Shown here: positions 1 through 22,842 of the stretch, in pieces
Position numbering within the stretch: position 1 is the stretch's first letter
Layout of the letters: each line of letters starts with the position of its first letter
Assembly (NCBI GenBank): GCA_034717975.1
Contig: JAYEMF010000106.1
Span: forward strand, 12,966 to 35,807
DNA from: Campylobacterota bacterium
Lineage (GTDB): Bacteria; Campylobacterota; Campylobacteria; Campylobacterales; Sulfurimonadaceae
Reading direction: 5' to 3'
DNA length: 22,842 bases
Position numbers and translations under genes: made by a program
The notes under the pieces: generated by a model
Told to the model about the DNA's origin: nothing
The model's input: the letters and a program-made list of their open reading frames with translations, nothing else
The model's database searches: none

Positions 1-7
1 AGAGAAG

Positions 8-373
8 ATGAGACTGGTATTTCCAACAGATGAGAACATGGGGTATCTCTCCAAAAGGGGAGCGCATTTTGGCAAAGCAAAATTTTATACGGTAATCACC
101 ATTGAAAATGAAAAGATTGTAGAAGTGGAGGGAGTTCCCAATCCCGGGCACAGCGGCGGAGCGTGCGGTAACGCCGTTACCAACATTATGAGCCTGAATC
201 CTGATGCCCTGATCGTTTCGGGTATCGGCGGAAGTCCTGCGCAGGGGTTTGCAAAAGCGGGACTGGACCTCTATTTTGACAGGGTTTCGCCGACCGTACA
301 GGAGAGCATTGACAGGTTTAACAGAGGCGAATTGGAAAAAAGCAGCGGAGAGGGAACCTGCTCGGCTCACTGA
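8..373 (+). CDS. NifB/NifX family (dinitrogenase FeMo-cofactor biosynthesis-like) protein
   Basis: 121 aa; HFG-x-A-x-x-Y motif (AHFGKAKFY), GIGG motif, C-terminal Cys/His (CSAH). No nif structural genes in the window. Confidence 0.85.
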   Translation: MRLVFPTDENMGYLSKRGAHFGKAKFYTVITIENEKIVEVEGVPNPGHSGGACGNAVTNIMSLNPDALIVSGIGGSPAQGFAKAGLDLYFDRVSPTVQESIDRFNRGELEKSSGEGTCSAH

Positions 374-397
374 TATTAACGCAAAAGAGAGGCTGAT

Positions 398-1126
398 ATG
401 ATACAAAACAGCGACATCGCAATTACCATCGTTTTTGACAACTACCCTTTTCGGGATGACCTGAAAACATTGTGGGGCTTTTCCTGTTACATAGAGACAC
501 CGGAAAAAACAGTTCTGTTCGATACTGGCAGCAACGGAAGAGTGCTGCTGGAGAATATGCAAAAACTAAATATCGATGTGGGAAAGATCGATACACTTTT
601 TCTTTCGCATCATCACTGGGATCACATCGGCGGAGTGGACTCGGTGATCGAGTTGAATCCGGATGTCGATATTATCGCTCCCTCGTCACTGTCGAAGCAT
701 CTGATCAAGGATCTGCAGTCGATGGTGAAAAGCGTTCAGGTGGTTGACGAAAAGAGCTGCCGTATCTCTGAGGATATCTATACGACAGGGATGATGGGCG
801 ATGCGATAGAAGAACAGTCGCTCATTATCGACAGCGATGAGGGATTGATCGTTATAACTGGCTGTTCCCACAGCGGTATTGTTGAAATCGCGAAGAGTGC
901 GCAGGCGATGCTGGACAAAAAGATAGCTCTTCTGCTTGGCGGTTTTCATCTGATGCGTGAAGATGAAGTCGAGATCAACCGTGTGATAGATGAACTCAAA
1001 AAAATGGATATTGGTTATCTGTCTCCAACACACTGTACCGGAGATAGGGCGATTGATAAATTCCGTAATACATTTACGGATAGATTTATCGCCGGAGGCG
1101 CCGGTAAAACAGTACGAATTAGTTAA
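398..1126 (+). CDS. MBL-fold metallo-hydrolase
   Basis: LFDTG, SHHHWDHIGG (HxHxDH), GCSH, GGFH and PTHCTG motifs; AGAGG RBS upstream. Confidence 0.9.
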   Translation: MIQNSDIAITIVFDNYPFRDDLKTLWGFSCYIETPEKTVLFDTGSNGRVLLENMQKLNIDVGKIDTLFLSHHHWDHIGGVDSVIELNPDVDIIAPSSLSKHLIKDLQSMVKSVQVVDEKSCRISEDIYTTGMMGDAIEEQSLIIDSDEGLIVITGCSHSGIVEIAKSAQAMLDKKIALLLGGFHLMREDEVEINRVIDELKKMDIGYLSPTHCTGDRAIDKFRNTFTDRFIAGGAGKTVRIS

Positions 1127-1141
1127 CGGGCCGGAGGAAAT

Positions 1142-2160
1142 ATGATAGTCGATGTAATCAAGCATGCCTTGATGATTACCAGTTTTGTGCTGATGATGAT
1201 GCTGTTGATCGAGTATATCAATGTGCAGACTCATGGCCAGTGCAAAACAGCTTGAAAAAGAGCCGCTTCGGCCAGTATGTTCTGGCTGCTTTTTTAGGGG
1301 TGGTGCCCGGTTGCCTCGGTGCGTTCGCGGTCGTTTCGCTCTATTCGCACCGAATGGTCAGTTTCGGTGCACTGGTCGCGGCAATGATGGCGACCAGCGG
1401 TGACGAGGCGTTTGTGATGCTTAGTATGTTTCCCGCAGAGGCACTCTGGCTGAGTGCGATCTTGTTTATCCTGGCCATTGTAGTCGCCTATGGAGCTGAT
1501 CTGCTGTTTAAAGATCAAAACCGTTTTCTGGTCAATGCAAAACATGGTTTTGAACTGCATGAAGAGGAATATTGCCGCTGTTTTTCAGGTAAAGAGATTA
1601 TAGAGCAGTTAAAAAACATCACTTTTCCAAGGGGTTTTCTTATCACACTGTTTGGTGTTTTTCTGGCTGCTGTCATTTTTGGCGGAGTGGGACCGGAAGC
1701 GTGGAACTGGAAGAAGATCACTTTTACCCTGGGTGCAGTGGTGTCGCTTTTTATCATCACCACGGTACCGGATCACTTTCTCGAAGAGCACCTTTATGCC
1801 CATGTGATCAAAAAGCACCTGCTCCGGGTCTTTTTATGGACTTTTGGTGCTCTGCTGGTCGTGCATTACCTGGAAAACCACCTTGATGTTACTGCGTGGC
1901 TGCAGGAAAATGTTTTATCGGTACTGGTGAGTGCGGCAGTGGTCGGGATCATCCCCGAATCGGGACCGCACATGGTCTTTGTGACCATGTATGCCAAAGG
2001 ACTGATCCCTTTTGCCGTTTTGCTGGCGAGTTCGATCTCACAGGATGGGCACGGGACCCTGCCGCTGCTGGCGGTCTCTACGAGGGCCTTTATCTGGCTG
2101 AAGGTGGTCAATATTGTCGTGGCCCTGTTGGTTGGCATGCTGTTTCTAATGTTTATGTAA
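1142..2160 (+). pseudogene. Putative manganese transporter / ArsP_2 (DUF2899-like) membrane protein, frameshifted near 1241
   Basis: GGAGG RBS then ATG at 1142 (MIVDVIKHALMITSFVLMMMLLIEYINVQTHGQ) runs into TGA at 1253-1255. The rest (PGCLGAF, SGDEAF, IPESGPH, QDGHG) is in the -1 frame, 1240..2160. Adding one G (TG->TGG, Trp) fuses the two parts. Could be an assembly error. Confidence 0.7.
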
Positions 2161-2171
2161 GGAGTGAGGCG

Positions 2172-2600
2172 GTGAAAGAAGATACCTTTGTAGAGTCTGT
2201 CATGAAATCTTTTAAAAGTTTTCGAAATATCTTGCCGATGCTGTTGGCCGTCATTTTATCGGTGGGACTGTTCGATGTGGTGGTATCACAGGAGCTGCTT
2301 GCATCGGTCTTTCAGGGCAGTATGTTTTACGATACGCTTATCGGCACACTGGCGGGAGGGGTCTCAGTCGGACAGCCTGTTGCCAGTTATATTATCGGTG
2401 GTGAACTGCTTGAAAGCGGGGTGAGCCTCTATGCCGTTGTCGCGCTGATCGTCTCCTGGGTGACGCTTGGTTTTGTACAGATTCCTCTGGAACAGGCACT
2501 GTTTGGACGCCGTTTTACGGTTCAGAGGAATCTGCTCGGTCTGATCTTTGCCATGCTTGCTACCATTGCCAGTGTTGAGATCATTAAGGGCCTCTCGTGA
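2172..2600 (+). CDS. Permease, DUF318/ArsP_1-like (half-size)
   Basis: GGAG/GAGG RBS then GTG at 2172, in frame with the 1896..2600 ORF; hydrophobic helices; GQPVASY, GVSLYAV, SWVTLG motifs. Confidence 0.75.
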   Translation: MKEDTFVESVMKSFKSFRNILPMLLAVILSVGLFDVVVSQELLASVFQGSMFYDTLIGTLAGGVSVGQPVASYIIGGELLESGVSLYAVVALIVSWVTLGFVQIPLEQALFGRRFTVQRNLLGLIFAMLATIASVEIIKGLS

Positions 2601-3106
2601 AAAAGCAGAAAGAGGCCTCCTCTAAAATCAGCGGCAAGTACTTTCTTCCTATTGTGCTTTTGATCTATCTCCTCTTCTACCTCTCAACACCGGAAGCGGC
2701 TGAAGAGGCATTTCAAAAAAGTATCCATATTCTGTTGAAGCTGCTTCCCATACTTATGGTCGTTATTCTCTTGCTGGGAACCTTTAATTACTTTTTCAGA
2801 CCCAGGGCGATCGCGAAGCATCTGGGTGAGGAGTCGGGAGTGCGGGGCTGGATGATCGCTGTCGTCGGCGGTATATTGAGCCATGGACCCTCCTTTGTCT
2901 GGTATCAGATGCTTTCGGATCTTCGGAGTCATGGGGCGAGGGATGGTCTGATCGTGACATTTATCTATGTAAGGGCCGTTAAACTGCCTTGGATGCCGGT
3001 GATGATCGACTATTTCGGATGGCTGTTTACCATGGTTGTCACACTCGCTCTGATCATAGCCGGTGTTGTGCAGGGGATGATCATGGACAGATTAGAGGTA
3101 CGCTAA
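2597..3106 (+). CDS. Permease, DUF318/ArsP_1-like (half-size, partner of previous gene)
   Basis: GTGA overlap with the previous gene; LGEESG...GILSHGP...WY motif; hydrophobic. Confidence 0.75.
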   Translation: MKKQKEASSKISGKYFLPIVLLIYLLFYLSTPEAAEEAFQKSIHILLKLLPILMVVILLLGTFNYFFRPRAIAKHLGEESGVRGWMIAVVGGILSHGPSFVWYQMLSDLRSHGARDGLIVTFIYVRAVKLPWMPVMIDYFGWLFTMVVTLALIIAGVVQGMIMDRLEVR

Positions 3107-3864
3107 AAATGTCCTTTGGTGTGTGAGAGGTTGGCCAGCAGTAAGAAGATGCCAAGCCCGATGATCAGAGCAGCGGCAAAAAACTCAAGCAGGTAGCCGT
3201 ATTTTCCAAAGGCGTTACCGCCGCGTTTTTGTACGCCTACCGCAAATATACCGGCAAGCGATATGGTCAGTCCCATTCCGATACTCATTACCAGTGCCGT
3301 GGCAATACCGGTGACAATATGCCCTAACGAAATGGCGAAAAGGGTGATGGTCATAACCCCGGGGCAGGGTACAATGCCGGCTGAAAAGGCTACGGCAAGG
3401 TCGCTTTTGTCTGAAACGCTCACCTCTTCATCTCTCTCTTTGCGATGCTTATAGGCTTCATAAACAAGATAGAGCCCGACGAGAATGATCAAAACCGCCG
3501 AGATGATCATGGAGAGATGTGCGATGTTATGGAATGTCTTGGTAAAAAGGGTCTCGATGAGGTAGTAGACAATGAAGGTGAGGAGCAGAGCCGAAGAGGC
3601 ATGGACAAGGGCGATCAGGTAGCCCATTTTGAACGCTTTTTTGAAACTGCCGCCCTGTTTCAGGAAATAGAATCCTACCAGTGCTTTACCGTGACCGGGT
3701 CCGGCGGCATGGATGACGCCGTAGAGGAAGGCAATGCCCAGGATGGTGATGGTTCCCCACAGGGCATCACCCTCAAGTTCTCTCAGGTTGCCGGAAACAA
3801 GGCTGTTTAATTTGTATTGCCATTGGGTAAGCAATCGAATAAAATCACTATAAAATTCACTCAT
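3103..3864 (-). CDS. Nickel/cobalt transporter, NicO/RcnA (ZevB-like) family
   Basis: HAAGPGHGK and GIVPCPG signature motifs, about 6 TM helices, no long His-rich loop. Confidence 0.85.
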   Translation of the reverse strand: MSEFYSDFIRLLTQWQYKLNSLVSGNLRELEGDALWGTITILGIAFLYGVIHAAGPGHGKALVGFYFLKQGGSFKKAFKMGYLIALVHASSALLLTFIVYYLIETLFTKTFHNIAHLSMIISAVLIILVGLYLVYEAYKHRKERDEEVSVSDKSDLAVAFSAGIVPCPGVMTITLFAISLGHIVTGIATALVMSIGMGLTISLAGIFAVGVQKRGGNAFGKYGYLLEFFAAALIIGLGIFLLLANLSHTKGHF

Positions 3865-4367
3865 TGAAGCTCCAGAACATAACCGAAGAAGAAGTCGCCG
3901 TCGAGCTTTTTGAGCCGATACGACTGTGTTGGGTTGGCTTTTTTGACAAACTCATCCTTGAGAACATAGGCGCTAAACATCTCCTCATCGTAAAATTTTA
4001 TGGCCGTTGTCCCTTCAGGCAGTTTCAGGGTAAAGTAGAAATTGACCTTGTTCTCTTCAATAGTCGCCATAAACGAATCGGAAAGCGGTGTCGGAAGCTT
4101 TCTGTTTTTGTTGTAAAAATAGGTGTAATACTCAAACGCTTCAAGGCCGGAGAAGCTCTCTTTATAGACCATCTCGCTCTCTTTTTCATTCAGTTTCCCA
4201 TTGTGGTCACGGTCATAGTCCATGATGAGCATCTGCGAGCTCATCTCGTCAAAGACCCACCTGATCGTGACACGCTCTTTGCCAACAGCCGGATAGACAT
4301 CGACAAAGCAGTGCGGGTGTGCTGAGAGTATGATGGATGATAGGAAAAACAGTATGAAACTACGCAT
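3861..4367 (-). CDS. DUF1007 family periplasmic protein (ZevA-like)
   Basis: Signal peptide then AHPH-x-FVD, W-x-FDEM-x-S and EF-hand-like DRDHNGKLNEKE; ATG at 4367 with AAGG RBS; ATGA overlap with the transporter gene. Confidence 0.85.
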   Translation of the reverse strand: MRSFILFFLSSIILSAHPHCFVDVYPAVGKERVTIRWVFDEMSSQMLIMDYDRDHNGKLNEKESEMVYKESFSGLEAFEYYTYFYNKNRKLPTPLSDSFMATIEENKVNFYFTLKLPEGTTAIKFYDEEMFSAYVLKDEFVKKANPTQSYRLKKLDGDFFFGYVLELQ

Positions 4368-4451
4368 CGAAACCTTATGGATAAACAATCATTTATATAC
4401 AAGCAAATGTCATACCCATATTTTACCATAGAATTAAATTAAACTAATAAT

Positions 4452-4480
4452 TATATTAAGTATAACTTATGTATAATATA
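4452..4480. promoter_or_regulatory. Candidate NikR-type operator (TATATTA-N15-TAATATA)
   Basis: Perfect 7-bp inverted arms 15 nt apart, matching the Helicobacter NikR TRWYA-N15-TRWYA pattern, upstream of the DUF1007/NicO pair. AT-rich background lowers significance. Confidence 0.45.
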
Positions 4481-4559
4481 TTATTAAAGTGTATTGGCAT
4501 CTCTATAATAGTCAGTATACTTGTGACAATTTACATATTACATAAAATAGAGTTTTCAG

Positions 4560-4646
4560 ATGAACATCACCCTTGCGTCAATCGCTACTATCCGTTCTCC
4601 CTTTTGTGACCTGGTCAATATGCCGGTGCAGCCAAAAGGCATATAA
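4560..4646 (+). pseudogene. trmO: 5' remnant of TrmO/TsaA tRNA methyltransferase (28 aa)
   Basis: MNITLASIATIRSPFCDLVNMPVQPKGI* resembles the TsaA/TrmO N-terminus (I-x-x-I-x-SPF...MP-x-QP); it stops 2 nt before the TauE gene. Confidence 0.65.
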
Positions 4647-4648
4647 CA

Positions 4649-5383
4649 TTGATTGAATACTTGCTCTATTTTTTACTGACACTCTTTTTATCTACCATCT
4701 TTGCCATAGCGGGACTGGGTTCTGCCGTGGCACTGGTTCCCGGTCTGAATATGGCCGGTCTTGCCTTTGACCTTTCACGGGCAAGCGGCCTCTTCGTCAA
4801 CTCCGTGACGACTATTACAACCAGTGGGTTAAATCTCAAAAAGAAGCTTTTTGATTTCAAGTTTGTAGCCCCTTTGGTCATCAGCTCCTCCATTTTTGCA
4901 TTAATCGGGGCTAAACTCTCTTTCCTGGTAGATACCGATACGCTTAAAACGATTTTCGCCTGTGTACTTTTTATCATCGCTTCGATGATCCTCTTTTTTA
5001 AAAAACCTGTCCGCCGGGATGGAGGCAGTTTGAACCGATCGATCTTGCTGATTGCCGGCTCTATCGGTGGAGTGTTTTCCGGATTTCTGGGCATAGGCGG
5101 CGGTTCGATCATCGCTCCGATACTGCTCTTATCCGGGTATGATGCGAAAAAAATCGCTATCGGTATCTCGTTTGTCATTCCCTTTTCATCTATCGTCGCT
5201 TTTACAAGTTACGCCAGTGCGATGGAGCTTGACTATACACTTTTGTCGGTAGTGGGTGCTGCTGCCTATATGGGTGGAATGGCTGGGAACTACATCCTGC
5301 ACTTTAAAGTCTCTTCTGCGATGATCAGAAAAATATTGGCGATCGCTCTGTACAGCATTGCCGTTAAAATGCTTTTAGGTTGA
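4649..5383 (+). CDS. Sulfite exporter TauE/SafE family membrane protein
   Basis: Two repeats with GLGSAVALVP and SGFLGIGGGSIIAP motifs, about 8 TM helices; TTG start. Confidence 0.85.
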   Translation: MIEYLLYFLLTLFLSTIFAIAGLGSAVALVPGLNMAGLAFDLSRASGLFVNSVTTITTSGLNLKKKLFDFKFVAPLVISSSIFALIGAKLSFLVDTDTLKTIFACVLFIIASMILFFKKPVRRDGGSLNRSILLIAGSIGGVFSGFLGIGGGSIIAPILLLSGYDAKKIAIGISFVIPFSSIVAFTSYASAMELDYTLLSVVGAAAYMGGMAGNYILHFKVSSAMIRKILAIALYSIAVKMLLG

Positions 5384-5447
5384 TCTATATCGATGACAAT
5401 GAATGAGAGCATAGATACAATACCGCGATAAAATTTAGGAGAAAAAG

Positions 5448-5597
5448 ATGGTCGATAAAGCCTGCAACAATGAAACATGTATGAAACGTGAGGAGTGCGC
5501 ACGCTATGAAGCGTGGCTCAAAGGTGACCAGAACTATAAAACGTTTAAAGGTAATGAGAAAAAAGGGTGCGGGCAGTTCATCCAAAAAGAGAAGTAG
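5448..5597 (+). CDS. Small four-cysteine hypothetical protein (49 aa)
   Basis: AGGAG RBS then ATG; MVDKACNNETCMKREECARYEAWLKGDQNYKTFKGNEKKGCGQFIQKEK*; shorter than any ORF in the supplied track. Confidence 0.7.
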   Translation: MVDKACNNETCMKREECARYEAWLKGDQNYKTFKGNEKKGCGQFIQKEK

Positions 5598-5660
5598 AGC
5601 TCATCCAGAGACTAAAGGGCACCTCTAAAATGTGAATGAGTGCCGTTTGTACCTCCTCTT

Positions 5661-6896
5661 TCACCCCTTGATGCCATCTGCACGAGGAGTTACTAAAAAC
5701 CCAAAAAACACCTTGATGTACAACATAAAAGGGATCGTCCAGACAATGGATGAGTAGAGGTAGAGTTCTGCCATATAACCTTCGAAAAATGGAATCAGAC
5801 CTCTCATAAGCGTCGCAATTATCATGAGCAGTACCATAAGGTGCGTGTAGATATTTGATGTCAGGTGCCGTCCTGTGTGAATCCAGCCAATGATGATCAT
5901 GATCATCAGATAAGCCAGTCCGAGTCCCCCGCCGGTAATAAAGTGCCTAAAGTGGTTTATTCCGTAAATATCATCATTTAACAGATCCCAGCCCATAAGT
6001 GCATAACCGGCACCCAACATGACAAAAATGGGGGCAAGGTAGAGTATATAGGGCTGATTCCAGATAAACTTCTCTTTCAGATTATAGTCACTTGTAATCG
6101 CTAGGATCGCAGCGCCGCTTGCCAGTCCCAACCAGCCTAAAGCGGAATTGTCAGGATAGAAAAACTCTACGATCGTAAAGGCTATGACACTGAAAACGGC
6201 GAGGTTTGTCAAAGGGGGTCGTGCAATGTAGATATCGTCTATCCCCTTGTCTTCCATCAGTTCATTGACTGCTTCCATATTGACGCGACGCATGGCAAGC
6301 AGGATAAGTACTACGACAGCACCCAGTGCAACTTTGAGGATAGACATGGCATCTGTCTCTGCCAGACCTGCCTGAGAGGCAAAAAACCAGCTTTCAAGTG
6401 CAAATATAGCTACAAGAATATACCCTAAAGAGGCGTGTCTCTGGAGCTTATCGAGCACAATATCTTTGGCAAACCAGATCAGCCAGCCCAGCATGGCAAG
6501 GTTTAAAACAGCGGCCAGATAGACACCCGTGATATCTATAAACCAAAAGCTGACCCGTCCGGCCACCCATAAGATCATGATCTGTTTGAGTCGCTTACCG
6601 ATAAAAGGGACCATACCCGGGAAAAGTTCGGGAAGCCCCGTAGTTAAAAACGCCATGACCCCTGCAGTCAAAATTCCAAAAAGCATCTCATAGACATGCC
6701 AGGTAAGCGTATCGTTCATAAACGGTATGCTTATTACATTGCTCCAGACCAATCCCCAAAGAACCATAGAGATGATCATATAGGGGGCTAGAAGTAAAAA
6801 GACCGGTCTGAACCCGTAAGCCAGGTAGGGCGGTACATCTTTTTCATCGGGGTAGTACAAGTAGTGATTGGTAGCGTGTAGTTTTTGCTCTTCCAT
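5661..6896 (-). CDS. nnrS: NnrS family membrane protein
   Basis: GFRPVFLL, WHVYEMLFG, AFLTTGLPE, HTGR and C-terminal PRADG motifs; about 12 TM helices. Confidence 0.9.
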   Translation of the reverse strand: MEEQKLHATNHYLYYPDEKDVPPYLAYGFRPVFLLLAPYMIISMVLWGLVWSNVISIPFMNDTLTWHVYEMLFGILTAGVMAFLTTGLPELFPGMVPFIGKRLKQIMILWVAGRVSFWFIDITGVYLAAVLNLAMLGWLIWFAKDIVLDKLQRHASLGYILVAIFALESWFFASQAGLAETDAMSILKVALGAVVVLILLAMRRVNMEAVNELMEDKGIDDIYIARPPLTNLAVFSVIAFTIVEFFYPDNSALGWLGLASGAAILAITSDYNLKEKFIWNQPYILYLAPIFVMLGAGYALMGWDLLNDDIYGINHFRHFITGGGLGLAYLMIMIIIGWIHTGRHLTSNIYTHLMVLLMIIATLMRGLIPFFEGYMAELYLYSSIVWTIPFMLYIKVFFGFLVTPRADGIKG

Positions 6897-6911
6897 TAAT
6901 GTCTCCTTTTC

Positions 6912-6968
6912 AAGAAGCTAAGCTCCTTAAAAATTCCTCTCACTGAAGCTTCGCCTTTGGCGAGAAAA
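6912..6968. repeat. Intra-operon palindromic (REP-like) element
   Basis: AAGAAGC-TAA-GCTCCTT and TCGCC-TTT-GGCGA hairpins in the 79-nt gap between the ABC ATPase gene and nnrS. Confidence 0.4.
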
Positions 6969-6975
6969 GTTTTCA

Positions 6976-7713
6976 TTATTTCAGCTCCAATTCAAAGGTG
7001 TCGATGATCTCTTCATCTTGCAATATTTTTGCACTTTCACTATAGACATACCTGTCATCCCGCTCATTTTGAGGCAGGTCATACCGGAATTTCTTCACTA
7101 TATGCCCGGGGTCTGCTTTTAGCAGCAGTATCTCGTCGCTCAGTCTTATCGCTTCCATCAGGTCGTGCGTAATAAAGAGTATGCTGATCTCTTTGTTTGA
7201 GATCATATCGATCAAAATAGTCTGCAGCTCTTTTTTTAGCCCGATATCGAGTGCTGAAAACGGCTCGTCAAGAAAGAGCAGCGAGGGTTTGACTACCAAA
7301 GCTCTGGCAAAACTGACGCGCTGTTTCATACCCCCGCTGAGGTCTTTGGGGAACTTCTCAAAATCTTCCTCTTCCAAACCAAACTTTAGGGCGATCTCCT
7401 GAGATTTTTGCACAGCAACAGCTCTCTTCTCTCCCTTGGCTAACAGTCCAAGAGCTATGTTATCGATCACATTTTTCCAGGGCAGCAATCTTCCCTCCTG
7501 AAAGGCAAAAGAGCTACTGACAAATGTGTTAGCAACACCCCCTTCCTCTACATCCAAAAGATCGGCACAGAGATGGAGCAGGGTAGTTTTACCGCCGCCG
7601 CTGGGACCAACGATAGATAAGACTTCACCTTTGTCCAGGGTAAAGTTTATATCTCTTAAGATCTCGGTAAATCCGAAATGGTGGTTTAGTCTTTTTACCT
7701 CTAGCTTCTCCAT
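6976..7713 (-). CDS. ABC transporter ATP-binding protein (NitT/TauT type)
   Basis: Walker A GPSGGGKTT, LSGGMKQR signature, LFLDEPFSALD, ITHD. Confidence 0.95.
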   Translation of the reverse strand: MEKLEVKRLNHHFGFTEILRDINFTLDKGEVLSIVGPSGGGKTTLLHLCADLLDVEEGGVANTFVSSSFAFQEGRLLPWKNVIDNIALGLLAKGEKRAVAVQKSQEIALKFGLEEEDFEKFPKDLSGGMKQRVSFARALVVKPSLLFLDEPFSALDIGLKKELQTILIDMISNKEISILFITHDLMEAIRLSDEILLLKADPGHIVKKFRYDLPQNERDDRYVYSESAKILQDEEIIDTFELELK

Positions 7714-8483
7714 AACTCAACCTCTCTTTTGATCGGCTCTAAAATAATGTACTCGATGACCATCAGCGAACCGATCATAATGACGACAAGCGCAAGTGCC
7801 ATAGGTGTATCGAGCTGACTTCTTGCAACGGCCAGAGAAGCTCCCATACCATCGCTTGTAGCAAGAAGCTCCGCCATGATGACGATCTTCCAGGCCATGC
7901 CAAGACCGCTTACCCAGGCAGGGAACAGGTAAGAGAAAAGATGTGGAAAATAGACATCAAAAAATTTCATATGCCACGGTAGGTTAAAGCTGTCCGCCAT
8001 CTCTTTAAGGTCGTCATCAAGCGTACGGGTTCCCTGCAGCGCTCCTACAAATATAATAGGAAAAGAGGCAACGATCACGGTAAAGATCACCGTCTCGTCA
8101 CCCATCCCAAACCAGATCATTGCCAGTACGATCCAGGCGATCGGAGGCATGCCGACCAGTATGGTGACAATAGGGCGGCTCATCATGGAAGCCGTTGCAA
8201 AAAATCCGGCAATGAGTCCAAGAATGGAGCCAAAAAGCAGAGAGATGCCAAAGCCCATAGAGGCACGATAGAGGGTTGTTTTGATCTCTTCAATGACTGA
8301 CTCATCCTGAGACATTGCCAGCAGTGTCTTGAATGTTTCAAGCGGAGAGGGGAGCACCAGATCACCATAGATCTGATTTCCCATATCCCAAAATGCAATA
8401 AAGAGCAGTATGGAGGCAATGGCTCCCCACCCGCTCCAGAGATAGGCGGGAAAGTCTTTCAGTATCTTGAAGGCAAATTTCAT
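7701..8483 (-). CDS. ABC transporter permease (NitT/TauT type)
   Basis: LPSP, MPPIAWI, WKIVIMAELL and EAA-like loop; about 6 TM helices. Confidence 0.92.
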   Translation of the reverse strand: MKFAFKILKDFPAYLWSGWGAIASILLFIAFWDMGNQIYGDLVLPSPLETFKTLLAMSQDESVIEEIKTTLYRASMGFGISLLFGSILGLIAGFFATASMMSRPIVTILVGMPPIAWIVLAMIWFGMGDETVIFTVIVASFPIIFVGALQGTRTLDDDLKEMADSFNLPWHMKFFDVYFPHLFSYLFPAWVSGLGMAWKIVIMAELLATSDGMGASLAVARSQLDTPMALALVVIMIGSLMVIEYIILEPIKREVELWRS

Positions 8484-9475
8484 TGTGCGGCTTTATAGTA
8501 AAAATCATCAGAGGGCAGTTTACCGCCGATGCTTTTGGGATTGTCATCGCGAAGTACATTAAAGAAAAATTCCAGCTCTTTTTTCGCTTTGGCGGCATCG
8601 ACGCTGTCTATATTGACATGGGCAATGGAATCGGCCAATCCCTCTTCTTCTAACATTGGAAGTGTCTGAACGACCAGATTGCCGGCTTTTTTGGGATGGC
8701 TTTTATACCATGCAAGCGATTTTCTGTACTCTTCCAAGAAGCGTTTGATGATCTTTGGATTGTCCATCATCTTCCCCGTGACCGCCATACCGGCTTCGGG
8801 GATACGGGCATCGGTTTTGAAAACATTTGCCCACTCCTCCTGAAGGTCGGTGCTTCGGTAGAGATCCGGTGCAACAACGCTGACAGGGAATGATTTTGTT
8901 TTTCGCAGTGCGATCGAGATGGCAGGTTCAGCCAGCAGTGCATGATCGGCCCGACGCAGTATCAGCATCTGCATGGCATCGATCGGGCTGGCGACATAGA
9001 CGAGATCAAAATCCTTTTTCGGGTCAAGTCCCTGGCGTTTTAAGAGCTGGTTAAAGACAATATCGGGCATGTCGGAACGGAAAGGGACGACGATCTTTTT
9101 GCCTTTGTACTCTTTCAGTGTTTTAAGATCCTTGTCGCGGCTGATCATGCCGAGAATTCCCCAGACAGAGACATCGATCAGTTTCATATCGACCCCTTTA
9201 TTGTGCAAGATAGCGGCGGTATTGGTCGGGAGGGCCATAAAGTCGACATCGCCCTTGATCATCATGGCGCGAAGTTCATCCGGGTTTTTCCAGAGTCTGA
9301 ACTCGACTTTATCGGCAACATCTTTCAACGCACCGGTTTTTATCATATGGATAACCGGGTGCGAAACCGTGGCAAACGGACCGGCGATCACCAGCTTCTT
9401 CACTTTTTGATCGGCATAGGCGGAGGTGAAAGTTAGCAACAATATTGCTATTAGGACATAAGCTTTGTTTAGCAT
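8480..9475 (-). CDS. ABC transporter substrate-binding protein (NitT/TauT type)
   Basis: Signal peptide; GDVDF-x-ALPTN-x-AA, DMPD, ALLAEP and GGKLP-x-DDFY motifs; ATGA overlap with the permease. Confidence 0.9.
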   Translation of the reverse strand: MLNKAYVLIAILLLTFTSAYADQKVKKLVIAGPFATVSHPVIHMIKTGALKDVADKVEFRLWKNPDELRAMMIKGDVDFMALPTNTAAILHNKGVDMKLIDVSVWGILGMISRDKDLKTLKEYKGKKIVVPFRSDMPDIVFNQLLKRQGLDPKKDFDLVYVASPIDAMQMLILRRADHALLAEPAISIALRKTKSFPVSVVAPDLYRSTDLQEEWANVFKTDARIPEAGMAVTGKMMDNPKIIKRFLEEYRKSLAWYKSHPKKAGNLVVQTLPMLEEEGLADSIAHVNIDSVDAAKAKKELEFFFNVLRDDNPKSIGGKLPSDDFYYKAAQ

Positions 9476-9507
9476 GGCATTTTCCTTTTTTTAGAAATAA
9501 TGAGTTA

Positions 9508-9545
9508 ATTATAGCATTATATTGATATTAATAGTGATTATCATT
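9508..9545 (-). promoter_or_regulatory. Extended -10 promoter (TGcTATAAT) with upstream Fur-type box for the ABC-nnrS unit
   Basis: Minus-strand TGCTATAAT at 9516-9508; TAATAGT-G-ATTATCA at 9529-9543 (13/15 to TGATAAT-N-ATTATCA). Confidence 0.7.
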
Positions 9546-9563
9546 GATATTGGTCAAGAATTT

Positions 9564-9585
9564 TATAAATAGCTGGAGGCCCAGC
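9564..9585 (-). terminator. Possible weak intrinsic terminator after the TonB-dependent receptor
   Basis: Minus-strand GCTGG-GCCT-CCAGC followed by TATTTAT; short stem and poor U tract. Confidence 0.3.
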
Positions 9586-9629
9586 GTGCCGGAAGTGGAA
9601 AGTTTATAGGCTAAAGGCCTCGCCTTCCG

Positions 9630-11651
9630 TTAAAAACGGTAGGAGAGATCGAGTTTGATGTTGCGGCCGGGCGTCGCATAATCGAGCTCTTGCCAGGCAT
9701 ATGAGAGGTGGTCGTACGTTGTGGCGTCGAAGAGGTTTTCTGCGGCAACAGTAGCGCTGACACCCTGCTCTGTAATAATACCCAGGCGGATATCGGCCGT
9801 GGTATAGCCCGGTGTCTCTTTTTCACCCGTACCTGCTCTCTTTTGCCTGAGCGCACTTACTCCCGAGAGTTCGCTCCAGAACTCCTGGGTAAACAGATAG
9901 CCGGTGTAACGCACACCATAACGGATCTTTATCGGAGGAATCTGTGTCAGCGGCTTGTTATGCGTGATATCGTCGCCTCTGACAACCGAGAGTGATCCGA
10001 ACGTACTTACTTCGTCAGAAATAAAATACTCCCCGTCGGCTTCACCGCCATAAAGGCGTGCATCGGCAATATTTTGATAGAGAAAGCGGTACTCTGTCGG
10101 TGACGCCGCATCAGGATTACTGAGAATTTTTCGGATCATATCATCCACGCGGGTGTAAAAGAGGCTGAGCGATCCGATAAAGTTGCCGTTGCCGTAGCGC
10201 ACGCCTGCATCAAAATTCCAGCTCTTCTCGGGATTGAGGTTTGGGTTTCCGATATCCTGACCCGGACCATCGTGCGGACCGTAAAAGTAGCGCTCTATAA
10301 TGGTCGGTGAGCGAAATGCCCGTCCTACGTTGACAAAGAGAGTAAGGGGTTCGGCAGCTTTGTAGACGAGACCGATGCTCCCACTCAGGGCCGAGTCGCG
10401 ATCGAACTGCGCAGTAGTGATATAGTAGGGCGAGGGTGCCCCGTCAGTTTTTGCTTCAATAGTGTCGTAGCGAAGGCCAGCAGTCAGATTCAGCCGTTCA
10501 GCAGCGGCAAATTCATCTTGCAGATAGAGGCCGTAACCGGTACGCGCAGAGGGGGCCAGCACCGGTACGCCGTCAAAACCCGGTGCGGTCGGCAGATTCT
10601 TGATGGCCCGGCTTGAGTCAAGTGACTCGTTATAGTATTCGGCACCCGTCGTAAGACGGTGTGATTGGACGGGGGTAAGTACAAACTGAGCGCGCAGGGT
10701 ACGGGTGTCTTTGTCTACCTTGATATCAACCAGCCCATCGGGTTTCGGCTCGCGGATGCGGTGGCGGTTGTGTTCCTGCCAACTGGCCAGAAGTTCAAAA
10801 CGTTCCAATATATCGCTGTCGGGTTCATAGGCAATTTTGCCGTTGACCATAGTGTGCGTTTCATCTTTGTAGTAGTCGGATACAAAAGTTCGCGGTGCAG
10901 CGATGCCGATGTCGGCTTTACTCTGCCAGAGGTTGAGTTCCGTCGTCCAGTGATCGGTGAGGTAGTTACCCCCGGTCCAGAGTGTCGAGCCGTCATAATC
11001 GCTGAAGCGGATCTCTTCGTCGGGTGATTCAAGGTTGGAAGATTTTTTGTGGGTCCCCCCGGCATAGAGGTTGATATCGTCCATTCCGGCACTGATATGT
11101 GCTTTTTGCCTGAAGCCGTTGCCGTTGTTCTCAAATTGCAAGCCGACATCGCCTTCGACTCTCGTTTCGTCGCCTCGCTTTTTTGCGGCTTTTTTGGTGA
11201 TAAAGTTGACAACGCCGCCGATAGCGCCCGCACCGTAGAGTACCGAACCAGGTCCGCGTACGATCTCTACGCGTTCAATCTGTGCCGGATCGATAGAGAG
11301 GACATGGTTGCCTCCGGGGCGCTCATCGGAGAGGCGTACGCCATCAACCAGAACAAGTACCTGCTCATGCGAAAGGCCGCGGATGACGGGCATAATGCTT
11401 CCCGGACCGGCGCTGATGGCATCGACGCCCGGCGTATGGCGGAAAATATCGCCGATGGTGGCGACGCTCTTTTCAGCGAGCTCATCCGGGCCGATTACGG
11501 TGACCGGAACGGGCGCCTCTTCGATTTTGAGTGTTGGATTCTGGGTAGGCGTGATGGTTAGCGCTTCCATTGTATGGATCTGCGCGGCAGCAAGCGGTGA
11601 TGATACGGCCAGCGAAACGCCGGCCAGCCATGCCATGGATTTTATCTGCAT
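9630..11651 (-). CDS. TonB-dependent outer membrane receptor (possible metal-ion type)
   Basis: Signal peptide; plug motifs IRGL...VLVLVDG and IERVEIVRGPGSVLYG-x-GAIGGVVN; C-terminal ENLFD...PGRNIKLDLSYRF. Confidence 0.95.
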   Translation of the reverse strand: MQIKSMAWLAGVSLAVSSPLAAAQIHTMEALTITPTQNPTLKIEEAPVPVTVIGPDELAEKSVATIGDIFRHTPGVDAISAGPGSIMPVIRGLSHEQVLVLVDGVRLSDERPGGNHVLSIDPAQIERVEIVRGPGSVLYGAGAIGGVVNFITKKAAKKRGDETRVEGDVGLQFENNGNGFRQKAHISAGMDDINLYAGGTHKKSSNLESPDEEIRFSDYDGSTLWTGGNYLTDHWTTELNLWQSKADIGIAAPRTFVSDYYKDETHTMVNGKIAYEPDSDILERFELLASWQEHNRHRIREPKPDGLVDIKVDKDTRTLRAQFVLTPVQSHRLTTGAEYYNESLDSSRAIKNLPTAPGFDGVPVLAPSARTGYGLYLQDEFAAAERLNLTAGLRYDTIEAKTDGAPSPYYITTAQFDRDSALSGSIGLVYKAAEPLTLFVNVGRAFRSPTIIERYFYGPHDGPGQDIGNPNLNPEKSWNFDAGVRYGNGNFIGSLSLFYTRVDDMIRKILSNPDAASPTEYRFLYQNIADARLYGGEADGEYFISDEVSTFGSLSVVRGDDITHNKPLTQIPPIKIRYGVRYTGYLFTQEFWSELSGVSALRQKRAGTGEKETPGYTTADIRLGIITEQGVSATVAAENLFDATTYDHLSYAWQELDYATPGRNIKLDLSYRF

Positions 11652-11658
11652 AGTGGTT

Positions 11659-11749
11659 TCCTCTATAAGAAATTAGTACCAGGCCACACCTGTTTTGATG
11701 GTGCCTGTGATTTAAAAAATAGTCAATTGTTCTTCTTAGGTATAGAGAA
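11659..11749 (-). promoter_or_regulatory. Predicted SD-sequestering mRNA hairpin of the receptor gene
   Basis: mRNA UUCUCUAUA (11749-11741) is complementary to UAUAGAGGA (11667-11659, containing the SD); inner stem CAGGC/GCCUG at 11707-11680. Confidence 0.6.
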
Positions 11750-12116
11750 GTGTCGGTGGTGCGCGGGGGTTGGTAAAAAAGAGGGGTTTAGGCGAGGGGT
11801 GGTTTTTTCGTAAAGGATGATATCTGTCGCTTACAGTTACTTTTTCAGCACGGAAAATTGTTGGGATCTCAAAAGAGATGCCCTGTGCAAACAGTGTGAC
11901 AACACAGCTTGCTTCCTCTTTGGAGTCAGCGTGCAGAGCCGTTGGTTTGCCTTCTTCAGCGTGGAAGCTTTTGCCATGCAGCATGGCATGCAGATGGGGC
12001 GAGGTTGTCGCGATCTGCAGTACAAAGAGATAGGCTGAAAAGAGAACAATGATAAAGCTGAATGCAGGCGTCTTATGCCTTTTGCCGAAAAATAGCTGGT
12101 TTGTCATTACTGTCAT
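11736..12116 (-). CDS. DUF2946/CruR/CutF-like leader protein with C-terminal RAPP motif
   Basis: N-terminal hydrophobic helix, His cluster (HLHAMLH..H..H), single Cys (SCVVTLFAQG), Pro-rich tail ending PRAPPTLLYT; directly upstream of a TonB-dependent receptor. Confidence 0.75.
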   Translation of the reverse strand: MTVMTNQLFFGKRHKTPAFSFIIVLFSAYLFVLQIATTSPHLHAMLHGKSFHAEEGKPTALHADSKEEASCVVTLFAQGISFEIPTIFRAEKVTVSDRYHPLRKNHPSPKPLFFTNPRAPPTLLYT

Positions 12117-12125
12117 ACTACTGCA

Positions 12126-12539
12126 TTACACAAACATAAACTTTGCCAGCATAACCACCACCATCATCAGTGAAAAAAAGAGATAATGAAAGGTTATTGA
12201 AAACCATTTTACCTCTTTCATGCGCTGCATGATCTGCGGAACGAAATAAAACGTTATCCCCAATACCAGACCGACAGTGATTTTGATATAGAGCAGCATG
12301 TTTGCATCGCCGTGAAGATGCGGCATCAGTATATAGCCGCCGCTGAGCAGTAAGACAGCGACATTGACCATCATGATCTTCCGCGCTCTCATGCCGATGA
12401 GCTTGTCGATCTTCTGATAGGTCGAGGCATCAAAATGTGGAGTGAGCGACGGCACCACGAACGTTCTGAAAAAGACGGTACTGATGAACAGTATTGCAGC
12501 CATAAGATGGATGGTCTTTATCAGTGTATATATTTCCAA
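12126..12539 (-). CDS. Four-TM membrane protein, CopD-like
   Basis: IHLMAAILF in TM1, LLSG, IKI and FHY...MLAKFMF; TTG start with AAGGG RBS. Confidence 0.65.
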   Translation of the reverse strand: MEIYTLIKTIHLMAAILFISTVFFRTFVVPSLTPHFDASTYQKIDKLIGMRARKIMMVNVAVLLLSGGYILMPHLHGDANMLLYIKITVGLVLGITFYFVPQIMQRMKEVKWFSITFHYLFFSLMMVVVMLAKFMFV

Positions 12540-12589
12540 TGTTTACCCTTTCTTTCTTTCTGAATTTCTTTACAGTAGTGTATCTTAAT

Positions 12590-12604
12590 TGATATTAATT
12601 ATCA
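12590..12604. promoter_or_regulatory. Fur-type box
   Basis: TGATATT-A-ATTATCA, 14/15 to consensus. Confidence 0.75.
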
Positions 12605-12652
12605 TTAATATCGGATTCGTTTCAGAAAAAACACTTTAAATTTAAATATATA

Positions 12653-12667
12653 TGATAACGATTATCA
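12653..12667. promoter_or_regulatory. Fur-type box
   Basis: TGATAAC-G-ATTATCA, 14/15 to consensus. Confidence 0.78.
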
Positions 12668-12704
12668 ATATAATATATGCTTAAGGTTGAATAGACTACT
12701 ATAC

Positions 12705-12719
12705 TGATATCAATTATCA
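12705..12719. promoter_or_regulatory. Fur-type box
   Basis: TGATATC-A-ATTATCA, 13/15 to consensus, between a TACTAT -10-like hexamer and an AAGGA RBS. Confidence 0.7.
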
Positions 12720-12732
12720 AAAAGGATAAAAA

Positions 12733-12798
12733 ATGAAACGAAATTGGGAATTTGACCGAGTCTATAAACTTACTGCCGTCAATGGCTGCAACTATTAG
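12733..12798 (+). CDS. Putative 21-aa peptide MKRNWEFDRVYKLTAVNGCNY
   Basis: AAAGGA RBS correctly spaced; its TAG overlaps the AGGAGG RBS of the DUF2325 gene. Confidence 0.5.
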   Translation: MKRNWEFDRVYKLTAVNGCNY

Positions 12799-12807
12799 GA
12801 GGAAGTT

Positions 12808-13140
12808 ATGTCAATTCTAATCATAGGCGGCGATAAGATCGGCAGGATCGAAAATCTTGTGAAGTCTCTGGGAGCTACCAAAACGGCGCATTGGGACAGC
12901 CGAAAGAACTCAACCTCGCATAAACAGATACCTTCCGATACGGACGGCATCATTATGCTGACCGATTTTTTAAAGCACAATACGATGACGCATTTTAAAA
13001 AGGTAGCCAAAAAAGATGAGATCCCTGTGATGTTTGTACGCAGAGGGACCCGGCATGTGGCAACAAAATTTGCCAAACTGACAGAGATCTGCCATGAGCA
13101 ATGGAAAAACAGAATATTGAAAGGGGCTAAAGATGTTTGA
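12808..13140 (+). CDS. DUF2325 domain protein
   Basis: MSILIIGGD...HW-x-x-RK...IP-x-DTD-x-IIMLTDFL-x-HN...K-x-x-AKK-x-x-IP pattern; AGGAGG RBS. Confidence 0.85.
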   Translation: MSILIIGGDKIGRIENLVKSLGATKTAHWDSRKNSTSHKQIPSDTDGIIMLTDFLKHNTMTHFKKVAKKDEIPVMFVRRGTRHVATKFAKLTEICHEQWKNRILKGAKDV

Positions 13141-13189
13141 GATCAGCAACAAAAAGTCGATTGGAAAAATCGGCGGATGTACGTGTTAA
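13133..13189 (+). CDS. Putative 18-aa peptide MFEISNKKSIGKIGGCTC
   Basis: AAGGGG RBS inside the 3' end of DUF2325; ATG overlaps its last codons; ends in GGCTC. Confidence 0.5.
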   Translation: MFEISNKKSIGKIGGCTC

Positions 13190-13198
13190 AGAGCCGTC

Positions 13199-13258
13199 AT
13201 GCGTAAAATAGGATTTTACGCCAGCTCAACGGGAAATACGGAAAGTATTAGAATCTGA
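13199..13258 (+). pseudogene. fldA: 5' remnant of flavodoxin (19 aa)
   Basis: MRKIGFYASSTGNTESIRI* carries the flavodoxin FMN phosphate loop FY-x-S-x-TGNTE, then stops. Confidence 0.7.
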
Positions 13259-13288
13259 ACAGAGTAAATATTAAGGATAAAACTTACG

Positions 13289-13996
13289 ATGTATTTGTTT
13301 TTAAAACATGAGAGAGCTTACTCCTCTCACTATTTTTTACTGCTTTTGAGCATTTTGATGGTCTCGATGCTGCTCTATGTCGCCATCAAGCGAACAGAAC
13401 ATATAACGCTGACTCCTCCCATGCCGCCGGTTATTGAGAAAAGTGAGCGCAGGGTTGCCATTACTTTGAGTGCACCTCCTGTTCAGAAACAGCAGCCTAA
13501 ACCCATTGAAAAAGTAGTACCAAAACCTGTTGTTAAAAAAGTGGAAAAAACAGTTGAGCCGGTTGTCAAACCAAAATCTCTTCCGGAGCCGACAGTGGCA
13601 GAAATACCGATAGAAACGCTTGTGGAAGCGCAGCCGGTGGCGCAAGAGCCTCTGCCGGTCACTGTTCCTCAACCGCCTTTGCCGCCAAAACCGCTGTTTG
13701 ATGCTCAAATGAAATCCGAATTTATTGCCGGGCTTTATGCTGCACTTGAAGCCAATAAGGTGTATCCGAAAATGGCAAAGCGCCGCAAGTTAAGCGGCAC
13801 GGCACACATACATTTTACGCTGCATAAAGATGGGACGATCGAAGATGTCTATCTGGATGAGAGCTGCGGACACCGCCTGCTCGACAAAGCTGCGCTGAAA
13901 CTGGTAAAAGTGCTCGGCAGCTACCAGGCGATTCCTGATGCGGTCAGTCTTGTTGCTCTGGATCTGCATATCCCTGTCGCCTATAAACATCATTAA
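13289..13996 (+). CDS. tonB: Energy transducer TonB
   Basis: N-terminal TM, Pro/Lys/Glu-rich linker, YP-x-x-AKRR...G...F...DG...SCGH-x-LLDKAA C-terminal domain. Confidence 0.9.
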
Positions 13997-14004
13997 GGAA
14001 AAAA

Positions 14005-14514
14005 GTGAATTTACAAAACTATATTGATCAGGGCGGCATGATCGTCCTTATTTTAATCGGTATGCTGGGCATTGGTTCTGTGATCATGCTGTGGAAATTT
14101 CTAACCATAGGCTTTATCCGTTTCAGAGGCGGTCATCTGTGTCGTGAATGCCATAAAAAGTTGCCGCCGCAAAGCGACATAGCCATGGTGGAGCTTGTAG
14201 TGCATGATGCTATGCATACCATAGAAAAGGGGCTTAGTACAGTCAAGATAATTGCTACCATAGCACCGTTGCTTGGGCTTCTGGGTACGGTTATCGGTAT
14301 CTTTACGGCTTTTCAGGGCATCTCCGAACATGGTCTCGGGGATCCCAGCTATTTTGCGGAAGGGATCTCGATGGCGATGATCACGACCATTGCCGGGCTC
14401 ATCGTCGCTATACCGCATTATGTCGGTTATAACTACATCGTCGGGATGATGGACAAACTCGAACTGGCTTTCACGCAGGAGCTTTATACCGAGCTAAGGA
14501 AGAGTGATGCGTAA
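14005..14514 (+). CDS. exbB: MotA/TolQ/ExbB proton channel protein
   Basis: [17 protein letters not shown] and GIS-x-AMITT-x-AGL-x-VAIP; short form; GTG start with AAGGA RBS. Confidence 0.92.
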
Positions 14515-14902
14515 AGCGCGTGAAACGATCGCGCCGGACCTGACGCCCGTCATTGACATCGTGTTTATCCTGCTGATCTTTTTTATGGTCACCTCCGTCT
14601 TTAAAAAAGAGGATGTCGCCCTGGCGCTGAACCTGCCGGAGTTGCATGCCGCTGCCAAGCCTACCGATAAGAAAACAGTCACGATCGAGCTGGGTGAAGA
14701 TGCCCTGGCTGTTGATGGAAAAACCTATACGTTTGAAGAGACAGGGACTCTGTTCGCAGGGTATGAAAAAGAAACGCTTCTGTCGGTACGCATTGATAAA
14801 AGCGTGCCTTATGAGCGAATTATGAAGCTGTTTGATCAGTTGCAGACACATCAGTTAACATCATTTTCGCTGATAGCCAATGAGGCGGAAGAGCAGAAGT
14901 AA
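14507..14902 (+). CDS. exbD: Biopolymer transporter ExbD
   Basis: [23 protein letters not shown] and IDKSVPY motifs. Confidence 0.93.
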
Positions 14903-14921
14903 TACCTTAAACAATCAGGAG

Positions 14922-14980
14922 TGATGGGCATCGATGAAAGGGCTGTTACATAGCTTTTTCATAGGTGCCTTGATGCATCA
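14922..14980 (+). other. Long imperfect RNA hairpin between exbD and the second receptor gene
   Basis: GGCATC-G-ATGAAAGGGCT pairs with AGCTTTTTCAT-A-GGTGCC (with G-U pairs); flanking TGATG/CATCA. Confidence 0.5.
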
Positions 14981-14991
14981 TTATTATTTAA

Positions 14992-15006
14992 TGATAATAA
15001 TTATTA
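14992..15006. promoter_or_regulatory. Fur-type box
   Basis: TGATAAT-A-ATTATTA, 14/15 to consensus, just before the AAGGA RBS of the receptor gene. Confidence 0.72.
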
Positions 15007-15021
15007 TTATAAGGAACATAG

Positions 15022-17121
15022 GTGAAGAAAATCATATTAAGCAGCGCGTTAGCGCTTATACTGGCTGGCAGGACCATGGCGGCAGAGGGGATGAAGGCGA
15101 TCGAAGTCGTCAATATCGCGACGAAAACGGAAAAAAGTATTGACGGAGTGGCCGCTACGGTTGATGTCATTACCCAGAAAGATATCGAAAAGATGGGGGC
15201 AGAAAGCCTGAAGGAGATTATCGAAAAGACACCGGGGCTCACGATGCAGTATGGAACGTTCCCAAGCTCATCTTCAAAGAGTAAATCTTCTATTGCTATT
15301 CGTGGTATGGGGGCAAATGGGACGCTGTTTCTACTTGATGGCAGAAGACTCGCGGGAGAAGTAAAAAACCCTTATGACTTAGACCGTATCCCAGCTTCCA
15401 TTATCCAGAGAATCGAAATAGTAAAAGGTCCAATGAGTTCGCTTTACGGTGCTGATGCTGTTGGCGGGGTTATAAACATCATCACGAAAAGACCAGCGGA
15501 TGAGATGAAGATCGATGTAGGTGCCAGATATGGTGCGAATAAGGATGGCGATGCACAAAATGCGAATCTCTCTTTAAGTGTCCAGGGTGAAAACGAAGGG
15601 TTTGGATACAGCGCTTACGCAGGCTTTACAACAACTGACCCATATACACAAAAAGAAGTTGCGGATGTTTATGCAAAAACACCGGGAGGAAATGTAAAAC
15701 CGTCTGCTCATCCAAATCCCGCTATCCAAAACATACAAGACTACTATGATGTAGACACAACATATCGTGAAGACAGCACCATCTATACGTTAGGTACTCG
15801 ACTCTCATATGAGTTTACATCTGATTTAATTGCCGGGATGGATGTGAACTATTTCAAAGAGGAGCGAGACGGTATTTATATAGGGTATATTCACCCAGCT
15901 ACAACCGGGGGTGGACCGGTTCCGATCTATAACAATCCAGTAAACTCGCACGATGAAAATAATCGTCTGGATTTAAGTGCAGACATAGAGTATGTGCCAA
16001 CTGATGACCTGTTGATCAAAGCCCGTATCTACAATAGCAATTATGAAAAACGAAATACAACCACTGCCAGAAATTGGGCCGATATGGGTTATGCCAATGA
16101 AGATGCATCTGCAAATGCCGCTATGAACGCTGATGTCGATATCACAGTTTATGAAGCATCTGCTACATACTTTGCAGTTGAGAGCCATCTCCTTACCGGT
16201 GGGGCTGAGTACCGGGATGAGAGAAGAAAGTCTTCCGTGTTTAACAACAATGTCAGCATTACCGAGAAAAAAGTCGACTATACATCTGTCTACCTTCAAG
16301 ATGAATGGGAAGTAACTGAAACATTCAACACAATTCTTGGTGCGAGGTATGAAGATATCAGCAATGCCGAGGACAAGCCCACATTTCGTGCAGGCGGTAT
16401 CTATGCTTTTGATGAGCTGGCAAAATTGAGAGCAAACTTTGCGCAGGGCTTTCGTACACCGGATATACGAGAGATGTACATAAATATGAATACGCCCAAT
16501 GGCCCTCAACGGGGTGCTGATGTTATGGGGTATGATCTAAAACCGGAATCAACAGATGCCTTTGAAATTGGGCTTGGTGGCCGTAATGCCAAATTCAGCT
16601 ATGACCTTGCAGTTTTTTATAACAAAATTGAAAACAAAATTGAGCAGGTTCAAAATGGCGCCATCACAACATTTGAAAATGTCTCAGATGCAAATACAAA
16701 AGGTATGGAGCTGTCTCTTAACTACCAACTGCTGGATAATTTAGGCAGTACGTTCTTTTGGACTGAGCTAAGAACTGAAAATGAAGAGACTAAAAAAGAT
16801 CTTGAGTTTAACCCGGAGAGAACTTTGATGCTTAGTTTTGATTATCAAGTCACAAAAGCGTTAAATCTCGGAGTAATTGGTAAGTACATTGGTGAGCAGC
16901 GCTATACAGAGGTCATAAACAGAGGTGCTCCAACTCAGAGTGCAGATCCTGATGCTAAAACAGATGCCTTTAGTATTGTCGATCTCACTGCTTCTTATGA
17001 TATCACGGAAGCATTTAACCTTTATGGCGGTATCAATAATATTTTTGATGAAAAAGTCGATGATGTCCTCGGCTCCAATGTCGGGGTTTTCTACTTCGCA
17101 GGGATCAGAGCGAGCTTCTAA
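15022..17121 (+). CDS. TonB-dependent outer membrane receptor (CirA/FepA-like)
   Basis: Signal peptide; IRGMG...TLFLLDGRR, IQRIEIVKGPMSSLYGADAVGGVINIITK, GFRTP, LKPE, NNIFD, terminal Phe. Confidence 0.95.
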   Translation: MKKIILSSALALILAGRTMAAEGMKAIEVVNIATKTEKSIDGVAATVDVITQKDIEKMGAESLKEIIEKTPGLTMQYGTFPSSSSKSKSSIAIRGMGANGTLFLLDGRRLAGEVKNPYDLDRIPASIIQRIEIVKGPMSSLYGADAVGGVINIITKRPADEMKIDVGARYGANKDGDAQNANLSLSVQGENEGFGYSAYAGFTTTDPYTQKEVADVYAKTPGGNVKPSAHPNPAIQNIQDYYDVDTTYREDSTIYTLGTRLSYEFTSDLIAGMDVNYFKEERDGIYIGYIHPATTGGGPVPIYNNPVNSHDENNRLDLSADIEYVPTDDLLIKARIYNSNYEKRNTTTARNWADMGYANEDASANAAMNADVDITVYEASATYFAVESHLLTGGAEYRDERRKSSVFNNNVSITEKKVDYTSVYLQDEWEVTETFNTILGARYEDISNAEDKPTFRAGGIYAFDELAKLRANFAQGFRTPDIREMYINMNTPNGPQRGADVMGYDLKPESTDAFEIGLGGRNAKFSYDLAVFYNKIENKIEQVQNGAITTFENVSDANTKGMELSLNYQLLDNLGSTFFWTELRTENEETKKDLEFNPERTLMLSFDYQVTKALNLGVIGKYIGEQRYTEVINRGAPTQSADPDAKTDAFSIVDLTASYDITEAFNLYGGINNIFDEKVDDVLGSNVGVFYFAGIRASF

Positions 17122-17133
17122 GATATAAGGCGT

Positions 17134-18441
17134 TTAGTTGCCGGTTTTCATATTCCGGGCTAGCGCCGTTTTATGTTCCTGAAGGTTTTGTATCACTAAA
17201 TTCATATGCAGTTGCAGATCATAATACTCATTCATATACGAAAGCGGTACGTCGGTGTTTTGTTTTATGCCTTCTAGTATCTCTTTTAGATCGATGATCT
17301 CTTTTTCCGTCTCATCCATGTTCATAGTGCTTAGGCGTTTATTGATATCATGCAGCTTTTCGTAACGGCCATAGATCTTGTGACGGATCTGCCAGCGATA
17401 CAGCGGCATGGCCCCTTTGATAAGGGGGATAAATAAGATGAGAAGCGGTATGACCAGGATCATCAGACGCTTGATCTGTGATGCGATCCAAAAAGGGAAG
17501 ATCCGATCAAGCCAGCCATCGCCTTCTTTCAGATAGATATCGGCTTCCGGACTCATCTCTATGTCTGTGTATCTACTGCTTGGAAATGCTCCTTCATCTT
17601 CAAAAACACCGCCTTTGCTGTGTACTTTCTTGGCTGCTTGCAAGATGAGTCGTACAATATCGGGATGCAGGTCCTCTTTGGCCAGCAAAGTCGCAACGGT
17701 AGCGATCATGCTGATCTCTTCGCTTGGGATATTGTCGCGTACATTTACCATCCCTTCGGCAATGTCCACTTTTGAGATGTAAGGGAAGCGTTTATCGTAA
17801 GCGTGAGCACGTTTAAAACTCATCAAGTGGACATTACTATCGTAAAAGAGCTCTTTTATCAAAGAGGTATAGGCACCGGAAACATTGAAAACAGCATCTA
17901 TCTCCCCTGCTAATATGGCATTTTTTGCCTCTTCGTTCGAGAGGTGCAAAAAAGTCGTATTGTCTGCTGTGACACCGTTCATATTTAAGATCTCGATGGA
18001 AAGCCTGTAGGTACCGCTCTCTTCTTTGCCGATAGCCAGACGTTTACCGACAAGCTGAGAAATGTACATGACATTACCCAGCTCGGTCCGATAGAAGATC
18101 CAGAGCGGCTCAAAGTAGAGGCTGGCCAGTGAATAGAGACTCAGATGCTGATAATCCGAAGTGGTCCCGCCCTGAATGAAGGCCATGTCGGCTTTGTTTT
18201 TCTCCAGCATCTTCAATGCGGCAATGGAGCCATCGGAGGGAATGATATTTAGGGTAACCCCTTCATCTTTCAGAAGTTCTTGATACTTCAAGGCTGTTTT
18301 ATAATAGACACCATCTTTTTCGCCGGTGATGATAGAAACACTTTTAGGGGCAATAGGATCAAGATATTGGTAGCCAATGCCAAAAAGTATGGCAATAAAA
18401 ATGAGGATCAATATACCCTCTTTGCATAAAGCGCAGCGCAT
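17134..18441 (-). CDS. TAXI family TRAP solute-binding protein with C-terminal membrane helix
   Basis: TG-x-x-DGVY, S-x-GS, DMAFIQGG, EPLWIFYR, IG-x-x-x-SGT; extra TM (PFWIA...IPLLILFIPL) and helical tail. Start uncertain (18441 or 18447). Confidence 0.8.
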   Translation of the reverse strand: MRCALCKEGILILIFIAILFGIGYQYLDPIAPKSVSIITGEKDGVYYKTALKYQELLKDEGVTLNIIPSDGSIAALKMLEKNKADMAFIQGGTTSDYQHLSLYSLASLYFEPLWIFYRTELGNVMYISQLVGKRLAIGKEESGTYRLSIEILNMNGVTADNTTFLHLSNEEAKNAILAGEIDAVFNVSGAYTSLIKELFYDSNVHLMSFKRAHAYDKRFPYISKVDIAEGMVNVRDNIPSEEISMIATVATLLAKEDLHPDIVRLILQAAKKVHSKGGVFEDEGAFPSSRYTDIEMSPEADIYLKEGDGWLDRIFPFWIASQIKRLMILVIPLLILFIPLIKGAMPLYRWQIRHKIYGRYEKLHDINKRLSTMNMDETEKEIIDLKEILEGIKQNTDVPLSYMNEYYDLQLHMNLVIQNLQEHKTALARNMKTGN

Positions 18442-18453
18442 GATCACGATCCT

Positions 18454-20439
18454 TTATTTGATATTTCGACTTAAGGCTTCTATCTGCGTTTTAATGACAT
18501 CGAATTTTTTGTCATAGGCAAAGCAGGCCCCGGTGGTACAGGCAAGATAGAGGCCGCTGTTGTCGGGCTTGGTCAGTAGATACGGAAAGGCGATGGCTTC
18601 TATGGCTTCTCTCTTTTCCTGCAGGATATTCTGACTCTGCTTCAGCACCACGACGCCGTAACGCGCCATCAGGTAGGCGATAGCCGATGAAGGGGCGTCT
18701 GCTTGTTGTGCTTCGATCTCGCGAAGATGATGCTGCATCGAAGCGGTGGCGATAGCAGCATATTTCGGTCTCTCTTTGATGGCTGCAAGCCTGTAAAGAT
18801 TTTGCATCATCCGCCCAAAGTGGGAGGTGTAGTACTTGTCTCTCAGATCAACTTTGACACGCATTTCCTCACTGTTTTGCACCCAGGCACCATTGCTGTA
18901 AAACAGTTTTTTTGCTTTATCACTCAGCTGTGCGGCCAAAAGCAGATGCTTTTTATCGTAGGTTATCTCATAGGCTTTGATCAGTGCGGAGATCATAAAA
19001 GCGTAATCCTCCAGCAGCCCCTCCTGGACAGGCTCTTTCCCATAGAGACTTTGATGGTAGAGTCTTCCATTGGCAGCCATGGTATTTAGCAGACTTTTTA
19101 AGGCATGATCGGCTTTTTCGGTATAGACAGGGTCGATGGCGGAAGCAGCGTAAAGGGCTTCGATCATCATCGCATTCCAGGCCGTGATGACCTTGGTATC
19201 GATAAAGGGGTAATGCCGTTTGGCACGCAGCTGTTTCAGTGATTTTCTAAAACCGTCAAATCCCTTTGGCCGCTGCTCGCCGAAGAGGTTGATGTGCTGC
19301 TTGCCTTCAAAGTTTCCTGTTTCAAAGAGTTCGATGGCTTTTTCCACTGCTTCGGCATCGTTGCTTCGTGCCACAGCCTGCTTGACTTCGTCGATCGTAT
19401 AGATAAAGTAACCGCCCTCTTCATGATCACTGTCGGCATCGGAGGCGCTGAAGAAGAGGCCGTTTTTCCCAAAGCGCTTTTCGGTCATGGCAATCGTTTC
19501 AATAACGATGTCACGATATAGCTGATCACCACTCAGTTGATAGGCTTTGACATAAAGCGGGATCATCTCCGCCTGATTGTAGAGCATCTTCTCAAAGTGG
19601 GGGATCTCCCATGCCGCATCGGTCGCATAACGGAAAAACCCGCCATCGATATGGTCATATAGCCCGCGAAGCGCCATGACGCGTAACACGTCAAGTGCCA
19701 TCTTCCGGGCATCATCATTGCCCAGCTTTCCCAGATCGAGCAGCAGGGCTATTTTGGAGGCCTCGGGGTATTTGGGGGCAAGGGAGAAACCGATGTAGAT
19801 ATCATCATACATCTTCCGGTAGGAGCTCCAGAGTGTCTTGATATTGATGGTTGTCTGATCAGTCGTGGCCGGGGCTTTTTTGGCCTGCATGATCTTTTCG
19901 ATGGCATTGGCCTGAGTATCGATCAGTTCACGCTGCTTCCGGTAGCGTTTGCCAAGTTTCGGCATAAGCGTATCCATCCCCTCAATGCCGTAATTGGCAC
20001 TGGACGGGATGTAGGTGGCAATGTTAAACGGCTTTAGCTCTTCGGTCATAAAGACACTCAGCGGCCATCCGCCGGAACGTTTTTTGAGTTTTAAAAAGAG
20101 CTGCTGGTAGTGGCTGTCAAGATGCGGCATCTCCTCGCGGTCGACTTTGACGGGGATAAAGTTCCGGTTGATCAGCTCGGCGATCTGCTCGTTCTCAAAC
20201 GACTCATGGGCCATGACATGACACCAGTGGCAGGTGCTGTAACCGATGGATAAGAAGATCGGCTTATGCTCTTTTTTTGCCAGTTCAAACGCTTCGTCTC
20301 CCCATGGCAGCCACTCTACCGGATTGTAGGCATGCTGCTGCAGGTAGGGGGAGTCTTCGTTGATGAGTTCGTTGGGTTGCTGTTGGGCAAAGAGCGCCAG
20401 GGAAAAACAGAGTGATAGAATAAGTGAACGCATAGGCAT
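18454..20439 (-). CDS. Thioredoxin-domain protein, YyaL/DUF255 (SPATA20-like)
   Basis: [56 protein letters not shown] at 20439 with GGAGG RBS. Confidence 0.92.
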
Positions 20440-20629
20440 TATCGACCTCCAGCCTTGAGGGGTAGTAAAGCGTGTACATAATCCCATGAAAATGAATCAT
20501 GTCTAATGATAACAAAAAATTATTCTAAAGTGAGAATTTTTTATTTGATGTACGATGTAATGAAAAAGTGTGAGAAGGATATGCAAGCAGAATAATGGCT
20601 GGTTAAACCCCGCCTATAAAGACAGTGGT

Positions 20630-21841
20630 TTAAAAACTATCGAGCAAGATAACGTTGACAGCCATTCCCGCTTCTAGGTTGCCATCCTCTTCACCGGTGA
20701 TCATCAGGGCTGTTTCTCCGAGCATATTGTTCAATATGGCGGAGCTGCCCACTTTTTTCCCTTCAAAATCAACCATAAAACAGCCATCTTCGACAGTGAT
20801 ATTACAGGCGGTAAATTCGCTTTTCTTGGAACGTTTGGCAAACGGCTCTTTGAGGGTCGCTTCGATAATATTGAGTCCTTCGTCACGGCCAAGCATACGC
20901 TGGATCAGTGGTACGGCGTAAAGAATGGCAGTAACGGTTGAGGAGTAGGCAAATCCCGGAAGGGCCAGGATAAACTGTCCGTTTCGCTGGGCGACCATGA
21001 TGTGCTGGCCGGGTTTGATCTTGACACCTTTGTAAATTACTTCGGCACCAAGACGTGGGATAATATCTTTGACAAAGTCATAGTCACCGACACTCACTCC
21101 GCCGGTAGAGATGATGATGTCAGCTGTAGCGAAGGCGTTTTCAAAACCCTGGGTGATGGAGGCTTTGTCATCTTTGATCGTACCGAGCTGAAGGACTTCG
21201 GCACCGGCCATCTGGGCAATCGCGGCAATGGTATAGTTATTGGAACTTCGGATCTGGGAAGGGTTGGATGACTCTTCGCCAAGGTCAAGTATCTCGCTTC
21301 CGGTGGCGACAACAGCGACTTTCGGACGAAGAGCGACAGGGACCATGACACGGTTGAGCCCGGCGAGCACACCGGTTTCGGCAAAGCTGATCTTTGTCCC
21401 TTTTTTGATCAGGACATCGCCTTTTGCATAGCTCTCGGCAACCGGACGGACACTTGCACCATAAGGGACGCTCTCGTTAATGACGATCATCTCATCTTCA
21501 ACAGTGACATTCTCGATCTGGATCAGGGTGTCGGCACCCTCTGGCATAACCGCGCCGGTAAAGGTCTTGATGCACAGACCCTCTTCAACACGGCGTGTCT
21601 CGTCATGGCCGGCAGGATTCTCACCGATGATGGCGATGCGGCCATTGGGAAGATCGCTGTGGACGACGGCATAGCCATCCATGGCAGCGGTCGGGAAGGC
21701 AGGCGAATTTTCAGCGGCAACGATATCTTCGGCGAGGATACGTCCAAGGGCATCGCCCAAAAAGATCTTTTCTGTGCGAAGCGGTCCGGTCTGGAGCAGC
21801 TGCAGCATATTTTGTGAGGTTTCGTATGAGATAAAAGCCAT
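20630..21841 (-). CDS. moeA: Molybdopterin molybdotransferase
   Basis: AMDGYAV, TGAVMPEGADT, TGSE, TGGVSVGDYDFVK, KPG and LPG motifs. Confidence 0.95.
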   Translation of the reverse strand: MAFISYETSQNMLQLLQTGPLRTEKIFLGDALGRILAEDIVAAENSPAFPTAAMDGYAVVHSDLPNGRIAIIGENPAGHDETRRVEEGLCIKTFTGAVMPEGADTLIQIENVTVEDEMIVINESVPYGASVRPVAESYAKGDVLIKKGTKISFAETGVLAGLNRVMVPVALRPKVAVVATGSEILDLGEESSNPSQIRSSNNYTIAAIAQMAGAEVLQLGTIKDDKASITQGFENAFATADIIISTGGVSVGDYDFVKDIIPRLGAEVIYKGVKIKPGQHIMVAQRNGQFILALPGFAYSSTVTAILYAVPLIQRMLGRDEGLNIIEATLKEPFAKRSKKSEFTACNITVEDGCFMVDFEGKKVGSSAILNNMLGETALMITGEEDGNLEAGMAVNVILLDSF

Positions 21842-21843
21842 GG

Positions 21844-22287
21844 TCACTTCCCTTTGAGCAGGCCGCTGCCGGAGATCGGTGTGGAACGGTCGGCCGCGTA
21901 GAGGCGCTCACCGTTTTTAAGATCATATTTCCAGATCGGTGCAGAGGCCTTGAAGTCTTCGACAAACTGGTCGATCATCTCGAGGGCCACACGGCGTTTA
22001 GGTGAAAAGACCGCAGCGATGTAAGAGGATTGATGCAGGGGGACATCGCCTCTGCTGTGCGCCATTTTAACGATGGCGCCGGCCTCTTTTGCGCGCTGCT
22101 GCCAGGCATCGAACCATGAGTTCAGGATCGGCTCGTAGATATCGAAACTGAGACCGTCGATCTCATCTTCGGCACGGACCGTCCCGACAAACGGGATATA
22201 AGCACCGTAATTGCTTGTGGCCTCTTCGTTATACCAGCGTTCCAAAATCGTCGGGACATCAAGCGGTCCTTCATATAGCTCCAGCAT
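21844..22287 (-). CDS. moaE: Molybdopterin synthase catalytic subunit
   Basis: GA-x-x-x-FVGTVR, HS-x-G and K-x-x-APIWK motifs. Confidence 0.95.
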   Translation of the reverse strand: MLELYEGPLDVPTILERWYNEEATSNYGAYIPFVGTVRAEDEIDGLSFDIYEPILNSWFDAWQQRAKEAGAIVKMAHSRGDVPLHQSSYIAAVFSPKRRVALEMIDQFVEDFKASAPIWKYDLKNGERLYAADRSTPISGSGLLKGK

Positions 22288-22290
22288 CTA

Positions 22291-22512
22291 TCAGCCTCCG
22301 CAGACCGGCGGCAGCAGGGAGACTTTGTCACCGGACTTTAACGGGGTCTCAAGGGAGGAGACAAGGGTGTCGTTAACGGCTACGGCAGCACTTTCCAGCC
22401 AGCTTTTTATCTCTTCGTCGTGGCTGAGCTGATCGGCCACTTCCTGTAAACTTGAGGCTTCAAGTTCGATGGCGTCTTTTTGGATCGGTCCTAGAAATTC
22501 TATGCGTACCAT
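22291..22512 (-). CDS. moaD: Molybdopterin synthase sulfur carrier subunit (MoaD/ThiS)
   Basis: AVAVND...L-x-x-GD-x-V-x-LLPPVCGG with C-terminal GG. Confidence 0.95.
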   Translation of the reverse strand: MVRIEFLGPIQKDAIELEASSLQEVADQLSHDEEIKSWLESAAVAVNDTLVSSLETPLKSGDKVSLLPPVCGG

Positions 22513-22546
22513 TGGGAAAATTCCATTTGTTAATTATTTTGGGGAG

Positions 22547-22552
22547 ATTATA
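22547..22552 (-). promoter_or_regulatory. Candidate -10 box (TATAAT) for moaD-moaE-moeA
   Basis: Minus-strand TATAAT about 35 nt upstream of the moaD ATG. Confidence 0.5.
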
Positions 22553-22615
22553 GCCAAAGGGACTTTAGCTCAATTTATAGTCTTATGGTAAGCCTTGGTT
22601 TTATAGCCGTATTCT

Positions 22616-22650
22616 GTCACTTTTTTGTACCGGCAAAAAGGTAACCAAAA
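22616..22650. repeat. Imperfect palindrome, REP-like
   Basis: GTCACTTTTTTG-TACCGG-CAAAAAGGTAAC in non-coding DNA. Confidence 0.35.
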
Positions 22651-22842
22651 AGCCTATTTTCTGGAGGTTCCTGTAAATTTCTCTCTATTTTCGAGACTGT
22701 TCAGAGTTTTGTGTCAGGCTCCGATGTATAGTTTATGGCTTTTACAGAGCTATGGCTTCCAAACTTCTAATTCTTAATTATCAGTCATTTCATATTGCAT
22801 ATATTATTAACTTATTCCAAAGGTTTAGATGTTATAAATACA

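Follow-up and report, generated by a model that had tools for sequence, protein, structure and literature searches.

A candidate metal-responsive arrest-peptide leader upstream of a TonB-dependent receptor gene in a Campylobacterota bacterium

Described nascent-chain sensors and arrest peptides

The closest described systems are CruR and CutF. CruR (Bp2923 of Bordetella pertussis, a DUF2946/PF11162 protein) leads the operon cruR-crtA(bfrG)-crpH, according to the available parts of three papers (PMC9426467, PMC12992588, PMC12914433). The accessible passages of Roy 2022 (PMC9426467) describe a gene that precedes a TonB-dependent transporter, with control by Rho termination and a C>G bubble at that site, and a protein in which CXXC is followed by 45 residues and then RAPP, the first cysteine (C90) lying 48 residues before R139. 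In vitro, CruR arrests translation and gives a toeprint at its Pro-Pro codons (Fujiwara 2025, PMC12992588, accessible text). CruR and CutF were both undetectable in cells and are both copper-responsive, as far as the available sections of the two papers go (PMC9426467, PMC9973294).

CutF of Rhodobacter capsulatus resembles the leader described here in being an exported nascent sensor with some 45 residues between the sensor and a Pro motif (PMC9973294; 10.1101/2025.02.05.636593). Such a spacing of 45 residues would set the sensor at the SecY periplasmic vestibule, and 29 'CutF-like' sequence clusters with Cys, His or mixed motifs have been found, for which TonB-like neighbours were reported (Ozturk 2023, PMC9973294). 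The present leader family is likened to these clusters by the paper's description, not by the cluster sequence lists.

ApdA, ApdP, SecM and their relatives are reportedly RAPP-like ('RQH') arrest peptides, which are said to have been treated by Sakiyama in 2021 and Morici in 2024. They share with the present family a C-terminal R/Q-A/G-P-P core near the stop codon and an N-terminal localization signal, but they precede secA, secDF or yidC and respond to translocation, whereas the present family precedes TonB-dependent receptor genes and has metal-ligand residues that are conserved. Arrest motifs found in nature include QAPP, in which the substitution Q86A weakens arrest, and its contribution to arrest in a Myxococcales uORF was shown experimentally (Fujiwara 2024, PMC10987492, in the sections available). 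RAPP uORFs precede TonB receptors across Gram-negative bacteria, and bacterial proteomes avoid few tetrapeptides as strongly as RAPP, RGPP and RDPP, save at the ends of small exported leaders, according to the parts of Fujiwara 2025 at hand (PMC12992588). In the available text of both papers, monitoring substrates are defined by an export signal together with a RAPP-like tail (PMC10987492, PMC12992588).

The leader ORF and its family

The stretch of DNA that was analysed (the window) is 22,842 nucleotides long. On its minus strand, at 11736..12116, lies an ORF of 126 aa with an ATG start, recognized by ORF reading and by a family of 239 profile matches. A second in-frame ATG at codon 4 was chosen by the public gene call, resulting in a protein of 123 aa, and no obvious Shine-Dalgarno sequence was seen 5' of either ATG. 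Codons 18-36 (12009..12065, minus strand) encode a predicted N-terminal hydrophobic export signal or signal anchor, located by Kyte-Doolittle analysis (19-residue mean of 2.29) and AlphaFold2 and preceded by K12, R13 and K15. This is followed by an S-P-x-L-H-x-x-L-H motif at codons 39-47 (11976..12002, minus strand; here SPHLHAMLH, with H43 and H47 conserved), delimited by the family alignment and an AlphaFold2 helix at 40-48. The alignment also defines C-V-V-T-L-F-A-Q-G at codons 71-79 (11880..11906, minus strand), with the invariant Cys71, the sole cysteine of this protein. Histidines are present at positions 41, 43, 47, 52 and 62, as well as at 14, 100 and 106. The RAPP codons CGC GCA CCA CCG (residues 118-121; 11754..11765, minus strand) are the proposed ribosome arrest site, on the basis of the sequence and of relatives; they end five residues ahead of the stop codon (11738-11736), which is separated by a gap of 84 nt from the receptor ATG at 11651.

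The features on which a preliminary description of this DNA was built (the 126-aa ORF, hydrophobic residues 18-36, His 41/43/47/52/62, Cys71, RAPP at 118-121 and the 84-nt gap) are thus all present in the sequence. Its '47-residue spacing' between Cys and RAPP stands as a distance, although 46 residues actually intervene between C71 and R118. The AlphaFold2 model is of low confidence (pLDDT 65.5), with helices at 17-38, 40-48 and 72-77, and no metal site or site geometry was seen in it; most of the protein is predicted to lack structure. A second hydrophobic segment (H2) is weak in this leader, with a Kyte-Doolittle value of 1.39 against a family median of 2.33.

The window leader has no Pfam or NCBIfam match. 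A single-sequence search of a 5.8-billion-protein set returned nothing beyond the window's own protein, and a single-protein search of 60 relatives gave chance-level matches only (E 0.007-0.04) in unrelated contexts. The family was gathered with phmmer, which yielded 5 small homologues, and by a profile search, which yielded 239 small proteins; the leader profile matched in 0 of 400 other genomes of the bacterium's phylum. All family counts given here refer to the best 120 of the 239 profile matches.

Invariant positions in the family alignment (120/120) are P40, C71, V73, G79 and P120, while S39, H43, H47 and T74-A77 are conserved in at least 90% of the best 120. For the first motif the counts are S39 119/120, P40 120, L42 116, H43 119, L46 108 and H47 118, and for the second C71 120/120, V73 120, T74 117, L75 119 and G79 120. 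The histidine cluster put forward as HxHxxxH is overstated: of the five histidines listed, only H43 (119/120) and H47 (118/120) are conserved, position 41 is E or D in 112/120 members, and the motif is really L-H-x-x-L-H. H52 and H62 sit in a loop of variable length and are neither invariant nor conserved in at least 90%; the distance from His47 to the cysteine varies from 20 to 33. An acidic loop precedes the cysteine, with D or E at position 68 in 112/120 and at position 69 in 91/120. Cys71 is the single cysteine in 71/120 members, and besides the plain His2-Cys sensor there is a subtype with an extra C-x-G-H-C-H.

Near the C-terminus, [RQ][AGD]PP is kept in 119/120, a count to be read with a slight bias towards motif retention because the search profile included this motif. 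Its loss in homologues had been named beforehand as a refutation of the proposal. With the cysteine kept in 120/120 as well, these features go beyond coincidence. The motif lies 1-8 residues from the stop in 118/120 and occurs as QAPP (83), RAPP (18), QGPP (10) and RDPP (7), with 2 other or none. Between the invariant cysteine and the motif there are 46 (24 members), 47 (1) or 48 (95) residues. The N-terminal segment H1 has a Kyte-Doolittle value of at least 1.6 in 118/120, as does H2 (mean) in 99/120, and in most relatives H2 begins at the Cys motif. At sequence level, a family of ~120-aa proteins is seen with an N-terminal export signal, SPxLHxxLH, CxVTLFAxG and [RQ][AGD]PP near the stop. 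The leader is a member of this unnamed family, which is distantly related to the copper-sensing CruR and CutF.

The relation to DUF2946 was judged by per-member Pfam scans and a genome search with PF11162, for which the curated cut-off is 23.7 bits. The HMM search suggested in the preliminary description was negative for the window ORF itself, with no match at E up to 10, and its own genome gave no match at E<=1. Relatives match below threshold only: sub-threshold matches were obtained for 66/120 members (best E 1.8e-4), and two leader loci aligned with model positions 3-117 and 20-117 of 117 at scores of 15.5 and 19.2 bits. Language-model neighbours include clusters named DUF2946 (score 0.96).

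Besides the profile cut-off, CXXC and the RAPP tail, the criteria considered for membership of the DUF2946/CruR group were (i) a signal peptide or N-in/C-out anchor in >95% of members, (ii) a distance from sensor motif to RAPP that varies by no more than 1-2 residues, (iii) a place at the head of an operon, with a TonB-dependent transporter and/or PepSY_TM gene behind it, and (iv) copper-responsive, Rho-dependent control of the downstream gene, for which the C>G maximum at the stall site and the rho gene of this genome are indirect evidence. The window leader has a predicted export signal (hydrophobic residues 18-36 and three Lys/Arg), and its family consists, like CruR, of small exported proteins in which the distance between a Cys-centred motif and a C-terminal one is fixed. 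The distance from the first cysteine to the Arg is 48 in CruR, and 48 (95/120) or 46 (24/120) in the leader family. As in CruR, RAPP of the window leader is placed a few residues ahead of the stop, the ORF has a C>G stretch at its 3' end, the protein has little structure, and a long gap (162 nt in cruR, 84 nt in the window) separates the ORF from the TonB-dependent transporter gene that comes next. The CruR-like architecture first proposed, in which a TonB-dependent receptor is preceded by a leader with an export signal, a Cys-centred motif and, at fixed distance from it, a RAPP-type tail, is upheld. Unlike CruR, the family is without CXXC and has Cys followed by Thr at +3 (117/120). The earlier suggestion that CXXC is replaced by C-V-V-T is supported, since the C90-R139 spacing of CruR (48) equals that of the family's Cys motif (95/120).

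Several further differences from CruR are evident. The family has SPxLHxxLH, whereas no such motif is mentioned in the accessible CruR passages; it does not reach the curated PF11162 threshold; most of its members have QAPP rather than RAPP, and most have a second hydrophobic segment. The window leader is second in its operon whereas cruR is first, its receptor is not of CrtA type, and no PepSY_TM gene follows leader and receptor. The leader family occurs in Verrucomicrobiota and Campylobacterota, CruR in Proteobacteria.

Receptor gene, operon and RNA features

The gene following the leader (9630..11651, minus strand) encodes a TonB-dependent receptor of 673 aa with Plug (Pfam, 1.4e-27) and beta-barrel (5.6e-53) domains. 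The receptor scored 301 bits against NCBIfam TonB-hemin, under the cut-off of 317, and its PDB matches include ShuA and OprC. The structure 9rvq, which from its title we take to be CrtA, matched with E 2.7e-11 only, across the plug region. A close receptor homologue at E<=1e-30 was found in 0/40 relatives. The expected synteny with TonB receptors was observed in 22/24 related loci, a TonB-dependent receptor being the next gene in 18/19 genome loci and in 4/5 metagenome loci, the latter found by a scan with a 9-sequence clade. At one locus (L045) the leader is 36% identical to that of the window and the receptor N-terminus 59% identical. ZnuD-like receptors are present in 5/19 genome loci. No Sec or YidC gene was found downstream of the leader in any of the 24 loci, and no PepSY_TM gene was seen after the receptor in the loci examined. 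In Opitutaceae loci the genes past the receptor are convergent Fic/HTH, EamA, PPK2 or FtsY-like genes, with no hint of metal.

Upstream of the leader, at 12126..12539 on the minus strand, an ORF for a polytopic membrane protein of 137 aa (weak DUF2269 match, E 0.0027) stops 9 nt before the leader ATG, making the leader the second gene of its operon; the two are probably co-transcribed. The idea that the 137-aa protein travels with the leader was rejected, as its homologues, which occur in 14/60 relatives, had no leader-like ORF adjoining among the matches listed. A 141-aa ORF at another locus (L046) was considered and proved not to be a homologue of it. A motif scan located three 7-1-7 palindromes resembling Fur boxes ahead of the operon, within the divergent promoter region (12590..12719), at 12590, 12653 and 12705. 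With at most 2 mismatches to the 7-1-7 Fur consensus, 8 matches were counted in the window, where 0.13 would be expected. A Fur-type repressor probably governs transcription of the operon as a separate layer of control.

A scan of C minus G identified a C-rich, G-poor stretch (C 0.44, G 0.06) at 11746..11823 on the minus strand, a candidate Rho loading site that covers the Pro-rich tail and the stall site of the leader. It is the highest in C minus G among ~1750 windows of 78 nt on this strand, and a rho gene is present in the genome. At related loci, C>G at the leader reaches the top 2% of the respective locus in no more than 9/24 cases, and Pro codons account for part of the enrichment. Minimum free energy folding also predicts that UUCUCUAUA, within leader codons 123-126 (11741..11749, minus strand), pairs with UAUAGAGGA in the Shine-Dalgarno region of the receptor gene (11659..11667, minus strand; fold and duplex prediction). 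The duplex of 9 bp has an energy of -10.8 kcal/mol, which was matched by 0.95% of shuffles and 6% of native 24-nt windows, and the fold of the whole leader-receptor region has z = -0.19. This pairing was absent from the four closest loci examined (L045-L048). A search of sequencing runs gave no RNA data set for this organism. A predicted anti-Shine-Dalgarno pairing would be a likeness to CutF, in which the stall opens a structure masking the ribosome-binding site of the next gene. CutF differs in having CxxxC and an EF-P-dependent PPP and in controlling a multicopper oxidase; moreover, copper induces the CutF stall, and the opposite sign is expected for the leader of an importer here.

Proposed function and alternative readings

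It is proposed, with a probability of roughly 0.68, that translation of the ORF yields a regulatory leader (arrest peptide) of the CruR/CutF class which controls the adjoining TonB-dependent receptor gene. The best reading is that this leader is metal-responsive and a sequence variant distinct from the CXXC leaders. By comparison with CruR and with RAPP and QAPP peptides, the ribosome would stall with Pro120 in the P site and Pro121 in the A site. About 30-35 residues would then be inside the exit tunnel, while Cys71 and the hydrophobic stretch after it would be newly out at the translocon, beside H43 and H47, which stand where the first helix ends on its outer side. Metal binding to His43, His47 and Cys71 may alter folding or membrane partitioning of the nascent chain, changing the pulling force on it and so the duration of the stall. 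The stalled ribosome would cover the C-rich, G-poor stretch, blocking Rho, and also the anti-Shine-Dalgarno segment at 11741-11749, freeing the receptor ribosome-binding site so that receptor is made. Upon release the ribosome would terminate, the site would be masked again and/or Rho would end transcription, and the receptor would be off. Release would most likely be brought about by metal sufficiency, because of the logic of an importer and the analogy with CruR.

The leader could otherwise be a stable small membrane protein with one or two transmembrane segments, whose His2-Cys metal site on the periplasmic face would make it a metal acceptor, chaperone or inner-membrane partner of the receptor, [RQ]xPP being a binding or sorting motif. 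The two hydrophobic segments of most members (H2 at least 1.6 in 99/120), the position of conserved residues at the ends of these segments and the conserved gene order with the receptor would all suit such a protein. The fixed distance of 46-48 residues from the cysteine to a motif near the stop is what a ruler of tunnel length would predict, whereas a folded protein offers no obvious reason for it. The avoidance of RAPP, RGPP and RDPP except at small exported leader ends (Fujiwara 2025, PMC12992588, available text), the largely unstructured prediction for the leader and the reported failure to detect CruR and CutF in cells (PMC9426467, PMC9973294, accessible parts) also make this reading improbable. 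A little less probable again is an arrest peptide that, like SecM, MifM and ApdP, gauges the capacity for export or membrane insertion rather than a metal, coupling receptor synthesis to the state of Sec/YidC with His and Cys in structural roles. An export signal with a RAPP-like tail is how monitoring substrates are defined in the available text (PMC10987492, PMC12992588), and the hydrophobic segment appears to end ~30 residues before the stall site, as would be expected for a force sensor. Yet the downstream gene is never Sec/YidC in the 24 loci and is a TonB-dependent receptor in 22; two His and one Cys, all classical metal ligands, make up the near-invariant residues, and an acidic loop lies ahead of the Cys; and the relatives CruR and CutF respond to copper according to the sections at hand (PMC9426467, PMC9973294).

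It is very improbable that the ORF is untranslated and the region acts as RNA only, for instance as a riboswitch-like element or a 5' leader that contains a Rho site. The strong C>G stretch and the lack of an obvious Shine-Dalgarno sequence before either ATG agree with that idea, but it fails because conservation at the protein level spans very different G+C (0.31 to 0.60 across related loci, with most Opitutaceae loci outside the measurement), and the invariant residues lie within an open frame of constant length.

A further reading, tentative beside the main one, concerns the mode of sensing, namely that the family is a metal-gated 'transmembrane force sensor' for a metal other than copper, with QAPP as the natural arrest core in Verrucomicrobiota. 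Here the outer end of the signal anchor and the start of the second hydrophobic segment would flank a His2-Cys site that assembles exactly as the ribosome reaches the [RQ]APP codons, and periplasmic metal would decide whether the hairpin inserts, pulling the stalled chain free. Under this reading, the ZnuD-like receptors in 5/19 loci suggest zinc, whereas the window, with its Fur-type boxes and a barrel resembling haem receptors, suggests iron or haem. For the assignment to Ni, Co or Zn in the preliminary description no direct support was obtained.

Significance

The statement that no case had been characterized in this lineage agrees with the literature, where none was found, but the principle is in print (PMC9973294; PMC12992588, accessible text). 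Nascent sensors, including His/Cys sensor variants, have been published (Ozturk 2023, PMC9973294), as have RAPP uORFs ahead of TonB receptors (available sections of Fujiwara 2025, PMC12992588). If the proposed arrest-peptide reading is true, the CruR/CutF principle would reach two further phyla, Verrucomicrobiota and Campylobacterota, with a new sensor chemistry (His-His-Cys instead of a Cys pair) and an arrest core that is mostly QAPP. The family would be invisible to surveys based on the Pfam model, such as that in the available passages of Roy 2022 (PMC9426467), and its QAPP majority would be missed by RAPP/RGPP surveys of the kind described in the accessible text of Fujiwara 2025 (PMC12992588); receptors under such control are therefore probably undercounted. 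The ruler of 46-48 residues, together with a second hydrophobic segment, would make a good test of how a ligand outside the ribosome releases or prolongs a stall. For annotation, hundreds of 'hypothetical proteins' encoded before TonB receptors could gain names.

The leader ORF and its protein family

The leader ORF (11736-12116, minus strand) comprises 126 codons, and its public gene call starts at the second ATG (codon 4), giving a product of 123 aa. The features attributed to it in the preliminary description, namely the ORF itself, a single cysteine (residue 71), an RAPP motif at residues 118–121 and a hydrophobic N-terminal helix, were all found in the sequence by script, Kyte-Doolittle analysis and a helix model. 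RAPP is encoded by CGC GCA CCA CCG (11765-11754, minus strand) and lies five residues before the stop, with 84 nt between the ORF and the receptor gene (9630-11651, minus strand, ATG at 11651). Histidines occur at positions 14, 41, 43, 47, 52, 62, 100, and 106. Residues 18–36 are strongly hydrophobic (19-residue mean of 2.29) and preceded by K12, R13, and K15, and a helix was modelled over residues 17–38.

No match to the leader ORF was found in Pfam or NCBIfam, and a word-indexed protein search returned nothing beyond its own protein. An exhaustive phmmer search over 1.8 billion representatives identified five proteins of 101–127 aa (E 5e-5 to 7e-4) aligning up to RAPP; a further match was to an unrelated repeat protein. 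A profile of six sequences then matched 239 proteins at E≤0.01. Alignment and residue counts refer throughout to the best 120 of these 239, and none of these 120 has a precomputed Pfam domain.

Among the best 120 of 239, residues P40, C71, V73, G79, and P120 (window leader numbering) are invariant, and S39, L42, H43, L46, H47, T74, L75, F76, A77, and P121 are conserved in at least 90%. The family signature for these 120 therefore reads, in the N-terminal half, as a hydrophobic helix, S-P-[ED]-L-H-x-x-L-H and a variable acidic loop, followed in the C-terminal half by C-[VA]-V-T-L-F-A-Q-G, ~40 residues, [RQ]-[AGD]-P-P and a short tail. Of the 120 C-terminal motifs, 83 are QAPP, 18 RAPP, 10 QGPP, and seven RDPP, the exceptions being one QAPP with a longer tail and one QAPL, and 1–8 residues separate motif and stop in 118. 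The search profile included this motif and so favours matches that keep it, with its four residues adding little to scores of 67–154 bits. Judged by this conservation, the leader ORF belongs to a genuine family, at least 239 proteins strong, which is unnamed in current domain libraries. No published description of an SPxLHxxLH...CxVTLFAxG family was found in literature searches on DUF2946, arrest peptides and CruR.

Relation to DUF2946 and candidate metal ligands

According to the excerpts of Roy (2022; PMC9426467) used here, more than 95% of DUF2946 (PF11162) members possess an export signal, and their genes usually open an operon that also contains TonB-dependent transporters, PepSY_TM genes or both. 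CruR governs bfrG through Rho by way of C90xxC93 and R139APP142, and the 3′ end of the cruR ORF carries a C>G bubble (PMC9426467). The first Cys of CruR is 48 residues from the Arg (in the same excerpts), which is the dominant spacing of the present family, where the invariant Cys precedes the motif R/Q by 46 residues in 24 members, 47 in one and 48 in 95 (best 120 of 239). The position of the second CruR Cys is taken by the nearly invariant Thr74. This spacing and Thr74 support the proposal that C-V-V-T stands where CXXC stands, a correspondence drawn from the numbers and not from a residue-level alignment.

The suggested HMM search against DUF2946 gave no PF11162 match for the window ORF, and none was found in the window's own genome. 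PF11162 matches occur in 66 of the best 120 of 239, all sub-threshold (best E 1.8e-4), and nearly the full length of the model is aligned at two leader loci, with scores of 15.5 and 19.2 bits vs. a cut-off of 23.7. A language-model search placed DUF2946-named clusters among the nearest neighbours (score 0.96). As the relation is real but sub-threshold, the leader ORF was not filed under DUF2946, and the family is treated as a diverged sister family taken to work in the same way.

The proposed His cluster was retained in part: H43 is present in 119 and H47 in 118 of the best 120 of 239, whereas H41, H52, and H62 were not upheld, position 41 being Glu or Asp in 112 and the latter two falling within a variable-length loop and below the 90% conservation level. 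Asp or Glu is found at position 68 in 112 and at position 69 in 91 of the same 120. The candidate ligand set suggested by conservation is thus His43, His47, and Cys71, with Thr74 and the acidic run preceding the Cys. CutF-like proteins, 2,540 of which have been grouped in 29 clusters whose motifs contain Cys, His or both, have TonB-like neighbours, and other metals have been proposed as sensed by some (Ozturk, 2023; PMC9973294, in part).

In one RAPP-ending subgroup, which one record labels Opitutales, the loop separating the His motif from the invariant Cys contains an additional C-x-G-H-C-H (aligned members P0005, P0008, P0010, P0013, P0014, P0016-P0018, P0021, and P0027 of alignment A3, with F replacing the first His in P0029). 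A ZnuD-like receptor is next in L025, the one examined locus of this subgroup, and sensor subtypes may track receptor type.

Association with TonB-dependent receptors and candidate metals

Searching a single genome of each species with the pattern C[VA]VTLFA[QLG]G, which is biased towards Opitutaceae and other Verrucomicrobiota, yielded 19 loci, all from these groups. A TonB-dependent receptor is the next same-strand gene in 18 of the 19, with a PEP-CTERM protein in its place at locus L041. Six of these receptors were assigned by NCBIfam, five being most like ZnuD (323–347 bits, far under the 950 cut-off) and one siderophore-like, and twelve by a Pfam barrel domain. A metagenome scan using the nine-member clade nearest the window leader gave five loci, with the receptor next in four. 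At the related locus L045, the leader shares 36% identity with that of the window and has an NPRAPP tail, and the first 259 residues of the receptor share 59% identity with the window receptor. The family profile found no match in 400 other genomes across the window's phylum (64 genera) or in two genomes of the same genus, and the window receptor had no match at E≤1e-30 among 40 relatives. Given the similarity of the L045 pair and this absence in sampled relatives, leader and receptor look like a two-gene cassette of patchy distribution. In the Opitutaceae loci the genes beyond the receptor are convergent, with nothing further co-oriented. A convergent Fic/DOC gene lies behind the pair in many of them (among loci L026-L040), several also with an HTH_3 gene, likely a toxin–antitoxin-like pair.

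The window receptor (673 aa) combines a Plug with a barrel domain. Among NCBIfam models it scores highest against a haem/haemoglobin receptor family (301 bits, just below the 317 cut-off), vs. 137 bits for copper and 124 for ZnuD; its best solved relatives are the haem receptors ShuA and PhuR (plug region), and it matches the copper porin OprC over its full length at 87 bits. Downstream lie an NMT1/SsuA-type binding protein, ABC permease, ATPase and NnrS, and divergently transcribed are DUF2325, TonB, ExbB, ExbD and a second receptor.

Matches with at most two mismatches to the Fur-box-like 7-1-7 palindrome consensus TGATAATnATTATCA number eight in the window vs. 0.13 expected. Three lie in the divergent promoter region (12590-12604, 12653-12667, 12705-12719), one before the binding-protein gene (9529-9543), two overlapping before the second receptor (14992-15009) and two overlapping inside the NnrS gene (5891-5908). 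A regulon of the iron type (Fur family) spanning the whole locus is suggested by these sites; from this enrichment the operon is probably iron-regulated at transcription, with the leader as a second, post-transcriptional check. As to the metal, zinc would be favoured by the ZnuD-like receptors of relatives, and copper by the known homologues.

The second receptor (15022-17121, plus strand) follows TonB-ExbB-ExbD and has a Fur-like box immediately ahead of it; no leader ORF precedes it, the gap of ~120 nt being too short, and a convergent NMT1_3 binding protein (17134-18447) follows. Ending 9 nt before the leader ATG is a gene for a 137-aa polytopic membrane protein (12126-12539, minus strand; weak DUF2269 match, E 0.0027; UPF0093/HemJ-like, E 0.1), with homologues in 14 of 60 relatives, which, where examined, do not adjoin a leader or receptor. 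Elsewhere, an ArsP_2-like permease ORF (1240-2160, plus strand) overlaps a 234-aa ORF without family (1896-2600), followed by an ArsP_1-like ORF (2597-3106, plus strand); these may represent one heavy-metal permease that has been split or frameshifted, and adjoin a DUF1007 and NicO-like pair (3103-4388, minus strand).

Proposed stalling geometry and output

QAPP is a natural arrest motif, and the Q86A change makes arrest weaker in a Myxococcales uORF (Fujiwara, 2024; PMC10987492). In vitro, CruR arrest leaves a toeprint at both Pro codons, RAPP, RGPP, and RDPP are among the most avoided tetrapeptides, and RAPP/RGPP uORFs precede TonB-dependent receptors throughout Gram-negative bacteria (Fujiwara, 2025; PMC12992588; both sources in part). 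The His47-to-Cys distance ranges from 20 to 33 (best 120 of 239), so that the Cys keeps a set distance from the C-terminal motif alone, as would be expected of a mechanism based on the ribosome tunnel. On stalling, residue 121 would be at the peptidyl-transferase centre with ~30–35 residues in the tunnel, leaving up to ~86–90 outside the ribosome. A second hydrophobic segment begins at the Cys in 99 of the best 120 of 239 (median Kyte-Doolittle mean 2.33) and is weaker in the window leader (1.39). Because residues to ~86–90 would be outside, Cys71 and this segment would lie inside or adjacent to the translocon, near H43 and H47, where the first helix ends on the outer side, the geometry proposed for CutF with its 45-residue spacing (Ozturk et al.; PMC9973294, in part). 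Metal bound there could alter how strongly the stalled chain is pulled.

A model in which the stall would turn the receptor on is fitted by two RNA features of the window. The 78 nt ending at the stall site (11823-11746, minus strand; C 0.44, G 0.06) have the highest C minus G among about 1750 windows of the same strand, resembling the cruR Rho loading site, and rho is present in the genome (673 bits). Pro codons account for part of this, and in just nine of 24 related loci does the local maximum rank within the top 2% of its own locus. In the minimum-energy fold, UUCUCUAUA (11749-11741, leader codons 123–126) pairs with UAUAGAGGA (11667-11659), the Shine-Dalgarno region of the receptor, and a ribosome holding Pro120 in the P site would sit over the greater part of the first arm. 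The duplex (-10.8 kcal/mol) is matched by 0.95% of first-arm shuffles but by 6% of native 24-nt windows of the strand, the overall fold of the leader–receptor region is unremarkable (z = -0.19), and no anti-Shine-Dalgarno pairing was found in the related loci L045-L048. The predicted masking is therefore taken as a window-specific hint rather than a family feature.

In the metagenome locus L046 (3816-4020), the leader–receptor gap is 202 nt vs. 51 nt in L045, and extensive folding (-51.6 kcal/mol), which sets it apart from the L045 gap, is predicted for the RNA between the arrest codons and a point shortly after the receptor start. Output mechanisms may differ between such close relatives; those in the literature also differ, CruR acting via Rho and CutF via a stem-loop (in the parts of the sources used). 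The preliminary description was right in kind in proposing, ahead of a TonB-dependent receptor, an arrest leader of the RAPP type that resembles CruR. The mechanism itself is already published, and what is new here is the putative His2-Cys sensor, the mostly QAPP core, the second hydrophobic segment and the new phyla.

Follow-up and report, generated by a model that had tools for sequence, protein, structure and literature searches.

The leader gene and its surroundings

The window studied here, i.e. the whole stretch of 22,842 nucleotides from a member of the Campylobacterota, carries on its reverse strand a gene for a 126-residue protein located directly upstream of a gene encoding a TonB-dependent receptor, with an intergenic region of 84 nt between the two (Table 1). 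Because the gene of a 137-residue integral membrane protein precedes it on the same strand, this putative leader apparently does not come first in its operon, and its first ATG lies 9 nt past the stop codon of that upstream gene. If the second ATG (12107) is the start, the leader has 123 residues; no Shine-Dalgarno (SD) sequence was found before either ATG (12116 and 12107). Downstream of the receptor, the operon continues with genes of an NMT1/SsuA-like binding protein, a permease and an ABC ATPase (together an ABC importer) and of NnrS, and a TonB-ExbB-ExbD system with a second receptor is encoded divergently from it. The best NCBIfam match of the receptor is a heme/hemoglobin receptor subfamily, at 301 bits and thus below its cut-off of 317, and the copper-receptor model scores it 137 against a cut-off of 472; by NCBIfam, the receptor is not of the copper type.

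Table 1. Features of the leader and receptor region, in positions of the window
Feature	Positions	Strand	Basis or remark
TonB-dependent receptor, 673 aa, Plug and beta-barrel	9630..11651	-	Pfam
UAUAGAGGA, containing the receptor SD GAGGA (11663-11659)	11659..11667	-	sequence and fold
58-nt fragment of a MITE-like genomic repeat, carrying the inner stem (~11707-11680)	11674..11731	-	identity
AGAAG, second helix strand	11732..11736	-	minimum-free-energy fold; pairs with UUUCU 11672-11668
Leader ORF, 126 aa	11736..12116	-	ORF list; ends NPRAPPTLLYT*
Anti-SD UUCUCUAUA	11741..11749	-	spans +11 to +19, +1 being the first base in the P site
Tract extremely rich in C and poor in G (78 nt with 35 C, 5 G), last ~26 codons and arrest site	11743..11820	-	candidate rut-like
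RAPP codons CGC GCA CCA CCG	11754..11765	-	sequence; predicted arrest site
Cys71 codon TGT, sole Cys, heads CVVTLFAQG	11904..11906	-	sequence
SPHLHAMLH codons, residues 39-47	11976..12002	-	alignment
Single N-terminal hydrophobic segment, residues 18-36	12009..12065	-	Kyte-Doolittle 19-aa window mean 2.29
Upstream gene, 137-aa integral membrane protein	12126..12539	-	weak Pfam DUF2269 match, E 0.0027

The hydrophobic segment of the leader protein is a probable export signal or membrane anchor. RAPP occupies residues 118-121 and thus ends five residues short of the stop, and 46 residues separate Cys71 from Arg118. After RAPP, the gene finishes with ACA CUU CUC UAU ACC UAA, the stop codon being at 11738-11736. 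No Rfam family was detected in the whole window, and promoter-like matches between 11500 and 12900 were as frequent as in shuffled sequence (4 vs 3.5). An internal receptor promoter in the intergenic region was judged by eye and found unsupported.

A family of putative arrest leaders

A search among 5.8 billion proteins returned the leader protein itself as the sole match; it has no match in the genomes of 40 relatives, none in Pfam, DUF2946 being missed even at E <= 10, and none in NCBIfam. An exhaustive phmmer scan nevertheless gave six weak relatives, together with a 450-residue repeat protein (P0002) that was discarded as spurious. Residues S39, P40, H43 and H47 are invariant in the eight-sequence family alignment. 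The eight-sequence profile retrieved at least 231 family proteins at E <= 0.001, and it had no match in 400 further genomes of the phylum. Nor did these searches yield any close relative of the intergenic region.

Motifs and spacings were counted in 121 of these proteins. An [RQ][AGD]PP motif lies 1-6 residues from the C-terminal end in 117 of them (QAPP in 82, RAPP in 19, QGPP in 10 and RDPP in 6, with 4 others having another motif or none), and an SPxLHxxxH-type motif occurs in 118. As the sequences underlying the profile themselves carry the motif, these frequencies involve some circularity. The fixed distance between the conserved Cys (C[AV]V[TS]L) and the C-terminal motif is free of this circularity: it is 48 residues in 92 proteins and 46 in 22 (114/121 together). 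CxxC is found in only one of the 121, and our leader has the single Cys71.

When 117 members were scanned singly against Pfam, 67 matched DUF2946 (PF11162) at E <= 1, the best at 1.8e-4; all these matches are subthreshold with respect to the gathering score of 23.7 bits. DUF2946 is by far the commonest Pfam family among the members, the next one being matched by 13, and this genome holds no match to it at E <= 1. These comparisons suggest that the leader family is remotely related to DUF2946 and, on sequence grounds, that our leader, which carries no annotation, is distantly related to CruR and CutF, two leaders known to sense metals. The branch might already figure in the member lists supplementing the CruR and CutF papers (PMC9426467, PMC9973294).

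The gene order is conserved as well. The closest relatives of the receptor come from four loci in Campylobacterota metagenome-assembled genomes, with 54-57% identity. A homologous leader lies directly upstream of the receptor in two of them (L003 and L004) and is absent from L002. In L005, a small upstream ORF with CxxC, ending in HAPPLV, was not counted; it is devoid of the family motifs. Further scans, run with narrower alignments as the eight-sequence one was too diverse for this purpose, added L007, L008 and L012. L009 and L010 failed the motif filter, and L011 was left out of the comparison. In all six Campylobacterota loci compared (this one, L003, L004, L007, L008 and L012), an orthologous receptor follows the leader. 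Among Verrucomicrobiota, 28 loci of the main set of 41 have a leader that passes the motif filter, whereas the filter found none in the other 13; in an additional set, 4 of 12 loci have one; each such leader is followed by an ORF of roughly 690-770 residues, and all eight downstream proteins that were sampled are TonB-dependent receptors. Taken as a comparison of sequences, this conservation strongly supports the leader hypothesis.

In the SecM-secA system of Escherichia coli, the stem hiding the downstream SD is opened when a ribosome stalls. SecM and ApdA/ApdP are similar to our protein in that they arrest at a C-terminal R-A-(G/P)-P, Pro-tRNA then occupying the A site (PMC12992588); for our protein, this is predicted from the motif. 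They differ in that they monitor Sec/YidC activity, precede genes of the secretion machinery and have no metal-ligand motif; the downstream gene here encodes a TonB-dependent receptor. The same paper (PMC12992588) reports an enrichment of RAPP/RGPP upstream ORFs bearing signal sequences in front of TonB-dependent receptors, as well as in vitro arrest by CruR, with RDPP being partly permissive.

CruR of Bordetella pertussis (Bp2923, DUF2946/PF11162) is the leader of cruR-bfrG-bp2921 and precedes the TonB-dependent transporter BfrG. Its CXXC and RAPP are 45 residues apart, and copper relieves the arrest at RAPP, which permits Rho-dependent termination (Roy et al. 2022, PMC9426467). Our leader resembles it in several respects: both are small proteins with RAPP a few residues from the C-terminus and a metal-ligand residue at a fixed distance from it (45 residues in CruR, 46 here), CruR is exported and ours has a probable export signal or membrane anchor, both lie directly upstream of a TonB-dependent transporter or receptor gene, both have C>G-rich RNA at the 3' end of the leader, and relatives of our protein give subthreshold matches to the domain of CruR, DUF2946. 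On the other hand, CruR has CXXC where our leader has one Cys and HxxxH, and our leader lacks a Pfam match, is not the first gene of its operon, is separated from the next gene by 84 nt rather than 162 and precedes a receptor that is not of the copper type by NCBIfam. Moreover, Campylobacterota are absent from the phyla listed in PMC9426467, and the demonstrated output of CruR is Rho termination, not SD masking.

Masking has been described for CutF. The preliminary description of the present DNA relied on leaders of this type opening an SD-sequestering stem by means of a stalled ribosome, and this is indeed published: the DUF2946-like CutF of the Rhodobacter capsulatus cutFOG operon stalls on a C-terminal proline motif, and the ribosome held there melts a stem-loop in which the cutO SD is shielded by the anti-SD CTTC (Ozturk et al.; PMC9973294; 10.1101/2025.02.05.636593). 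The same sources describe CutF-like clusters whose ligand sets consist of Cys, of His or of a mixture, and which have TonB-like neighbours. Our leader resembles CutF, an exported sensor, in being remotely DUF2946-like with a probable export signal or membrane anchor, in its C-terminal proline stall motif and in a predicted stem shielding the SD of the next gene, with UUCUC in the place of CTTC. The differences are that CutF uses CxxxC and PPP, that it controls a multicopper oxidase, a detoxification gene induced by copper, while an uptake receptor lies downstream here, and that its stem-loop was tested by mutation whereas ours is predicted from sequence. What has been proposed for our locus therefore amounts to the mechanism already published for CutF, set in a gene layout like that of CruR.

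Pairing between the end of the leader and the receptor SD

It had been proposed for this locus that the last codons of the leader contain an anti-SD which a ribosome stalled at RAPP would cover. On the sequence, this pairing was verified in every detail of its position: UUCUCUAUA begins 4 nt past the last Pro codon of RAPP, UAUAGAGGA contains the receptor SD GAGGA 7 nt before the AUG at 11651, and the two can form 9 bp, eight Watson-Crick and one G-U. The minimum-free-energy fold of 11780-11640 holds this helix, the AGAAG/UUUCU helix and the inner stem. The earlier idea that these elements would close one long hairpin holds as far as their presence in the fold is concerned; the predicted structure itself is a short two-part stem with a loop filled by a repeat fragment that folds on itself.

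In the ensemble of 11765-11629, each base of GAGGA pairs with 11749-11745 with a probability of 0.76-0.91, so the SD is predicted to be paired rather than open. The mean probability of GAGGA being unpaired depends on where the folded RNA begins, and it is 0.07 for a 5' end at 11765, 0.22 at 11800, 0.08 at 11900 and 0.09 at 12116. In these models, the pairing is robust in three of the four contexts, and an SD-shielding stem of the CutF type is thus predicted in silico.

In the mRNA channel of the ribosome, the helicase site lies at about +11 and the edge of the footprint at about +15. Toeprinting of CruR showed that the arrested ribosome has the first of the two RAPP Pro codons in its P site, the second one being in the A site (PMC12992588). 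By analogy, the P site of a ribosome arrested here is predicted to hold CCA (11759-11757) and its A site CCG, and with 11759 counted as +1 the anti-SD extends from +11 to +19. When the mRNA was forced single-stranded through +10, the stem was untouched (GAGGA unpaired 0.04); the value rose to 0.26 through +11 and 0.40 through +12, and it stayed at 0.40-0.43 through +13 to +16, close to the genome mean of 0.42. Opening begins at +11/+12 and is nil at +10, and a stalled ribosome would therefore reach no further than the 5' half of the anti-SD, whose bases pair with GGA. A terminating ribosome, modelled in the same manner, gave 0.38. Even in the opened state, part of the SD is predicted to stay in a local hairpin with the start-codon region. 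In these models, opening of the stem depends on two or three nucleotides of geometry. The claim that a stall would melt the anti-SD thus stands if the footprint reaches at least +12, with GAGGA going from 0.07 to 0.40-0.43, and fails at +10; the refolding that the preliminary description had suggested, with the run downstream of RAPP kept unpaired, exposes the SD to about the genome average, not fully.

How far this pairing goes beyond chance was assessed in several ways. The whole fold of 11780-11640 has an energy of -20.3 kcal/mol, whereas shuffled sequences average -18.8 (z -0.45), with 66 of the 200 shuffled versions folding equally well. Genomic comparisons were made with a crude set of 964 calls (ORFs of at least 200 codons with an SD core before the ATG). 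Accessibility of the receptor SD was 0.048, a value matched or undercut in 7.4% of 598 sampled genes (mean 0.42). In 35 of 963 genes (3.6%), a 20-nt segment of the same geometry forms a duplex with the gene's own SD that is as strong as -9.7 kcal/mol or stronger, and in 20% of genes such a duplex is found anywhere in -130..-25. The stall zone is the best SD complement within the leader and intergenic region, where 1.0% of other 20-nt windows equal it. The tail TLLYT* can be encoded in 3,456 synonymous ways, of which 7.3% give equally good pairing, or 12.3% when weighted by codon usage; the synonymous-site test of the anti-SD gave no significance. We conclude that the RNA pairing is real and only modestly better than chance. 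A metagenome contig of a related strain covers 11542-11738 with 5 differences and stops short of the anti-SD.

Most of the hairpin loop has a separate origin. The segment 11674-11731, i.e. 58 of the 84 intergenic bases, is 93% identical over 58 nt to C65:14385-14442 in the same genome, one end of an element of ~270-320 bp with inverted ends. The element occurs at C65:14385-14660 and at C77:19349-19625; both of these contigs have inverted partial copies of the fragment, and extra metagenome contigs pile up exactly on the repeat segment. The inner stem belongs to this repeat and is therefore no evidence of a purpose-built hairpin; a repeat-filled loop is nevertheless compatible with a functional outer stem.

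Recurrence among homologous loci was limited. The best anti-SD lies in the stall zone in two of the six Campylobacterota loci, this one and L004, i.e. in one of the five homologues, and in a different register. In L004, the SD GAGGAU is predicted to be fully paired (unpaired 0.00) with AUCCUC of the GAUCCUC in its D-P-P codons, and 2.5% of other windows pair as well as the stall zone. This case is not free of coding constraint, because CCU-CCN Pro-Pro codons resemble an anti-SD. No stall-zone anti-SD was seen in L003, L007, L008 and L012, where windows as good amounted to 12.7%, 81%, 28% and 41%, respectively. The intergenic regions of the six loci fall into short and long classes that cannot be aligned with each other; the long trio (182-202 nt) was aligned alone, and its consensus fold leaves the SD unpaired. 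At 16 placeable Verrucomicrobiota receptor starts, read by eye, no SD core was present in -16..-5, and these starts have pyrimidine-rich leaders. Chance would put fewer than two of the six loci into the lowest 2.5%; the anti-SD is not a family trait.

The pairing had been put forward as independent RNA-level support for the leader, and this we cannot uphold, given the marginal nulls, the poor recurrence, the inner stem borne by a repeat and a rival signal for Rho. The leader hypothesis itself is strongly backed by the family; the SD-unmasking geometry is compatible with it, with marginal statistics and without conservation. The anti-SD pairing exists, lies where it was described and makes mechanistic sense, and its statistical support is weak.

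What a stall at the end of the leader might control

A serious rival to SD masking, although in our estimate a somewhat unlikely one, is an output of the CruR type, in which the C-rich tract would be a loading site for Rho and the anti-SD pairing incidental or minor. Stalled and queued ribosomes would cover the tract and polymerase would enter the receptor gene; with arrest relieved, the naked tract would let Rho terminate before the receptor gene or early in it. The tract has C-G of 30, while the 99.99th percentile of 64,572 genome windows is 26, and in the last 27 codons C-G is 32 against a synonymous expectation of 22.1 +/- 3.7, a value reached by 0.5% of recodings (p ~0.005). Statistically, the C-rich tract is a stronger synonymous-site signal than the anti-SD. 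A C>G peak is centred on the arrest motif in 6/6 Campylobacterota loci (L018, L028 and L038 were excluded from this analysis, their receptor starts being uncertain), the long intergenic regions of the three related loci suit such an output, Rho is encoded in the genome (672.8 bits vs a cut-off of 509), and no intrinsic terminator was found in 11500-12900. CruR governs a TonB-dependent transporter in this very way, and its rut site was mapped to a C>G bubble in cruR, which the tract here matches in type (PMC9426467). However, about two thirds of the C excess are explained by Pro/Thr/His-rich coding, the sequence alone is insufficient to call Rho sites, and the intergenic region at this locus is short. 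Nor are the two signals independent, because the anti-SD lies inside the C/U-rich tract.

It is also possible, although improbable in our judgement, that there is no RNA switch in cis at all. The 9-bp pairing would then be due to chance, or a by-product of a U/C-rich tail and a repeat insertion, and the small gene product would work at the protein level, for instance by binding metal in the periplasm as a membrane-anchored partner of the uptake system; its conserved C-terminal motif would serve that role. The marginal nulls for fold, SD accessibility, duplex and synonymous recoding agree with this, as do an anti-SD not conserved across loci, the repeat fragment in the loop and a leader that is neither first in its operon nor equipped with its own SD, and the conserved His and Cys residues would suit a metallochaperone. 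Against it speaks the fixed spacing of 46 or 48 residues to a motif near the stop, found in two phyla and always before a receptor, which is a hallmark of arrest leaders and not of a folded domain. RAPP and RGPP are moreover reported to be the most depleted tetrapeptides of bacterial proteomes except in such leaders (PMC12992588), and the DUF2946 matches of 67 of the 117 members scanned also argue against a purely protein-level role.

The reading we prefer, at a probability of roughly 0.4, is that the stem is a functional mask of the receptor SD, with or without a Rho component. The leader would be a metal-sensor-type ribosome-arrest leader of the CruR/CutF kind, acting in cis with the receptor gene. 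In free mRNA, the receptor SD would be held in a stem with the UUCUC(UAUA) of the last leader codons. Once a ribosome has reached the leader's end, it would remove the anti-SD strand and expose the SD to about the genome-average level, either stalled at RAPP (with its channel reaching +12 to +16) or terminating at UAA; arrest would prolong the open time, and upon release the stem would re-form. Because it is 46 residues away from the arrest site, the His43/His47/Cys71 region would be just outside the exit tunnel, and binding of a ligand by this nascent region would set the duration of the arrest. Rho may act in parallel. The arrest, its dependence on a ligand and the sign of that dependence, and the stem being what limits receptor translation are steps that we infer.

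A broader version of this scheme, which we regard as quite unlikely as a whole, is that an unannotated His2-Cys branch of arrest leaders with RAPP, RDPP, QAPP or QGPP endings exists in Campylobacterota and Verrucomicrobiota and senses a non-copper cue. What its two-helix QAPP forms sense may instead be whether the hydrophobic segment starting with the conserved Cys inserts into the membrane, and at our locus one stall would both unmask the SD and cover the Rho site.

Metal-sensing arrest leaders are a recent discovery (CruR in 2022, CutF in 2023-2025), and their RNA outputs are known for one example each. If the interpretation given here is correct, the locus would extend them to a His/His/Cys branch that Pfam does not recognise, present in two phyla and placed before receptors of non-copper types. 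As an SD mask and a C-rich, Rho-type tract are predicted within one short leader, it would be a compact test case for the choice of output. For genome annotation, it suggests that "hypothetical proteins" of ~120 residues before TonB receptors should be read as regulatory leaders.

C-rich tract of the leader, and identical codons in related leaders

Towards its end, the 126-aa leader ORF runs through a 78-nt tract with 35 C and only 5 G, which lies above the 99.99th percentile and falls in the genome's most C-rich, G-poor class. The C excess of this tract is greater than that demanded by the encoded amino acids. We also found that the codons GAT CCT CCC CAA (D-P-P-Q) consist of the same nucleotides in four related Campylobacterota loci, in leader proteins that are otherwise well diverged. 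The 16S-type anti-Shine-Dalgarno sequence is CCUCC.

Positions of features at the locus and in related sequences
Feature	Sequence	Position
C-rich, G-poor tract	window	11743-11820
D-P-P-Q codons	L003	2774-2788
D-P-P-Q codons	L004	956-970
D-P-P-Q codons	L008	1789-1803
D-P-P-Q codons	L012	1876-1890
58-nt end fragment of MITE-like element, leader-receptor intergenic region	window	11674-11731
MITE-like element	C65 (window's own genome)	14385-14660
MITE-like element	C77 (window's own genome)	19349-19625
112-aa ORF	L005	2576-2914
Island genes	window	12808-17121 (+)
Island genes	window	3103-6896 (-)

Start of the leader

In the start region of the leader ORF (window 12107-12128), neither candidate ATG is preceded by a Shine-Dalgarno sequence. 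The ORF starts 9 nt past the stop of a gene for a 137-aa membrane protein, suggesting that leader translation is coupled to that gene.

Leaders at other receptor loci

The Verrucomicrobiota loci L014-L067 form a large branch of the family, with QAPP, QGPP, HAPP or RGPP endings. Its members lie 110-166 nt upstream of the receptors and have a second hydrophobic segment beginning at the conserved Cys; the receptor starts are without a Shine-Dalgarno sequence and are preceded by C-rich leaders. At L005, a different small ORF of 112 aa precedes the orthologous receptor, bearing CQVC and the C-terminal end HAPPLV; neither SPxLHxxxH nor CxVxL is present in it. This ORF may represent an arrest leader that is either of independent origin or strongly diverged.

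Repeat element and surroundings of the locus

Parts of window 11400-12600 were matched at about 90-97% identity by cold-seep metagenome contigs (sets X5 and X6, from a second and a third study), one of which has the same arrangement, with the receptor start joined to the MITE-like repeat fragment. This fragment, the sole part of the element in the window, is the point where metagenome contigs pile up or break. The element itself (about 270-320 bp) has inverted ends of about 34 nt, each with a small palindrome inside. The window constitutes an island for metal uptake. The genes for a DUF2325 protein, for TonB-ExbB-ExbD and for another TonB-dependent receptor are divergently oriented in it, and the ABC importer of the receptor that follows the leader has NnrS, NicO-type and DUF1007 genes on its downstream side.
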